From: Candidatus Woesearchaeota archaeon
GTDB taxonomy: Archaea; Nanobdellota; Nanobdellia; Woesearchaeales; GW2011-AR4
DNA length: 64,000 bases
NCBI GenBank assembly: GCA_016180235.1
Contig: JACPBQ010000003.1
Coordinates: forward strand, 14,958 to 78,957
Reading direction: 5' to 3'
The notes under the pieces were generated by a model. That model searched no databases. It was not told the DNA's origin and worked only from the letters and a program-made list of their open reading frames with translations. Numbering within the stretch: the first letter of the stretch is position 1; each line of letters starts with the position of its first letter. This document shows, in pieces, positions 1 to 64,000 of the stretch. A program made the position numbers and the translations under genes.

Positions 1-60
1 CCTGCCCTTCACCTTGTACTCAAAATCCTCGAATATGTTGTCAACATTGGGATCTGCCAT
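1..60 (-). CDS. 5' end of a CDS running off the left edge (MADPNVDNIFEDFEYKVKGR...)
   Basis: ATG at 60-58, open frame to the window edge, AT-rich TATA-like sequence upstream. Confidence 0.55.
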   Translation of the reverse strand, partial: MADPNVDNIFEDFEYKVKGR

Positions 61-233
61 TTTGGCTTTTTTAAGCAGGCAATTTATATTTAAATTTATT
101 GTATTTGCCTCTCATATAGAAAAGTTTAAATTCTGGGTTTGCAGGGATTACAAAATGAGGCTTTTATGAAAACATACTCACTATCGTTCGTAATCTTCAT
201 TTTGAATATGAAGGGTAGGGAGGTTAGTTCAAA

Positions 234-500
234 ATGAAGATCACCATAGATACTAAAGAGGACAGCCATGATGAGATAAAGGGAGTTATAAAGATGCTTT
301 CCTCTTTGTTAGGCGAAAAAGAGGTAATGAGCAACCAGGATATATTTAGCGATAACAGCTCTGGCCAGGAAGCCGGGGTCTTTAATATGTTCAGCGGCTC
401 TGATTCCGGAAGCAGCTCTGAAGTGAAAGCAGAGCCCAAAAAGGAAGAGAAGGAAACTCTTGATTTTGAAATACCCGGGCTGGAAGAATACCACGATTAG
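234..500 (+). CDS. small acidic hypothetical protein
   Basis: 88 aa ORF with GGAGG SD upstream; no recognised domain. Confidence 0.75.
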   Translation: MKITIDTKEDSHDEIKGVIKMLSSLLGEKEVMSNQDIFSDNSSGQEAGVFNMFSGSDSGSSSEVKAEPKKEEKETLDFEIPGLEEYHD

Positions 501-1135
501 ATCTCAATGATCTTGCCTTTCTTGCCGACATTTATGACTTTTGTCTTTCCAACCCTTTCTTCTATGCCTTCTGCCTCATGAACATGGCTGCACAGCAAAA
601 TATCCGGCTGGAATTTTTCTATTGCTTTCCTTACCCCTGAGCTTCCGGGAAATATCTGGGTGAATTTCTCCATCTTGGTGCCTTCAGGATGCACATGCGT
701 AACCATTATCTTTTTCTGCAGGTATTTTATCTTGTCAAAGCCTCTTTTCAGCAAATCGTATATCTCCTTTTCATCCAACTGATGCAGCCCGATATTTGCG
801 CCTCCGCAGCCGAACAAGCCGACGTCCTTGTACTTGACCGAATAGCCGTGGATATTCTTTATACCATATAAATCAGCAAGGAAATCGGCAGTTGCGACAG
901 TCTCGTGGTTTCCGGGTATAAGCAAAACCTTTTCTTTTCTTTTTGCGAAAGGCCCTATTATGTTATCTGTGCTTTTTTCCATCATGGTCAAGTCGCCGCA
1001 TAAGATTACCAGGTCGCAGTTCTCTTTCTGCGCCCGCTCAGCAAGCTTTTCAGCCAGGCTCGTGTCTCCGTGTATATCTCCAGCCGCAAGTATCTTGAGC
1101 TTTTTATCCTGTTTTTCTTCTTTGGGTTTTTGCAT
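497..1135 (-). CDS. calcineurin-like metallophosphoesterase (Icc-related)
   Basis: motifs DIHG, GDLT, GNHE, THVHP, SHVHE. Confidence 0.92.
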   Translation of the reverse strand: MQKPKEEKQDKKLKILAAGDIHGDTSLAEKLAERAQKENCDLVILCGDLTMMEKSTDNIIGPFAKRKEKVLLIPGNHETVATADFLADLYGIKNIHGYSVKYKDVGLFGCGGANIGLHQLDEKEIYDLLKRGFDKIKYLQKKIMVTHVHPEGTKMEKFTQIFPGSSGVRKAIEKFQPDILLCSHVHEAEGIEERVGKTKVINVGKKGKIIEI

Positions 1136-1188
1136 TTTTTACTGAATTGTTAATGGACGGCAATTTAAAAAAGTTGGCATTTCAGCAG

Positions 1189-2514
1189 TTAATTACCTTC
1201 TACATAGATTTCTTCGGTTAAAATGCCTCTTTTGTTAGGTTCCAGTTTTGCTATGACTTTGCCATAAGGGTTTACTATCTGGGTAATGCCCGTATTTGTT
1301 GCTCTTAAAACATACTTGCCGTTTTCCGCTGCATTTAGCCTTGAATACAAGCTCGAAAGATATAAGCCCCTTGAATTTTTTAATCTCTGGTTGTTTGCCA
1401 AGGATATCAGGAATTTGGCGCCATTTTGGGAATATTCTTTGCTTATGTGCCCTTGTGTCTCTTCATAGCACATCGTAATGCCGAATTTAATGTTGCCTAC
1501 CTCGGAAATTCCAATTTTTTCTCCCGGCAAGGTCCATTTCTCATATGGAAGCGGCTTTACTGATGCATAATCCCAAAAAAATGTCCCATTCGGCAAGAAC
1601 AGCTTAGCAACGTTATTTTTGAGCCTTCTGTCACCATAGTACCCGTCATGCCATTTTAATGTGCCTAAAACAAGGTAAGAGCCTGATTCTTTTGCTAATT
1701 CAGATATTTTTGATGATAACTCTTCACTTTTTTCTATGTCAGCAGGGATAGAGTATTCCGGCCATATTATTATTGCAGGATTCTCCTTGGCTGCTTCTAA
1801 TGTCAGCTCATGGTAAGCATCAAATATTGTCCCATTGGCATTGCTTATCCTCCAGTCCCAGCTTTCGTTAAAGTTTCCCTGTATCAAAGCCACTTTAAAT
1901 GGCTCTCCCTTAGGCTGGGAAAAACTGCTGTATGCAAAAGAATACAGCAGCACTAAAGCCAAAATGGACCCGAATGCAATCAATCTTTTGTCCTTTTTAA
2001 TCAAATAAAAGCATATCATTGAATTAATTAATACTATAAGGAATGTTATTCCATGGCTGCCTATGGACCATATCAATGGGGCAAGCATCGGCTGGAACAT
2101 GGCAAGATTGGCCCAATAGCTGTCCAGGAACGAGAATGAATAGGCAAACATTAAGAGGAGCCATAAAGCTGGCACTGCAAAGATATTCCAGGGGTATTTT
2201 ATTTTTTTGATTGACAGTCTTGACAGTATAAGGAACAAGAACAGGAAAGAGGCTATAAGCAATACTCCAAAGAAGTAGGTCTTGTAATCATAGAACCTCA
2301 CCCAGTGGAATATTGCTGCAGGGCATACGGCGGCAAAGATTATCGAATAGGATGTTGCTGCCATTTTTTTTGAACTATATATCAGGAATAATATCGGCAC
2401 CAAAGCAGCCCATATAAGGAAGTTGAGGTAGAAAATCGAGATTATGAACAAAAAAACTGACAAAACCAGCAGGGGAATTCCCTTCTTTACCATAAAAAAA
2501 GAATTTGCAGCCAT
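1189..2514 (-). CDS. lnt: apolipoprotein N-acyltransferase-like protein
   Basis: N-terminal TM bundle plus nitrilase-fold motifs VALIQGN, IIWPE, MCYE, RATNTGITQIVNPYG. Confidence 0.85.
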   Translation of the reverse strand: MAANSFFMVKKGIPLLVLSVFLFIISIFYLNFLIWAALVPILFLIYSSKKMAATSYSIIFAAVCPAAIFHWVRFYDYKTYFFGVLLIASFLFLFLILSRLSIKKIKYPWNIFAVPALWLLLMFAYSFSFLDSYWANLAMFQPMLAPLIWSIGSHGITFLIVLINSMICFYLIKKDKRLIAFGSILALVLLYSFAYSSFSQPKGEPFKVALIQGNFNESWDWRISNANGTIFDAYHELTLEAAKENPAIIIWPEYSIPADIEKSEELSSKISELAKESGSYLVLGTLKWHDGYYGDRRLKNNVAKLFLPNGTFFWDYASVKPLPYEKWTLPGEKIGISEVGNIKFGITMCYEETQGHISKEYSQNGAKFLISLANNQRLKNSRGLYLSSLYSRLNAAENGKYVLRATNTGITQIVNPYGKVIAKLEPNKRGILTEEIYVEGN

Positions 2515-2584
2515 AATTTAAATAGTTTCCCAAAAAGCTTTATTGAATGGCAAAGATTAAATAAGCCAATAAAATTGCATTGTC

Positions 2585-3583
2585 ATGGAAATGAAAGGCT
2601 ATAAGGATTATATCCTAAACAAGTCTGTTTCCGTTGTGCTGACTGCCCTGATATTGCTTTTGATAAGCCTGAATGATAACCTGCAGGCACAATGGAGATT
2701 GTTAATAATAACTATAATAGTTTTCGGTCATGGTCATTTTATCACAAGCTACATTTATCAGGTAAGGAGCTTGAGGAATAAGCTGCCAAGGAAAAGAAAC
2801 ATCTTGGCTTTTGTTTTTTTGCTTGCTTCGCTGTCGATTGCACTGCTTTATGCCCGGTTCGGCCTTGGCTATAACGACCTTGCATTGGTATTCATAGGGG
2901 CTTATTTTCTGATTCATAATACCCTGAACGAGAGGACGATGTTTGTTAGCTGCTCGAAAAAAGAGAAGAACAGTTATCTCGTGGTATCTATTGTGATATT
3001 CTTGTTCTTATGGGTCTACTTTGGGTCTGTCGGGCATGACAGTTTTTCGTTTGCCCTGTCCGAAAGCATAGTCACTTTTGATAACATCAACAATATTATC
3101 CCTATTGATCTTTATGAAAATGTTGTCCCGGATTTTGTCTCCATGTTGCCCTTGTTTTTGGGAGTGCTTTTGCTGGCATATTTCACCCTAAAGGAATTTA
3201 GGAATAGAAAAAGGATTTTGGCCATGTACTCCATTGCAGCTGTTTTTATTGTAATGGGAGCATTTAGCATGGCCGGGAATTTTCTTTATTTGATGGCTTT
3301 CATAATCATATACCATTATATCACCTGGTTCATCTATTTTTTAAAAAAGACCAGCCATGGGGGAGAGTTCTTGTATAGGACTAAGCCATATCTGGGAATG
3401 AATATTTTGGTATATTGTGCATTGATTGCAGTTTTTTATTTCGGAAATGTGTCCACGAGTGGGATAATATCGGGAATTTATTTCGTGTTCTTTTCATTGA
3501 ATTATTTTGTGTTATGGGTATTTTTGCACATTACAAGCACCCTGATTAACGAGGAGCAGATTGCAAAAATCATGAGGTTTTGA
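2585..3583 (+). CDS. polytopic membrane protein with four His motifs (paralog 1)
   Basis: very hydrophobic; GHGHF, IHNTLNE, YHYITWF, LHITSTLINE. Confidence 0.8.
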   Translation: MEMKGYKDYILNKSVSVVLTALILLLISLNDNLQAQWRLLIITIIVFGHGHFITSYIYQVRSLRNKLPRKRNILAFVFLLASLSIALLYARFGLGYNDLALVFIGAYFLIHNTLNERTMFVSCSKKEKNSYLVVSIVIFLFLWVYFGSVGHDSFSFALSESIVTFDNINNIIPIDLYENVVPDFVSMLPLFLGVLLLAYFTLKEFRNRKRILAMYSIAAVFIVMGAFSMAGNFLYLMAFIIIYHYITWFIYFLKKTSHGGEFLYRTKPYLGMNILVYCALIAVFYFGNVSTSGIISGIYFVFFSLNYFVLWVFLHITSTLINEEQIAKIMRF

Positions 3584-3975
3584 CATATGGGCATTTTCAA
3601 TATGTATAAGGATTACATTGCCAATAAAGCAATCTCGCTATTGATTACGGCTTCCATTTACTACCTTTCTGGCCTTTTCACTGCAGCTGGCATGCAATGG
3701 ACTCTTTTGGTGATGGTGTATGTTTTCTTTGGCAATGGGCATCATTTCACAAGCGCGATTTATCAGATCAAAAGCCTGAACAGGAAACTTCCGTCAATTA
3801 AAGGGAAGATGGCATATGCTTTTTTGGTGTTGGCTTCTTTCCTGCTGTTTGCTTACCTTAATTTTGCCTGGACTTTTGCTTTCGGGCTGACATTTATTGC
3901 CGTTTATTTCTTCATCCACCATATTTTTAACGAGAGGACGATGTTTGTTAGCTGCTCGAAAAAAGAGAAGAACAG
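2927..3975 (+). repeat. 47-bp exact direct repeat (2927-2973 and 3929-3975) inside the two paralogs
   Basis: aacgagaggacgatgtttgttagctgctcgaaaaaagagaagaacag present twice. Confidence 0.95.
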
Positions 3976-4591
3976 CTACATCGTGACATTCTATGTCCTC
4001 TTCTTATTCTTCTGGATATTTTTCCCTACGATAAACAGCACAAGCTTCCAGTTTACCCTGGACAGGGCAGCATCCGTGATTACGTTCTCAGGCATGGCCG
4101 GAGGCGCTGATCTGGCAGCTCCTTCATACGCCATAGCAGGCATATTAAGCGCATCGTTTATGGCATTAGCCTTGGCCTTGCTCCTTGTTTATGCCTTTAT
4201 GAATTATAACAACATAAGGATGATACTTTTCCTGACATCCCTTTTGGTTGTTTTCCTTGCCATCGGATATCTGCGGCTATTCAGTGAATTTATTGGTTTG
4301 GTCGGATTTTTGATAATTTACCATTACATAACCTGGTTTATTTATTTCCTCACTAAAACCACGAAGTCAGGATATTACTTGAGGAGCAGAAAAGGATACT
4401 TGACAGTCAGCATTGTGATGCACCTGGTCCTCTTGATATTGTTAGTATTTGGCAACATGAGTGGGGGCTTTGCTGATACAATGTTCTTTTATGCATTGTT
4501 TTCGCTGCAATTCTTCGTGATATGGTCATTTCTTCATATCAGCAGCACTTTAATAAATGAAAAGCCGATAAATAGATTTCTTAAGTTCTAA
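3587..4591 (+). CDS. polytopic membrane protein with four His motifs (paralog 2)
   Basis: colinear paralog of the previous ORF; GNGHHF, IHHIFNE, YHYITWF, LHISSTLINE. Confidence 0.8.
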   Translation: MGIFNMYKDYIANKAISLLITASIYYLSGLFTAAGMQWTLLVMVYVFFGNGHHFTSAIYQIKSLNRKLPSIKGKMAYAFLVLASFLLFAYLNFAWTFAFGLTFIAVYFFIHHIFNERTMFVSCSKKEKNSYIVTFYVLFLFFWIFFPTINSTSFQFTLDRAASVITFSGMAGGADLAAPSYAIAGILSASFMALALALLLVYAFMNYNNIRMILFLTSLLVVFLAIGYLRLFSEFIGLVGFLIIYHYITWFIYFLTKTTKSGYYLRSRKGYLTVSIVMHLVLLILLVFGNMSGGFADTMFFYALFSLQFFVIWSFLHISSTLINEKPINRFLKF

Positions 4592-5403
4592 AGCAGAATT
4601 AAGTTAAGGATTGAGGCTATTATCCATATGAATATAACGGAATGATAGTAAAAAATGCTCCAGGATTCTTTTGCAAGCATGGCAAACAGCCAGCATAGGA
4701 TTGCAGCCCAGATAAAATAAACCGGGAAAGAGTATTTTAACATCAGCAACAAAGAGACAAGGAGCAATATTGATATTATCGATTTCGCCCATTTTAATCC
4801 TAGCTGGTTTGGTATGGTCCTTATTCCTGACTTTTTGTCCCCCTTTATGTCTTTAATGTCCCAAAAGATTTCAACAGCAAATATTATCAGGAAGATCACT
4901 ATAAAGTTGATTAGGTCAAAAAGCCTGAAGTTGCCCCTCAGTATTATATGGGTTCCGACTATGACAGAAGACCAGACGATTGCCGAGCTGGTATTTTTGA
5001 TAATGAAGACTTCCTTGAGCCGGATGCTTAGACCTCCTATCCTGATGCTTGAGCTGTAGGAGTAGCCCACAAAAGCTGCCGCAAGATATAGCATCAATAG
5101 CTCGATGTCAAAATAAATAAGATAAGGCATCGGCAGTAACAGGAAAATAATAGAGGCTGTTATTATTCGCCCGGAATATTTTCTGTCTGCTGCGTCTTTC
5201 TTTCTGTTTAACGAGTCCTCTTTGATATCTGTAGCCTTGTTGTACAAATAGACAAAGGCTGTAAGAGAGGTGAGGGAAAGAGATATCAATATCAAATCCG
5301 ACTCTGCATAATCCTTGAAAGACCTTAAGGTGAAGTAAAGTATCAGGAAAAATGAGGCAAACAGATGTATCCTGTACTTAAGGATGCTGTTTATTGGATT
5401 CAT
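4588..5403 (-). CDS. UbiA-family prenyltransferase
   Basis: Asp-rich motifs YNKATDIKEDSLN and WDIKDIKGDKKSGIRTIP; multiple TM helices. Confidence 0.9.
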   Translation of the reverse strand: MNPINSILKYRIHLFASFFLILYFTLRSFKDYAESDLILISLSLTSLTAFVYLYNKATDIKEDSLNRKKDAADRKYSGRIITASIIFLLLPMPYLIYFDIELLMLYLAAAFVGYSYSSSIRIGGLSIRLKEVFIIKNTSSAIVWSSVIVGTHIILRGNFRLFDLINFIVIFLIIFAVEIFWDIKDIKGDKKSGIRTIPNQLGLKWAKSIISILLLVSLLLMLKYSFPVYFIWAAILCWLFAMLAKESWSIFYYHSVIFIWIIASILNLILL

Positions 5404-5531
5404 GGGCTTGTTAAAATAAGTTAATATAAAAACTTTAGCAGGAAATATATTATTAACTATTAAGTAGTTACAATAGAAAGATTTATATAGTGGTAATAAT
5501 CATATGTTGTATTATGGGAAAAGTAACTATA

Positions 5532-5840
5532 ATGTATAATACTAGAAGATTTGGATTAGCTGCTTTAGTATCGGCTTTAGCTCTAGCGCCGGGGTGTGCT
5601 TCAAAACCATCAGATTATATATTCTCATCCCCAACAACTTATTCTGAAGAACAAATAGCTAGGGATAGAGAAAGATGCGAGAAGCTTGCTAACGAAAAAG
5701 AGAATGTTTATACTCCAACATATCTCATTACAGCAGTTATAACTCACTTAGGAGGCAACCCAAAATCTCAGAAATTTTTAGATAATAAGTTTGAAGAATG
5801 TATGAAGTCGCTTGGACATGAAGTTAGATATTTAAAGTAA
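5532..5840 (+). CDS. putative lipoprotein
   Basis: signal peptide RRFGLAALVSALALAPG-C ending in a lipobox-like Cys; ATG 5532 preferred over the upstream GTG. Confidence 0.65.
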   Translation: MYNTRRFGLAALVSALALAPGCASKPSDYIFSSPTTYSEEQIARDRERCEKLANEKENVYTPTYLITAVITHLGGNPKSQKFLDNKFEECMKSLGHEVRYLK

Positions 5841-5849
5841 AAATTTCTA

Positions 5850-6461
5850 TCATTCTTTCGGAAGGAGTTTTATCTCGTAATAATTGTCTCTGATCCTGAT
5901 TACTGCTTGCCTTACTTCATTTTGTTCGTCTATGCTTGAGCCAGCTGCTACCACATTTCCGGTTGCGCTTGAGTCTCCACTTTCGCTTCCGAAGCCTAAC
6001 ACGCCGCTTACCATCCCAACAATTCCCACCGCGCTGAAATCTGCTGGCGCAATCCCAGTAGCCGCTTCGACACCAGCACTAAGACCTGCATTTGCTGCTG
6101 CACTTGCTAGTCCACTAAGTCCAAAACCAGCTAAACCACTTAGGCCTGCGAGCCCAGCAATCCCGATACCTATGCCCATACTTGCAATACCAATTCCAAT
6201 GCCTAAAGCTCCAGCCAAGCCATCTCCAAAAGATGGCCCTACGCTACCACTACTTGAAGAAGCTTCAGCAGCACCTGTAGGGCCAGAAGAACCTGCTTCA
6301 GCCGCAGCCGCCGCGGCATCAGCTGCATTGGCGAAACCACCTGGGTCAGCACCTATACCTCCACTACCACCACTACCACCATCACCTGCCTGGACAAAAA
6401 CAAATAGGGAAATAAATACAATCAAGTATACCATAAATAACGCTGTTGGTTTTTTTCTCAT
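5850..6461 (-). CDS. exported Gly/Ala/Ser-rich protein with a glycine-zipper-like hydrophobic segment
   Basis: N-terminal signal peptide; GxxxG-rich stretch; 4-nt overlap with the upstream gene. Confidence 0.65.
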   Translation of the reverse strand: MRKKPTALFMVYLIVFISLFVFVQAGDGGSGGSGGIGADPGGFANAADAAAAAAEAGSSGPTGAAEASSSSGSVGPSFGDGLAGALGIGIGIASMGIGIGIAGLAGLSGLAGFGLSGLASAAANAGLSAGVEAATGIAPADFSAVGIVGMVSGVLGFGSESGDSSATGNVVAAGSSIDEQNEVRQAVIRIRDNYYEIKLLPKE

Positions 6462-7282
6462 CTTCCTATCCAGTCGTATTGAATGCCGAATGCCAATGGG
6501 AAATTATCATCAAGGACAAAATAATACGCAAAGTCCTCAAACTCTCTGGGCTCATTGCCGTATGTTTCATAAGGTCCTTTAGCTACTTCCTGCTGCAAAA
6601 TTGTGATTTTGGCTTTTCTCGGCCTTGCCAAATCATAATCATCTATTAGCCCTTTAAGCGTATCTTCTGGAAACTCATTTAGCTCAATGCTGCTGTCAAC
6701 CACTTTGTTGACAAAATCAATCATTTCGCCTATTTTGATGTTCTTTTTGTAGGTGAATCTTTCTAAATTTATCGCATCTTCTCCGTCGTATACTATTATG
6801 GGGAAAAAAAGGTTAAAAATTAGTAGTGAGTCTCCGACTTCAACATCGAGCTCTGGTTTATCAAATTCTGTAGTCTGCGGGAAATCATCAAAATTCTGTA
6901 TGCATCCATCAAGAAAAACATCGTCAAAATAAGTTTCAATGCCTGTTGCAATGCTGCCGCTTGAGAATTCGTAATTTTTTTGTATTCCTGGTGGGCCGTT
7001 TTTATCTATTGGTTTAGCTAGCTTATAAACTTTAGCGCTTTCAAATGCCCCTCCAGTCTCATAATTCCCTCCTTGGGCAAGCACTGCTCCCAAAGCTTCG
7101 TCAGATACCAGTTCAAGGCAGTCCTGCACATAATTCCTGACCTCAAATCCTGGAGTGGCCATTATTCTGTCTATCTGTATGATGTTCTGCTTTGCAGCAT
7201 AAAAAACAAACGCAAAAGTAAAGAGCAGAATTAAGCCTATTATAATGAAAACAGTCACCTGGGACCTCTTTTTGGTTTCCAT
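6458..7282 (-). CDS. class III (type IV pilin-like) signal peptide surface protein
   Basis: N-terminus KKRS/QVTVFIIIGLILL. Confidence 0.75.
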   Translation of the reverse strand: METKKRSQVTVFIIIGLILLFTFAFVFYAAKQNIIQIDRIMATPGFEVRNYVQDCLELVSDEALGAVLAQGGNYETGGAFESAKVYKLAKPIDKNGPPGIQKNYEFSSGSIATGIETYFDDVFLDGCIQNFDDFPQTTEFDKPELDVEVGDSLLIFNLFFPIIVYDGEDAINLERFTYKKNIKIGEMIDFVNKVVDSSIELNEFPEDTLKGLIDDYDLARPRKAKITILQQEVAKGPYETYGNEPREFEDFAYYFVLDDNFPLAFGIQYDWIGR

Positions 7283-7357
7283 GCTATTTGTGACTCAGTT
7301 CTATAATAAGCATATATAATTTTTGCTAATTTGGCGTCAGTTATTGGAGGAAAACAA

Positions 7358-7927
7358 TTACCTCTCAATAACCTTCACTTTATCTGTTAAATCAGCAATC
7401 CTGCTCGGCTTCCCTTCCTTGACGCCTTCATAAATTAAGAAATCCGCTTTGCTCTTTATACCATTATCCAAATCTTCTAATGATGTCATAAAGCCCTCTC
7501 CGGAGATATTTACGGATGTGGACACTATCGGAATGTTGATTTCTTTCACAAAGCCGGAAAACCAGTGCTCTGGAATCCTTACGCCCAAAGTGTCCAAACC
7601 GGGAGCAACATTCTTTGCCACGCACTCTTTTTTTGTCTTTAATATCAACGTATAAGGTCCCGGCAATTTTTTTATCCATTCATTTGCATTAGCATTTATC
7701 CTGCAGTTGCCTGAAATCCATTCTTTTGAGGGCGCAATTACGGAAAAAGGGTTATTCCCTCTTTTCTTGATTTTTCTTATCCTTGCAACTGCTTCCTTGT
7801 TCATTGCATTGCATCCTATGCCGTAAATCGTATCAGTGGGATAGATGAAAACTATATTTTCTTCCTTTAGCTTCGTCCTTATGATATCTTTTTCCTGCTC
7901 GAACTCTTCCTTATTCAATATCCTCAT
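7358..7927 (-). CDS. tsaC: threonylcarbamoyl-AMP synthase (TsaC/YrdC/Sua5 domain only)
   Basis: PTDTIYGIGC, IKKR, PGPYT, GVRIP, STSVNISG. Confidence 0.93.
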   Translation of the reverse strand: MRILNKEEFEQEKDIIRTKLKEENIVFIYPTDTIYGIGCNAMNKEAVARIRKIKKRGNNPFSVIAPSKEWISGNCRINANANEWIKKLPGPYTLILKTKKECVAKNVAPGLDTLGVRIPEHWFSGFVKEINIPIVSTSVNISGEGFMTSLEDLDNGIKSKADFLIYEGVKEGKPSRIADLTDKVKVIER

Positions 7928-7985
7928 GGAAAAAGCGAATTAGAAAGCGTATTTATACTTTGTGTTAATAAATTTTATAAAAAAA

Positions 7986-8102
7986 TTATAGGTTCCTGAC
8001 GCTCTGCTCTCTTGCTCTCTGCCTCCACCAGAGCTCTTCCAGGAATTCTGCCTTCTTTTTGTAGTCTTCCCATTCCATGAATTCTTTTTTGCGGAAAAGC
8101 AT
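7986..8102 (-). CDS. 38-aa micro-protein MLFRKKEFMEWEDYKKKAEFLEELWWRQRAREQSVRNL
   Basis: translated by hand; ATG 1 nt after the upstream stop; GAGG upstream. Confidence 0.55.
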   Translation of the reverse strand: MLFRKKEFMEWEDYKKKAEFLEELWWRQRAREQSVRNL

Positions 8103-8103
8103 C

Positions 8104-8256
8104 TTAAGCCTCTAAATAACCGATCATGAATCCTTCTTCCCCTGTCGTAAGCTCGTCATCCTCGATAAGCCGCTCTATGACTTTCTCGGAGTAAATGCTG
8201 TCGTCATCCATGCTGTCTTCCTCATTTTCCCCGATATAAGCCTCTTTTTCTTCCAT
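8104..8256 (-). CDS. 50-aa acidic micro-protein (…IYSEKVIERLIEDDELTTGEEGFMIGYLEA)
   Basis: translated by hand; SD GAGGTGA upstream. Confidence 0.7.
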   Translation of the reverse strand: MEEKEAYIGENEEDSMDDDSIYSEKVIERLIEDDELTTGEEGFMIGYLEA

Positions 8257-8261
8257 CTTAT

Positions 8262-8381
8262 TCACCTCTTTTCCAGCAATTTTCCGCTGAACTGCAGGTC
8301 AAAGCTGTCCTGCTTTCTTAGCGTAAGCTCTTTTATCTGCCTGTAAAACAGCTCCTTTATTGTTTCGTTGCTTAAATCCAT
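8262..8381 (-). CDS. 39-aa micro-protein MDLSNETIKELFYRQIKELTLRKQDSFDLQFSGKLLEKR
   Basis: translated by hand; SD GAGGTGA upstream. Confidence 0.6.
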   Translation of the reverse strand: MDLSNETIKELFYRQIKELTLRKQDSFDLQFSGKLLEKR

Positions 8382-8417
8382 TTTTTATTCACCTCAACTA
8401 TCGGATTGATTTGATCG

Positions 8418-8585
8418 CGCCGCGGCTGGGAGCACTGGGAAATTCTCGGAATTTCCGGTGTGCCGAAAATCTCGGATTTTCCAGCATTTCATCCAAGAGG
8501 AAATCCATCAAAGGATTTGAACCCAGATACCATTGCTGGCAGGTGGGTTTCAAGCACCCGCAATACCGGATTATGCGACCGCGGC
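8418..8585 (-). tRNA. type II (long variable arm) tRNA with a Ser-like body, anomalous anticodon arm and 84-nt T-loop insertion (8432-8515)
   Basis: acceptor GCCGCGG/CCGCGGC with G73; D arm GCATAATCCGGTATTGC; V arm GCCA-GCAA-TGGT; T arm CTGGG TTCAAA[..]T CCCAG. Anticodon is GAA in canonical register, TGA if shifted by 1 nt. Confidence 0.8.
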
Positions 8586-8626
8586 ATGAAAAAGTTTATA
8601 TACCTGTATTGATTATGATGTTTTTA

Positions 8627-8662
8627 GGGTTTCACGCATCCGCTCTACCGGATTGAGCGGCC
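8627..8662. repeat. diverged direct copy of the tRNA 5' half (29/36 identical to 8545-8580)
   Basis: manual alignment; hairpin CCGCTC/GAGCGG followed by a T-run on the + strand. Confidence 0.8.
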
Positions 8663-8897
8663 TTTTTTATTTTTTTAAACTCATATTGAGCTTTCAACTC
8701 TTTGTATAGGCCGCTGTGCGGCTTTTTCTTTTTTTTAAATTGATATTCTGAAATCATCATTCTGAAATTGGGGTTTAGGCAGGGAAGCTTATTTCTAAGA
8801 CTTCTCCCCTGCCTGCCTCAATATAATAAACCAAAGGGGGTGTTTAGTTTTGGTGTATAAGCAAATTAATGGTATAAGTCCTTTATATACCTCACGC

Positions 8898-8932
8898 GAG
8901 GATGTCCAGTGATATATGGAGGATGTCCAGTG
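8898..8932. repeat. 14-bp direct repeat GAGGATGTCCAGTG x2, 21-bp period, next to a TATA-like element
   Basis: copies at 8898-8911 and 8919-8932; TTTATATA at 8882-8889. Confidence 0.85.
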
Positions 8933-8998
8933 GTCTGAAAAGCCGAAATTTTGACAGAATAGGCAAATTTAAATAAAAAAAGAATTAATTCCTGGAGT

Positions 8999-9271
8999 AT
9001 GAAAAGAGCCCATATCACAATACATGGCCTTGTACAGGGAGTCTTCTTTAGGGCAAACACTATAAAAATGGCCAGGGAATTAGGCCTTAAAGGCTACGCA
9101 AAAAACATGCCGGATGGCACTGTGGAAGTCGTTGCAGAAGGCCCGGAAGAAAAGATAAATGAATTGATTAAGTTCTGCAAAAAAGGCCCGGAAGCAGCAA
9201 AAGTAAGTAAAGTAAACATTAAATTTGAAAAGCCGAAAAATGAGTTTGATGGGTTTGGGGTAAGGTTTTAA
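8999..9271 (+). CDS. acyP: acylphosphatase
   Basis: GLVQGVFFR, GYAKNMPDGTVEVVAEG. Confidence 0.95.
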   Translation: MKRAHITIHGLVQGVFFRANTIKMARELGLKGYAKNMPDGTVEVVAEGPEEKINELIKFCKKGPEAAKVSKVNIKFEKPKNEFDGFGVRF

Positions 9272-9324
9272 TTCTTCTTATAGGCTCTAAATACCTAAAC
9301 TTTTTATACAAGTTATACAATTAA

Positions 9325-10254
9325 GTGCATATGCCCTTTGCTTTAAGGCTTGAAGACAGAGTGATCAGTACTGCTCCATTGCAGGATGATGTTCCTCATG
9401 GAACCCCGTTGCTAGTTCTTCCAGAATATCTTGGTTTATTTGGCCTATTTGATGAAAATCCGGTTCATTTTAGTGATGAAGCCGCAAGAGAGTTCGGTTT
9501 TGATGGAAGAATAGCCCATGGCATGCTTGGAGTTGCTGCTGCAGCTGCGGACATTAGTAAAATCCTGGGTCCGTGGCAGCGCATATCGGAAATATATGTG
9601 AAATTCCGCAAGCCCGTTTACCCTGGAGAGACTTTGGTCCCATCACACACAATAAATGAAGAGGGAGATTTTGGGCTGAAAATGTTGATAGATGGGGAAA
9701 TTGTAATCGAAGGCCATGCAAAAACAAAGTCAATATTCCCTTCCCCTTTTGATATCTTGGGATTTCCGGCATTTGACTTCGATACTTTTAATTCAAGGGT
9801 ATTTCTTGGAAACACCGGAATAAGTCCGGGAACACTTAAGCCCGGAGACAGGCATATTAAACTTTATGATCAAGTTTCACTAGCCAATACTGGAAATTAT
9901 GATACCGATGACCATCTGATAACGGGGATGTCAGCAATAGAGCCTTTGCTTCACATATCTGGGCTTTTAGGAAATTATTTTCCCGGCAATGGCACTATTT
10001 ATCTGTCTCAGAAGGGAAGATTAATCCGTGGTGTTCCCGGATTTATGGGGGTCTATCAGAGGGAGATACTGGTGGATGTAGAAGTGTTAAAAGCCGAAGC
10101 TAAGCCATCGGGAATTATTTATACTATGAGGACAAGAGCATTTGATGTTTATAACCGGATGAATCCCTTATGGACCATTATGCAGGCATTTCCAACTTTT
10201 GACGGAACAGCCGAGGTTATGGTAAAGTATCAGGCAAAACCTACGATTCATTAG
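9325..10254 (+). CDS. MaoC-like hot-dog-fold dehydratase, probably double domain
   Basis: DENPVHFSDEAAREFGFDGRIAHGML, FRKPVYPGE; second half has PGNGTIYLSQ. Confidence 0.75.
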   Translation: MHMPFALRLEDRVISTAPLQDDVPHGTPLLVLPEYLGLFGLFDENPVHFSDEAAREFGFDGRIAHGMLGVAAAAADISKILGPWQRISEIYVKFRKPVYPGETLVPSHTINEEGDFGLKMLIDGEIVIEGHAKTKSIFPSPFDILGFPAFDFDTFNSRVFLGNTGISPGTLKPGDRHIKLYDQVSLANTGNYDTDDHLITGMSAIEPLLHISGLLGNYFPGNGTIYLSQKGRLIRGVPGFMGVYQREILVDVEVLKAEAKPSGIIYTMRTRAFDVYNRMNPLWTIMQAFPTFDGTAEVMVKYQAKPTIH

Positions 10255-10298
10255 CTTAAAGGCAACATTTAAATATTATTTAACCATTTCTTTCCCAA

Positions 10299-10793
10299 AT
10301 GCCTTACAAAACCTCTTTGCAAAAAGCCAATGACTTCTCGGACATATTCCAGATTGTTAAAAAAATAGTGCAGGATTACCTTGGCAAGGACCAGGCTGGT
10401 TTGCTGGTCGGATTGAGCGACCTGGGAGTTTACGGCCATGCCTTTTTAGGGGCCTTTTATTCCATGGACGCTAACACCATTGTCATAAATAAAAGGCCGT
10501 TGAATAATATAAAGCAGAAAAACCCCGGCTTGTATAATCCTTACCTGTTCCATGTGATGCTGCACGAGTATATGCACAGCATCGGGATTTTTGATGAGCC
10601 GGAAGTGAGAATGCTTGCCTACGAAATAACGAAAAAATACTTCGGCAAAAACCACTTGGCAACCCAGATGGCCCTCGACCTTGAAAAATTCCTGCCGAAA
10701 CTGGTTTTAGGCACGGAGTTCAAAACTCCTGAAGACATGAGCATAGAATTCATTTCCGGGATTGACAGGGACAATACAGGCTATATCATGTAA
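10299..10793 (+). CDS. HExxH zincin-like hypothetical protein
   Basis: HVMLHEYMHSIG. Confidence 0.7.
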   Translation: MPYKTSLQKANDFSDIFQIVKKIVQDYLGKDQAGLLVGLSDLGVYGHAFLGAFYSMDANTIVINKRPLNNIKQKNPGLYNPYLFHVMLHEYMHSIGIFDEPEVRMLAYEITKKYFGKNHLATQMALDLEKFLPKLVLGTEFKTPEDMSIEFISGIDRDNTGYIM

Positions 10794-10857
10794 AATCTGC
10801 TTCTTCATAAAGATTGGTGAAAAGATTTATAAAACGCAAATTTGAGGTTCAAATTCT

Positions 10858-11346
10858 ATGAAACTGCGCAATGTTATTGGCATTACTGCTGCCGTCATAG
10901 TGTCCCTTGCATTTTTGGTTATTTTAAGCTACATATTTGTCAAAATCACCAATCCTCCGCTGGTAGATCCTGAAATAGAGAGAATTATTGTGAGGGATAT
11001 GGTGGAAAATAACAAGCGCATCTCAGTCCCGGCAAAGCTGGATATGAATATGGGAGAAGCCAAAGCTGTTTATGTTGGATTAAGAAATGACAAAAATAAT
11101 GTCCTTAATTACAGGCTGGAATTTGACATATTTGCAGAGGCAGGCAACCGCTCATATAAAAGCGTCCTCAAATACCAGGGCGTGGCAAAATCACTGGAAG
11201 AAGGAAGCACAGAAGTCGGCAAAGTTGACATTTCAATACCCCAGTCAGACTTCTCAAAAGGGAATTATCTCCTTAAAGTTTCTATAATTGACGAGGATTT
11301 GAACGGGATCTACGCCTCAGATGATATTTTGCTTGCTATCAAATAA
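10858..11346 (+). CDS. membrane-anchored hypothetical protein
   Basis: single N-terminal TM helix followed by a beta-rich domain. Confidence 0.7.
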   Translation: MKLRNVIGITAAVIVSLAFLVILSYIFVKITNPPLVDPEIERIIVRDMVENNKRISVPAKLDMNMGEAKAVYVGLRNDKNNVLNYRLEFDIFAEAGNRSYKSVLKYQGVAKSLEEGSTEVGKVDISIPQSDFSKGNYLLKVSIIDEDLNGIYASDDILLAIK

Positions 11347-11386
11347 GTTCCTATTTAAAATAAAAAAGAAATAAAAAAAAGAAAAT

Positions 11387-11632
11387 TTACCTTTTCTTCT
11401 TCCTCTTTCCGCCTCTCTGCATCTTTGCTTCGCAGACATTGCCGCCTCTATCAATGTAATATAGATAGCCGGTTTTTCTCTTTATGCCTGCTTTGGCAAC
11501 AACCGTCTGTGTTTTGCTGGTCTTTTTTCCAGCCCTCTTCATCTGGACTTTGGCAACATTGCCTTTCTTGTCCAGGAAATACAGGTATCCTTTTTCCCTT
11601 TTGACGCCTGTTTTTGCAATTACTTTTCCCAT
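11387..11632 (-). CDS. small, very basic protein with two internal repeats
   Basis: GVKREKGYLYFLDKKGNV / GIKRKTGYLYYIDRGGNV; GGTGGT upstream. Confidence 0.85.
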   Translation of the reverse strand: MGKVIAKTGVKREKGYLYFLDKKGNVAKVQMKRAGKKTSKTQTVVAKAGIKRKTGYLYYIDRGGNVCEAKMQRGGKRKKKR

Positions 11633-11725
11633 TTTACCACCCTTTATTGTTTTTAAGACGACAATATTGAGCTTATTTAAATAGTTTTGGTTTTTTGAGA
11701 CGGGGAAATATTTTTTGTTTTGAAA

Positions 11726-12637
11726 CTATTTCTTTTTTAGGGTTTTCCAGGGTTCTATGGCCGGAAGTTGCACGGGAATTCTGATTTCTGGTTTGTTATC
11801 AAGCAGGCCCAGGAAAAAGTTAGAGTCTTGGAAGATATTTTTTAACAATGTACTCAATTGAAAATCAAGCAAAGGCATTGTATAGTCCGGAAAAAAATCA
11901 AAATTGCCGTCAGCCCAGTAAAGAAGCCATCGGTTTGCATCCTGAATTTCTTGTGCTGTAGTTTCTGTTGCAGCTTCAATCTTCAAATTGGCGCAGGACT
12001 CAGGACAATATCCATCAAATTCCCTTGCCATTCCATTATATATATGCCTATTTTTATCCGAAAATCTTAATCTTAATTCAGCCAATTTTTGATAGTCAAT
12101 TGTGGGCCGGTCCAGCCTCATTGTCATTTTGAGCCTGAAACCTAAACCATCACCCCTTTGGCTATGCAGACACATAGCTCCAAGCAGGGAACCATAAGAT
12201 GGGTTAGTCTCTGGATCAATATCGTTTAAATCCAAATGAGCTGATTGCAGTGCTATATAGGAACCTAAAAATAATCTTGTTGATTCCAGAGCATAATAGT
12301 TTTTAACTGCCCTTGCATATTCCCATATACTCTCAGAAGGGTCGGATACTATAGCACTTACAATCTCCCTTAAACTTTTTGCATTTTCTACCTTAAATGC
12401 TGTTTGATTGCCAACTCTTTTAGTGCTGAGAGATTCATCTTCCAGGACTGCCTCTACTGTTTCATTTAGGTATCTGACTGCAAGTTTAGTATCATTAAAG
12501 TCATATCTGGAGGGAAAACAGACACTAGCGATTTCTCTACTGCTTTGCACTCCACGATTAACATGGATAGAAGTTAATACAACATTCTTTGCAAAAACCC
12601 CGTCAGGTGTAACAGGCCGGTAACCCTGTACAGACAT
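11726..12637 (-). CDS. hypothetical protein
   Basis: 303 aa ORF with a TATA-like element upstream; no motif recognised. Confidence 0.7.
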   Translation of the reverse strand: MSVQGYRPVTPDGVFAKNVVLTSIHVNRGVQSSREIASVCFPSRYDFNDTKLAVRYLNETVEAVLEDESLSTKRVGNQTAFKVENAKSLREIVSAIVSDPSESIWEYARAVKNYYALESTRLFLGSYIALQSAHLDLNDIDPETNPSYGSLLGAMCLHSQRGDGLGFRLKMTMRLDRPTIDYQKLAELRLRFSDKNRHIYNGMAREFDGYCPESCANLKIEAATETTAQEIQDANRWLLYWADGNFDFFPDYTMPLLDFQLSTLLKNIFQDSNFFLGLLDNKPEIRIPVQLPAIEPWKTLKKK

Positions 12638-12839
12638 GCTTAATCTTATACTTTTATCTCCATGTTTAAATAATTTGCCTTAAAACCTGAAAGAATTAGT
12701 CATCAAATGGGAATTATTCCATTATTTTCGATTAGGATGCCATTGGCTTGACAGCCCATCAGATTTAAATACCGGAATTGATTCCAAGGGCTTAAAAGAG
12801 GTTCTAGTATTATTTCAGGTCTTTAGCTTTTATGGTAAA

Positions 12840-13454
12840 ATGTACAAGGCAATAAGAACGGTGGTTATGGCTGCAGCAGCAGGCAGCATGCTTTTGTCTG
12901 CTCAGCCTCATGCATATGCTAAACCTTATCAGGAAATTCCTCAAAAACAGGCAGCGCCTGAAGAAACAATTCCCAATTCTTCCCCTTCTGTGCTTCAAAG
13001 AACATTTGATTTTGTTAATAGAGGCGAGCATTATGGAATAGGGTGTAAAGACAATAACCCGGGAAAAACCTGCCATTTTGCAGTAAACGTTCCGTTAACA
13101 GACAGGGACGGAAAAAAGACTGGCACCTTATCTTACAATATAGTCACATCGGATTTTCCGGATATGAGGCAGATGGTCCTTATTGAAGATCTTGATGATA
13201 ATCCAAATCTCAGGTTTTTGCAGTACAATGTTGAAAAAGGAAAAAATTTTACTGATTTTTCATTGCCCAAATATATCAATATTGATATAAGCAAAGAAGA
13301 AGAGGAAAAATATCGCGAAGAGGGAAAAAACATTCTGGACTTGATTGGGGATATGGGCCGAATGAGTTATCCCATCGAAACAATTGCCGAAGCCATAGGT
13401 GCGACTATAGGAAACCTGGAGTTTATTCTGGATGGTTTTGAAAGAAAGAAATGA
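12840..13454 (+). CDS. secreted hypothetical protein
   Basis: signal peptide ending AYA; 204 aa. Confidence 0.7.
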   Translation: MYKAIRTVVMAAAAGSMLLSAQPHAYAKPYQEIPQKQAAPEETIPNSSPSVLQRTFDFVNRGEHYGIGCKDNNPGKTCHFAVNVPLTDRDGKKTGTLSYNIVTSDFPDMRQMVLIEDLDDNPNLRFLQYNVEKGKNFTDFSLPKYINIDISKEEEEKYREEGKNILDLIGDMGRMSYPIETIAEAIGATIGNLEFILDGFERKK

Positions 13455-13670
13455 TTTATTTTTTTAGTTTTGGTTATTGATTTTAATTGCATGAAAATCT
13501 GTTCAAATTATGTCTACAATAGGATTACTAAACCTCACTGAATTTTTTATAAGTAAATTTTAATCTAATAAAATTTATTACATTACTGAATATTTTTGGA
13601 TAATGTTTCTCAAACTCCCCCTTCTCCTGTAAAAATCCTCTGCTGTTCTTTTTTTAAACATTCTATTTTT

Positions 13671-13913
13671 TTATTGTTTCTTGATCTTATAAACCAAAAA
13701 GCCGATTAAAGAGCCGATTAGGAACCAGAAGATTAAGCTAACAATTACAGACGTATACCCTTCTAATTTTAGAGCCAAGCTAGGTAATAAAGGTATAGCC
13801 AAATATAGCAAACACCCAATATTATCATTACATGTTTTGAAAGATATAATCCAAAATAGTAACATTATAAGGCTTAATACAATTCCAGAAATCCAAATTA
13901 TTTTTTTATCCAT
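13671..13913 (-). CDS. small membrane protein (about 3 TM)
   Basis: hydrophobic 80 aa; starts 6 nt after the stop of the large secreted gene. Confidence 0.75.
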   Translation of the reverse strand: MDKKIIWISGIVLSLIMLLFWIISFKTCNDNIGCLLYLAIPLLPSLALKLEGYTSVIVSLIFWFLIGSLIGFLVYKIKKQ

Positions 13914-13919
13914 ATAAGA

Positions 13920-16900
13920 TTAGTTACTTTGATTTATCAAATTTAATGTTTTTTCATAAAAACTTAGTTCTTGATTATTTAAAGATTTCTTTATTATGCT
14001 TTTGGTTCTATCTTTACCATCTAGTGTTGTATGTAAAGCAAAAATATCAAAATGCTTTTTTGAATTTGAATGATTAACATTTTGAAAAATTTTTTGTTCA
14101 TCCTTAATAGTAACTATACCATCATTGGAAGTTAGAGCACTCCCCTGGATTATAACAAAATTTTGAATATTAATATTTCCTGGTTGATTATCAAAACTCG
14201 AGTTTATTATTTTTTCGTAAAACTTCCAGAGATTGAGTGATATTTTGTTAGATGCTTCTTTGGGTATAAATTCTCTATTAAAAAGGCCAGCTACTGCAGT
14301 AGTTTCAAAAGTATTGTGCTTATTAATGGATTCCAATTTTTTAGATATCTCTCCATCCTTCGAAGCAATTATACTTCCCAATGCGCTCTCACCCTCAAAA
14401 CTTCCCGGACACCCAACCGCAACAAAAGTCTCAACTTTATTGCTGTCAAATTTATTCCTCTCCAAGCTGTCCAAAGCAGCTCGACATCCATTTGAAAAGC
14501 CAACATATTGCAAATTATCTTTTCCGGTAAAAGTCAAAACACCATTTAATAATGCAGGAACATAATCATCGGTTAAGTTATAAAAACTATAATCAACGCA
14601 ATCCTCGCAATCCTGCCCTGGACCTCCTGTTATTTCGATAAGCCAGGTATCCCTTCCCGTGTTGGAAATTTCTGAAGCTAGGCCTTGCCATGTTGATAAA
14701 TTGCTGAATAGTCCATGTGCTAAAACAACCGGGAGCTCAACTGGAATTCCTGTTGAATTTAAATAAGAAATATACATTTCGCTGGCATTGGGCTTTAAAT
14801 TCCTTAATCTTAAATTAACGCCGGAAGCGGAATTTACTGTATAGTCCTTTTGAACAAACATCTCATCCCTTAACGCATTCCTCACAATGTTTCTGAAGGC
14901 ATCATTATCAGCCAAATAATTATTCTCATTTCCCGTATTATGCAGAAAATCAAATATTTTGACTGCATTTAGGTTCTCATCATCAATAAAAAAAGAATTC
15001 TCATTCCCGGTATTGATAAAATCAGCCTCTTTTGCAATAAACTCCTTTACAGCCGCAATAGTCCCGTCAATGTTGTTGCCATAAATCAGGATATTGATCA
15101 TTCCGCTCTCATCTTTATATGAAGAAATCAATCCATTATATGGATAAGAGCCGACTTTGTCTTTATAATAGATATTCCCGAAATCATAGTAATAGTCAAA
15201 ATTGAACCTTGTATGCGCGGATTTCTGCTTGTTAACCAAGTTGTTTTTCCCGATGTAAATCTTTATATCTGCATTATTTTCACTATTAGTGTAATAACTT
15301 GACTTTAAATTATCCTTGATATAGCCAACAAATTCCTCTTCTAAATTATTTATATCCAAATCAACCGAAACAAAAGCAAAAGGAAAGCCCTCAAATTTCT
15401 TAAAGGCAAAATTATTCTTCTCGTCAGTTTCATTTATTTTATTATCATGGTCCAGTTGGACCAATAATGTTTCTTTTTTATTGATAGTTAAATTGAAGTC
15501 TAAAGTTATGTTGGAATTTGCCCTGATGCTGGCAGTTTTTGTCTGGTTTTGCATTGTGTCGGTGTTAATTGCCAGGATTTCCAAATTATCAATAAAGCCA
15601 TCCCCATTATTATGAATAACAATTTTCGTATTATTTTTTTCAAATAAAATATCCTTTTCTTCTATTGACGGATCAAAAGAATAGCTTGTGTTGTCCAGGA
15701 ATATTATTGTTTTATTGGCTTTTGACCATATCAAATCCAGGCCATTATTCCCGTCTATATCAACCGGAATGACAAAATTAGAGCCAAAATTATGCTTAAA
15801 AATGGATTTTCCATTCAATGAATAGATATTATTCTCGGTAATTACCTCCATAACTCCGTCATTGTTAATATCGGCTGCAGTTGCATATATGATAGTATCA
15901 GTAGTCGGAGTTATTTCTGAATCCAGCAATTTGCCGCCTGAATAATTGTAGCAGTTTATTGTCATGTTTTTAAAGTGGGTAGGATCCTTCTTGTCCTTGA
16001 TGAAGCAGATGTCATTCATGCCGTCACTATTTGCATCAAATACTAATGGATTTGTTCCTTGCCACATATCCCTTAAACTCGAGCCGTCATTGCAGTTTTC
16101 AGGTGAAGAGCTGGCCCTTTCCTCGCATTTCCTGAACAATTCGCTTCCGTTATTTGAATAAACAAACAGCTCGGTAAACCAGTCAAAAGCCTCGAATAAC
16201 GGTATGGTATCGTCGTAAAAAATGCTAACGGCAATCTCCAGCTTATTGTCATTATTCAAATCAACCAATACGGGATGCCCCTTCAAAATAAACGCGTCAG
16301 AATTGACGCCATAAGGCTGCACAATATCATCCACAATTCCGCTATTGTTGAAGTTTGTTTCCAGGCTTTTATTCTCTATATCAAATACCATGATTCCATA
16401 ATTATTGTTGTTATTTTTGTCAAACCAGAACACAGCCTCCAAATTGCCATCATCATCTATATCTCCAATAGCAGGAATTTTTTCCAGTATATCGTTATAA
16501 ACGGATGTATTATGACTGCTGTCATTTTTAGAACTCATGTTGACAATATGGATATACTGCTTATTATCCATAAAAACGCAAATATTAGTGCTTCCTATTC
16601 CAGCGCATTTAACTCCGCTTCCGATGCCGCCATTAGGAATGGAAAAATTGAATTCCTGGAAGAAGGAATTATTGTACTGATAAGCAAAAAAATAATGAAG
16701 ATCGGAAATATTTGCAATGAAAACTACCTCTTTGGATAAATCCCCATCGATATTGTAAATAACCGGCTGCCCGAGCAGATTTCCGGAGAATTTTTCAGCA
16801 ATAAGGCTTAATTTGGCATCAAAAATTTTCAGATAGTTTCCGGAAAAAATTACAATTTCATTTTTTCCATTGTCATCCAAATCAGAAACCAGCGGCTGAA

Positions 16901-17066
16901 AATCCATCCCATCAAAATTGTTTGTGATATTTGCTATAGGCTTGCTTCCAAAATACCCGATACCATCTGCTTTCCCTGTATTGAACAAATTCCCCTGGTA
17001 CTGCTCCCAGGCAGCATTCACATTAGGAATAAAAATAAGAAACAATAACATTGCCACCCCTTTCAT
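13920..17066 (-). CDS. large secreted protein: FG-GAP/VCBS repeats, CARDB-like Ig domain, C-terminal alpha/beta-hydrolase
   Basis: signal peptide; DLDDNGKNEI, DIDDDGNLE, DLNNDNKLE, DINNDGVME repeats; DHDNKINETDEKNN; VVLAHGL, VGFSNG, NDGIV, ALH. Confidence 0.85.
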   Translation of the reverse strand: MKGVAMLLFLIFIPNVNAAWEQYQGNLFNTGKADGIGYFGSKPIANITNNFDGMDFQPLVSDLDDNGKNEIVIFSGNYLKIFDAKLSLIAEKFSGNLLGQPVIYNIDGDLSKEVVFIANISDLHYFFAYQYNNSFFQEFNFSIPNGGIGSGVKCAGIGSTNICVFMDNKQYIHIVNMSSKNDSSHNTSVYNDILEKIPAIGDIDDDGNLEAVFWFDKNNNNNYGIMVFDIENKSLETNFNNSGIVDDIVQPYGVNSDAFILKGHPVLVDLNNDNKLEIAVSIFYDDTIPLFEAFDWFTELFVYSNNGSELFRKCEERASSSPENCNDGSSLRDMWQGTNPLVFDANSDGMNDICFIKDKKDPTHFKNMTINCYNYSGGKLLDSEITPTTDTIIYATAADINNDGVMEVITENNIYSLNGKSIFKHNFGSNFVIPVDIDGNNGLDLIWSKANKTIIFLDNTSYSFDPSIEEKDILFEKNNTKIVIHNNGDGFIDNLEILAINTDTMQNQTKTASIRANSNITLDFNLTINKKETLLVQLDHDNKINETDEKNNFAFKKFEGFPFAFVSVDLDINNLEEEFVGYIKDNLKSSYYTNSENNADIKIYIGKNNLVNKQKSAHTRFNFDYYYDFGNIYYKDKVGSYPYNGLISSYKDESGMINILIYGNNIDGTIAAVKEFIAKEADFINTGNENSFFIDDENLNAVKIFDFLHNTGNENNYLADNDAFRNIVRNALRDEMFVQKDYTVNSASGVNLRLRNLKPNASEMYISYLNSTGIPVELPVVLAHGLFSNLSTWQGLASEISNTGRDTWLIEITGGPGQDCEDCVDYSFYNLTDDYVPALLNGVLTFTGKDNLQYVGFSNGCRAALDSLERNKFDSNKVETFVAVGCPGSFEGESALGSIIASKDGEISKKLESINKHNTFETTAVAGLFNREFIPKEASNKISLNLWKFYEKIINSSFDNQPGNINIQNFVIIQGSALTSNDGIVTIKDEQKIFQNVNHSNSKKHFDIFALHTTLDGKDRTKSIIKKSLNNQELSFYEKTLNLINQSN

Positions 17067-17136
17067 AAAGCCAAAGCAAAAGAATTATTATTTAAATCTT
17101 CTCCTCAAAAAATAAAAAAAATAAAAAATATTTTAT

Positions 17137-17232
17137 TTATTCCGACGGCTGGTCTCCGCCGCCATCAGCTGGCTTGGCAGGCTCGTCCTGCGGCTGTTCA
17201 GCTGGTTTCTGATCTCCTTCGCCTTCTGTCAT
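17137..17232 (-). CDS. 31-aa acidic, probably disordered micro-protein MTEGEGDQKPAEQPQDEPAKPADGGGDQPSE
   Basis: SD GGAGGT, TATA-like element upstream, T-rich tract downstream, GC-rich body in AT-rich flanks. Confidence 0.65.
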   Translation of the reverse strand: MTEGEGDQKPAEQPQDEPAKPADGGGDQPSE

Positions 17233-17417
17233 TTTTTGTACCTCCTTCTCGTTGTAAAGCTAACAAAAAAGCTAATGTTATATAAAGTTTTCCCAAATTT
17301 TTGCAGGATTTCGGCTATTTAGAAAAAACAGCAAATCATAATGTCCTAAATTTTTGTTTCTATCTAAAAATAGTGAAAAAAGAAATCATTTTAAACGAGC
17401 CCTAGTTTCAGTTCAAA

Positions 17418-18350
17418 ATGCAGTTGCAACATACGCTTGATAAGCAGGTAGAAATAGTCGCAAGAGAAGTTTTTGGCGGCTGCAAGGTCAGGCTTACACT
17501 ATCTCCTGCTCAGCCAGATACAGGAATAGTTTTCAGGACTTCTAAGGGCGAGGTAAAGGCAGACATTAAGCATGCTTTTGCATATGACCATACTATGATT
17601 CTGGATAATGGCAAGGTCAGGGTTGCTTATTTTGAGCACATGCTGGCAACTTTATTTGCATATGGCATTGATAACTGTTATGCTGACATTGAAAGAACTT
17701 CTGGATTTTTTAAATTTCTGCAAAAAATAGGAATTGCTACAGATATTGAGATGGTGCCTACCCCTGAAGACAGGGAATTGACTCTTTGCAATCTGCTTGA
17801 CCGCAATGTTGTGGCGCAGGAAGGCCATAAAAGGAAGCTGGTAACTTTAAACAAGAAGGTAGGAAATGAAAATCTGTCTCTTTATCCAATAGAAGGAGAC
17901 GGCCTGAAAATCACTGTAATAACAGACTACCCGCTTCCCGGGAGAGAGAAAATGACTTTTGAAATAACTCGTGAAACCTATAAAAAGGAATTATCAGAGG
18001 CTAGGGCATATGCCCAAATTCCTCACGGGGTCCCAGTAGCCATGGCTTCCATTCAAGCGGCATTATCCCATCCTCGTTTCGGAATAGGCCATGGATACAA
18101 AAGCAGTCATTATCCTAATGGCTCAAATTTGTTTTTGCCTGCTTCAACAAAAGAGGAATGGCGTATGCAGGAAGTTTACGGGGCAGAGGTTCTTAGGCAT
18201 AGTGTTGTAGACAGAGCAGCTATTCCAGCATTAATCCCCGGAAGATTGTGCGGGGTTGAAATAAGGGTATACCGCAGTGGACATGTCAACAATCTTTTTG
18301 TTACTAAAGAATATGTAGTTCCTAATCTGGTGAGCAAAACATCATCCTAA
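17418..18350 (+). CDS. lpxC: LpxC-like zinc deacetylase
   Basis: QHTL..V, PAQPDTGIVFR, EHMLATL.AYGIDN, ELSEARAY, HSVVD, SGH. Confidence 0.8.
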   Translation: MQLQHTLDKQVEIVAREVFGGCKVRLTLSPAQPDTGIVFRTSKGEVKADIKHAFAYDHTMILDNGKVRVAYFEHMLATLFAYGIDNCYADIERTSGFFKFLQKIGIATDIEMVPTPEDRELTLCNLLDRNVVAQEGHKRKLVTLNKKVGNENLSLYPIEGDGLKITVITDYPLPGREKMTFEITRETYKKELSEARAYAQIPHGVPVAMASIQAALSHPRFGIGHGYKSSHYPNGSNLFLPASTKEEWRMQEVYGAEVLRHSVVDRAAIPALIPGRLCGVEIRVYRSGHVNNLFVTKEYVVPNLVSKTSS

Positions 18351-18484
18351 TCCAATACCAACCCGCATTTCTTGCAGAAAGTCTCCCCTTTATCGTAATC
18401 TATTTCCCTGCTGCCGCAGTCAGGACACACTTTAATTTTGTCCTCGTGCTTCAGGCTTTCTAAACTCCTGCCCCCAAACGCCAT
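18347..18484 (-). CDS. TFIIB-type zinc-ribbon micro-protein
   Basis: CPDCGS...GETFCKKCGLVL; start at MAFGG. Confidence 0.85.
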   Translation of the reverse strand: MAFGGRSLESLKHEDKIKVCPDCGSREIDYDKGETFCKKCGLVLD

Positions 18485-18586
18485 GCGTCGATAAAAGAAT
18501 ATAGGCTTTTTAAACCTTTTGGAATATTTGATATTAAGGAAAAAACTTAAAAAGATAAGAATAGCCTTTGATTGCGGTGGTAAAAT

Positions 18587-18826
18587 ATGCACAAAATTAC
18601 CTTGTATCAATTCGAAGATTGCCCATACTGCGCGAAAGTCAGGGCTAAATTGGATGAATTGGGATTCAAATACAAAAAAGTCAATGTCGAAAGGGGCAGG
18701 GAAGACCCAAAAAGGAAGGAGATAGCAAAAAAATCAGGAGTTTTAACAGTTCCTGTAATAGAAATTGACGGCAAATTTATAGGGGAAAGCGATGTTATAG
18801 TAAAAAAGCTGGAGGAATTAAAATAA
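18587..18826 (+). CDS. glutaredoxin family protein
   Basis: CPYC, TVPVI, GES. Confidence 0.93.
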   Translation: MHKITLYQFEDCPYCAKVRAKLDELGFKYKKVNVERGREDPKRKEIAKKSGVLTVPVIEIDGKFIGESDVIVKKLEELK

Positions 18827-19522
18827 TTATTTTTTCAAATAAAACTCTTTTTTATTGTTATCCAGCCTTTCTATAGCATACCTCAGCATCGTCCTTGGCA
18901 TATTTTTATGATGCTTGTCTAAAAACTTCATCAATTCCTTTTCGTCCCTTTTTCCCATCTCCCTGAGCATCCATCCAACTGCCTTGTGTATCAGGTCATG
19001 GCTGTCATTCAGCAAAATTTCCGATATTTTTATGGTGTCATCAAATTTATGATTCTTCAAAAACTCAAACGTTGTTATTATGGCAATTCTCCTGTCCCAC
19101 AGACTCTGGGATTTTGCCAGTTCATACAATAATGACTTATCTTTGTTTATCAGATGCTTGCCAAGCAGCTTGTCGGCCACGCAGTCAATCAAATCCCAAT
19201 TGTTGCTCCTATTCTTGTGTTTGATATAAAAATCAACTATTTTTTGCTTTTCTCTTTCATTCGCTTTTTGGTATTTGTAAACAAGAATAAAAAAACCAGT
19301 AAGCCTGTGCTCATGATATTTATTGTAAATCAATTTCTTTAAATCAGAAAGCCCTAAATTCACGTATTTTTTGGCCAATTCTCTCTGCTCTGGCACGGTC
19401 AGCCCAAGAAAAACATCGCCTTCTCCGTACTGCCCTTTTCCAGTCTTAAAGAATCTCGCATATATTTTAGCTTTATCCGGATGTGAATGCTCCTTGATTT
19501 CTTTTGCTAGCTGATTTAACAT
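18827..19522 (-). CDS. DNA alkylation repair protein (AlkD-like)
   Basis: FFKTGKGQYGEGDVFLG, NNWDLID, HKAVGWMLRE, RTMLRYAIER. Confidence 0.9.
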   Translation of the reverse strand: MLNQLAKEIKEHSHPDKAKIYARFFKTGKGQYGEGDVFLGLTVPEQRELAKKYVNLGLSDLKKLIYNKYHEHRLTGFFILVYKYQKANEREKQKIVDFYIKHKNRSNNWDLIDCVADKLLGKHLINKDKSLLYELAKSQSLWDRRIAIITTFEFLKNHKFDDTIKISEILLNDSHDLIHKAVGWMLREMGKRDEKELMKFLDKHHKNMPRTMLRYAIERLDNNKKEFYLKK

Positions 19523-19524
19523 TT

Positions 19525-21588
19525 TTACGCTATCGTGCTCACATGCTCCCGTTTCTCAACCCTTATGACCTTGTCGACAAAGCTTTCTATCTTTGATTCG
19601 TGACTTACAATAACAATCTGCTTCATATTCAATTGATTCAGGATATCCCTTACCTTGTCCAGCTGCTCCGAGGAAAAGCCGTCAGTGGGCTCGTCCAGCA
19701 TCAGAATGTCTTTTGTCTTTATCCCGGAAACAACATCATTAATCACTTTATTCAAAGCTAATCTATAAGACAATGCAACAGAAGTTTTCTCACCGCCGCT
19801 AAGGCTCTCTATGCTGGTTTCATAGCCGTTCTGCTCCACTACCGGGGTAAACTCGTCATCCAGCCTTACAGAAATTGCCTCGTCTTCTATCAGGATATTG
19901 AACCATTCCTTGAATAATTCGTCAAATTCCCTGTGTACCTGCAGCATGACATGCTTTTCCATAGTGCCCATCAAATTCACAAAGTAGCCTTCAAGCCAGT
20001 TCTGCATTTCCATGAAATAGCCTAGTTTTTCCTTTGCCTCGGTTTTTTTCCTTATTTCTTTTTCTAATGCTGCAATGATCCTGCTCAATGACTCTTTTTC
20101 CTTTTCCAGGCTATTTTTCTCAAGGTCCAGCTTTTTTTCCTCTTCTCTGGAACTGTCCAAATCTGATTTTGCCTTCTTGTACTGCTCCTCAATATCTTTC
20201 ATTCCATTGATTTTTTCATTGATCTCAGATTTTTTTATGTTTATCTGCCCTATATTCTTCTTTATCTGCTCCTGCCTTTTCCCGATATTTTCTTTTTCTT
20301 CTTTTTTATCCTTAAGATTATAAATTTTTAATTTCAAAAGCTCAATTTTATTTTCTAATTTTCTTAATTCCTCTTTTTCTTTCTCAAATGTTTCCAGTTT
20401 TGCCCTGAGCTCTTTTTCTTTTTCAGAATAAATCCCAATATTTTCCTCAGCTTCTCTTAAGCTCTTGTTTTCCCTTTCAGTTATCGAGCTTTTATGCTCG
20501 TGCTCAACATCCTGCAAACATAAGGGGCATTTTTCAATCTCAGAAATCTTTTTTATTATATCCCCGGATATGTTTTTATTAAATTGAAATTCATTAATCT
20601 TTTTCTTTATTTCATCAAGCTCCTCATTTGCTTTTTCCATATTTTTTTTGATATTATTGGATTTTTCCCTTATTGTTTTGTCCTCCTTTATTGTTTCCTT
20701 GCCTAATTCATTTTCTAAAATTTCAATTTGTTTGGTTAATTTGCCGATAATATCATTATTCCTTGCCCTTTCATTTACAAGATTCCTCAATTCCGCTTCA
20801 AGAACATCCAAGCTGCTTTTCAATCTGTTAAGCTCACTGGTCTTTTTCTCAAAAGCAAGGATATTCTCTTTTTTTTCTTTTACGGATTTTTTCGCCTTTT
20901 CAGCCTTTGGAGCGATTTCTTTTATTTTTTCATCTAAGCTGGAAATTTCCCTGTCAATGCCTCCCTTTTCCTTTTTCTTTTCCTCCAAGTCAGAAATAAA
21001 GCCCTCTATCTCCCTCTTTTTTTCCTTTAATGCCCTTATGAAAACAGAGGAATTTTCCTTTATCCTTTTGTATCTGTCAATGTTGAACACTTTCCTTAAG
21101 GTGTTGAGCCTCATGTCCCGGTCTTCCATTAAAATGCGCTTCATCTCTTCCTGCGGCGTATATACCGTATACCTGTAAATCAAATCCTTGCCCTTGGAAA
21201 CAAGATCCTTTGGATAGCCCAATAAATCAAAAACTTCTGCCTTCATCTCAACAGGGCTTAATTCCTTCTTCATTTCATCCGTTATTATATAGCCCGTCTC
21301 CTGCTTTATTGCATCTTTCCCTTTTTTCAGGGTTCTTTTTATGATAATTTCCTTGCCTTCCATGTCAAACTTTAATTCAACAAAACCCTCTTTCTTTCCG
21401 TGCCTCAATAGAGAAGAAGCCGGCAATTCGCTTGGTTTAGAGCCGAAAAGGGCAAATTCTATTGCCAATAATATGGTTGATTTTCCAGAGCCAATATCCC
21501 CGGATAACAGCAAAGAGCCCAGAGGAAAATCTATGCTTTGGTTAAGATAGCTCCTGATATTGTTTAGTTTAATAGATTTTAATAGCAT
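19525..21588 (-). CDS. rad50: Rad50 ATPase
   Basis: Walker A GDIGSGKS, coiled coil with Zn-hook CPLC, LSGGE, LDEPT; start taken at MLLKSIKL. Confidence 0.92.
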   Translation of the reverse strand: MLLKSIKLNNIRSYLNQSIDFPLGSLLLSGDIGSGKSTILLAIEFALFGSKPSELPASSLLRHGKKEGFVELKFDMEGKEIIIKRTLKKGKDAIKQETGYIITDEMKKELSPVEMKAEVFDLLGYPKDLVSKGKDLIYRYTVYTPQEEMKRILMEDRDMRLNTLRKVFNIDRYKRIKENSSVFIRALKEKKREIEGFISDLEEKKKEKGGIDREISSLDEKIKEIAPKAEKAKKSVKEKKENILAFEKKTSELNRLKSSLDVLEAELRNLVNERARNNDIIGKLTKQIEILENELGKETIKEDKTIREKSNNIKKNMEKANEELDEIKKKINEFQFNKNISGDIIKKISEIEKCPLCLQDVEHEHKSSITERENKSLREAEENIGIYSEKEKELRAKLETFEKEKEELRKLENKIELLKLKIYNLKDKKEEKENIGKRQEQIKKNIGQINIKKSEINEKINGMKDIEEQYKKAKSDLDSSREEEKKLDLEKNSLEKEKESLSRIIAALEKEIRKKTEAKEKLGYFMEMQNWLEGYFVNLMGTMEKHVMLQVHREFDELFKEWFNILIEDEAISVRLDDEFTPVVEQNGYETSIESLSGGEKTSVALSYRLALNKVINDVVSGIKTKDILMLDEPTDGFSSEQLDKVRDILNQLNMKQIVIVSHESKIESFVDKVIRVEKREHVSTIA

Positions 21589-21633
21589 TTGCCCCCAAAT
21601 AATAAGAATCATGCCTATTTATTTTAAAGTTTC

Positions 21634-22599
21634 CTATCCCAGTTTCCTCTTCATATTCTCAATTATATTCACAGGAGTCGGATCTACCCTGTTCCAGACT
21701 GCAAGGTAATAAGAGACAAAATCACCCAAATAAATTGCAGACAGCATCCTTGCCAACAAGCTTCTGCCTTGAACCTGCACTTCCTCCACGTTCATCTTTT
21801 CTTCCATTATCTCCTTGCATATGTCCATTCTTTTTTTAATGCCCTGCCTGTCGTTCTTGTCCCTGAGCAAAACAGCAGCAAATTTCCTGTCCATTCCCTG
21901 GTAGCCGGCAATTTCATTATGGTTCATCTCAGAGAAAACATTGTGGAAAGCAGGCAATTTTGCATTCTCATTAATCTGCGTCTTCCACCTGAAAGCGACA
22001 GGCCCCAAAGCCTCTGAAGCATAGATTATTGGTATCTTATCCCTGAGCTTTTTTGATAATTGCTGGCCTTCCTCCTCAAACTTCTTTGTGTTTTTAAGGA
22101 CTTCAAGCACCTCGTTTAGATCATCATTTCTTACTTTTGCAATTCCAGTATTGTGCAATATACCAAGCATTGGGAAAAACAGGTAGCCTAAAGCTGCTCT
22201 TGGCTGCAATCCTGAAGGCACCTTTACCACCTTCTCGCATTCATCTCCTAATTTTCCTCCGGAAGTTATCCCTATTATCTTTGCCTTTTTTTCGTAGGCA
22301 TCATAATATGATGATAAAGTTTCCTCGGTATTGCCAGAGTAAGAAACAGCAAAGACTAGGCTATTTGAATCAACAAAGCTAGGCACCTTATAATCGCGGC
22401 TGACATAAACGGGTATTTTGGAGTCTTGCATGTAAACCCTCAGCAAGTCTCCTCCAATAGCAGAGCCACCCATTCCCGCAACTACGATGTTCTTTACCTC
22501 TCCGGGAACAGAAAGGCCTTTTGGCAATGCTAAAGCTTCCCTGCATTGTTTTGGGAAATCCTTTATTACCCCAAGCATGTTCTGGCTGTCTACTACCAT
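21634..22599 (-). CDS. bifunctional phosphoglucose/phosphomannose isomerase
   Basis: GMGGSAIGG, SYSGNTEET, QPRAA, QINENAK, EMNHNE. Confidence 0.93.
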   Translation of the reverse strand: MVVDSQNMLGVIKDFPKQCREALALPKGLSVPGEVKNIVVAGMGGSAIGGDLLRVYMQDSKIPVYVSRDYKVPSFVDSNSLVFAVSYSGNTEETLSSYYDAYEKKAKIIGITSGGKLGDECEKVVKVPSGLQPRAALGYLFFPMLGILHNTGIAKVRNDDLNEVLEVLKNTKKFEEEGQQLSKKLRDKIPIIYASEALGPVAFRWKTQINENAKLPAFHNVFSEMNHNEIAGYQGMDRKFAAVLLRDKNDRQGIKKRMDICKEIMEEKMNVEEVQVQGRSLLARMLSAIYLGDFVSYYLAVWNRVDPTPVNIIENMKRKLG

Positions 22600-22688
22600 T
22601 TTAATATACGATTTTTTAGATTTAAGTATATATAATTTGTTATTTTAGAATTATTTTTTTATGATGCAGCAGGAGTAATTTTATAGGC

Positions 22689-22973
22689 TCATCTTAATTC
22701 GCTTCTAAGCTCCTTCCAAACTGTGCTCCATAGCCTGCGTTTGCCAAGCTTTGTTACAATACTTTCCTCTAAATTAACTTGCTTTAGGAGGCTTGCAAAT
22801 TTCTTTGAAAGATCCGGCAATCCGGAAAAATCATTTCTTGACAATTTACTTTTTAATTCTTCTAAGCATTGATACATGCCCCTAATCTGAATATCCTCTG
22901 CCCTTAGGACACTTTCAATTTCTGCAATGGCTCTAAGTTCTCTTTTGCTCCTCCAATTTTGGAACCATCCCAT
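22689..22973 (-). CDS. hypothetical protein
   Basis: 94 aa ORF with a TATA-like element upstream. Confidence 0.6.
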   Translation of the reverse strand: MGWFQNWRSKRELRAIAEIESVLRAEDIQIRGMYQCLEELKSKLSRNDFSGLPDLSKKFASLLKQVNLEESIVTKLGKRRLWSTVWKELRSELR

Positions 22974-23156
22974 ATGCGGAAATATTTGATTATATATTTA
23001 TAAAATTATCTACTTTTCCTGAGCTTTGATAAATAAAAATAAACAACAACCTTTATAAATAAAAACCTTATCCTTTCATTTAAGGAAAATGTAGGTAGTA
23101 GCTTACCTGAATTCCGGCATATAATCTAAGAATCAATTTTGAATGGAGGCTCTAAG

Positions 23157-23741
23157 ATGGGAATGTACCAGCATATAAGGCAGCTTTGGAAGCAGCCAAG
23201 TGACGATTTAAAGAATATTCTAAGGCAAAGGCTTATTGAGTGGAGAAGAGAAGAGTCTACTGTAAGGATTGAAAGGCCAACAAGATTGGATAGGGCGCGT
23301 TCTTTGGGCTATAAGGCAAAACAGGGCTTTGTTCTCGTAAGGCAAAGGGTTCCCAGAGGCGGAAGGCAAAGGGAAACTATAAGGAAAGGAAGAAGAAGCA
23401 AGCACTTTGGCAGGAGAAAAAACGTTGACAAGAACTACCAGCAGGTTGCAGAGGAAAGGGCAGTGAAAAAATACCCTAATTGTGAAGTCCTAAACAGCTA
23501 TTATGTCGCGGAAGACGGGATTTATTCCTGGTATGAGGTAATCCTTGTAGACAAGGCTCATCCCCAGGTTCTTGCAGACAAAAACCTGAACTGGATTGCG
23601 ATGCCGCAGCACACAAGAAGGGCTTTTAGAGGCCTGACTTCCTCAGCAAGAAAAAGCAGGGGTTTAAGGATCAAAGGCAAAGGCGCAGAGAAGCTAAGGC
23701 CAAGCAGGACTGCCAATATTAGGCGCAGAAAGCAAATTTAA
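23157..23741 (+). CDS. rpl15e: 50S ribosomal protein L15e
   Basis: RPTRLDRARSLGYKAKQG, EVLNSY, RGLTS. Confidence 0.97.
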   Translation: MGMYQHIRQLWKQPSDDLKNILRQRLIEWRREESTVRIERPTRLDRARSLGYKAKQGFVLVRQRVPRGGRQRETIRKGRRSKHFGRRKNVDKNYQQVAEERAVKKYPNCEVLNSYYVAEDGIYSWYEVILVDKAHPQVLADKNLNWIAMPQHTRRAFRGLTSSARKSRGLRIKGKGAEKLRPSRTANIRRRKQI

Positions 23742-23790
23742 GTTTTATTAGCATAAAATTTAAATACATATCCCCCTAAAGATGTATTTT

Positions 23791-23931
23791 ATGATAAAGC
23801 TGCAATGCGGAAAGTGCAATTACGAGTTCGAGAAGGAAAAAATGCCTAACAGGTGCCCTTACTGCGCCGCAGAGGACACAATAGAGCCCTATAAGACAGC
23901 ACAGGACTGGCTGGAAGAATCGGATATTTAG
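23791..23931 (+). CDS. 46-aa zinc-ribbon micro-protein
   Basis: hand translation MIKLQCGKCNYEFEKEKMPNRCPYCAAEDT...; two CxxC motifs. Confidence 0.8.
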   Translation: MIKLQCGKCNYEFEKEKMPNRCPYCAAEDTIEPYKTAQDWLEESDI

Positions 23932-24001
23932 AGTTCAAGCTTAAGGCCTTTTAGGCTTCTTCTTATCATGTCCAAATAACCTTCTGCATCCTTTTTGCTG
24001 T

Positions 24002-25513
24002 TTATTTCTCCTTAAAATCAAAGTCACTGAACAAATGTGATGTTTCCTTTTCAGGCTTTTTGCCTTTTATTTTTTGTATTATAAAATCCCTGCTGTAATA
24101 TGTTACAACACCCAGGATTATTGTGACAAGGATTACTGAAGCAAGCTTTGGTTTTGAGACAACATAATTAGCGGTGCTTACTACGGCTCCTGCAATGGAC
24201 TTCAAGCCATCGGCCGTTTTCTTTATCGCATCCCTTTTGTCCTCAATCAGGACATCTTTTATCACATTTACGGGCCCAAATGATTCCTGCAGAGTCTCAT
24301 TGCCCGTGCTGTTATCTTTTTTCCCAACCGCTTCTTCCGGCAGAACCACATCATAAGTTCCCCCCGGGACTTCCTCTGAAAGGTCTATTGCGATGATTTC
24401 TCCGGGCTTAAGATTTAATTTTTTGTTAATTAGGTACTTTTTATCATTGCTTTCAAGTATTATGGTAGTTTCATCCTCATAATCCACATTGCCTGTATTT
24501 TCCACATTTACAATGCTGTTTTCCTGCTTCATTTCAATCTTTTTTACAATAACTACTGTAAAAGTGCTTTGCTCAACTACTCCATCGTAAGAGCTCAATA
24601 GGAAGTAAACTCCAGGTTCCTGGTTTTTTTCAATTCCAAGCTCAAACTGGCCTGAGCTTTGGACTTCTTTTTCAGCAATTGGGTTTTCTTCGGGATCAAA
24701 TACCTTTACATTGATGCTGCTGGCATTTATCAGCCTGCTTGTGTGGTCATAAAGGGCAATCCTTGCCTTTAAGGTGTCTTCCGGCATAAGCACATTATTC
24801 TCCATGTCGTTCTGGATGCTTGTCGGTATCTGGGGTATTTCAACCTTGAGTGTTTTTTCCCCCTTGTTGCTGTACCTGTCTGTTGCGGAAATGGCTATCT
24901 CATAATCCCCTGCTTCGGTATTTGCATCTATATGGAGCAAATGCTCCAGTTTTCCTGCTGTGATATTGCCACTTTCCTGATTATCTCTGAACTTTATGGA
25001 GAATTCCCCTTTTGACATTACTTCTCCGCTGGCTTTTCTCGCATCCGCTGAAATAAGGAGGTCCTTTCCCGGCTCAGAATGCAAATCTTCTCCTGTTGCT
25101 ATGTCTATCAGGCTGCTTACCTGGAAATCTGTAGAGGATGCAGAATCGGTATTTGTCCCGTCATTGCTGTCCAGGCCTGCTTTAATTGTGCATGTTCCTA
25201 TCATCGGGCTGGATAATGCCAGTTCAGGGACCTGCACCTGAGTCCTTACGTTTGCCTCTAAGTTGATTGGTGTCGTATAATACTGCAGATTGTAGTTATC
25301 GCATACCAGGTGCAGCTTGAAGAAGCCGTCATGGTCCTGCTCTTCCTTGATGGATATGTCCGGGATTATTTTTTCCCCCAGGTTGTAGGTTTCCTTGTTT
25401 GGCAGAGTTATGCTTATCTCTGCAAAAGCGCCTGGAATAAGGGCTATAAGCAAAAAATACAGAAATGCAAGCCTCTTTGTTTTTTTCATGACAACTTTCT
25501 GGTAATAACTCAT
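24002..25513 (-). CDS. cell-surface protein with Ig-like domains and a C-terminal TM anchor
   Basis: signal peptide AFA, acidic beta-rich body, C-terminal hydrophobic helix. Confidence 0.8.
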   Translation of the reverse strand: MSYYQKVVMKKTKRLAFLYFLLIALIPGAFAEISITLPNKETYNLGEKIIPDISIKEEQDHDGFFKLHLVCDNYNLQYYTTPINLEANVRTQVQVPELALSSPMIGTCTIKAGLDSNDGTNTDSASSTDFQVSSLIDIATGEDLHSEPGKDLLISADARKASGEVMSKGEFSIKFRDNQESGNITAGKLEHLLHIDANTEAGDYEIAISATDRYSNKGEKTLKVEIPQIPTSIQNDMENNVLMPEDTLKARIALYDHTSRLINASSINVKVFDPEENPIAEKEVQSSGQFELGIEKNQEPGVYFLLSSYDGVVEQSTFTVVIVKKIEMKQENSIVNVENTGNVDYEDETTIILESNDKKYLINKKLNLKPGEIIAIDLSEEVPGGTYDVVLPEEAVGKKDNSTGNETLQESFGPVNVIKDVLIEDKRDAIKKTADGLKSIAGAVVSTANYVVSKPKLASVILVTIILGVVTYYSRDFIIQKIKGKKPEKETSHLFSDFDFKEK

Positions 25514-25600
25514 TTATATATTTTACTGTTGTAGATACAGAGTAATCTCAAGTTAAATGTGTTTTAAAATTATTTTCAATCTGCCTTCTGCATATTTAGT

Positions 25601-25737
25601 GCGAGGCATCGCTGTCTTGCCATGCACAAAAATCTAAGATTTTTGGCACGTGAAAATGCTCTGCATTTTCTGTGCTGGAAACTTTGTTTCCATGCATCCT
25701 GAAAATCTTTGATTTTCATGACATCGCTCTGCCTCGC
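25601..25737. repeat. nested palindromic element (terminal IR GCGAGGCA/TGCCTCGC enclosing four hairpins)
   Basis: CAAAAATC-TAA-GATTTTTG; GAAAATGC-TCT-GCATTTTC; GGAAAC-TTT-GTTTCC; GAAAATC-TTT-GATTTTC. Confidence 0.85.
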
Positions 25738-25741
25738 CTAT

Positions 25742-26569
25742 TCATTCAAAAAACCTGTCGCTTCTTTTAAATTCGATGTTATTATTTTTTAACAAATCAA
25801 GAATTCTCTGCTTTTCCTTGCCCAGGCCTTTCCAGTCCAATAATGCGAATTTCGGCTTTGGCATTGTTTTTTTCAGCAATTGTTTTAAAATATCCTCATT
25901 GAAATTTTCAAAATTATGCTTTGGCAGGATATGGCCGACTGCAAAATCAGTCTTTAGCATTGTTTTGTTTGCAACATGGTTGTAATGAGTGCCGCCAATT
26001 ACGAAAACGCTTTCATAGGATTTGTTTTCATCACGCAAAACGTTCATCAAAGTTTTTACGTAAATTTTAGCGCCTTTCTTGTCGTTCCAGTGCTTTTCAG
26101 TGCTTCCCAGCTCAAAAAACAAAATAGGCTTTTCCATGAAAGGGCCGTGGTGCGTGGCTTCCAAAGTTGCTTCATACCCTGTTCCATTGACATTATTGCT
26201 CAATTCCAGAAAAATATCCTTTAATAGATTAGATGGGCAAATGCATAATGTTTTTTCTTTCCCTCCTTTCTCATTGTTGCCAAAATTGCCGATAGGATGG
26301 CATGTCAAAGAAGCCCTGCCGTCAGCTGCCTTGTGCTTTGACAGGAAAATGAACACATCAGCATCAATTTTCTTGTCCAAATCATTGGCAAATATCATTT
26401 CAGTATCGATTGTATACAATTTGATGTCTTTATTGTCAATTAAGTAGCCATAAATATCTTCATTGCCGAATTTATTTTCCAATCTAACAAATCCAGAATC
26501 ATTGAGAAGTGTTTCCTTAATATTCACAGACGCTGGGTCTTTTGTTGATGAAATTAGCGCTATTTGCAT
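25742..26569 (-). CDS. dtdA: archaeal D-aminoacyl-tRNA deacylase (DTD2/GEK1 type)
   Basis: DPASVNI, LSKH, LTCHPIGN, EATHHGP, FFELGS, GGTHY. Confidence 0.93.
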   Translation of the reverse strand: MQIALISSTKDPASVNIKETLLNDSGFVRLENKFGNEDIYGYLIDNKDIKLYTIDTEMIFANDLDKKIDADVFIFLSKHKAADGRASLTCHPIGNFGNNEKGGKEKTLCICPSNLLKDIFLELSNNVNGTGYEATLEATHHGPFMEKPILFFELGSTEKHWNDKKGAKIYVKTLMNVLRDENKSYESVFVIGGTHYNHVANKTMLKTDFAVGHILPKHNFENFNEDILKQLLKKTMPKPKFALLDWKGLGKEKQRILDLLKNNNIEFKRSDRFFE

Positions 26570-26607
26570 TCATACAGCAAAAGAGCAATACTTTAAATAA
26601 CTTTTTA

Positions 26608-26710
26608 TAAGTAAATAAATAAGTATAAATATAAGTAAATAATTTAATTCAAAAGCAAGTTCAAAACAAAACTTTATATATAAGTATTTTAATAAGTATT
26701 AAAATAAGTA
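26608..26710. promoter_or_regulatory. two triplets of TAAGTA with exact 12-bp period in a divergent promoter region
   Basis: copies at 26608, 26620, 26632 and 26681, 26693, 26705. Confidence 0.7.
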
Positions 26711-26716
26711 AATAAT

Positions 26717-26884
26717 ATGGCTACAGACTTCAAGAGGAAACTATACAAGCGCGGCTCTAGTTATGAAACTACTCTTCCTATGCCTTTATTATTTGCCTTG
26801 GATAAGAACAAGAAATACAATGTTGTCTTCTCCTTTGATGCTGATGCCAATAAATGGTACATAAAATTTGAGGAGCTAAAATAA
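26717..26884 (+). CDS. 55-aa AbrB/MazE-like DNA-binding micro-protein
   Basis: hand translation MATDFKRKLYKRGSSYETTLPMPLLFALDKNKKYNVVFSFDADANKWYIKFEELK; RKL..RGSS...TLP pattern. Confidence 0.75.
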   Translation: MATDFKRKLYKRGSSYETTLPMPLLFALDKNKKYNVVFSFDADANKWYIKFEELK

Positions 26885-26906
26885 AAAATGAAAATGAGGT
26901 GGTCGG

Positions 26907-27266
26907 ATGTACAGGTTTAAGCAGTTTTTGGACAGCCTGGAGCATTATGAATTAAATGCTTTAAAGCAGCAGGTAGAGAAGGGAAAGCTGGACATTGTGA
27001 AGGAAATAAATGGAAAGATAAAGCAGCATGAAAAGCAGCATGCAAGGGACTGCACAACGTGCTCTAACAGCCTGGACCCTTACAACACCAACAACTACAC
27101 GATAATGTTTGGCCAGGAAGATTTCAAAAAAAAAGCCTCTTTTTGCGGTTTAGACTGTTTGGAATATTTCTTAAAAAACTTAAAACAAACCAAAGAGGGT
27201 GCTGGGAAAACAGAGTTTTCCGGCACCAACTCCGTTGGTGATAAAAATGCAGAAAAAATTGAATAG
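26907..27266 (+). CDS. hypothetical protein with a CxxC...FCxxxC metal-binding (TRASH/YHS-like) motif
   Basis: CTTC and FCGLDC; SD GAGGTGG. Confidence 0.8.
   Translation: MYRFKQFLDSLEHYELNALKQQVEKGKLDIVKEINGKIKQHEKQHARDCTTCSNSLDPYNTNNYTIMFGQEDFKKKASFCGLDCLEYFLKNLKQTKEGAGKTEFSGTNSVGDKNAEKIE
27199..27240. repeat. palindromic element in frame within the 3' end of the CDS
   Basis: GTGCT-GGGAAAAC-AGA-GTTTTCC-GGCAC-CAAC-TCC-GTTGGTG. Confidence 0.8.
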
Positions 27267-27378
27267 CTTCCTTAAAAAAGAGATTGAGAAGTTCAAGGAC
27301 ATAAAATACATTGAAGGGATTACATTCCAGCAGATAAAGAAGCTTTCTGTAGAGGATGACGATTACCAGATAAACTGA
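27247..27378 (+). CDS. 43-aa micro-protein MQKKLNSFLKKEIEKFKDIKYIEGITFQQIKKLSVEDDDYQIN
   Basis: SD GGTGA; fills the gap up to the ATPase start. Confidence 0.55.
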   Translation: MQKKLNSFLKKEIEKFKDIKYIEGITFQQIKKLSVEDDDYQIN

Positions 27379-27380
27379 AT

Positions 27381-30029
27381 ATGCACCACAAGAAAATAGA
27401 TGATGTATTCCGGGAATTAGAGACAGGAAAAGAGGGGCTTGCAGAAGCAGAAGCAGAAAAAAGGCTGCAAAAGCACGGCTATAACGAGATAAAGCAGGCA
27501 AAAAAATTAAGCCCGGTTAAAATATTCTTGTCGCAGTTCAACAGCGTTGTAATCTACATACTTATTGCAGCGCTTGCGATATCTGTTTTTCTTGGCGAGA
27601 CAGTGGATGCGATAGTGATAGGGGCAATTGTAATTGCAAATGCAATCATAGGCTTCATACAGGAATACAATGCTGAAAAGTCAATCGAAGCCCTCAAAAA
27701 ACTTGCCAGTTTAAAAGCCACAGTGATAAGGGACGGGAAGGAAAAATCAATAGACGCGAAATTTCTGGTTCCTGGAGACATAATCAAGCTGCAGACAGGC
27801 GACAAGATACCTGCAGATGCAAGAGTCATAGAGTTGGTGATACTTGAGACGCAGGAAGCTGCACTTACAGGAGAGAGCCAGCCTGTTAAAAAAGAGCTGA
27901 TAGTGCTTCCTGAAAAGACCCAGCTTGCGGACAGGCTAAACATGGTTTTTTCTGGGACAATAATAACCAATGGGAAAGGGAAAGCCATTGTGACAAATAC
28001 TGGCATGCAGAGCGAGATAGGCAAGATAGCCAGATTGATAGAGGAAGCAGAGGCAGAGTCAACCCCGTTGCAGAAGCAGATGAACAAGCTTGGAAAGCGT
28101 CTTGGAGCCTTGACAATTATTGTTGCAATAATCGTTTTCCTCTCCGGAATTCTGAAAGGGGGCTCGGTGCATGAGTTCCTCCTTGTTGCAGTCTCTCTTG
28201 CGGTAGCGGCAATTCCGGAAGGGCTTCCTGCTGTGGTTACAGTGGGACTGGCAATAGGTGTAAAGCGGATGATAAAGAAGAACGCTTTAGTGAGGAAACT
28301 GCCTTCTGTAGAAACACTTGGCTCGACAACAGTGATATGCACCGACAAGACAGGAACCCTGACAAAGAACGAGATGACCGTAAAGAAGGTCTATGCAAAT
28401 GGCAGGGTAATTGATGTTACCGGCTCCGGCTATGACCCAAAAGGGGAATTTGCCTTCAACAGAAAAAAAATTAGTCCAGATGAAATCAGCCTCTTGCTCC
28501 AAATAGGCGCTTTAAACAATGATGCTTCCATCTATGATGGAAATGTAGTAGGGGACCCTACCGAAGCTGCTTTGATTGTGAGCGCTGCAAAAGCAGGCAT
28601 AGACAGGGAAGCTTTGCAGCATAAATACCCAAGGAAAGATGAGATACTTTTTACCTCTGAAAGAAAGATAATGACCACGATGCACAGCATTGATGGAAAA
28701 AATGTTTCTTATGTTAAAGGAGCTCCTGAGTTTGTCCTTGGCTTATGCACTTCGATTTACGAAAAAGGCAGGACAAAGAAGCTTACGGAAGCAAAAAAGA
28801 AAGAAATTCTAAAGATAAACGAGGAATTTGCGAACAGCGCTTTGAGGGTTCTGGGCTTTGCTTATGGCCGCTTTACCAGCAAGTCAAAGGCAGAGAAGAA
28901 TCTTATCTTTGTAGGCTTGCAGGGAATGATGGACCCTCCAAGGGAGGAAGTCAAGGAAGCGATAAGGAAATGCAGCGATGCCGGCATAAGGGTAATAATG
29001 ATCACAGGGGATAATGCGGTGACGGCAAGGGCGATAGCAGATGCAATAGGCATAGAAGGCAGGGTAATGACCGGTATTGATTTGGAGAAGATGGACGGCC
29101 ATGACTTAAGCAAATATGCTGATAATGTCTCGATATTTGCAAGAGTAAACCCGGAGCATAAGAACAAGATTGTAGCTGCCCTGAAGAAAAAAGGGCATAT
29201 TGTGGCCATGACTGGTGATGGCGTCAATGATGCTCCTGCCCTGAAGAAATCAGACATAGGGATAGCGATGGGCATTACAGGAACCGATGTTGCCAAAGAA
29301 GCCTCGCATATGATACTTACTGACGATAATTTTGCGTCAATTGTAAATGCGATTGAGGAAGGCAGGGGCACCTATAACAACATAAGGAAATATTTTGCTT
29401 TCCTGATATCAGGCAACATAGCCGAGATCCTGATTGTTTTCCTCGCGATATTATTTGGCTGGTCAGTCCCCATAACTGCGACCCAGATACTGCTGATAAA
29501 CCTGGTTACTGACGGGCTGCCGGCCGTTGCATTAAGTGCAGATCCATTCGAGCCCAGAGCAATGTCAAGGAAGCCGAGAAGCCAGAAGGACCATATATAC
29601 AAGGAGATGAATGCTTACCTGATTTATTATCCTCTTGCAATGACTTTGGCAGCCCTCTCTGTTTTCTATTACTTCAACTTCATAATAGGAAATCATGCAC
29701 AGGCGCAGACTGCTGTTTTCATTACAGTTGTGTCATTCGAGCTTTACCAGGCCTTCTCATGCAGATCAACAATCTATCCTTCATTGAGGGTTGGGATTTT
29801 CAGGAACAAGTGGCTGGTGCTTGCTGTTTTCAGCTCATTTGCTTTTGCTGCAGCATCAATCTTTATTCCGTCTTTTGGAAGATTCCTTGACATGACTCCT
29901 TTGCCAATAGGGACTTTTATAACAATCGTGCTGTTGTCAAGCATAGGCGCAATAATCATAGAAGCGACAAAATACTACAAAACCAGGAATGAGAGGATAG
30001 ATTTTGCCGAAAGCAGATTAAAAATTTAA
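27381..30029 (+). CDS. P-type (P2A, Ca2+-type) cation-transporting ATPase
   Basis: TGES, PEGLP, DKTGTLT, KGAPE, TGDGVNDAPAL. Confidence 0.96.
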   Translation: MHHKKIDDVFRELETGKEGLAEAEAEKRLQKHGYNEIKQAKKLSPVKIFLSQFNSVVIYILIAALAISVFLGETVDAIVIGAIVIANAIIGFIQEYNAEKSIEALKKLASLKATVIRDGKEKSIDAKFLVPGDIIKLQTGDKIPADARVIELVILETQEAALTGESQPVKKELIVLPEKTQLADRLNMVFSGTIITNGKGKAIVTNTGMQSEIGKIARLIEEAEAESTPLQKQMNKLGKRLGALTIIVAIIVFLSGILKGGSVHEFLLVAVSLAVAAIPEGLPAVVTVGLAIGVKRMIKKNALVRKLPSVETLGSTTVICTDKTGTLTKNEMTVKKVYANGRVIDVTGSGYDPKGEFAFNRKKISPDEISLLLQIGALNNDASIYDGNVVGDPTEAALIVSAAKAGIDREALQHKYPRKDEILFTSERKIMTTMHSIDGKNVSYVKGAPEFVLGLCTSIYEKGRTKKLTEAKKKEILKINEEFANSALRVLGFAYGRFTSKSKAEKNLIFVGLQGMMDPPREEVKEAIRKCSDAGIRVIMITGDNAVTARAIADAIGIEGRVMTGIDLEKMDGHDLSKYADNVSIFARVNPEHKNKIVAALKKKGHIVAMTGDGVNDAPALKKSDIGIAMGITGTDVAKEASHMILTDDNFASIVNAIEEGRGTYNNIRKYFAFLISGNIAEILIVFLAILFGWSVPITATQILLINLVTDGLPAVALSADPFEPRAMSRKPRSQKDHIYKEMNAYLIYYPLAMTLAALSVFYYFNFIIGNHAQAQTAVFITVVSFELYQAFSCRSTIYPSLRVGIFRNKWLVLAVFSSFAFAAASIFIPSFGRFLDMTPLPIGTFITIVLLSSIGAIIIEATKYYKTRNERIDFAESRLKI

Positions 30030-30098
30030 CAACACACCTAGCTGTTTAACTTTATCCTGACTATCAAATTTATAAATAAAACCCTCTTTCTGCGGCAT

Positions 30099-32081
30099 AT
30101 GGAATTAAGGCAAATCTGCACTGAAATCTTGAAGGAAGCAAAGAAGGAAAAAATCAATGACTTAAAGTCCTTCAACAAAGTTAAATTAAAGGTTCTTCAG
30201 ATGCTTAACTATCCTAAAATACCTAAAAATGCAACAATAGCATCAATGGCTTCAGAAAAAGACAGGAAAGATTTCAAGAATATTCTTTCAATGAAGCCTG
30301 TAAGGACAATTTCCGGGGTTGCTCCAATAGCCCTGATGACAGACCCCTACCCTTGCCCGCATACAATAAAAGGTATAGGCCCATGCACTTACTGCCCCGG
30401 AGGCCCCGGAAGCGTTTTTGGGGATGTCCCTCAAAGCTATACAGGCAAAGAGCCGTCAACAAGGCGCGCAATAAGAAACCATTACGATCCCTATCTCGGG
30501 GTTTTTAACAGGCTTGAGCACTATGTCGCGATGGGCTCAGTGCCTGAAAAGTGCGATGTGATTTTACAGGGAGGCACATTTCCGTTTTCCCCGTGGATTT
30601 ACCAGGAATATTTTGTAAAATATCTGCTTAAGGCAATGAATGATTTTTCCAGGCTGTTTTACGGCAAAAAGGGGCTGGACAAGAAAAAATTCAATTTATT
30701 TTTTGAGATGCCTGCCAATATAGAAGATGATGCAAGGACGGAAAGAATACATAAGAAATTGTTTTTTATAAAAAATCTGGATTTGGACAATAAAAAAACA
30801 TTAAGCAACATCAATAATTTGTTTTTTAATAATAAAAATACCAATAATAATATTGCAATAATAAAAAACAACCCAATAATCAATAATAAAATAAACAATG
30901 GGGAAAATTTAATAAAAAATAATAAAAAAAATTATAATAATGAGAAATCTAGTAATGGCCCTGTTTCTGATGCTAACCTTATTGCGATGAAAAAAGTCAG
31001 GGAAAAGGTTAATTGGCAGGATAATCCAAAAATAACTCTTGAACAAATGCAGAAAGATAATGAAACAGCAAAGATAAGATGCGTAGGATTGACAATAGAA
31101 ACCAAAAGTGATTACGGGAAATTACTTCATGGAAACCAGATGCTGAAATTAGGATGCACAAGAGTTGAGATTGGCATACAATCAATTTATGAAGAAGTAC
31201 TGGAAAAAACAAACAGGGGAAATACAGTACAGGATAATATCGATTCTATAAGAATATTGAAAGATCTGGGGTTTAAAATTAATGCCCATTACATGCCCGG
31301 ATTGCCGCTGACAACAAAAAAGATGGACCGGAAAGGCCTAAAGGCATTATTTGAGAATCCTGACTACAGGCCGGATATGCTGAAGATATACCCTTGCATG
31401 GTAATGCCCGGCACAGGGCTTTATGACGACTATAAGTCCGGAAAATTCAAGCCATTGTCCACGAAAGAGGCTGCTGAGCTGATAGCCGAGATGTTTTCCT
31501 ATGCTCCTGAATGGGTTAGAGTCATGCGCGTGCAGAGGGATATTCCGACTTATGCGACTTCTGCAGGAGTGGACAGGACCAACTTAAGGCAGTATGCAGA
31601 AAAAATAATGGAGCAAAAAAGAATTAAAAGCAGGGACATCAGGAGCAGGGAAGCTGGATTGAATTTCATCAAAAATAAAAAAATAAATATAAAAAATTTA
31701 AAAATAAAAATAACCGAATACGAAGCCTCGAACGGAAAGGAATTTTTCATTGCTGCAGAAGATGAAAAAAATGATATTTTGTTTGGCTATTGTAGGCTGA
31801 GATTCCCTTCAGAATTCCTGAGGCCTGAAATAACAAAAAACTCTGCTTTGGTAAGGGAGCTTCATGTCTACTCAGCAGCTGTAGAAATAGGAAAAACATC
31901 AGATGATAGCTTCCAGCACAGGGGCATAGGCAGGCAATTGCTGAAAAAAGCAGAGGAAATCGCGAAAAACAATAACAAAGATAAAATGGTTGTGATATCC
32001 GGTATCGGAACAAGGGAATATTTCAGGAAATTCAATTATGAACTGGAAGGGCCGTATATGGTGAAAAAATGGCAGATTTAA
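30099..32081 (+). CDS. elp3: Elp3 tRNA uridine(34) acetyltransferase (radical SAM + GNAT)
   Basis: RTISGVAPIA, CPH...CTYCPGG, PQSYTG, KIYP, RVQRDIP, RELHVY, QHRGIG. Confidence 0.95.
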   Translation: MELRQICTEILKEAKKEKINDLKSFNKVKLKVLQMLNYPKIPKNATIASMASEKDRKDFKNILSMKPVRTISGVAPIALMTDPYPCPHTIKGIGPCTYCPGGPGSVFGDVPQSYTGKEPSTRRAIRNHYDPYLGVFNRLEHYVAMGSVPEKCDVILQGGTFPFSPWIYQEYFVKYLLKAMNDFSRLFYGKKGLDKKKFNLFFEMPANIEDDARTERIHKKLFFIKNLDLDNKKTLSNINNLFFNNKNTNNNIAIIKNNPIINNKINNGENLIKNNKKNYNNEKSSNGPVSDANLIAMKKVREKVNWQDNPKITLEQMQKDNETAKIRCVGLTIETKSDYGKLLHGNQMLKLGCTRVEIGIQSIYEEVLEKTNRGNTVQDNIDSIRILKDLGFKINAHYMPGLPLTTKKMDRKGLKALFENPDYRPDMLKIYPCMVMPGTGLYDDYKSGKFKPLSTKEAAELIAEMFSYAPEWVRVMRVQRDIPTYATSAGVDRTNLRQYAEKIMEQKRIKSRDIRSREAGLNFIKNKKINIKNLKIKITEYEASNGKEFFIAAEDEKNDILFGYCRLRFPSEFLRPEITKNSALVRELHVYSAAVEIGKTSDDSFQHRGIGRQLLKKAEEIAKNNNKDKMVVISGIGTREYFRKFNYELEGPYMVKKWQI

Positions 32082-32839
32082 GAACAGCGCAGGTAACAAA
32101 GCAATTGGGCATAACGAGGGACCAGCTTGAAAGATTAGCACGAGTTAATGGGCTAAGCAGGCATCGGGATGGAAAATATATTGAATACGAACCAGAGGAG
32201 ATAACAAAACTACAGAGAGGCATAGGTGTGTACAGGCATCTTGGAACCGAGAAGATGCGAGAACTATATGTGCTTATTCAAGAGGAAGGAGACCCCCGTA
32301 TAATTCATAATCATTTTGGCAATATTCCTTATATTAATCTGGCATTAGCTGCTGATTTTTATGGTGGTGAAAGGGGAAAGATGCTATCTAGCTCAGTTAT
32401 TGAAGCTATAAAAAACTCTGATTTGTTGTTGCCTGGAGAAGTGCAGTCAAGACTCAAAGTAAGCTCAAGAAGAGTCGTCCATGGCTTGTTTGAAGCAGGC
32501 TCCCTAGATGCAAGGGTTGTTGGAGGAGTTAATCTAATCCCTCTTGAATCTCTGCTTGATTATATCGGAAACGAAAGAGCAGGCAAGCCTCTCTATAATT
32601 CAAGGCAGGCGCAGGAAGAGCTCAGAAAACAGGGGCTTGAAATTCCTCTTGATAGGCTTAGGAGAATAGCCCACACGGCAGGACTTGGAATGCACCTAAA
32701 CCCAACAAACGGGTTAAACCCAAGTAATGGGGATAGTAATGGCAGGATTTATGGCAATCTGCGTTTTACTTTGGATGAAATATGGGCAATAGCTGAAACA
32801 GCAAGAAAATACAATGATTCAAGATCAAGTTCAATTTAA
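32069..32839 (+). CDS. protein with about 3 MerR/excisionase-like HTH modules
   Basis: LRTAQVTKQLGITRDQLERLAR; LLPGEVQSRLKVSSRRVV...IPLESL; YNSRQAQEEL...RFTLDEI. Confidence 0.65.
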   Translation: MADLRTAQVTKQLGITRDQLERLARVNGLSRHRDGKYIEYEPEEITKLQRGIGVYRHLGTEKMRELYVLIQEEGDPRIIHNHFGNIPYINLALAADFYGGERGKMLSSSVIEAIKNSDLLLPGEVQSRLKVSSRRVVHGLFEAGSLDARVVGGVNLIPLESLLDYIGNERAGKPLYNSRQAQEELRKQGLEIPLDRLRRIAHTAGLGMHLNPTNGLNPSNGDSNGRIYGNLRFTLDEIWAIAETARKYNDSRSSSI

Positions 32840-33788
32840 GGAAAAATTCATAGAACGATATTCTCGATTGACAGACTGGGAAGCCTTCAAGACCTGCTCT
32901 TTGTCTTTCTTAAGAAGATCAATCAGGGTAAACACCTTAAAAATATCAATACCGGAACTGAAAAAAAGGCTGGAAAAAAACTGGAATCTTACTCAAGTGC
33001 CTTGGTGCAAAGAAGGCTTCTGGATTGAACACAAGAAAAAAGAAAGAAGGGACATTGGAAATTTGATTGAGCACCCTTTGGGCTATTTCTACACGCAGGA
33101 AGCAGCTTCCATGATACCGCCAATAGTTCTGGAACCCAAAGAAAACGAAATAATCCTGGACATGGCTGCTTCTCCAGGAAGCAAAACAACCCAGATAGCC
33201 CAGTACATGAAAAACACGGGAATTTTAGTAGCTAATGACTATACCAGCGACAGGATGAAGCCATTAAGCATAAACATGCAAAGATGCGGAATAACAAATG
33301 CAATCATAACATTGATGCAGGGCCAGTGGTTTCATAATGCAAACATCAAGTTTGACAGGATTTTAGTGGATGCTCCTTGCTCCGGCACAGGTACAATAAG
33401 GAAGAGCCTGAAAACATTAAGAATCTGGAATCCGAACATGGTCAAAAGGCTTTCAATAACTCAAAAACAATTATTAGAAACGGCATTTAACATATTAAAA
33501 GATGATGGAACCATGGTTTACTCTACATGCTCTTTGGAGCCGGAAGAAAACGAGGCAGTGGTTGATTTTTTAATAAACAAATATGATAATGCAAAATTAG
33601 AAGAGATAAATATCAAAAATGCTCGGACAGAGTCTGGCACCAACTCCGTTGGTTTGAAAAAAAGCGAGCCAATTTTAAGCTTTGAAAATAAAAATTATAA
33701 TGAAAACATAAAAAAATGCCTGAGAATCTGGCCGCAGGACAATGACACTGAGGGCTTCTTCGTAGCAAAAATAAGAAAATCAGCCTAA
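32814..33788 (+). CDS. RsmB/NOL1/NOP2 RNA m5C methyltransferase
   Basis: QEAASMIP, DMAASPGSKTTQ, DAPCSGTG, YSTCSL.PEENE. Confidence 0.95.
   Translation: MIQDQVQFKEKFIERYSRLTDWEAFKTCSLSFLRRSIRVNTLKISIPELKKRLEKNWNLTQVPWCKEGFWIEHKKKERRDIGNLIEHPLGYFYTQEAASMIPPIVLEPKENEIILDMAASPGSKTTQIAQYMKNTGILVANDYTSDRMKPLSINMQRCGITNAIITLMQGQWFHNANIKFDRILVDAPCSGTGTIRKSLKTLRIWNPNMVKRLSITQKQLLETAFNILKDDGTMVYSTCSLEPEENEAVVDFLINKYDNAKLEEINIKNARTESGTNSVGLKKSEPILSFENKNYNENIKKCLRIWPQDNDTEGFFVAKIRKSA
33619..33653. repeat. palindromic element in frame within the methyltransferase
   Basis: ATGCT-CGGAC-AGA-GTCTG-GCAC-CAAC-TCC-GTTGGT; 18-mer identical to 27222-27239. Confidence 0.8.
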
Positions 33789-34330
33789 TTAACAATTACT
33801 TCCTTATGGCCGTTCATCTTTGAAAAGCCGTTTGTCATCTTAAGCTCCCTTACCTTGTTCCTCAGGAACTTGATGGTTTTCTCATTATCCTGGTGGTTCA
33901 GAATATTGCCGCACTCGGGGCATTTGAACTCAAAGTCGGTAGCTTTGTCAAAATTTACCCTTACGCAGGCATTAGGGCACATGTAAATGTTGCCTTTGTT
34001 GATTTCCTCTTCCCTGAGCCTCTGGGCAAATTTGTCAATCTTTGAATAATGGACATCCTTCATCAGGTCTCCAACCCTTTTCTTGTTGAAAGTCCAGTAA
34101 GAAATATACCACCCTTTCTGCCTGTCCTTTTTCCTGTAGTAAGTGACTAGATTATGGTTGTAAAGCCTGTACAGTATATTCCTTATCTCATGGATATCGG
34201 TCTTTACCTTTTCAGCAATCTTGAAGTCAGAAATATTCTTTTTGTCCTTAAGGAACTCAACTACCTTGATGGAGTCTTCCCCCACAACTTCTTTTACAGT
34301 TTCGTAAATCTTCGTGTCTGTGATTCTCAT
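33785..34330 (-). CDS. tfe: transcription factor E (TFE alpha)
   Basis: winged helix IRNILYRLY...RKKD..KGWYISYW plus Zn ribbon CPNAC...FKCPECG; start may be TTG 34351. Confidence 0.92.
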   Translation of the reverse strand: MRITDTKIYETVKEVVGEDSIKVVEFLKDKKNISDFKIAEKVKTDIHEIRNILYRLYNHNLVTYYRKKDRQKGWYISYWTFNKKRVGDLMKDVHYSKIDKFAQRLREEEINKGNIYMCPNACVRVNFDKATDFEFKCPECGNILNHQDNEKTIKFLRNKVRELKMTNGFSKMNGHKEVIVN

Positions 34331-34720
34331 TTTTGACCTTTTTGTAAGCAAAAAATCCCCCTTCCAGGCTCAAAGGAGAAAAGAGGTGATCAAAACTCCT
34401 AGTGCCTTTCAGGCGGGATTAATTTAATAACATGACTTTGTCTTATTATTTTCAGCTTCCTGACTTCTTCCACCCCACTTAGACAATAATGTCAGGTTGT
34501 CTCTTTTTTATGCTTTAACAGGTCCAGAACCCCATTATATCATCTAGGACCTAGCATAGAGTATAAATGCTTGTTATATATAAACTTTGCTATGCTCTAA
34601 AACCACCTTTTTGAAATATCTATTGATAAGCATATATTTAAACCTTTTGTTTTTAGTACAGTTTATTATTTAAAACTCCGGAAACTATAGTTTAAAAGCA
34701 CTAAAAACCGGCAGATTAAG

Positions 34721-35155
34721 ATGAAAAAAGAGCGCTCGGCAGGAGCTGTAGTATTCAGGAAAGACAAGGAAACCAGGTACTTATTGCTGCATTATGAAGC
34801 AGGCCATTGGGACTTTCCAAAGGGGCATATTGAGGAAAAAGAGACTGATATTGACACAATAAGAAGGGAAGTTGAGGAAGAAACGGGCATTAAAGACATT
34901 GAAATAATCTCAAATTTCAGGGAAAAAATACAGTATTATTACAAGTTACAGGGAGAATTAATGCAGAAAGAAGTTGTTTTCTGCATTGCAAAAACCAAAA
35001 CAGAGCAGGTAAGGATTTCTTTTGAGCATATAGGCTATATATGGCTTCCTTTTGATGAAGCATTTGAGAAACTGACTTATAAGAACGCTAAGGAAATGCT
35101 GCAAAAAGCCGATGAATTCCTCAAGAAGCACAAGACTTTGGATGATTTTTCATAA
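34721..35155 (+). CDS. Nudix hydrolase (Ap4A hydrolase-like)
   Basis: WDFPKGHIE...RREVEEETG. Confidence 0.92.
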   Translation: MKKERSAGAVVFRKDKETRYLLLHYEAGHWDFPKGHIEEKETDIDTIRREVEEETGIKDIEIISNFREKIQYYYKLQGELMQKEVVFCIAKTKTEQVRISFEHIGYIWLPFDEAFEKLTYKNAKEMLQKADEFLKKHKTLDDFS

Positions 35156-35222
35156 TTTTCACTTCTTTAAAGTAGTTAAAAATAGAAAGATTTATAAATA
35201 GCCATTTTACTATTTAAGATAT

Positions 35223-36062
35223 ATGATGATAAACTCTAATACCGAATTGTCGGATAGGATACTTGCATTATCAACGGCATTTAGGGACAACTTAGACCCC
35301 GCCATAAACCAGGAAATTTCATACACGGGCCTATTATCAAATCTTTTAATGTATGTTCCTGGAAAGACGGAACTTTCTGATGGTAGGGTACTAATTAAAC
35401 CTGAAAATTTAATGATGGGCTTATTCCTTCCTGGGGGTTTTGTGGTTACAGCCTATCATGGCATTAAACCTAATAAAGCATCATTAGACGAATTAGCAGA
35501 AGATATCCGAAAAGGGAGAAAGGACAAAAAAGAAGTACTTGACCAACTAAAACAATATGCCTTCATTGACATTTCTGGTGCAATTTCAAGAATCGATCCA
35601 ACTGAGGTTTATGCCGATGAAAGTTTGGACATAGCAGTAGTAGGGCTTTATAATAGATTTGGGGCAAGAAGGTTTCTAGTAGATTCAAGTGTTGAAAATG
35701 GAGACAAAATAGCTTCTTTATCATTTAATAAGGAGTGGCTGGCGCGTGATGGGAGCAAAGACATGCGTAACCCTAATTTATATCATATGATGGGTACTGT
35801 GTTGGATCCAAAAGAATATCCAGGAGGGGATAAATATCCGTCTGATACTCATTTTATTTTTAGTGGACAAAAAGCAAGAGGTTATAGCGGCTCTCCGGTT
35901 ATAAAAAATGGAAAGCTTGTTGGTATGAGGGTAAGTCATCAAGAAAGTAAAGCTGAAATTACTGCAATTAATGTAGTTAGAATTGCTAAAGTCGCAGAAT
36001 TTGTTGATACTGTGGTATACTCATTAGCGCGAAGTTATCTGCGAACGCAAGGTTTGAAGTAA
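35223..36062 (+). CDS. trypsin-like serine peptidase domain protein
   Basis: VTAYHG, LDIAVV, GYSGSPV. Confidence 0.8.
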   Translation: MMINSNTELSDRILALSTAFRDNLDPAINQEISYTGLLSNLLMYVPGKTELSDGRVLIKPENLMMGLFLPGGFVVTAYHGIKPNKASLDELAEDIRKGRKDKKEVLDQLKQYAFIDISGAISRIDPTEVYADESLDIAVVGLYNRFGARRFLVDSSVENGDKIASLSFNKEWLARDGSKDMRNPNLYHMMGTVLDPKEYPGGDKYPSDTHFIFSGQKARGYSGSPVIKNGKLVGMRVSHQESKAEITAINVVRIAKVAEFVDTVVYSLARSYLRTQGLK

Positions 36063-36137
36063 CTAATACCTTTTATAAATCCAAATTTCTGGTCTATTAT
36101 AAAAAAAAATATAAACTGATAAGTAAATGGAACTCTA

Positions 36138-37853
36138 ATGAAAAACACTCTCGTAGCAGAGCTATTGAGAAACATAGCCCAGCTTCTTGAAATTAAAGGT
36201 GAGTTGATATTTAAGATAAGGGCTTATGAGAAAGCTGCTTTAGTTATTGAAAACCTGGAAGAGGACATTGAGGAAATCTGGAAAAAAAGCAAATTGGATG
36301 ATATTCCTGGTGTCGGAGAGGCTTTGACTGAAAAAATATCCGAATTTCTAAAAACAGGAAAATTGCAGTATTATGAAAAATTAAAGAAAGAAGTCCCTGT
36401 TGATATGGAAGAATTAGGCAAAGTTCAGGGCTTAGGCCCGAAAACCATCCTAAAATTATACAAAAAATACAAAATCAGGAATTTAAAGGAGCTGGAAAAG
36501 GCCGCTAGAGAAGGAAAAATCCGGAAAATAGCAGGCTTAGGCCCTGTAGTTGAAAAAAACATACTCAAAAGCGTTCAATTTGCAAAAACCTCAGGAAAAA
36601 GGTTTCTTTTGGGGCATGCCCTGGACATAGCAGAGGAAATAAAAGCCAGATTAAAAAAACTTAAAGAAGCAGATAAAATAGAAATTGCCGGTTCTTTAAG
36701 AAGGAAAAAAGAGACTATCGGAGACATTGATATTCTTGTTACATCAAAAAAACCCGCAAAAATAATGGATTTTTTTGCTTCTATGGATGATGTGGAAAAT
36801 GTAATGGCAAAAGGCCCGACAAAAGCTTCGGTAAGGCTGAAAGAAGGCCTGGATGCCGACTTGAGGATAATTGATGAGAAAAGCTACGGCGCAGCTTTAT
36901 TGTATTTTACCGGAAACAAGCAGCACAACATTGTCTTGAGAAAAATTGCAATCAAAAAAGCAATGAAATTATCCGAATATGGGGTTTTCAATAAAAAAAC
37001 AACCAAATTATTGGCCGGAAAAACAGAGGAAGAGTGCTATAAAAAACTTGGATTAAGGTACATAGAGCCTGAAATAAGGGAGGATGAAGGCGAGATAGAA
37101 GCATCATTAAAAAACAAATTGCCGAAATTAATCGGATATGATGAATTGAAAAGTGACTTGCAAATGCACACCAAATGGAGCGACGGCAACAATACTGTTC
37201 TGGAAATGGCTATGGCAGCAAAAAAACTGGGCCATGAATATATCTGCATAACGGATCATGTCGGTAAAACCTTTAAGATTGCAAATTCGTTGGACGAAAA
37301 ACGGGTCAAAAAACAGAGAAAGGAAATTGATGATGTTAACCGCAAGTTAAGCGGAATCGTAGTTTTGCAAGGTGGAGAGGTAAACATAATGGATAATGGT
37401 GATTTAGACATGAAAGACTCTGTTTTAAGGGAATTGGATATTGTTTTGGCATCAATACATTCAGGCTTCAGGAATCCAAAAGAAAAGCTGACAAGGCGCA
37501 TCGTTAAAGCTATGGAAAATGAAAATGTGGATATCATAGCCCATCCTACTGGCAGACTGATAAACGAAAGGCCGGCTTACGAGCTTGATTTTGAAAAAAT
37601 TCTGGAAAAGGCAAACGAAACAAAGACAGTTCTGGAGATAAATGCCTACCCCGAAAGGATGGATCTGAATGACATCAATGTCAGAACAGCTTTAAAATAT
37701 GGCATTAAGCTGTCTATCGGCACTGATTCCCATGATGCTGACCAGTTAAGGAACTATAAATTAGGCATTGCGATAGCAAGACGAGGCTGGGCAGAGAAAA
37801 AAGACATAATCAACACTTACCCAGCCAAGGAAATGCTTAAATTATTGAAATAA
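36138..37853 (+). CDS. polX: DNA polymerase X / PHP exonuclease
   Basis: AGSLRR.KETIGDIDIL, YFTG, MHTKWSDG, AHPTGR, TDSH. Confidence 0.96.
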   Translation: MKNTLVAELLRNIAQLLEIKGELIFKIRAYEKAALVIENLEEDIEEIWKKSKLDDIPGVGEALTEKISEFLKTGKLQYYEKLKKEVPVDMEELGKVQGLGPKTILKLYKKYKIRNLKELEKAAREGKIRKIAGLGPVVEKNILKSVQFAKTSGKRFLLGHALDIAEEIKARLKKLKEADKIEIAGSLRRKKETIGDIDILVTSKKPAKIMDFFASMDDVENVMAKGPTKASVRLKEGLDADLRIIDEKSYGAALLYFTGNKQHNIVLRKIAIKKAMKLSEYGVFNKKTTKLLAGKTEEECYKKLGLRYIEPEIREDEGEIEASLKNKLPKLIGYDELKSDLQMHTKWSDGNNTVLEMAMAAKKLGHEYICITDHVGKTFKIANSLDEKRVKKQRKEIDDVNRKLSGIVVLQGGEVNIMDNGDLDMKDSVLRELDIVLASIHSGFRNPKEKLTRRIVKAMENENVDIIAHPTGRLINERPAYELDFEKILEKANETKTVLEINAYPERMDLNDINVRTALKYGIKLSIGTDSHDADQLRNYKLGIAIARRGWAEKKDIINTYPAKEMLKLLK

Positions 37854-37920
37854 ATAAATATATACCTATAATTATAATCCGCTACTAATACAATTTGACC
37901 CTTGAACTTATCGAAAGAAT

Positions 37921-39126
37921 TTATCTTCTGGACGCATAGGCTGCGTGTTTTCTTACCATATACTTGAATGCTATTGGCGCCAAAAATGTGCTTATCATGG
38001 CTATAGTTATTATTGCGGTAAAGATAGGGACTGTTATTAAATTGCTTTTCAGGGCTAATGTGGCAATGACAAGCTCTGTATCACCTTTTGGCAGGACTCC
38101 CCAGCCGACAATTGTCCCTTCTGTAAATGAGCCTTTGTTTAGCCTAACTCCTATTATGGTGCCTATAATCGTGCCAAAAATATCTATAAATGCAAAAGAC
38201 GCAATTAGAGGTATGTTTGAGGATAATGATGACAGGTCCATTTGCATTCCAACAGTCACAAAAAACAGCGGTATCAGGAATCCGAATGATATAGTGTGCA
38301 AAGAGTGCGATAATTCATTTTTGCGCCACGGCTTCCTGTCTGTGCCTGTAAGCAGTGTTTGCCTCACCAGGGCGCCTGCAATCAGTGCGCCTATCAGCGA
38401 GCCTATGCCCAGCAGTTCGGAAAGGTATGCAACTGCAAGAACTATTATCAATGCCCCCATGAACAATGAAGCTCTGGATTTTTCGCGCTCAAATATCTTT
38501 AATGCAAACGGGATGACAGAAATCCTTAAAAACACCACCAAAATGATGAAAATCAGTATGTTCATCAGCAATACTGCAAAATCAGCTACCTCTCCGGTTG
38601 CGGAATGAAACAAAATCAGAACGAAACTTATAAGCAGCAGCTCAAAAACGTCATCTACAGTTCCTGAAGCTATGATAAGGTTTCCAATCTTGCTTTTTAT
38701 CATCCTTAATTCCTCTAGGATATCCAGGGAAATTGCCTGCGAGCTGACTGAGACTGATATGCCCATGACCACAGAAGCCAGGTTATCCAGCCCAAAAATG
38801 AATCTTGCGGCAAGGAAGCCAGCTGCAAATGGTATTAGGGTGTTAAAAACCGCTATGTATGATGATTCCTTGAAATTTTTTCGGAATTCCTTCAAATTCA
38901 GCTCCAGGCCTATGAAAAAGAACAATAGTATTATGCCTATATTGGCCAAAAAAAAGAAAGATGTGGAAATCTCTTCTGTGAAGAGCAGGCTTTTAAGGAC
39001 AGGTATGCCTAGGATTACCCCGGCTAAAATCTGCCCGATGACCCTTGGCAGCTTGAAATAGCGCAATATCTCTGACATGCTATAGGCAAGAATCAGGGCA
39101 GTTAAAATGACAAGCAGGATGTTCAT
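37921..39126 (-). CDS. cation:proton antiporter (CPA2)
   Basis: multi-TM; GLEL, VDD, PLFFVTVG, PKGD. Confidence 0.9.
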   Translation of the reverse strand: MNILLVILTALILAYSMSEILRYFKLPRVIGQILAGVILGIPVLKSLLFTEEISTSFFFLANIGIILLFFFIGLELNLKEFRKNFKESSYIAVFNTLIPFAAGFLAARFIFGLDNLASVVMGISVSVSSQAISLDILEELRMIKSKIGNLIIASGTVDDVFELLLISFVLILFHSATGEVADFAVLLMNILIFIILVVFLRISVIPFALKIFEREKSRASLFMGALIIVLAVAYLSELLGIGSLIGALIAGALVRQTLLTGTDRKPWRKNELSHSLHTISFGFLIPLFFVTVGMQMDLSSLSSNIPLIASFAFIDIFGTIIGTIIGVRLNKGSFTEGTIVGWGVLPKGDTELVIATLALKSNLITVPIFTAIITIAMISTFLAPIAFKYMVRKHAAYASRR

Positions 39127-39236
39127 GCGGGTTTAATGGAAAAGGATATTTATATAGTTTGTTGTGCCTAAAATTTCAAAAACTATTTAAAACAGGCATG
39201 CTGCCATATCAAAATAAAAAGCAAAAAGGTGGTAAA

Positions 39237-40226
39237 ATGGTCAATGTGGCAATCAATGGTTTTGGCCGTATTGGCAGGCTGGTCTTCAGGATAGGCTTCA
39301 GGGAAAAAGGCCTTAATTTTGTGGCTATCAACGATCTGACAGACGCAAAGACTTTAGCCCATCTTCTTAAGTACGATTCGGTGCATGGCCCTTTTGATGC
39401 AAATGTCGAATCCGGAGAAAATTTCATAAAGGTAAACGGGAAAAAAATAGCTGTTATTTCTGAAAAAGACCACACCAAGCTGCCCTGGAAAGAGCTTAAA
39501 GTGGATATAGTGGTGGAAAGCACCGGCTTCTTCACGAAAGAATCTGACTTGATGGACCATCTGAAATGCGGCGCAAAAAAAGTCTTGCTTTCCGCGCCTG
39601 CAAAAGAGGGGAATGTAAAGACAGTTGTTTTAGGGACAAATGGGGAAGAATGCAAAAATGTCAAGTATGTTTCCAATGCGTCATGCACAACTAATTCCCT
39701 GGTTCCTGTGGTTGATGTCCTTGAAAGGGAATTTGGCGTGGAAAAAGGGTTCATGACAACAGTGCATGCTTACACCAATGACCAGAGGCTGCTTGATTTG
39801 CCGCATAAGGACTTGAGGAGGGCAAGGTCTGCAGCAATAAACATTATTCCTACAACAACCGGAGCAGCCAAGTCTGTCGGAGATGTAATACCCAAGCTAA
39901 AAGGAAAAATGGACGGAATTTCTCTTAGAGTTCCTGTGCCATGCGGCTCGATAACAGACTTTGTTTGCCTGCTGAAGAAAGAAGCCACAGCTGGGCAGAT
40001 AAACAAGGCGATCAAAAAAGCCTCGCAAACTTACATGAAGGGCATATTGGAGTATTCAGAAGCTCCTCTGGTTTCCTCGGATATTATCGGCAACAGGCAT
40101 TCTTCAATCTTTGATGCGTCATTGACAAAAGTTAACGGCAATCTTGCAAAAGTATTTGCATGGTACGACAATGAGTATGGGTTCTCGTATAGGATGGTCG
40201 ATATGCTCAAGATGATGGCAAAATAA
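39237..40226 (+). CDS. gap: class I (bacterial-type) glyceraldehyde-3-phosphate dehydrogenase
   Basis: INGFGRIGR, NASCTTN, PTTTGAAK, WYDNE; ATG 39237 with SD GGTGG. Confidence 0.96.
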   Translation: MVNVAINGFGRIGRLVFRIGFREKGLNFVAINDLTDAKTLAHLLKYDSVHGPFDANVESGENFIKVNGKKIAVISEKDHTKLPWKELKVDIVVESTGFFTKESDLMDHLKCGAKKVLLSAPAKEGNVKTVVLGTNGEECKNVKYVSNASCTTNSLVPVVDVLEREFGVEKGFMTTVHAYTNDQRLLDLPHKDLRRARSAAINIIPTTTGAAKSVGDVIPKLKGKMDGISLRVPVPCGSITDFVCLLKKEATAGQINKAIKKASQTYMKGILEYSEAPLVSSDIIGNRHSSIFDASLTKVNGNLAKVFAWYDNEYGFSYRMVDMLKMMAK

Positions 40227-40262
40227 TATAGTTTTTTAACCCTGGCTTTTTTCTCCTAAAGC

Positions 40263-41297
40263 ATGCACAAAATAAAGCAAATCCCGGAAGACTTTATAGT
40301 GAAGGAAGTCAATAATCTTAAATTGGACGATGATGGCCAATATTGCTATTTCTTCCTGAAAAAAAGATATTACAATACTTTGGATGCAATAAAAATTATA
40401 TCCGAAAAATTAAGAATCAATGAAAAATATATTGGTTTTGCTGGCAACAAGGACAAGAACGCAGTAACAGAGCAAGTAATATCAATCAAAAACGGAAATA
40501 AAAATATTCAGAACATAAAATTAAAAGACATTGAACTAAAATTTATTGGCAGGGGAAATGAGAATATTTTTATTGGCTCAAACAATGGCAATGAATTTAC
40601 AATAACGATAAGGAATCTGGCCAATAAGGAAATAAAAACCATTGAAAACAAGATAAAAAATAACCGGATATTGATGCCCAACTTTTTCGGTCCTCAAAGA
40701 TTTTCAAATAATAATGCAGAAATAGGAAAATCAATAATAAAAAAAGACTTCAAAAAAGCCGTTGAACTGATAGTTGAAGCAAATTCTGATTTTAAGAATG
40801 AAATGCTGGGGCATATTGAAAAAAAGCCCAATGACTATGTTGTTGCATTGAAAATAATACCATTAAAATTATTGAAGCTATACATTCATTCTTATCAGTC
40901 ATTCTTATTCAATAAGGCATTGGAGCAATTAATCAAGGATAAAAAAATAACAAAAAACAATCAAAATAAAAAAAATGCCGGAGATAATAAAAATAAAATT
41001 ATTGACAAAATCCCTATTATTGGCTTTGGCACTGAATTGGAGGGCAATGAAACGGGAAAAATAATCAATAAAATAATGGAAAAAGAAAATATTGGCATTA
41101 GGGATTTTATAATAAGGCAAATACCTGAATTAAGCTCCGAAGGGGATGAAAGAAAAGCATTCATTGAAATCAATGATTTTGAAATAATAAAAAAAGAAAA
41201 AGACGAGCTGAACAAAAACAGGGAAAAGATTATAGTTAAATTCTCGCTGCCGAAAGGATGCTACGCGACTGTCTTGATTGGTTTTTTGCTCAATTAA
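40263..41297 (+). CDS. truD: tRNA pseudouridine(13) synthase
   Basis: PEDFIVKE, AGNKDKNAVTEQ, NFFGPQRF, FSLPKGCYAT. Confidence 0.95.
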   Translation: MHKIKQIPEDFIVKEVNNLKLDDDGQYCYFFLKKRYYNTLDAIKIISEKLRINEKYIGFAGNKDKNAVTEQVISIKNGNKNIQNIKLKDIELKFIGRGNENIFIGSNNGNEFTITIRNLANKEIKTIENKIKNNRILMPNFFGPQRFSNNNAEIGKSIIKKDFKKAVELIVEANSDFKNEMLGHIEKKPNDYVVALKIIPLKLLKLYIHSYQSFLFNKALEQLIKDKKITKNNQNKKNAGDNKNKIIDKIPIIGFGTELEGNETGKIINKIMEKENIGIRDFIIRQIPELSSEGDERKAFIEINDFEIIKKEKDELNKNREKIIVKFSLPKGCYATVLIGFLLN

Positions 41298-41298
41298 G

Positions 41299-41928
41299 CT
41301 AAGAATTAACGGCCCTCTCAACCAGCTCAAAAACATCTTCCGGGCTTCCGGAGCCGTCAATATCCACCAGGACTTCTTTGTCGTTATAATATTTAATCAA
41401 AGGGGCCGTTTGCTGGTTATAAACTTTCAGTCTTTGCTCGACAGTTTCAGGCTTGTCGTCTTCCCTCTGGTATAATGTTCCAGAGCATTTGTCGCAATAC
41501 CCTTCCCTGTTCGGCTTGATAAAATCCAGATGGTATATGAAGCCGCACTCGCTGCATACTCTCCTTCTGCCCAGCCTTTTAACTATAATCTCGTCAGGAG
41601 CCTGCAGGTTTATCACTTTAAAGACTTTTATTGCTTTTGCTATCTCGTCAGCCTGGTTGATCGTCCTTGGAAAGCCGTCCAGGACAAATCCTTTTTTTGC
41701 ATCCTTGCTTTTCAGCCTCTCCTTCATCATTTCAATGACAAGCTCGTCCGGCACCAGCAAGCCCTTGTTCATGTAATTTTTGGCTTTCAATCCAAGCCGG
41801 GTCTTATTGGCAACATTCTCCCTCAGCATGTCTCCTGTTGCTATATGCGGCAAATTCAGTTTTTTGCATAATCTGGAGGCGATAGTCCCCTTGCCGACTC
41901 CAGGCGGCCCTAAAAGTATGATGTTCAT
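41299..41928 (-). CDS. adk: adenylate kinase (bacterial type, Zn-lid)
   Basis: GPPGVGKGT, TGDMLRE, LDGFPRT, CxxC..CxxC lid, QREDD. Confidence 0.95.
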   Translation of the reverse strand: MNIILLGPPGVGKGTIASRLCKKLNLPHIATGDMLRENVANKTRLGLKAKNYMNKGLLVPDELVIEMMKERLKSKDAKKGFVLDGFPRTINQADEIAKAIKVFKVINLQAPDEIIVKRLGRRRVCSECGFIYHLDFIKPNREGYCDKCSGTLYQREDDKPETVEQRLKVYNQQTAPLIKYYNDKEVLVDIDGSGSPEDVFELVERAVNS

Positions 41929-41929
41929 T

Positions 41930-42397
41930 TTAGCCAAAATAACCAAGGTCCTGCTCTATTGAAGTTTCTTTGTCCCACGAATCCTTCATCTTTTCCAGGT
42001 AATTCAGCAGCCATTTTTTAATTTCCTTCCAGTCATTGAGAAATTTATTCAAAAATTCCGCTTCTTCCTTTTCATCATTCTTGAGCATGATTTCGATAAT
42101 GGCCCTATGATTTTTCATTATTTTCTTATAGAGGGAATACATATCGCTTTTCTCTGAATCCGTGAAGAACCTTGTCTCGTGCATGCTGCTCATTGAAGCT
42201 GCATCAGGCTGCAGCACTTCATTGATAAGGCCGTTGTAAAACTCAAGATTCTCCGCTATTTTTCTTAGTATGTTTTTAAGAAGGAAATTGGTGCTTTCCA
42301 AGTCGCTTATCTCAAACTCCGAGTCCAGGTCGTCAAACTTTGGAAGCCTGTATTTTTTACATAAATTATCATATTCTTTTTTTATGCTTTCTGCCAT
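41930..42397 (-). CDS. hypothetical protein
   Basis: 155 aa helical ORF abutting adk. Confidence 0.8.
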   Translation of the reverse strand: MAESIKKEYDNLCKKYRLPKFDDLDSEFEISDLESTNFLLKNILRKIAENLEFYNGLINEVLQPDAASMSSMHETRFFTDSEKSDMYSLYKKIMKNHRAIIEIMLKNDEKEEAEFLNKFLNDWKEIKKWLLNYLEKMKDSWDKETSIEQDLGYFG

Positions 42398-42444
42398 TTT
42401 GCGCTATTCAGAACTTTGCAGTGGTATTTAATTCTTTGCGTTGG

Positions 42445-42897
42445 CTATTTCCTTTGGTACAGGCCAATAAGCTCGGCTTTCTCAATTATATGCCCTTGCA
42501 TGGCTTTTTCCAGTTCTGCTTTTGTTGAGCCTTTCTCTAAATCAAGCTCTGTGTCCAAAGCATATAGCTTGAAGAAATACCTGTGCTCCCTGTCAGGAGG
42601 GCAAGGGCCGCCATAGCCTGTCCTTCTGAAATCGGAATTGCCGCCAACACCTTCAGGCTCGTTCCCTTTTGGCATTTTTTTTGTATTGACCGGAATGTTC
42701 CAAACAACCCAATGAACCCATAATCCGCTTGGCCTTATGTTCCTGGGCACATCCGGGTCATCCATGATCAAAGCCAGGCTTTTTGCGCTCTTTGGCGCAT
42801 CTTCTATATTCAGCTCAGGGCTTATATCATTGCCATCGCATGTATGCTCAGATGGTATCTTTCCGTTGTGCCTGAAATCAGGGCTTGTCAGCTTCAT
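42445..42897 (-). CDS. YbhB/YbcL (PEBP) family protein
   Basis: DDPD, HWVVWNIP, YGGPCPP, HRYFFKLYALD. Confidence 0.93.
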   Translation of the reverse strand: MKLTSPDFRHNGKIPSEHTCDGNDISPELNIEDAPKSAKSLALIMDDPDVPRNIRPSGLWVHWVVWNIPVNTKKMPKGNEPEGVGGNSDFRRTGYGGPCPPDREHRYFFKLYALDTELDLEKGSTKAELEKAMQGHIIEKAELIGLYQRK

Positions 42898-42913
42898 GTT
42901 TGTATTGAATGAA

Positions 42914-42986
42914 AGCCCCCGGGGAGAATCGCACTCCCGACCTGCAGATTACAAGTCTGCCGCAATAGCTACTATGCTACGGGGGC
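42914..42986 (-). tRNA. tRNA-Thr(TGT)
   Basis: acceptor GCCCCCG/CGGGGGC, anticodon arm GCAGA-CTTGTAA-TCTGC, T stem GGGAG/CTCCC; no encoded CCA. Confidence 0.92.
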
Positions 42987-43097
42987 ATTTAATTATCACG
43001 GTTTATGAATTGGTGTTTTATTTATATATTTTTGTATGGGCAGTCTGGAATGAATTTATTGAGAAATTAGTATATCTGATGAATATGCAAAATTGGT

Positions 43098-43757
43098 TCA
43101 AGCCTGCTCCGGGCTTTCCCAGCCGTACATCTTCGGATGGAACAGCTCTGCTGTGGGCATCCAGGTCCTTAGGTTTAAGTAAGCCTTTACCTTGCTTTGC
43201 ATCCTGTAGACTTCCCTCCACAGCTCTTTCTCCCTTTTCTCGATGTTTGCGTGCTGCATCCTGTTTTCATAGGTCCTCTTAAGGTGCTTCAGCAGCCAGT
43301 GCTTTTCCCACTCCTGGCCAACATCAGACACTATTTTAGCTTTGAAGAATATTTCCAGCTCTCCATGAATCACTTTCATCTTCTTGCCCTGGTGCACAAT
43401 TTCCATCGGATTTGCTCCCACGCAGTGCCAGTCGATGTCCAGCAAATTCAGGAAATATCTGCTGTACCTGCCTTCATGGTGCTTCATTGCCCTCCACCAC
43501 ATCCAGTACTCCTTGCCGCCATGATGGATTCCCCTTTGATAGACATTCTCTGAGTACAGGGCTTCCAGGTCAGAATGCGCTGATAAGTCTTCCTGCTGCC
43601 CTTCAAAGCCAAGCCAGTTCTCCTCGAGCAGCATCTCATGCATCATTACATAAAGGTTTTGCAGGGAAAAAATATCCTTGTACTTTACGCTGAAAACAGG
43701 TATTTCCCTGCATACATCCCCTGCATTGACTGCAGAATCCTTGCCGAAATTAGCCAT
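43098..43757 (-). CDS. hypothetical protein
   Basis: 219 aa ORF with host-like codon use and a TATA-like element upstream. Confidence 0.75.
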   Translation of the reverse strand: MANFGKDSAVNAGDVCREIPVFSVKYKDIFSLQNLYVMMHEMLLEENWLGFEGQQEDLSAHSDLEALYSENVYQRGIHHGGKEYWMWWRAMKHHEGRYSRYFLNLLDIDWHCVGANPMEIVHQGKKMKVIHGELEIFFKAKIVSDVGQEWEKHWLLKHLKRTYENRMQHANIEKREKELWREVYRMQSKVKAYLNLRTWMPTAELFHPKMYGWESPEQA

Positions 43758-43890
43758 AGCATTCTACCCGGCAAATTGATTTATAAAGTTTTCGGTATAG
43801 TATACTGGTATATTATTTTGTGTAATCGGGCAATATGAAAACAGATGCCAATAAACAACAATTATAAATAAAATTAGTTTCCTAAGGAAA

Positions 43891-45087
43891 ATGCTAATCG
43901 GTGTTGTAGGAAAGCCAAGCGCGGGAAAATCAACTTTTTTCAAAGCTGCAACTCTGGCAGAAGTTGAGATAGCCAATTATCCTTTTACCACAATAAAGCC
44001 AAACCACGGCACCGGATATGTCAAGGTTGATTGCGTGGACAGAGAATTCAATGTAAAATGCAATCCAAGATTTGGCTATTGTATTCAAAGCAAAAGATTC
44101 GTGCCTGTTGATCTTCTTGATGTTGCTGGCTTGGTCCCTGGGGCCCATGAAGGCAAGGGCATGGGAAACCAGTTTCTTGACGACCTTAACCAGGCAGACG
44201 CCCTGATACACATCATAGACGTTTCCGGAAGCATAAATGAGAAAGGAGAACAAGTGGAAAAATTAAGCTACAATCCTTCCAATGACATAAAATTCCTGGA
44301 GCACGAGCTTGACATGTGGTATCTGAGAAGCATAGATAAAGGCTGGGAAAAGTTTGCAAGGACCGTAAACCAGGAAAAGCCGGAGCTGAACAAGGCAATT
44401 GCAAAGCAGCTCAGCTTTTTGAGAGTGACTGAAAACCTGATTGAGGAAATGCTGGAAAAATTAAACCTTGATGCTGACATAACCAAATGGGATAAGTCAG
44501 TTTTGATGAAGCTTGCAGCTGAATTAAGAAAAGCAACAAAGCCCATGCTGATAGCATGCAACAAGATAGATATTCCGGGAGCTTATGAAAATTACAAAAA
44601 GCTAAAAGAAACGTTTCCTTATTCTATCCTGATCCCCTGCTCTGCTGAATCAGAGCTTGCATTGAGGGAAGCTGCCAAGCACGGGCTAATAAGCTACATT
44701 CCCGGAGAAAATAATTTTGCAGTCAAGGATGAGGGCAAATTGAATGAAAGGCAGAAAAAAGCCCTGGATTTCATAAAAACAAACGTATTGGAAAAATACA
44801 AAACGACAGGAGTCCAGGAAGTCCTTGACAAGGCTGTTTTTGAATTATTGAAATACAAGGCAATATTTCCCGGAGGAGTCAATAAACTGTCTGACCAGCA
44901 CGGCAATGTGTTGCCGGACTGCTTTTTATTGCCGCAAAAATCAACTGCGCTGGATTTTGCCTACAAACTGCATACGGACATTGGAAATCATTTTGTAAAG
45001 GCCATAGATGTAAAGACAAAAAGGCCTGTAGGCAAGGAATATTTATTGAAGCACAGGGATGTTATAGAAATCGCAACAAGCAAATGA
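43891..45087 (+). CDS. ychF: YchF/Obg-family GTPase (archaeal type) with TGS domain
   Basis: GKPSAGKST, NYPFTTI, DVAGL, NKID, HTDIG. Confidence 0.93.
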   Translation: MLIGVVGKPSAGKSTFFKAATLAEVEIANYPFTTIKPNHGTGYVKVDCVDREFNVKCNPRFGYCIQSKRFVPVDLLDVAGLVPGAHEGKGMGNQFLDDLNQADALIHIIDVSGSINEKGEQVEKLSYNPSNDIKFLEHELDMWYLRSIDKGWEKFARTVNQEKPELNKAIAKQLSFLRVTENLIEEMLEKLNLDADITKWDKSVLMKLAAELRKATKPMLIACNKIDIPGAYENYKKLKETFPYSILIPCSAESELALREAAKHGLISYIPGENNFAVKDEGKLNERQKKALDFIKTNVLEKYKTTGVQEVLDKAVFELLKYKAIFPGGVNKLSDQHGNVLPDCFLLPQKSTALDFAYKLHTDIGNHFVKAIDVKTKRPVGKEYLLKHRDVIEIATSK

Positions 45088-45471
45088 TTATTTCTTCCTG
45101 AACCTGTCAAAGCTCTGCACAAGGTCTATCATGTATTTTCCGTCCTCTAATTTGAAAATCAGCGGCTCGTTCTTGAACAGATGCACCAAATCCACTTCAT
45201 ATTTCCCGGGCCTCATTACCCTTATGGCTTCGATGTCCAGGATTACTGGCTGGTCGCGGTCGATATCGCTGCCTACCAGGTCAAAAATATCTGACTCTAT
45301 CTGCTCTTTCTCTTTCTTTGTCAGCGCAGATTCCTCAGAGAGCTTCTTCAGCTGGTCCAATTTTTCCTTCTTTATGAAGAAGAACAGCTTGCCGCCGCAG
45401 CTGCATCCATAAAGTATCTCCTTTGCACCGTCCTCGTAGAACGTGTTGCACCTTACGCATTGGTGTGGCAT
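45088..45471 (-). CDS. oapC: Zn-ribbon protein OapC (DUF2072)
   Basis: MPHQCVRC...GCSCGGKLFFF, IRVMRPGKYEVDL. Confidence 0.85.
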   Translation of the reverse strand: MPHQCVRCNTFYEDGAKEILYGCSCGGKLFFFIKKEKLDQLKKLSEESALTKKEKEQIESDIFDLVGSDIDRDQPVILDIEAIRVMRPGKYEVDLVHLFKNEPLIFKLEDGKYMIDLVQSFDRFRKK

Positions 45472-45696
45472 TTTTCAATAACCTTCGGTTTTATACTAAA
45501 TTTAACAACTATTTGCTGGGTCATTATTTAATGTCAAATATGTCTCATTTTGGCACTAAAAATTTTTAAAATAATTCCCGGCTATGATATTTTATTATAT
45601 CTTAATATCAATTATTTATTACCTCAAACCTAATCAAATTTTTGTGAACTTGTTTTTTGATAGCCGTATTGGCATTTTTTATCTGAAATTAATGCA

Positions 45697-46077
45697 TTAC
45701 CTCTTTTTCCTGGCTTCTTTTGTCATCAGCTCTATTTTTGTAGGGTCCTTTTTGATGTCCCTTACTATCGATGCGGGCCCTATTATAGTTAGGCCCTGCC
45801 TGTCTCCCAGTACCGCGTTAAAGAAATTATTCCTCAGCCTTTTAAGCCCTTCCTGGCCTTTTTCCTCGGGATTGATCACTGCTAATTCAATCCCCTTGAA
45901 TTTTCCCTTTATCTCTTCCATGGCTATCGCAATCAAGTCAGTTTCCTCCTCTTTTTTCAGCCTTCCCTGCAGCAGCACTATCTTGTTCTGCTTCACTATG
46001 TCTATCAGTTTCTTCACTCTTCTTGCGCTGCCCAAATCCTCAATCTCGTAATATGGAACGAACTGGAAAGTTACCAT
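45697..46077 (-). CDS. oapB: OapB (DUF2073)
   Basis: GRLKKEEETDLI, FKGIE, GLTIIGPA. Confidence 0.85.
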   Translation of the reverse strand: MVTFQFVPYYEIEDLGSARRVKKLIDIVKQNKIVLLQGRLKKEEETDLIAIAMEEIKGKFKGIELAVINPEEKGQEGLKRLRNNFFNAVLGDRQGLTIIGPASIVRDIKKDPTKIELMTKEARKKR

Positions 46078-46090
46078 CTTAAACCTCTTT

Positions 46091-46729
46091 TTATCCTGCT
46101 ATATCGAATAAAGCCTCATAAAACTTGTCTACATTGTTTCCGTATTTTGCTGATATCCCGATCACATTATACTGCGGGTAGGCCGCCTGCACTTTTTTGA
46201 TATCGGCCTTTTTTAAGTCAGCTTTATTTGCAACTATAAGCACCGGTATGTTGCGGGCCTGCAGATTTCCGACAATGGTTATGTTGACCTGCGTGTAAGG
46301 GTCTTTTGTCGCATCCAATACAATAATGACAGCGTCCATCTCATCAAGCCACTTTATTGCATCTATTATGCCTTTTGTGGCTTCTTTTGCCCTTTGCTTC
46401 GCTTCTTTTTCCTTCATGCCCGCTTTTACAAACTCCTCATAGTCTATCTTAGTAGCTATTCCGGGAGTATCGACAAGGTTAAAATCAATCTCGCGCCCCT
46501 TTGATTTGATGCTTATCTGCTCCTTGATCTGGATCTCTCTTGTTTCATGGGCAATATTGGACACTTCTCCCATATCCTCTCCCAGCCAGTCCTTGCAAAT
46601 CCTGTTTGCTAAAGTGGTCTTGCCGCCATTAGGAGGCCCATACAGGCCGAGCTTTACGTCCTTCTTTTTACTGAATAAGTTCTTTAGAAGTTTGTTGATA
46701 AGGTTCTTTAAAGCATTAATCATATGCAC
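46091..46729 (-). CDS. oapA: Era-like GTPase OapA
   Basis: GPPNGGKTTLANRI, HETRE, DTPG, DPYTQVN, NKAD. Confidence 0.88.
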   Translation of the reverse strand: MHMINALKNLINKLLKNLFSKKKDVKLGLYGPPNGGKTTLANRICKDWLGEDMGEVSNIAHETREIQIKEQISIKSKGREIDFNLVDTPGIATKIDYEEFVKAGMKEKEAKQRAKEATKGIIDAIKWLDEMDAVIIVLDATKDPYTQVNITIVGNLQARNIPVLIVANKADLKKADIKKVQAAYPQYNVIGISAKYGNNVDKFYEALFDIAG

Positions 46730-46828
46730 ACCACTTTTTACTCATGAGTTGTTCTTTTTGGGTTTCGGTATAAATAGTTTTCGATTTGTCAAAAACCGCA
46801 ATTTACAAAATTCATTAACGGTTTTTTA

Positions 46829-46895
46829 GCATGCTCGGAAATTGCTGACTCTCCCCAAGCTAAAGCAGGGCGTACGCCTTTGCGATTTCCGACAT
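46829..46895. repeat. palindromic element ATGCTC-GGAAAT...ATTTCC-GACAT
   Basis: same end motifs as the units at 62267-62447; internal GGCGTACGCC palindrome. Confidence 0.75.
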
Positions 46896-46942
46896 GGGGT
46901 TAAAAGCAAAATTTTATAAAAACCTGAAAAAATGAGTTACGG

Positions 46943-47494
46943 ATGAATGAATTAGTAAGGAAAGATGCCCTTCAGACTCTTGGCAGTGTTATGGGGATTT
47001 TAAGGGTGAAAGAGGAAAAAGACATCCAGGAGCTTAAGGAGCTGAGCAACCATACAATCCACAATGCTTCTGTGTTTCAGGACGACTGCTCTGTTTCCGT
47101 TGCTGTTGTAGTCTATGCCCTTTCAAAGATAATAGAGAGGAATCCCGAAAAGCTGAATTATGCCAAATTCATCAAAATACTTGAAAAAGCAAGAAATTCT
47201 GTTGCAAATAATGATGGCCGCAGCTTCAGTCTGTCAATAAATCTTCTTTTTTCCGAGATTTCAAACATTGACAGCAAATTAAAGTTTTATGTGCAGGAAG
47301 TGATAAACGAGGCCCAGGTCAAAAAAGGCTGCAAGCTCTGCGAGCATGGCTTGAGCACTGCAAAAGCTTCGCAGCTGATTGGGGTTTCGCAATGGGAGAT
47401 GATGAGGTACCTTGGCAACACCAAGCTTAATGAGCATGCTTCTGGAATAGATGTCAAGTCAAGAGTCAAATTTGCCCGAGGCTTGTTTTCATGA
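46943..47494 (+). CDS. hypothetical protein with a C-terminal HTH-like motif
   Basis: HGLSTAKASQLIGVSQWEMM; 4-nt overlap with the next gene. Confidence 0.75.
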   Translation: MNELVRKDALQTLGSVMGILRVKEEKDIQELKELSNHTIHNASVFQDDCSVSVAVVVYALSKIIERNPEKLNYAKFIKILEKARNSVANNDGRSFSLSINLLFSEISNIDSKLKFYVQEVINEAQVKKGCKLCEHGLSTAKASQLIGVSQWEMMRYLGNTKLNEHASGIDVKSRVKFARGLFS

Positions 47495-48180
47495 AAACCC
47501 TTGTTTTTGACACCGGGCCTATAATAACCCTCACTATGAACAATCTTCTCTGGCTTTTGGAGCCGCTGAAAAAAATGGGCAAAGCCAATTTTTACATAAC
47601 GGATTTGGTCAAGAAAGAGCTTGTTGACAATCCCCTGACAAAGACAAAGCGCTTTAAGTTCGAGGCATTGCAGGTATTGAACTATATAGAAAGCGGCATA
47701 TTGGAAGTTATAGGCAATGACGAAATAAAAAATCAGGCTGAAAGACTGCTTTCCGCGGCAAACGGCTGTTTTAAGGCATTTGGCCACGATATGAGCCTTG
47801 TCCATGCTGCAGAGATGTCAGCCATCGCATTGTATATGCAGAAAAATGCCGATGCATTTGTTGTGGATGAAAAGACCACAAGGTTATTGATTGAAAACCC
47901 AAGGAAGCTGCACCACATTTTGAGGCATAACCTGCATACAAAAGTGGAACTTAACAGCAATAGCATGAAAGATTTTCACAAGATGACAAAAAATGTCCGC
48001 ATGATAAGGTCAGTGGAGCTTGTAACGGTAGCATATGAAAAAGGCCTTCTTGACAAGTACCTTCCGCATATGGCAGATTCCAGGAAAGAGCTTTTGGAAA
48101 GCGTTTTATGGGGAGTAAAACTCAATGGAAGCGCTGTCACCAAAAAAGAGATAGAGCAGATTTTAAGGATGGAAGCTTAA
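47491..48180 (+). CDS. PIN-domain-like protein
   Basis: LVFDTGPII, VKKE, HAAEMSAIAL, VVDEKTTR. Confidence 0.75.
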   Translation: MKTLVFDTGPIITLTMNNLLWLLEPLKKMGKANFYITDLVKKELVDNPLTKTKRFKFEALQVLNYIESGILEVIGNDEIKNQAERLLSAANGCFKAFGHDMSLVHAAEMSAIALYMQKNADAFVVDEKTTRLLIENPRKLHHILRHNLHTKVELNSNSMKDFHKMTKNVRMIRSVELVTVAYEKGLLDKYLPHMADSRKELLESVLWGVKLNGSAVTKKEIEQILRMEA

Positions 48181-48205
48181 TTTAAACCAGTTATATTGGT
48201 TGAAA

Positions 48206-48541
48206 TCAAAGATAGTCAACAATTTGCCTCACTTTTGCTTCATCTTCTGGACGGAATGCAACATAGCCTACTCTACCGAAAACCGCCGCGCCACGAAATA
48301 TTCCACCATTCTCTTTTGCAAGTGCCATGGCAATTTCATCAACAGCTCCTATCCTAACAAATGCTCTTTCGCTTACTTTACCAGCTGCATTTTCAGCTTG
48401 ATTTTTTCTCATTCTAGCTACTGTTGGAGACTCTTGGGTGATATCGTAAAGACCAACAAGAATATATCTAGTCACTCCATCAAAAGGCGCTGTTTCTCCG
48501 TATCCAACTTTTGTTTGTGTAGTAAGTGCAACACATTTCAT
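48206..48541 (-). CDS. hypothetical protein
   Basis: 111 aa ATG ORF with a TATA-like element upstream. Confidence 0.5.
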   Translation of the reverse strand: MKCVALTTQTKVGYGETAPFDGVTRYILVGLYDITQESPTVARMRKNQAENAAGKVSERAFVRIGAVDEIAMALAKENGGIFRGAAVFGRVGYVAFRPEDEAKVRQIVDYL

Positions 48542-48628
48542 AATCTATGGTTATGCTGTTCATTTTTTAAATATTGCTGATTTTCACTGCAAAACTTTTA
48601 TATACAAACCTCAAATATCCATCCTTGG

Positions 48629-50173
48629 GTGGTTCTGATAACAAAAGGCCAGGTAATAGGCGGGGAGTTTGGAAGGATAATTGCGAGGCAGAAATCCGGC
48701 CAGAAACTCGAGCTGGGGGAATTATTGGTTTCCGAATCCGGTGAAAATAAGATTCTGATGCAGGTCTTTGACTTGATATACGGCTCTCAGATTTCCCAGC
48801 AGAACCTTGAATTAATATCCGGAATGAAGCTGGAAGAAGATGCAGACACGGAATTCTTTGACAAGAACTTAAGGAATTACCTGCTGGCAAGATTAAAGAA
48901 TTTAGTCACGATCAATAATGACGGGGTTTTTGTAAGCAAACTGATGCCACCATTTTTTTCTGAAGTGAGGGAAGTGGCAAGGGAAGATTTGTCATTCCTG
49001 ACCAAGCCCGGCAATCCGCTGTTTATCGGTAACTTAAGGTCGGGAAGCAAAATGCTGGATGTTCCTATTTACCTTGAAGGCAGCAAGGTTTTAACACATC
49101 ATATTTTGATAGCAGGAACGACAGGCAGGGGCAAAAGCGTCTTAATCTCAAATATCCTGTGGAATCTGATATCCCAGGATTATTGCGGAATCCTGGTTTT
49201 GGACCCCCATGATGAATACTTTGGGAGGAACAAGCTTGGCCTTAAAGACCACCCCAGCAAGGAAAAATTAAGCTATTACACTCCAAAAGAAGTTCCTGTC
49301 GGTGCAAAAACCCTGAAGATTAATTTTAAGACAATAAAGCCGCAGCACTTTGACGGCGCAATCAGCCTCTCGGACCCTCAAAAGCAGGCTTTGTCATTGT
49401 ATTACAAGTTTTTTGGAAGCGGCTGGATCAAAAATCTGCTTTTTGAAAGGAAGATGGAAAATATTTCATTCATGGACCAGACAATCTCTGTTGTAAAAAG
49501 AAAGCTATTGCAACTGCTTGACCTGGAAATACAGGGGGAAAATATAATAGCAAAAGGCATCTTTGACGAGAATGCAGGCATAAATACTGCCTACGATATT
49601 GTAAAGGAGCTGGAAGACGGCAAGGTCGTTATTGTTGACACATCCAGCTTTTCCGGAGCTGTTGAGATACTGGTAGGAAGCCTGATTACTACAGAGCTTT
49701 TTAACAACTATAAGCATTATAAGATGGACGGAACTTTAAAGGAAAAGCCAGTTATATCTGTTGTTTTGGAAGAGGCGCCAAGAGTTTTAGGCAATGAAAT
49801 CCTGGAATCAGGCCCCAATATATTCTCGACAATAGCAAGGGAAGGCAGGAAGTTCAAAATAGGCCTGACAGCAATAACTCAGCTGCCTTCCTTGATTCCA
49901 AGGGAGATTTTAGCTAATATGAACACGAAAATTATATTAGGGATAGAGATGAAGCCGGAAAGGACTGCAATAATAGAGTCTGCTTCTCAGGATTTAAGCG
50001 ATGATGACCGCAATATAGCATCCTTGGACACAGGGGAAGCATTGATAAGCTCAAATTTTGCTAAATTTGCAATACCGGTTAAGATACCTTATTTTGAGGA
50101 TGTTGTAAAAAAAGATATAAACATGAAAAAAGAAAATATAAGGCACAGCTTCAGCGGAATAAATTTGACATAA
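48629..50173 (+). CDS. herA: HerA-family ATPase
   Basis: N-terminal HAS-barrel-like region, [35 protein letters not shown]. Confidence 0.9.
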
Positions 50174-50177
50174 TAAA

Positions 50178-50627
50178 ATGGCCACCAATTTGGAATTAAG
50201 AATACTTGAATTGGCGAAATTATTATCCAAAAAAAGGCTAGGTTTCCCGGACAGGATTAGGGTGGCATATGACCTCATGAATCTGGCTGCTGAAAATAGG
50301 GCAGAGATTGAATACCTTAGAAGAAGCGGTAATAGCTTTTATGTTTTAATGAAAAAAGTTCTCGAAGCCTTTGCCAAACAGCTGAAGACTCTTATGGTAA
50401 GAAGAAAACAACTGCTTGAGGACATGAAGGGAAAAGAGTTTGTGGAGAAAATGCTCGAATCCTTCCCAAACCGCCCTTTAACCGGGAAAGAAATAGGACA
50501 AATCAGGCAAATACACATGGAAGAAGCAGGAAGGCTCGCAAGAGTAAACATAGATAAATATGTAGAGCGCACTAATATGCTGATAGGAGCTAGAAAACAG
50601 ATTGAAGCTTTTGCTAAAAAATTGTAA
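50178..50627 (+). CDS. hypothetical protein
   Basis: 149 aa ORF starting 4 nt after herA. Confidence 0.7.
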   Translation: MATNLELRILELAKLLSKKRLGFPDRIRVAYDLMNLAAENRAEIEYLRRSGNSFYVLMKKVLEAFAKQLKTLMVRRKQLLEDMKGKEFVEKMLESFPNRPLTGKEIGQIRQIHMEEAGRLARVNIDKYVERTNMLIGARKQIEAFAKKL

Positions 50628-50683
50628 AGAAAGGTTTGATAATGAAAAGGTTTAAACGTTCTTCTCAAGTCCAAGGAATTTAA

Positions 50684-50899
50684 TCACCGGTAAAGACCCG
50701 GATAAATCGTCTTAGGGGGTTCATTATAGTCTGCAGGACCAGCTCCTGTTGCTCCTTGGGTAAAATCAACTATTCTCCTTTTAGCAGCCATTTCTTGTAG
50801 CTGTTTGGAGCCTGGAGTCCCAATTCTTGTTTCCAATGCTGGATCAGCTATTGGTCCTGGACCAGCTATTTGCCCTTTGTTTTCTTTTGCATCGTTCAT
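50684..50899 (-). CDS. hypothetical protein
   Basis: 71 aa ORF with a TATA-like element upstream. Confidence 0.5.
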   Translation of the reverse strand: MNDAKENKGQIAGPGPIADPALETRIGTPGSKQLQEMAAKRRIVDFTQGATGAGPADYNEPPKTIYPGLYR

Positions 50900-50998
50900 A
50901 TCATTCGGTAGTCAATTGCAATATTTAAATTTAATGCATTTTCACATTAAAAATCAGCAATAACATTAAATGATGTTCTTAAGGATATTTTAACAAAG

Positions 50999-51295
50999 TC
51001 ATTTTTTCATTTTGCTGGCCGCTTTCCTGATTTCACGTTCAATTATCGCCAATAGCTTTATAACATTTTTTGATGTATTCGCAAAATTAGTTTTAGCCAT
51101 ATCCTTAACGATTAAGTTCAAGCCCCGCCTGATATTATTTAATTCATCTGCAATGTTTATATTTCTGTAATCACGAATCATCATAGCGACTTGGCTTTCT
51201 AAAACTCTAATTGCAGCTTTCCTTGTATCCTTGCTTCTTCCAGGAGTCCCCAATTCATATTTCACTAATTCAAAGGAAGTAACCAAATTTTGCAT
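50999..51295 (-). CDS. hypothetical protein
   Basis: 98 aa basic helical ORF with a TATA-like element upstream. Confidence 0.6.
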   Translation of the reverse strand: MQNLVTSFELVKYELGTPGRSKDTRKAAIRVLESQVAMMIRDYRNINIADELNNIRRGLNLIVKDMAKTNFANTSKNVIKLLAIIEREIRKAASKMKK

Positions 51296-51403
51296 TTTTT
51301 TATTTTAAAGACTATGCTTTATAAATTTATTTGTGTTTTAAATAATTGCAATTAATCAGCCTGCATCAAAACCCTTAAATAATTTGTTCTATTCCCATTG
51401 CCC

Positions 51404-52624
51404 ATGAAATTCGCCCACATGGCTGACTGCCACATAGGAAGCTGGAGGGATCCGAAGCTGAAGGATACAAGCACTTTAGCCTTTAGCAAGGCTGTTGACA
51501 GGTGCATAAGAGAAAATGTTGATTTTATCCTGATAGCAGGAGACTTATTCAACACCTCATTCCCAAGGCTTGATAACCTAAAATCAGCAGTATCATCTTT
51601 AAAGAAGCTCAAAGAAAAAGACATTCCAGTCTATATAATACCCGGAAGCCATGATTATTCTCCTTCAGGGAAGACAATGCTTGATGTTTTGGAAGAAGCT
51701 GGCTTGTTTGTTAATGTTGTAAAAGGGGAAGAAGTTGATGGAAAGCTAAAATTAAGCTTTACTATAGATCAAAAAACAGGAGCGAAGATAACAGGATTGC
51801 TTGGAAAAAGGTATTCCCTGGAGAAAAAATATTATGAAAACCTTATCACTGAAAATCTGGAGAAAGAAAAGGGCTACAAGATTTTCATGTTCCATTCCGG
51901 AATTGACGAGTTAAAGCCGGAGGATATGCAGAATATCATTACACAGCCTTTGTCTTTGCTGCCAAAAAACTTTGATTATTATGCCGGAGGCCATGTGCAT
52001 ATCGTGGAAAACAGGCAGATAGAAGGCTATGGTCTCATAGTTTACCCGGGCCCTTTGTTTCCCAATTCCTTCTCTGAACTGGAAAAATTGGAGCGGGGAG
52101 GATTTTATATTGTGGAAAATGGAAAATTAAGATGGGAGCCTATACAGGTCTTTAACATCTATAAAATATCAAAAAACTGCAATGGCATGTCTCCCGAGCA
52201 GATATTTGACGAATTAATTGATGAAATCAAGGACAAGGAATTCAATAATACTATAGTCCTGATAAGGCTGTCTGGAACTTTAAGCTCGGGCAAGCCTACC
52301 GATATTGATTTCAAGGAAATATTTGCGGCTTTATACGGCAAATCAGCATATTTTGTGATGAAAAACACCTCTGCATTGACAACAAAAGAATTTGAGGAAA
52401 TAAAAATAGACACAAAATCCGTTGAGGAAGCTGAAAACAGTATCATTAAGGAGCACCTGGGCCAGATTAAATTAAGGAATTTTGACAATGAAAAGGAGGA
52501 ATTATTGATAAAGAGTTTGATGGATGCTTTGTCAACAGAGAAGCAGGAAGGCGAGACAAATCCTGATTTTGAAAGACGGATTAAAGAAGAAGTTGGAAAG
52601 GTTTTGGATGTTGATGTGAAGTAA
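51404..52624 (+). CDS. mre11: Mre11 nuclease
   Basis: ADCHIG, AGDLF, GSHD, GGHVH, YPG. Confidence 0.92.
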   Translation: MKFAHMADCHIGSWRDPKLKDTSTLAFSKAVDRCIRENVDFILIAGDLFNTSFPRLDNLKSAVSSLKKLKEKDIPVYIIPGSHDYSPSGKTMLDVLEEAGLFVNVVKGEEVDGKLKLSFTIDQKTGAKITGLLGKRYSLEKKYYENLITENLEKEKGYKIFMFHSGIDELKPEDMQNIITQPLSLLPKNFDYYAGGHVHIVENRQIEGYGLIVYPGPLFPNSFSELEKLERGGFYIVENGKLRWEPIQVFNIYKISKNCNGMSPEQIFDELIDEIKDKEFNNTIVLIRLSGTLSSGKPTDIDFKEIFAALYGKSAYFVMKNTSALTTKEFEEIKIDTKSVEEAENSIIKEHLGQIKLRNFDNEKEELLIKSLMDALSTEKQEGETNPDFERRIKEEVGKVLDVDVK

Positions 52625-52639
52625 ATTATCTATTTCAAA

Positions 52640-52969
52640 TTAACGGCCATATATCATTTTATGAACTCTTCTTATTAGCCCCTCAAACTCCTCATCTGTA
52701 AAATTGCCTGAATCTGCAAACTTTTCATTCGCTTCCTCTACTATTTTATCAAGCTCTGAAGCCTTTTTTCTGTCCTCTTCCCCCAGGCTTAAGCCGCAAG
52801 TTTGCTGGATATAATCTGCATAAGCCCTTATTGGATGTCGTGCAATTTCTTCTGCCAGCCTTTCTTTGCCTTTAGTTCTGAAAATTAGTGCATAGCTAAA
52901 CCATTCATTATAATAATCCTCGTTTATTCCAGTTATACGTGAAACTGGAGGCATTTCCTTGTTGACCAT
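52640..52969 (-). CDS. hypothetical protein
   Basis: 109 aa ORF downstream of gatB. Confidence 0.65.
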   Translation of the reverse strand: MVNKEMPPVSRITGINEDYYNEWFSYALIFRTKGKERLAEEIARHPIRAYADYIQQTCGLSLGEEDRKKASELDKIVEEANEKFADSGNFTDEEFEGLIRRVHKMIYGR

Positions 52970-52991
52970 GTTAAAATTAATAACTAGGAAC

Positions 52992-54407
52992 TTATTTCAA
53001 TAGGCTTTTAATAATCTCATTAACCTCTTTAGGAGTCGCTTTTCCCTTCGTCTTTTTCATCACACTGCCAATAACAAAATTAAGCGCTTTTTCATTCCCG
53101 CTTTTATAATCTTCAACAGCTTTGGGATTTTCTTTTATCGCTTCCCTGCAGTATTTTTCCAATTCAGAAACATCCGATACGGCTTCCAATCTTTCCTTTT
53201 TTACGTATTCATTGACATCAAACGGCTTCTCAACCAATTTTTCAAGCAGTTTTTGAGCGACATTTTCGGTTATTTTTTTATTTTCGACTAATTTTAACAG
53301 TTGTATCAAATGCTTCTCATCAATCTCTATCTCATGGATTTCTTTTTTGTTGTAATTTAAAACCCTGACTAATTCCCTTCTCACCCATTTTGCAGCCAAA
53401 ACAGGATTAACTTCCTCTGCTACCTTCTCGAACATCTCTGCAAGCTCTTTTTCCGCTGCCAGGATTTCAGCATCTTCCTTCTTTATTTTGTGCTTTGCAA
53501 CAAATTTCTTGATTTTGTCGTGCGCCAGTTCCGGCATATCTTTCTTTATTTTATCAGTCAAATCCTTGGTTATCTCTGTTTTTACCAAATCTGTATCTAA
53601 AATATAGCCGTAATCTTCCTCTGTCTCTTTTTTCCTCAATAAAAATGTAATCCCTTTTTCGGAATCCCAGCTCCTGGTTTCCTGCTCAAGCTTTCTGCCT
53701 TCCGCTATTGCCGATTTTTGCCTTGCTATCTCATAATTCAATGCCCTCTCAATCTCCTTGAATCCTGTTATATTCTTTATTTCAATCCTTGTATAATCGC
53801 TTCCCTTTATGGAAACATTTGCATCGGCCTTTATAATCCCGTTATTTATATCAAATATTTTCAGATAGCCTAATGTGGTTATTAATTGCTTCATGAATTC
53901 CCTTGCTTCCTCTGCATTTCCCAGTTCAGGCTTTGTAACTATTTCAAGCAATGGATTCCCGCTTCTGTTATAATCAACTAGCACATAAGCAGACTGCTGC
54001 ATTCCGGAAGGATGTATCAAGGAAGCAGGATCCTCTTCCATATGGACCCTTGTAATCCCAATTTCCTTCCCGTCTCTAAGTTTTAAATTTCCTTCTTCTC
54101 CTAATGGTATTTCATATTGCGTAATCTGGTAGTTTTTTGACATATCCGGATAGAAATAAGATTTTCTGGAAAAAATCAATTCTTTATTTACTTTGCAGTT
54201 TAATGCCAGGCATAATTTTATTGCAAATTCAACAGCTTTTTTGTTCAATACAGGCTTGCTTCCCGGATGGCCTAAACACACTGGACAAGTTCTCGTATTG
54301 GGCTCCTCGCTGCCTTTTGTAGGGCAAGAGCAGAATAATTTTGTGTTTGTGTCTACTTCTATATGTATCTCCAGGCCAACTACGATGTCTGTTTTGAATT
54401 TGTTCAT
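52992..54407 (-). CDS. gatB: Asp/Glu-tRNA amidotransferase subunit B
   Basis: VGLEIH, TKLFCSC, RKSYFYPD, DYNRSGNPLLEIVT, EIKN. Confidence 0.96.
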   Translation of the reverse strand: MNKFKTDIVVGLEIHIEVDTNTKLFCSCPTKGSEEPNTRTCPVCLGHPGSKPVLNKKAVEFAIKLCLALNCKVNKELIFSRKSYFYPDMSKNYQITQYEIPLGEEGNLKLRDGKEIGITRVHMEEDPASLIHPSGMQQSAYVLVDYNRSGNPLLEIVTKPELGNAEEAREFMKQLITTLGYLKIFDINNGIIKADANVSIKGSDYTRIEIKNITGFKEIERALNYEIARQKSAIAEGRKLEQETRSWDSEKGITFLLRKKETEEDYGYILDTDLVKTEITKDLTDKIKKDMPELAHDKIKKFVAKHKIKKEDAEILAAEKELAEMFEKVAEEVNPVLAAKWVRRELVRVLNYNKKEIHEIEIDEKHLIQLLKLVENKKITENVAQKLLEKLVEKPFDVNEYVKKERLEAVSDVSELEKYCREAIKENPKAVEDYKSGNEKALNFVIGSVMKKTKGKATPKEVNEIIKSLLK

Positions 54408-54425
54408 TTTTAATTTGAATACTTG

Positions 54426-54854
54426 TCAATTATTAAACATTTCCTTGGCAATTTCATTTGAGCATTTATCCCAAAAATCTATTATTTCTTTTGCCTGTGT
54501 GGCTTTAACTTTAAATCCCCTGTAATTTGCATCATTCCTTATTCTTTTAAACCTTGAAAGATGATTCAGCATTAATCTCTCCTTTATGTTTGAGTCCTTA
54601 AGTATTTCCATGCAAACCTCATGGTTTCTTGGCTCATAGCCTAATAACCACCACTTGGCATCGCCTAACTGCCTCACTGATTCGTAGATTTCCCTGAATA
54701 TGAGCGTGGCGCTGTCATCATACAAAGGGACCGCTTTTGCAATTCTTGCATTTATTTTGGCAGATTCAACCATGGATTTGGCCCTCTCTTTGTCCGGCTG
54801 CCTTATCCTGATTTGGTCACTCCCGATGTACATTTCGATTGCGTCTTGTTTCAT
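54426..54854 (-). CDS. HEPN-domain protein
   Basis: RNHE, RIRNDANYRG; overlaps the upstream MNT gene by 4 nt. Confidence 0.8.
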   Translation of the reverse strand: MKQDAIEMYIGSDQIRIRQPDKERAKSMVESAKINARIAKAVPLYDDSATLIFREIYESVRQLGDAKWWLLGYEPRNHEVCMEILKDSNIKERLMLNHLSRFKRIRNDANYRGFKVKATQAKEIIDFWDKCSNEIAKEMFNN

Positions 54855-55432
54855 GGTTTTACCTCTAAAAAGCCTGCTAAAACAATGCCATTGGCTATGT
54901 TATTAAAGACATTTAAATCAACATTTGTTCTGTTAAATAAGTGTATCTGCAGCTTTCTTCCAATAGCATTCTCAAATTCTGTAAGATTCTTATGCCTGAC
55001 GATTTTATAGTCATCAACCTCATCACTCTCAATAGCTATGTCAATGTCAGACGTGGAAATATCATCGCCTTTGCTAAAGCTGCCAAATAATATTATCGCC
55101 TTTGGATTATTAAACTGCTCATTTATGAATTCTACCAAACCGCTTTGATAAACAAAATTGAGATTGAATATTACCTTGCTCTTTATGAATTCCGGGCTTT
55201 GTTGATTGGCTTTTATTCTCCATATTTTGCTCAATTTTATGATATTTATGAGTCCAAGTTCGTAAAATTCATTTAAAATCGTGCCTATATGAGCCTTTGC
55301 AACGCCTGCTTCTTTTGCAATATCCGAAAGGCTAAACTCTTTTTCGGGGTATTTAAGAAATACACTCCATACTTTTTGTCTAGCGGTTTCAATATAGAAC
55401 GTAAGTAACTTTTTTGTAACAATCGGTTTCAT
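54851..55432 (-). CDS. wHTH + minimal nucleotidyltransferase (MNT)
   Basis: LSDIAKEAGVAK; ILFGSFSKGDD...SDIDIAI. Confidence 0.88.
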   Translation of the reverse strand: MKPIVTKKLLTFYIETARQKVWSVFLKYPEKEFSLSDIAKEAGVAKAHIGTILNEFYELGLINIIKLSKIWRIKANQQSPEFIKSKVIFNLNFVYQSGLVEFINEQFNNPKAIILFGSFSKGDDISTSDIDIAIESDEVDDYKIVRHKNLTEFENAIGRKLQIHLFNRTNVDLNVFNNIANGIVLAGFLEVKP

Positions 55433-55434
55433 TT

Positions 55435-55450
55435 TGTAACGTATGTTACA
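55435..55450. promoter_or_regulatory. inverted repeat TGTAAC-GTAT-GTTACA, probable operator of the MNT-HEPN pair
   Basis: perfect 6-bp arms between the TATA-like element and the start codon. Confidence 0.65.
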
Positions 55451-55517
55451 TATTAGAACTATTTAAATGTTTCGGTTTAATGATAGAAAAGGGCTGCTCC
55501 AGTTATCCTCAACCTTA

Positions 55518-56951
55518 TTACTCCTCATCAAACAAACTCCCTATCTGCAGCAATTTCCCTTCCTCCAGATGATCTGCTGTCAGCATCATCCCAACCGGTA
55601 ATTTTTCCTCAAAGCCAACAGGCACATTTAAGTGAGGCAATCCCGCTAAGTTAGGGCTTACAGTCATGATGTCCATCATGTAGTTCTGCAAAGGGCTTAG
55701 TTTTTCTATTTCAGAGAATTTTGGAGGCAATATAGGCATAGTTGGAGATACTAAAGCATCATACTTTTTGAACAATCTCTTGTATTCCTGGATTATTTTG
55801 GCCCTTACTTTTGCAGCTTTTATGTAATAAGCGTCCCTATAGCCAGACATCCTTGCAAAAGTGCCTAAAATGATTCTTCTCTTTACTTCGGTTCCAAGAT
55901 GCTCGCTCCTTACTTTGGAAAAATACTCGTTGAAATTCCCCTTTAGCTCTTCGCTCATGCCGTATCTCATCCCGCAGTATTTAGCCAGGTTAGTGGATGC
56001 CTCGGAAGTAGCAAGGATATAATAAGCAGCCAGGCCGTATTTTACCGGCAATGACAGGGAAACTTCCTCAATTTTGGCTCCATTCTCCTTTAGTTTTTCA
56101 ATCCCATTCCTTGCATTTTTCTCAACCTTCCCGTCAATATCCCTGAACGTTTCTTTAATTACCCCGATTCGGATATTATTTCTTTTTTTATTTATTGAAT
56201 CGGTATAATTATTTATTGGCTCATTTATTGTCGTGCTCTCGTTATTGTCAAAACCAGCTATTGCTTCCAATAATAATGCAGCATCATAAGCATTCTTTCC
56301 CAAAGTCCCGATTTTATCCAGAGAATTCCCGTAATCAATCAATCCATGCCTTGAAACCCTTCCGTAAGTGGGAGTTAGCCCAAACACGCCGCAAAAAGAT
56401 GCAGGCGCTGCTATAGAGCCTCCTGTGCTCTCTCCTAAAGCAATATGCGGAAAACTTGCTTTTTGTGTTATTCCGGCTGCCCCTCCGGAACTGCCTCCGC
56501 ATGCCCTTGTCTTATCAAAGGGGTTCTTTGGAATTTCAAAACCCAGGCCTACATTGACATTAAAGCTTCCAAAGCCGAACTCATCCTGCGCAGTCTTTCC
56601 TATTATTATTGCTCCCTGCTCAACCGCTTTCTTAATCACAGTAGCATCAAACAATGGCTTGTAGCCCTTAAGAATCCTTGAACCAGCAGTGCTTTCTATT
56701 CCTTTAACGCAAATAGCATCCTTGGCAGAAACCGCAACTCCCAATAATTTTTTGTTTTTAAGGCTATTCTTATCTTGTTTTAATTGTTTTTTAATATCAT
56801 TGGCTTGCTTAATTGCTAACTCCTCAGAAATGGCATTGAAATAATTGTATTCCTTATTGAGCTTTTTGCATTCTTCAATGGCCTTATGGGTATGCTCAAC
56901 TATGTCAATTTCATTGCTTTTTATTTTTTGAATAAAATCCTGCGTTCTCAT
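55518..56951 (-). CDS. gatA: Asp/Glu-tRNA amidotransferase subunit A
   Basis: amidase signature GGSSGG, ESTGGSI; NLAKYCGMRYG; EVKRRIILG. Confidence 0.95.
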   Translation of the reverse strand: MRTQDFIQKIKSNEIDIVEHTHKAIEECKKLNKEYNYFNAISEELAIKQANDIKKQLKQDKNSLKNKKLLGVAVSAKDAICVKGIESTAGSRILKGYKPLFDATVIKKAVEQGAIIIGKTAQDEFGFGSFNVNVGLGFEIPKNPFDKTRACGGSSGGAAGITQKASFPHIALGESTGGSIAAPASFCGVFGLTPTYGRVSRHGLIDYGNSLDKIGTLGKNAYDAALLLEAIAGFDNNESTTINEPINNYTDSINKKRNNIRIGVIKETFRDIDGKVEKNARNGIEKLKENGAKIEEVSLSLPVKYGLAAYYILATSEASTNLAKYCGMRYGMSEELKGNFNEYFSKVRSEHLGTEVKRRIILGTFARMSGYRDAYYIKAAKVRAKIIQEYKRLFKKYDALVSPTMPILPPKFSEIEKLSPLQNYMMDIMTVSPNLAGLPHLNVPVGFEEKLPVGMMLTADHLEEGKLLQIGSLFDEE

Positions 56952-57529
56952 TTTTTATTGTTCTTTTTAACTTGCAGCTCTTTTGGCTCTTCCTTCAGCT
57001 GCGTTGCAATTACCAGGCTGAATAATGAAGCGATAAACATGACCAAAAACAGGGTCTTAAACCCATACAGGCTTGCCAGGAAGCTTCCGATTAAGGCTGC
57101 TATGCCCTGGACTATGAACCATGTGCTTTCCCATGCAATCCACTGGAAAGCCAGCTTTTTCCTGTCAACATAGTTTGCGTAAAACGAATAAGTTGCAGGA
57201 GATATCACAACAACAGACAATCCTAAAAAGACCTGCAGGATGAACATTTGAGGCACATTTGAGACAAAATAATATCCTAAAAATCCAAGGCTTCTAAGGA
57301 AATATCCTGCAACCAAGACATTCTTGTCTTTGCTTAATTTATCCTGCAGCTTGCCCATGAAAAGCATGCCGATTCCTGAAACAATCATGAAAATAGCCCA
57401 TGCTGCTCCGGCTTCCAGTATATCCCCTCCTATTTTTTGCACAAAAACAGCATAGATAGGCCCCAACATGCCGAAGGCTAATGCATAAATCCCATCCGCA
57501 ACCAGAAACAATTTTAGCTGCTTGTGCAT
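56948..57529 (-). CDS. half-size (6 TM) MFS-like transporter
   Basis: GKLQDK motif-A-like sequence; six hydrophobic helices. Confidence 0.8.
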   Translation of the reverse strand: MHKQLKLFLVADGIYALAFGMLGPIYAVFVQKIGGDILEAGAAWAIFMIVSGIGMLFMGKLQDKLSKDKNVLVAGYFLRSLGFLGYYFVSNVPQMFILQVFLGLSVVVISPATYSFYANYVDRKKLAFQWIAWESTWFIVQGIAALIGSFLASLYGFKTLFLVMFIASLFSLVIATQLKEEPKELQVKKNNKK

Positions 57530-57530
57530 T

Positions 57531-58067
57531 TTAGCTGATTGTAACCTTATTCATAACATCCCCATCCCTTAATTTCCCTGCAACATCCATGCCTTCTATT
57601 ACTTTGCCGAAAACAGCATAGTTTCCATCAAGGAAATGGGAATCTTCCAGGGTAATGTAAAACTGGGATGATGCGCTGTTTGGGTCAGAAGCCCTGGCCA
57701 TCGCAACTGCTCCCTTAACATGAGTAAGTGCAGGATTTATCTCCAAGAGTATGTTTTTGCCAGAGCCTCCAGTGCCATCGCCGTTTGGATCTCCGCCCTG
57801 TATGACAAAACCTGGCTCATACCTGTGGAAAGTCAAGCCGTCATAGAATCCCGAGCTTGCAAGCTCAATGAAGTTTTTTGCCGTTACCGGCGCTTTATCC
57901 TGGTACAATTCAAATTTTATTGTTCCCTTGTCCGTATCTATAGTTGCTATTTTGTTTTTCATTTTTACATCTTCTCCTGTTACAACTGGGTCTCTGGCCG
58001 TATTGCTGCCAGAGCATCCTGCAATAACGAATAAAAACACAACCAGCCATATTATCTGCATTCTCAT
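57531..58067 (-). CDS. cyclophilin-type PPIase with a lipoprotein signal
   Basis: IAGC lipobox; [32 protein letters not shown]. Confidence 0.93.
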
Positions 58068-58075
58068 TTTTTCCT

Positions 58076-58366
58076 TTAAATCGCCCTCGGCCCTTTAAAA
58101 TAGCCGTCTTTTTTATTTTGTGTCAATGACAATGCTTCTTCTTGGCTAAGGCATTCTTTTGCTTTATCCTCTCTTAACACGTTCTTTAATTCAACCGGCT
58201 GCAGGCTTACATCTATGCCTTTAGTATCAACTTCATCCAGTTTTGAGAAAGTATCCAGGATTTCCTTCAGCTCTTTGACGAACTGCTTCTTCTCTTTTTC
58301 AGAAATTTTCAGCCTGGCAACATCAGCAACGTGCTCTATAAGCTTCTCATCAACCTTCGCTTTCAT
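58076..58366 (-). CDS. gatC: Asp/Glu-tRNA amidotransferase subunit C
   Basis: [19 protein letters not shown]. Confidence 0.92.
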
Positions 58367-58410
58367 AAGAGAAATTGTTTTGGAATCGGGGTTTAAATAG
58401 TTTTTGTGTC

Positions 58411-60240
58411 TTATTCCACCGTAACACTCTTGCTTAAATTCCTCGGCTTGTCCGGGTCCAATTTCCTGTCAGTAGCAGCATAATATGCCAATAGCTGCAA
58501 TGGCACAACAGCTAAAATTGAGCTTAAAATATAAAGTGTATTTGGAATGTACAGGACATGGTCAGCCAGCTTTTTAATTTCTGAATCTCCGTCGCTTGCT
58601 ATTGCTATTATGATGCCTCCTCTTGCCTTGACTTCCTGAATATTGCCCAAAACTTTTTTGTATGTGTAGATGTCTTTGGTTGCCAAAACAACAACCGGCA
58701 TGTTTTTGTCTATCAAGGCTATTGGGCCATGCTTCATCTCAGCTGCCGGATATCCTTCTGCATGTATGTAAGAAACTTCTTTCAATTTTAAAGCCCCTTC
58801 CAGGGCAATAGGAAAATTAATGCCTCTTCCCAAAAACAGGGCATTATGCTTGTCTTTGTAGATGTTTGCTATTTTCCTTATCTCTTTTTCCTTGCTCAGC
58901 AAAGACTCCATTTCCAATGGTAATTTTCTTAATTTTCCCATCAGATCCTTTATTGTTTCTTTGTTTAATGAATCTCTTATACTGCTCATGTATAATGTAA
59001 ACAAATACAGGACAACCAGCTGTGTTGTAAATGCCTTTGTGGATGCAACCCCGATTTCAGGCCCGGCGAAAGTATACAGGACAGAATCAGACTCCCGGTC
59101 AATGGAGCTTCCCTTGGCATTGACTATTGAAAGTATTTTGGCTCCTTTCTTCTTTGCCTCCCTTATCGCAGCCAAAGTGTCTGCCGTCTCTCCTGACTGG
59201 GAAATCGCTATAACCAAAGTATTGCCGTTTATGATCGGGTTCCTGTACCTGAATTCAGAGGCATATTCAACCTCTACGGGTAATTTAGCCAATTCTTCAA
59301 GCATAAATTCTCCGGCTAATCCGGCATGCCATGAAGTGCCGCAGGCAACTATTATTATCCTGCTTATATTTTTTAATTCCCTCTCATTGAAATTTAGTTC
59401 ATTGGCTAAATTAATATTGCCATTTTCTATCCTTCCGTTCAAGGTTTCAGTTATAGCGCGAGGCTGCTCATGTATCTCTTTCAGCATGAAATGCTCATAG
59501 CCCGCTTTTTCAGCTAATTCAGAATCCCAGTCAATTTCGTTAATATTTTTTTTAATTATTTCCCCATCAATGTTTTTTATTTGAACATTATTTTTTGTCA
59601 ATATTGCCATTTCATTATTGTCAAGATAAATGACTTTGTTTGTATGCTTTAATATCGCAGCCACATCAGAGGCAATGAAGTTCTCATTTTTTCCAATTCC
59701 AACAATTAATGGGCTCTCATTCCTTGCTGCTATCAAAATTTCTGGGCTATCTGCGCAAATAACTCCCAAAGCATAGCTTCCTTCTATTTGTTTTAAAGCA
59801 GCGCTTGTTGCCTCCTCTATATCACCCTTAAAATTATCTTCTATCAGATGCGCAATAACCTCTGTATCAGTCAAGGAATTGAATTTGTGGCCTTTGCTAA
59901 TCAGCATTTCCTTTAACTCAGAAAAATTCTCAATAATGCCGTTATGCACGATGCTTATTTTGCTTTTGCAGTCAAAATGAGGATGGGCATTTTCTTTAGT
60001 TGGTGACCCATGAGTGCTCCATCTGCAGTGCGCCAAACCGATATTCCCTTTTAATTCAGAAAAATTAACTTTTTTATCCACTTCTTCGATTTTTCCCGCA
60101 TCTTTCTTAATAACCAATTTATTGCTATTTATGCAAACCATCCCAACTGAGTCGTATCCTCTATATTCCAATCGTTTTACGCCGTCTAGTAATTTATTCG
60201 CCACATTATTATCCGACACAATACCCACAATACCGCACAC
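58411..60240 (-). CDS. glmS: glutamine--fructose-6-phosphate aminotransferase
   Basis: GTG start; [51 protein letters not shown]. Confidence 0.97.
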   Translation of the reverse strand: MCGIVGIVSDNNVANKLLDGVKRLEYRGYDSVGMVCINSNKLVIKKDAGKIEEVDKKVNFSELKGNIGLAHCRWSTHGSPTKENAHPHFDCKSKISIVHNGIIENFSELKEMLISKGHKFNSLTDTEVIAHLIEDNFKGDIEEATSAALKQIEGSYALGVICADSPEILIAARNESPLIVGIGKNENFIASDVAAILKHTNKVIYLDNNEMAILTKNNVQIKNIDGEIIKKNINEIDWDSELAEKAGYEHFMLKEIHEQPRAITETLNGRIENGNINLANELNFNERELKNISRIIIVACGTSWHAGLAGEFMLEELAKLPVEVEYASEFRYRNPIINGNTLVIAISQSGETADTLAAIREAKKKGAKILSIVNAKGSSIDRESDSVLYTFAGPEIGVASTKAFTTQLVVLYLFTLYMSSIRDSLNKETIKDLMGKLRKLPLEMESLLSKEKEIRKIANIYKDKHNALFLGRGINFPIALEGALKLKEVSYIHAEGYPAAEMKHGPIALIDKNMPVVVLATKDIYTYKKVLGNIQEVKARGGIIIAIASDGDSEIKKLADHVLYIPNTLYILSSILAVVPLQLLAYYAATDRKLDPDKPRNLSKSVTVE

Positions 60241-60241
60241 T

Positions 60242-61333
60242 TTATTTACCTCTATACTTGTTTGTCAAGATTTCTAGTTTTTTCTTTTTTTCAGGATGTA
60301 AAAATCCTATTTTTTTGGCAAAAAGCAAGATATTATCTTTTCCACTAATTGAAAAATAATGCATTGTAGTTCTATCTTTGCTTTTGTGAACGAGAATTTG
60401 ATTTGGTCTTATGCCGACTTTTTCGACTGCATTCCTCAAATCATTAACCAAATCCCTATATTTTTGAGCTATAACAATCATATTCTTTTTAGGATAAATG
60501 TAACCTTCATCATCATATAAGGCTTGCAGGAACTTACAAATAAGATTCTCTTCTAATCCATATACAAAGCTAGGTATTCTTTTTTTGTCATTGTTAATTT
60601 CATACTCCAGAATATCATATAATATTCGCCCTATGCTTGTTTGCAGCCAAAGTTCATCCCCGTGACCGATTCTTTTCCTAAAGTATATTTTATTGCCACC
60701 AAAAACAGATTTAACATCATTTCTAAAAGCATTTAATAGAATTTCTTCATTATTCACATAAAATGGCCTATATTTACTTTCATTTTTGACTAAATGAATT
60801 CCACCATCTCCAATTATGTGGCCTAAAATTCTCATTAGCTCTTCCGATAGTTTAAATCTTTTTACCTCAATTGAGAAAGAATTCTTTGTCTTGAGTTGCC
60901 TAATATTATTTGTTAAGTATGATTCTTCGATTGATAATGCTCTAAATAATTTAAATAAAGTATCCAAATTAGCCCAATAATTCTTGCTTTTTAGGATTCT
61001 TTGCAAAGTTTGATAAGACGCTCCAATCTTTTTGCTCAATTCAACTTTGCCTGACTTTATTCTGGAACTTAGCAATTTTTGGAGATTTTCATCTATAATA
61101 GCATAATAATCCTCATTTTTGATAAAATTAAAAATTTTCATATTGCTACTTTGCATTTGCTGGAAATTTTTAACGAATGGAGAATTAGCGATATTATTAG
61201 AAGATTCAAAAACTTTGTCATTTGAAATAAAGTCATAAGAAGAATCATAACCCCTGTACTCGAGCTTTTTCAGCCCTTCAAACAGTATAGGCGCTGCATT
61301 TTTTTCCCCGACATAACCGATTATTCCGCACAT
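60242..61333 (-). mobile_element. LAGLIDADG (intein DOD-type) homing endonuclease gene fused to the first 31 codons of glmS
   Basis: N-terminus MCGIIG...LEYRGYDS; [19 protein letters not shown]; motifs [10 protein letters not shown] and [10 protein letters not shown]; FAKKIGF..PEKKKKL; no Hint/splicing motifs seen. Confidence 0.88.
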
Positions 61334-61447
61334 TTTTAGCAGGGATTAAAACTCCGGTCAGTATATAAAGATTATGAATCAATGATCGAGAAAGATAAGA
61401 GCAAAATAGCAATAGATATTTAAAAAACTGTACTCAACATCTGTTAA

Positions 61448-61938
61448 ATGCTGAAAAAAGAAATCAGGGTAATTGGGATTGATGATGCCCCGCATAAATT
61501 CAGGGCAAAAGGCAGTATTCTGGTTGTAGGCACAATTTTTAGGGGAGGCAATTTTCTTGATGGTATTTTGTCAACAAAAGCATCCATTGACGGCAACAAC
61601 GCAACTTCTAAAATAACAGAAATGATCAATAAATCAAAATTCAAGCCGCAGTTAAGGTGCATTTTTCTTGACGGCATAGCTGTTGGGGGCTTTAACATAA
61701 TTGATATAGTTGAATTGAACAAAAAAACAAAAATCCCGGTTATAGTGATAATGAGGAAAAAGCCGGTCCTGTGATTCCTGCTGGCAGGATTTACGTGCAG
61801 ATATCCGGCATTAGCCTGGAAAAGGCAAAAGAGATGCTGAAGATAGCGTGCACGCGAAGCACAATACCTGAAGCAGTGAGGATGTCCCATATTATAGCCT
61901 CAGGGATAGTTGAAGGGCAAAGCAGGGGAAAAGCTTAA
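61448..61938 (+). pseudogene. DUF99 / endonuclease dU family gene, frameshifted by an apparent internal deletion
   Basis: IGIDD, DG...GGFNIID in the first frame; C-terminus AGPVIPAGRIYVQ...IPEAVRMSHIIASG in another frame ending at 61938. Confidence 0.8.
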
Positions 61939-62010
61939 AAATAAGTTTAATAATCAGAAATCTTGATATAATATCTTAGCAGATAAAAACAGGCAATAGC
62001 GGTGATTTTT

Positions 62011-62241
62011 ATGGGAAGGAAAAGCAAGAAGAAAAAAGCAAAGAAAATAAGCATGAAGAAGGAGAAATACCTTAAGTTCAGGAAAGAGAAGAATACTGCT
62101 ATTGATATAACGATGCCTGAGCTCACTCCGGAGCAGAATAAGCAAAAGCAGGAAGACGAGATGAAGATTGGCAGGTTCCTGAGATTCAACAAGAATCCCC
62201 CTCAGAAAGAGCTGAAGGAGAAGATGCTTAAGAGAAGATAA
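62011..62241 (+). CDS. small basic hypothetical protein
   Basis: SD GGTGA before ATG 62011; Lys-rich. Confidence 0.6.
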   Translation: MGRKSKKKKAKKISMKKEKYLKFRKEKNTAIDITMPELTPEQNKQKQEDEMKIGRFLRFNKNPPQKELKEKMLKRR

Positions 62242-62266
62242 AGGGCAGATATAAAAGCATTCTAAA

Positions 62267-62447
62267 ATGTCGGAATTTTCCACTAGTTAATAACTAGTGG
62301 CAGAAAAGCCAAATACATTGCGAAAATTCCGAGCATGCTCAAAAACCACTCAATGTTTATATACATAACCCAATCATTCCACCCATCTGTGATGGTTTGA
62401 ACTTGTTCAAACCTACAAACGCTAGTGAGTATGGGTGGTTTTTGACA
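62267..62447. repeat. two head-to-head palindromic elements
   Basis: ATGTC-GGAATTTTC...GAAAATTCC-GAGCAT and ATGCTC-AAAAACCAC...GTGGTTTTT-GACA; internal palindromes CCACTAGTTA/TAACTAGTGG and GGTTTGAAC/GTTCAAACC. Confidence 0.85.
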
Positions 62448-62455
62448 GAAACTAA

Positions 62456-64000
62456 TCACCCATAATAACTCCCTTTCTCTTTCTGCTCCCTGTCCAGTTT
62501 GGAATCTAATTTATTGACTCTTGGCATCAAACTTTCCTTATCCCTCCTTAATGTAATATTCAATTTCTTCAGGAAAATGTTCATGCCTTCCTCCATCATA
62601 AAAGGCCCTTTTACAATTCCTTCTTTTGCAGGGATGCCGTCAAAAACCATTAATTTGTCTGATAAATAATCAAGAAATAACAGGTCATGGTCCACTATAA
62701 GTGCTGATGAGCCTTTTTGTTCCATGAAATCCCTTATTACTTTTGAAACTATGAGCCTTTGCTCAACATCAAGGTATGCAGAAGGCTCGTCAAGCAGATA
62801 CAGGTCAGCTTCCCTGCCCAAACAATGAGCGACCATCACTCTCTGCAGCTCTCCCCCGGACAGCTCATTCAGTTTTTTCAAAAGTAAAGGGCTGATATTT
62901 AATGGATTTATTATTTGGTTTGCATAGCCCTTTATTGCATCCTGTAAAAAAATCATCACCAATTCATCATTGGCTTCCAGATACTGCGGCTTGTAGCTTA
63001 CTGTTACCTTCTCATTTAGCTTGCCTGAATCATTTTCTATCTCTCCCGCCAGTATCTTTACAAAAGTGGTCTTTCCGATGCCGTTTTCACCCAGGATCCC
63101 TATAACTTCCCCTTTGCCAATGGCCCCTTTCTCGGTTTTCAGCGAAAAATTGCCCAATGTTTTGGAGATGTTCTCCCAGTTGACCAAAGGCACATCTTTC
63201 TTCTTCACAAAAGGCTTCCTCTCCTCAAACTTGACCTGCTTATCCCTGAATCTTATGTTTTCTTCCTTCATGTAGCCGCTCAAGTAAACATTGATTGCGT
63301 TCTTTGTCGGCTTTACCCCGGAGACAGAGCCGTAGACATCCTCGCTTCCGTACATTATATGCGCCAAATCGGAAATATAGTCGAAAATTATGAGATCGTG
63401 CTCAACAGCCATGACCGCAGTTTTCTCATCGGCCAGATTCCTTATGAACTTGCTCACATTTATCCTTTGCTTTATGTCCAGATATGAGCTTGGCTCGTCG
63501 AAAATATGCAAGTTTGCTTTTTTCAGGACTGCAGCGGCTATTGCCACTCTCTGCAGCTCTCCTCCGGAAATTTCATTGATATTATTGTCCATTATACTTT
63601 CTATTTCCAGCTCTTTTGCTATTTCATTCAGCTTATTTTCCTCATCGATTTTTTTTAATAAATCTTTAACTTTCCCTTTCTGCATCCTTGGTATTAATTC
63701 AATGTTCTGGGGCTTGTAGCTTACCTTAATCTCATTTTTCCGGACTTTCTCAAAAAACAATTGCATTTCAGTTCCCTTGAAGAAATTAATTATTTGCTCA
63801 TAACTTGCTTCCTTGCCAATATTATCAAAATTCGGCTTTAAAATGCCTGCTAATATCTGTATTGCAGTGGACTTTCCGATGCCGTTTACTCCCAAAATGC
63901 CGACAACTCTGCCAAATAGAGGAGTGGGCAAATTAAACAATGCAAACTTGTTTTCCCCGTACCTATGGATGGGAGTTTTGTCCAGCACCTCTGGGAGATT
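62456..64000 (-). CDS. ABCE1/RLI ribosome recycling ATPase (5' end outside the window)
   Basis: HRYGEN.F.L..LP, two ABC domains (NGIGKS/T, SGGELQRV, DEPS.YLD), RVNKLDS. Confidence 0.95.
   Translation of the reverse strand, partial: NLPEVLDKTPIHRYGENKFALFNLPTPLFGRVVGILGVNGIGKSTAIQILAGILKPNFDNIGKEASYEQIINFFKGTEMQLFFEKVRKNEIKVSYKPQNIELIPRMQKGKVKDLLKKIDEENKLNEIAKELEIESIMDNNINEISGGELQRVAIAAAVLKKANLHIFDEPSSYLDIKQRINVSKFIRNLADEKTAVMAVEHDLIIFDYISDLAHIMYGSEDVYGSVSGVKPTKNAINVYLSGYMKEENIRFRDKQVKFEERKPFVKKKDVPLVNWENISKTLGNFSLKTEKGAIGKGEVIGILGENGIGKTTFVKILAGEIENDSGKLNEKVTVSYKPQYLEANDELVMIFLQDAIKGYANQIINPLNISPLLLKKLNELSGGELQRVMVAHCLGREADLYLLDEPSAYLDVEQRLIVSKVIRDFMEQKGSSALIVDHDLLFLDYLSDKLMVFDGIPAKEGIVKGPFMMEEGMNIFLKKLNITLRRDKESLMPRVNKLDSKLDREQKEKGSYYG

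Follow-up and report, generated by a model that had tools for sequence, protein, structure and literature searches.

Architecture of the glmS locus

The DNA analyzed here, referred to as the window, is a stretch of 64,000 nucleotides from contig JACPBQ010000003.1 of a Candidatus Woesearchaeota archaeon (GCA_016180235.1). On its minus strand, a 363-aa open reading frame (60242-61333) joins 31 GlmS start codons to an AT-rich linker, a helix-turn-helix region and a two-motif LAGLIDADG endonuclease. The fusion had been recognized from the letters alone in an earlier note and was borne out by profile searches, with residues 2-32 matching the NCBIfam glmS profile TIGR01135 at an E-value of 4.6e-11. 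The switch to AT-rich sequence described there was likewise recovered. GC content is 0.44 in the remnant of the GlmS start (61241-61333) and 0.27-0.29 in linker and endonuclease, compared with 0.39 in glmS and 0.389 in the whole window. Pfam LAGLIDADG_3 was assigned to residues 266-343 of the fused frame (E 1.3e-10), and HTH_3 gave only a weak match (E 0.0083) below the Pfam cut-off. One nucleotide past the endonuclease stop, a complete glmS starts at GTG as claimed, and the Shine-Dalgarno motif lies within the last endonuclease codons. The 609-aa product matched TIGR01135 with 841 bits over profile positions 1-607 of 607. The features of the locus, all on the minus strand, are as follows.

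61362..61369 (-): TATA-like box TTTATATA, about 32 nt 5' of the ATG of the fused frame, identified from sequence
61241..61333 (-): displaced glmS 5' end of apparently native type, codons 1-31, fused in frame and giving the endonuclease its start codon
61142..61240 (-): AT-rich linker of 33 codons, part of the element, GC 0.27
60242..61141 (-): endonuclease core from internal Met65 to the stop, supported by Pfam, AlphaFold2 and alignment
about 60908-61090 (-): helix-turn-helix region within the endonuclease core
60797-60826 (-): LAGLIDADG motif 1 within the endonuclease core
60500-60532 (-): LAGLIDADG motif 2 within the endonuclease core
60241..60253 (-): coupling junction with AGAGGT (60248-60253), stop codon TAA (60242-60244) and one spacer base (60241)
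60238-60240 (-): GTG start codon of glmS, one base past the endonuclease stop
60007..60240 (-): foreign, element-borne glmS 5' end, GTG and codons 1 to about 78, delimited by identity drop, breakpoint and AU test
60007-60030 (-): variant motif HCRWSTHG within this 5' end
58411..60006 (-): vertically inherited glmS body, codons about 79-609, by the tree of residues 82-609

The TATA-like box is presumed to be the native glmS promoter, which would now serve endonuclease and glmS jointly. The linker occupies the position held by native codons 32 to about 75 in relatives with long remnants, and it can be aligned with the conserved linker of family members. Its AlphaFold2 confidence is low, with pLDDT below 50 at residues 25-52.

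Absence of splicing elements

The earlier note had seen neither intein nor intron at the locus, and searches with profiles, covariance models and co-folding recovered no splicing element either. Among the four Pfam families detected in the fused frame at E <= 1, none was a Hint or intein family, while the same library identified Intein_splicing in the GlmS intein protein P0265 (E 3.3e-24) as a positive control. The fused frame ends in KYRGK followed by TAA, and glmS starts one base further on in another frame, so that there is no in-frame C-extein. An intein was rejected on the lack of a Hint domain by Pfam or NCBIfam and on the stop codon before glmS. An Rfam scan of 57500-62500 returned a single chance-level match (E 0.8), and co-folding of two hypothetical junctions for a bulge-helix-bulge was no better than shuffles (z = +0.55). 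A group I/II or bulge-helix-bulge intron was rejected on these two results.

The endonuclease

The endonuclease family alignment contains 35 invariant columns, which include the catalytic acids of both motifs. Each of the two LAGLIDADG motifs carries an acidic residue, and all 32 sequences compared share D176, G177, G178, D274, D275 and G277. The AlphaFold2 model (pLDDT 85.7, pTM 0.80) predicts a pseudo-dimeric alpha-beta-beta-alpha-beta-beta-alpha fold. Its top Foldseek matches were the endonuclease domains of TliVMA, PI-TkoII, PI-PfuI and PI-SceI as well as I-DmoI (E 1.6e-8 to 1e-6), with a TM on target of 0.72-0.76 for I-DmoI. The gene is intact and under purifying selection, with dN/dS ranging from 0.07 to 0.21 in five pairs of relatives, and its GC content of 27-29% is low compared with 39% in the surroundings. 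As the nearest relatives of the window's endonuclease are only about 50-57% identical, the invasion of the window was not recent.

Longer fused forms of the endonuclease gave no matches in a word-based search of residues 66-363 against longer proteins, which is a weak method. Exhaustive phmmer searches yielded 13 clusters with E < 1e-30 among the best 150 of 5196 matches, collapsed at 50% identity. Proteins of about 380 aa with an HTH-LAGLIDADG-wHTH layout lay beyond a gap in the phmmer scores and were judged to be a different family; the 13 inspected carried no host-gene remnants.

A chimeric glmS

The earlier note had proposed that the element supplies a replacement 5' end. Trees and AU tests agree with this, making the 5' end of the downstream glmS foreign and the upstream fragment of native type. 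The window genome (G000) was compared with a relative of the same genus that has an empty allele (G001). GlmS identity between the two was 65, 48 and 50% at residues 1-31, 32-60 and 61-80, respectively, and 74-88% beyond. The tree built from residues 82-609 pairs G000 with G001 as sisters (SH-aLRT 94) inside clade A (100). Placement of codons 1-78 with clade A was rejected by the AU test with p = 3.4e-7 and 6.8e-8. A nucleotide breakpoint was located at codons 70-82 with a chi-square of 39.7 and 0 of 2000 permutations as extreme, compared with chi-squares of 1.7-6.1 in four control pairs. In a relative scan, the deficit was strong at residues 1-45 and only weak at 46-75, which leaves the right-hand boundary of the foreign tract blurred. 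A maximum chi-square test at the protein level was rejected as a locator of the breakpoint, since the control pairs, too, break at about residue 290 owing to rate differences between domains, which confounds the test. Over the 160 nt 5' of the G000 and G001 genes no convincing alignment was obtained, and synteny differs.

The window remnant shares 28 of 31 amino acids with the N-terminus at locus L011 and 22-28 of 31 with those of eight clade-A relatives, one of them the unpublished genome G012 (locus L009), compared with 19 of 31 with the start of the window's own working glmS. On its own, the 31-codon remnant would fit a native fragment as well as one carried over from a similar earlier host. 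The working glmS of the window is a chimera with foreign codons 1 to about 78, and the upstream remnant is of native type.

The pattern is repeated in two more occupied loci of the family. The glmS bodies of L066 and L070/L084 fall into different clades, while their 5' ends fall into one (98/96), and body-based placement of these 5' ends was rejected by AU tests (p = 1.8e-6 and 0.007). Their remnants match the kin of their glmS bodies at 31-33 of 39 and 34 of 40 amino acids, compared with 8 of 39 and 6 of 40 in their own working copies, respectively. In three loci (the window, L066 and L070) the foreign 5' end coincides exactly with the element.

Remnant codons showed a dN/dS of 0.20-0.35 in one lineage only. 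They are short and possibly subject to gene conversion, and the value was not used as evidence.

Recurrence and distribution of the element

Relatives of the element were found in 46 protein clusters (E <= 1.1e-66). The distinct loci number 30, the window included, and the other 29 come from other assemblies. A full glmS adjoins the endonuclease in all 29 judgeable loci, with a gap of -16 to +5 nt. The expectation that relatives would be polymorphic for empty and occupied alleles proved correct, with empty glmS alleles in all 19 same-family relatives examined. In the phylum sample of 401 genomes, which includes the unpublished G012 and G420, a close homologue occurred in only 5 of the 400 other genomes. 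The glmS body tree requires at least three independent occupations within the family. These computations show a widespread element family that occurs sporadically and is polymorphic for empty and occupied alleles. The order sample used below likewise comprises 401 genomes, including the unpublished G012, G504, G471, G467, G595 and G569; no conclusion depends solely on these or on G420.

All 14 loci with a recognizable remnant keep it in the reading frame of the endonuclease, although their internal deletions differ. The takeover of the glmS start by the endonuclease, put forward for the window in the earlier note, is common, occurring in 18 of 28 judgeable loci, but it is not universal. The remaining 10 of 28 have no remnant at all, so the endonuclease can evidently use a start of its own and the takeover is not obligatory. 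Only 15 of 28 occupied loci have a Shine-Dalgarno-like motif of five bases 9-14 nt 5' of the glmS start. Where the start is taken over, the endonuclease would be expressed from the glmS promoter, and glmS would be translated by re-initiation. Divergence across loci was 44-53% for the endonuclease and 38-69% for glmS. These similar ranges could also reflect prolonged vertical descent of both genes together in some lineages.

Insertion point and target motif

Long remnants end with the codons TGG GCT (RWA) in seven of seven loci from five lineages, after which they diverge. By these alignments, the ancestral junction lies after RWA of GH(T/C)RWATHG, at about codon 75, and the window remnant has since lost codons 32-75. 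Of the shared junction expected among occupied relatives, the part between endonuclease and glmS is indeed common to them, but the ancestral insertion point lies at about codon 75 and not at codon 31. GlmS inteins are inserted between GH and SRWATHG, three codons from the junction of the cassette.

RWATHG was present in none of 28 occupied working copies, which are not phylogenetically independent, compared with 181 of 401 genomes of the order. The variant motif of occupied working copies, RWSTHG in the window, suggests an immune target site, and the predicted target of the endonuclease is the DNA coding for GH(T/C)RWATHG. Immunity is predicted to come from A75S or from replacement of H77 by T, N, C or M.

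Proposed mechanism and alternative explanations

The observations are probably best explained by a mobile cassette that consists of linker, endonuclease gene and glmS codons 1 to about 75, the gene coding for a two-motif LAGLIDADG homing endonuclease and being free-standing. The enzyme would cut empty glmS alleles at the DNA for the conserved glutaminase motif GH(T/C)RWATHG, and an occupied allele would serve as the template for repair of the break. The displaced glmS fragment 5' of the endonuclease would provide the left homology arm, and glmS 3' of the cut the right one. The first codons of the recipient would stay upstream, in frame with the endonuclease, which would then use the glmS promoter and ATG. 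The complete glmS with its donor-derived 5' end would restart a few bases past the endonuclease stop, behind the Shine-Dalgarno motif embedded in the last endonuclease codons. GlmS requires a free N-terminal Cys; by restarting as a complete gene, glmS would keep it, and neither RNA nor protein splicing would be needed. The altered target motif of the donor-derived 5' end, which reads RWS-THG in the window, probably shields occupied alleles from cutting, and the upstream fragment of the window has since been shortened to codons 1-31. An empty allele with a foreign 5' end in G013 may be a footprint of homing or of cassette loss by recombination.

Alternatively, the element could descend from a GlmS intein located at this motif: loss of the Hint splicing domains would have left a frozen relic in a gene rescued by a second 5' end. 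The insertion of GlmS inteins only three codons from the remnant junction agrees with this, as do the make-up of HTH_3 and LAGLIDADG_3 common to both, the intein endonucleases as nearest solved folds and the NCBIfam matches on endonuclease parts of intein-bearing proteins. It is nevertheless unlikely, as there is no Hint or Intein_splicing signal although the positive control worked, and as identity to the endonuclease regions of GlmS inteins is only 22-28% and does not exceed that to other inteins. Among the best 150 of 5196 matches (collapsed above 50% identity), the 15 of at least 860 aa were, by their listed length and match position, unlike GlmS inteins. A frozen relic also leaves unexplained why one family was invaded independently at least three times, with foreign 5' ends, and why the endonuclease is under purifying selection. 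As a remote origin, a former intein is compatible with the homing cassette. A domesticated, WhiA-like LAGLIDADG/HTH regulator, co-transcribed with glmS, inherited vertically and often lost, with glmS mosaicism from unrelated recombination, would account for the constant association with glmS across deep divergence, the helix-turn-helix region and the selection on the protein, and WhiA appeared at ranks 44-49 of the fold matches. Both catalytic acidic positions are invariant in the 32 sequences, however, and WhiA is not known to have them. Sporadic occurrence (in none of 19 family relatives and in 5 of the 400 other genomes sampled from the phylum), foreign 5' ends that coincide with the element in three loci, and a low GC content typical of a foreign element also speak against such a regulator, which is considered quite improbable.

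That the endonuclease and the second 5' end are removed together as a group I/II or archaeal bulge-helix-bulge intron is suggested by the in-frame upstream fragment, which ends at a conserved block repeated downstream. The Rfam scan with its one chance match and the co-folding z-score count against it. In 29 of 29 loci the downstream glmS is a whole gene that has a start of its own, and 10 of 28 lack any upstream piece that could act as a splice partner; such splicing is therefore highly unlikely. The window comes from a metagenome-derived genome in 9 contigs that is 80.75% complete, and glmS alleles of two strains could have been joined during assembly. Contigs assembled separately from three runs span 59879-61600, including both junctions, with 0 differences, but these runs are from one study that is possibly the source of the window DNA and are thus not independent support for the junctions. 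The same architecture recurs in 29 other distinct loci of unrelated assemblies. Misassembly, which had been raised as a risk, is unlikely, and a joining of two strains' alleles borders on the negligible.

Comparison with known systems

The closest parallels to the proposed homing cassette are fungal mitochondrial mobile ORFs (mORFs) that carry a foreign piece of their host gene, described for atp6 of Allomyces macrogynus and for gene hybrids of atp6, atp9, cox2 and nad3 in Glomus (PMC3630166). The Tremella fuciformis introns bearing an N-terminal duplication are a related case in the available text of PMC7315562. As far as these accounts go, both the mORFs and the glmS element place a LAGLIDADG frame (in mORFs also GIY-YIG) in a protein gene without reliance on splicing, and the frame often shares the reading phase of its host gene. 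A duplicate of part of this gene travels along, the inserted piece is foreign and creates a hybrid gene by horizontal transfer, and the displaced native piece remains adjacent and clusters with close relatives. The mORFs are organellar and, in the same accounts, replace the 3' (C-terminal) end, with the host gene reading into the insert. In contrast, the glmS element lies on an archaeal chromosome and exchanges the 5' end. It appropriates the host start codon, and the host gene begins anew past the element's stop, behind a Shine-Dalgarno motif set within the element. Because it replaces the 5' end of a chromosomal gene, it is classed as a variant of the mORF type and not as one of its members.

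GlmS inteins share with the element the host gene, the conserved motif (the intein after GH, the cassette after RWA), the endonuclease class and the layout of a helix-turn-helix with a double LAGLIDADG. Among 78 long GlmS relatives from archaea and bacteria, most carry Intein_splicing and LAGLIDADG_3 and many HTH_3, and six of these sequences were inspected individually. The inteins are in frame on both sides and have Hint blocks, a C-terminal HN and protein splicing, all of which are absent from the window element. The latter ends in a stop codon and yields two separate proteins, its endonuclease being the one with only 22-28% identity noted above.

The seg and mob genes of phage T4 are free-standing homing endonucleases with intronless homing. 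Like them, the endonuclease gene of the glmS element lies outside any intron or intein, and double-strand-break repair with co-conversion of flanks, together with a donor protected by target differences, would be common to both. While the phage genes lie between genes and have no duplicate of the target gene, the glmS element is inserted in coding sequence and comes with a substitute gene end, which would act as both homology arm and repair patch. In fractured genes, a free-standing endonuclease gene lies between gene halves that are rejoined by split inteins (PMC2677866). As in the available text on that system, an essential gene of a prokaryote-type genome is here broken up by a free-standing endonuclease gene. 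The halves are rejoined there by protein trans-splicing, whereas the glmS element has no intein parts and leaves the gene whole at the DNA level.

Implications

In agreement with the earlier note, the literature searched contained no description of a splicing-free endonuclease cassette in archaeal glmS. Homing endonucleases are usually said, in the available text of PMC3943268, to need a self-splicing intron or intein within conserved coding sequence. In a cellular genome outside organelles, the glmS element family offers an alternative that works at the DNA level, the supply of a replacement gene end; it mirrors the fungal mitochondrial mobile ORFs and is a new variant in archaea. For annotation, a "GlmS N-terminal fragment" at the head of a LAGLIDADG protein should not be taken for a pseudogene artefact. 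The RWATHG codons of glmS provide a concrete, testable target, and the enzymes, if active, would represent new monomeric LAGLIDADG nucleases with a target mappable from the predictions.

On balance, we lean towards the view that, besides introns and inteins, DPANN archaea have a third route by which a homing endonuclease can enter an essential gene where it is most conserved. An immune 5' copy would be carried along, the native 5' end would be used as promoter, start and left arm, and glmS would be restarted by coupling. The cassette would compete with GlmS inteins for the motif and would shuffle 5' ends between lineages by homing or by loss through recombination between 5' copies. GlmS offers a naturally occurring example of one site used by both an intein and a free-standing endonuclease, and the element would explain mosaic glmS genes in DPANN phylogenies.

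Architecture and integrity of the element

The element lies on the minus strand of the window, directly upstream of glmS, and comprises the following features:

60242-61333, minus strand: fused ORF of 363 aa, N-terminus [31 protein letters not shown]
60242-60244, minus strand: endonuclease stop codon TAA, one base from the glmS GTG
60238-60240, minus strand: glmS start codon GTG, opening a full-length 609-aa GlmS (TIGR01135, 841 bits, profile positions 1-607 of 607)
61362-61369, minus strand: TATA-like box, read from sequence

The fused ORF opens with a GlmS start (TIGR01135, the NCBIfam glmS model, at residues 2-32, E 4.6e-11), followed by a 33-codon linker, a helical HTH-like region and a double LAGLIDADG domain. 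Pfam matched LAGLIDADG_3 at E 1.3e-10 and HTH_3 at E 0.0083, the latter below cut-off. At 61240 the GC content steps from 0.44 in the displaced glmS fragment (codons 1-31, hereafter the remnant) to 0.27-0.29 in linker and endonuclease, with 0.39 in glmS and 0.389 in the whole window. AGAGGT occurs 8-13 nt upstream of the GTG, within the final endonuclease codons. The architecture described in the earlier note, a 31-codon GlmS start fused to an AT-rich HTH and two-motif LAGLIDADG ORF, with a complete glmS beginning one nucleotide past its stop and a Shine-Dalgarno motif in the last endonuclease codons, was thus recovered in full.

The genome (G000; 1.04 Mb, 9 contigs, 80.75% complete) holds one glmS and one endonuclease copy. 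Neighbours are ordinary, with gatC, a cyclophilin, an MFS fragment and a gatA-type amidase downstream and an Endo_dU gene and an ABC ATPase upstream. The Endo_dU (PF01949) gene is split at 61448-61938 on the plus strand: ORF 61448-61774 covers profile positions 1-103 of 182, and a second ORF in another frame (61771-61938) overlaps its end, which may reflect a frameshift, a pseudogene or a sequencing error.

Three per-run contigs, X1, X2 (2724 nt) and X3 (2045 nt), span both junctions with 0 differences; they are not independent support, since all four runs considered come from one groundwater study that is possibly the source of this DNA. What does count independently against misassembly is that other assemblies show the same architecture. 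Regarding splicing, Pfam at E <= 1 returned four families on the fused ORF, none of them Hint or intein, while the same library picked up Intein_splicing in P0265, a genuine GlmS intein protein (E 3.3e-24). An Rfam scan of 57500-62500 gave a single chance-level match (E 0.8), and co-folding of two hypothetical splice junctions was no better than shuffles (z = +0.55). These results agree with the earlier note, which saw neither Hint motifs nor an evident intron structure in the sequence.

The AlphaFold2 model of the ORF reached a pLDDT of 85.7, with residues 1-65 poorly predicted, and among solved structures it most resembled intein endonuclease domains and I-DmoI. Both LAGLIDADG motifs have invariant acidic residues across 32 family members, dN/dS was 0.07-0.21 in five pairs, and the endonuclease is under purifying selection. 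Its last ~60 residues (306-363; window 60242-60415) are 77-89% identical to the P0004/P0012 protein lineage, which also occurs with hosts of the window's family, whereas the first 200 residues share just 38-62% and the endonuclease tree places the window's protein in the other major clade; from these comparisons it looks mosaic itself.

An endonuclease family tied to glmS

The clustered-protein search returned 46 clusters at E <= 1.1e-66, after which scores dropped to 2.6e-9, represented by GlmS proteins matching the first 31 residues only. The GlmS start MCG begins or occurs in 27 of the 45 other clusters, and one more carries MCDI. An exhaustive search gave 13 clusters (50% identity) with E < 1e-30 among its best 150 of 5196 matches. 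Close homologues (E <= 6e-80; next best 2e-26) were present in 5 of 400 other sampled genomes of the phylum, all five directly upstream of glmS. Further loci from scans of species-representative genomes and metagenome contigs brought the collection, after removal of five duplicates, to 30 distinct loci. The glmS start lies -16 to +5 nt from the endonuclease stop in all 29 loci with a continuing contig; L083 is cut and not judgeable, and L069 shows the first 34 glmS residues only. Other occupied alleles, which the earlier note proposed to look for, thus exist, with record labels of Woesearchaeota, Nanoarchaeota, one Aenigmatarchaeota bin and several Methanosarcinales-labelled bins. Proteins P0127-P0142 form a separate family of ~380-aa free-standing proteins, 30-35% identical to the endonuclease core, with an N-terminal HTH, a double LAGLIDADG and a C-terminal winged-helix-like tail and with no host-gene remnant.

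Chimeric glmS and native-type remnants

The window's GlmS was compared with that of the same-genus relative G001. Identity was 65, 48 and 50% at residues 1-31, 32-60 and 61-80, respectively, against 82, 74, 88 and 88% in later segments, and G001 showed no 5' drop against other relatives of clade A, the glmS-body clade of the window and eight relatives. The nucleotide breakpoint test peaked at codons 70-82 (chi-square 39.7, a value that none of 2000 codon permutations reached; four control pairs 1.7-6.1), with identity of 0.57-0.59 to the left and 0.77 to the right. At the protein level, rate differences between domains confound the single-breakpoint test; in the relative scan, the deficit was strong over residues 1-45 and weak over 46-75, and it was absent past residue 76. 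Residues 82-609 place G000 beside G001 (SH-aLRT 94) within clade A (100), whereas for residues 1-78 the AU test rejected placement with clade A (p = 3.4e-7) and with G001 (p = 6.8e-8). The remnant is of clade-A type, matching locus L011 at 28 of 31 aa and the eight relatives at 22-28 of 31 aa and 65-74 of 93 nt, compared with just 19 of 31 aa for the start of the working copy in the window itself. The functional glmS is thus chimeric, with a native-type remnant upstream, and a vertically inherited downstream 5' end, which would have counted against the earlier interpretation, is not supported.

Two further occupied loci, L066 and L070/L084, have bodies inside the family's glmS tree and are an independent replication of this pattern. 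On the body tree, L066 is sister to L018 and L070 plus L084 to the g11 clade, so that the occupied label requires three changes. Their working 5' ends form one clade with L014 (98/96), and AU rejected L066 with L018 (p = 1.8e-6) and L070/L084 with g11 (p = 0.007). The L066 remnant matches L012 at 33 and L018 at 31 of 39 residues but its own working copy at 8, while that of L070 matches L020 at 34 of 40 and its own working copy at 6. The foreign tract in the working glmS of L070, a metagenome contig, seems to reach ~residue 200 in the relative scan, far longer than in the window, which suggests co-conversion tracts of varying length. In the lineage of L044, L067 and L071, remnant and working 5' end are nearly alike over ~35 residues ([32 protein letters not shown]), and synonymous divergence is smaller in the remnant (dS 0.58-0.69) than in the endonuclease core (1.0-1.5), which fits gene conversion between copies or repeated left-arm renewal.

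Empty alleles, also sought as a check, were found at all 19 glmS loci of relatives (18 genomes of the window's family and G033 of a neighbouring family); none showed an endonuclease match stronger than E 0.3 or, within 1.5 kb, an additional piece of the glmS 5' end. They include G001, whose GlmS is 81% identical to the window's. In the empty allele L014 (genome G013; glmS at 1501-3330 of the locus; motif RWATCG), the first ~75 residues are foreign to the body: the relative scan gave -0.33 to -0.08 in five 15-residue windows up to residue 75, then ~0. These residues group with the 5' ends that the element brought to L066, L070 and L084, and the allele may be the footprint of a lost cassette (linker, endonuclease gene and glmS codons 1 to ~75), or of site conversion without cassette transfer.

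Insertion point and predicted target motif

Remnants vary in length, and the longest pass through the GlmS motif and end after RWA, as in L073 (IGIAHTRWA, then LERFNKS...MNILN). All seven long-remnant loci, from five lineages, share TGG GCT before diverging. This end is codon 75 in window numbering (HCRWSTHG being residues 71-78) and coincides with the breakpoint, so the window remnant has lost codons 32-75 and the junction, previously put at codon 31, is corrected to ~75. Although their internal deletions differ, each of the 14 remnants that can be recognised reads in frame into the endonuclease. Invasion of glmS with capture of its start codon is supported, with a qualification: an MCGI-type start is retained in 18 of the 28 loci that can be judged, whereas the other 10 lack a remnant, their ORF beginning near the conserved MNILN.

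Most of the 78 long GlmS relatives listed in a search for extended forms contain Intein_splicing and LAGLIDADG_3; HTH_3 is present in many. The intein position (GH|C...HN|SRWATHG in all six read) is three codons from the cassette junction, and the endonuclease regions of these six share just 22-28% identity with the window's. GlmS inteins (P0264-P0337) are widespread in archaea and bacteria, with labels including Nitrososphaerota, Micrarchaeota, Persephonella, Omnitrophica and Elusimicrobia, and many have HTH_3 ahead of the LAGLIDADG domain.

RWATHG is found in none of 28 occupied working copies, which carry RWSTHG (14), RWATTG (6), RWATCG (3), RWATNG (2) and RWSTTG, RWATMG and RWGTHG (1 each). 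Among 401 genomes of the order, 181 had the exact RWATHG coding pattern, which was absent from all 5 endonuclease-bearing genomes of that sample; a reversed control pattern matched 3 genomes. Because occupied loci are related to one another, this contrast is a lead and not statistical proof; the variant motif is possibly an immunity mark.

Proposed mechanism and known parallels

Computation established an architecture that recurs and lacks splicing elements, a chimeric glmS beside native-type remnants, empty alleles in relatives, and an endonuclease that is intact and constrained. In the proposed cycle, the enzyme would cut RWATHG-type glmS. Repair would find its left arm in the remnant and its right arm in the glmS sequence on the 3' side of the cut, and would copy linker, endonuclease and donor codons 1 to ~75; occupied alleles would be protected by their variant motif. 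The endonuclease would be translated from the native glmS promoter, with its TATA-like box, and ATG, and glmS from the same RNA via the embedded Shine-Dalgarno motif. Of 28 loci, 15 show a 5-mer of this motif; the glmS start overlaps the endonuclease stop in several.

The full-text literature search found no description of such an endonuclease in glmS or DPANN archaea, in agreement with the earlier statement for archaeal glmS; glmS and DPANN appeared together only for a viral GlmS gene. The closest described kind comes from fungal mitochondria, whose mobile endonuclease ORFs bring in a foreign piece for the C-terminal end of a gene while the native piece stays behind as a remnant, as in Allomyces atp6 and Glomus atp6, atp9, cox2 and nad3 (PMC3630166); Tremella elements are a related case (PMC7315562). 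Compared with these accounts, the window element is the mirror image, replacing the 5' end instead of the C-terminal end, and resides in an archaeal chromosome instead of a mitochondrion. The observation is confirmed and its interpretation supported with the junction at ~codon 75: unlike the fungal ORFs as described there, the element takes the host start codon and would restart the host gene by translational coupling.
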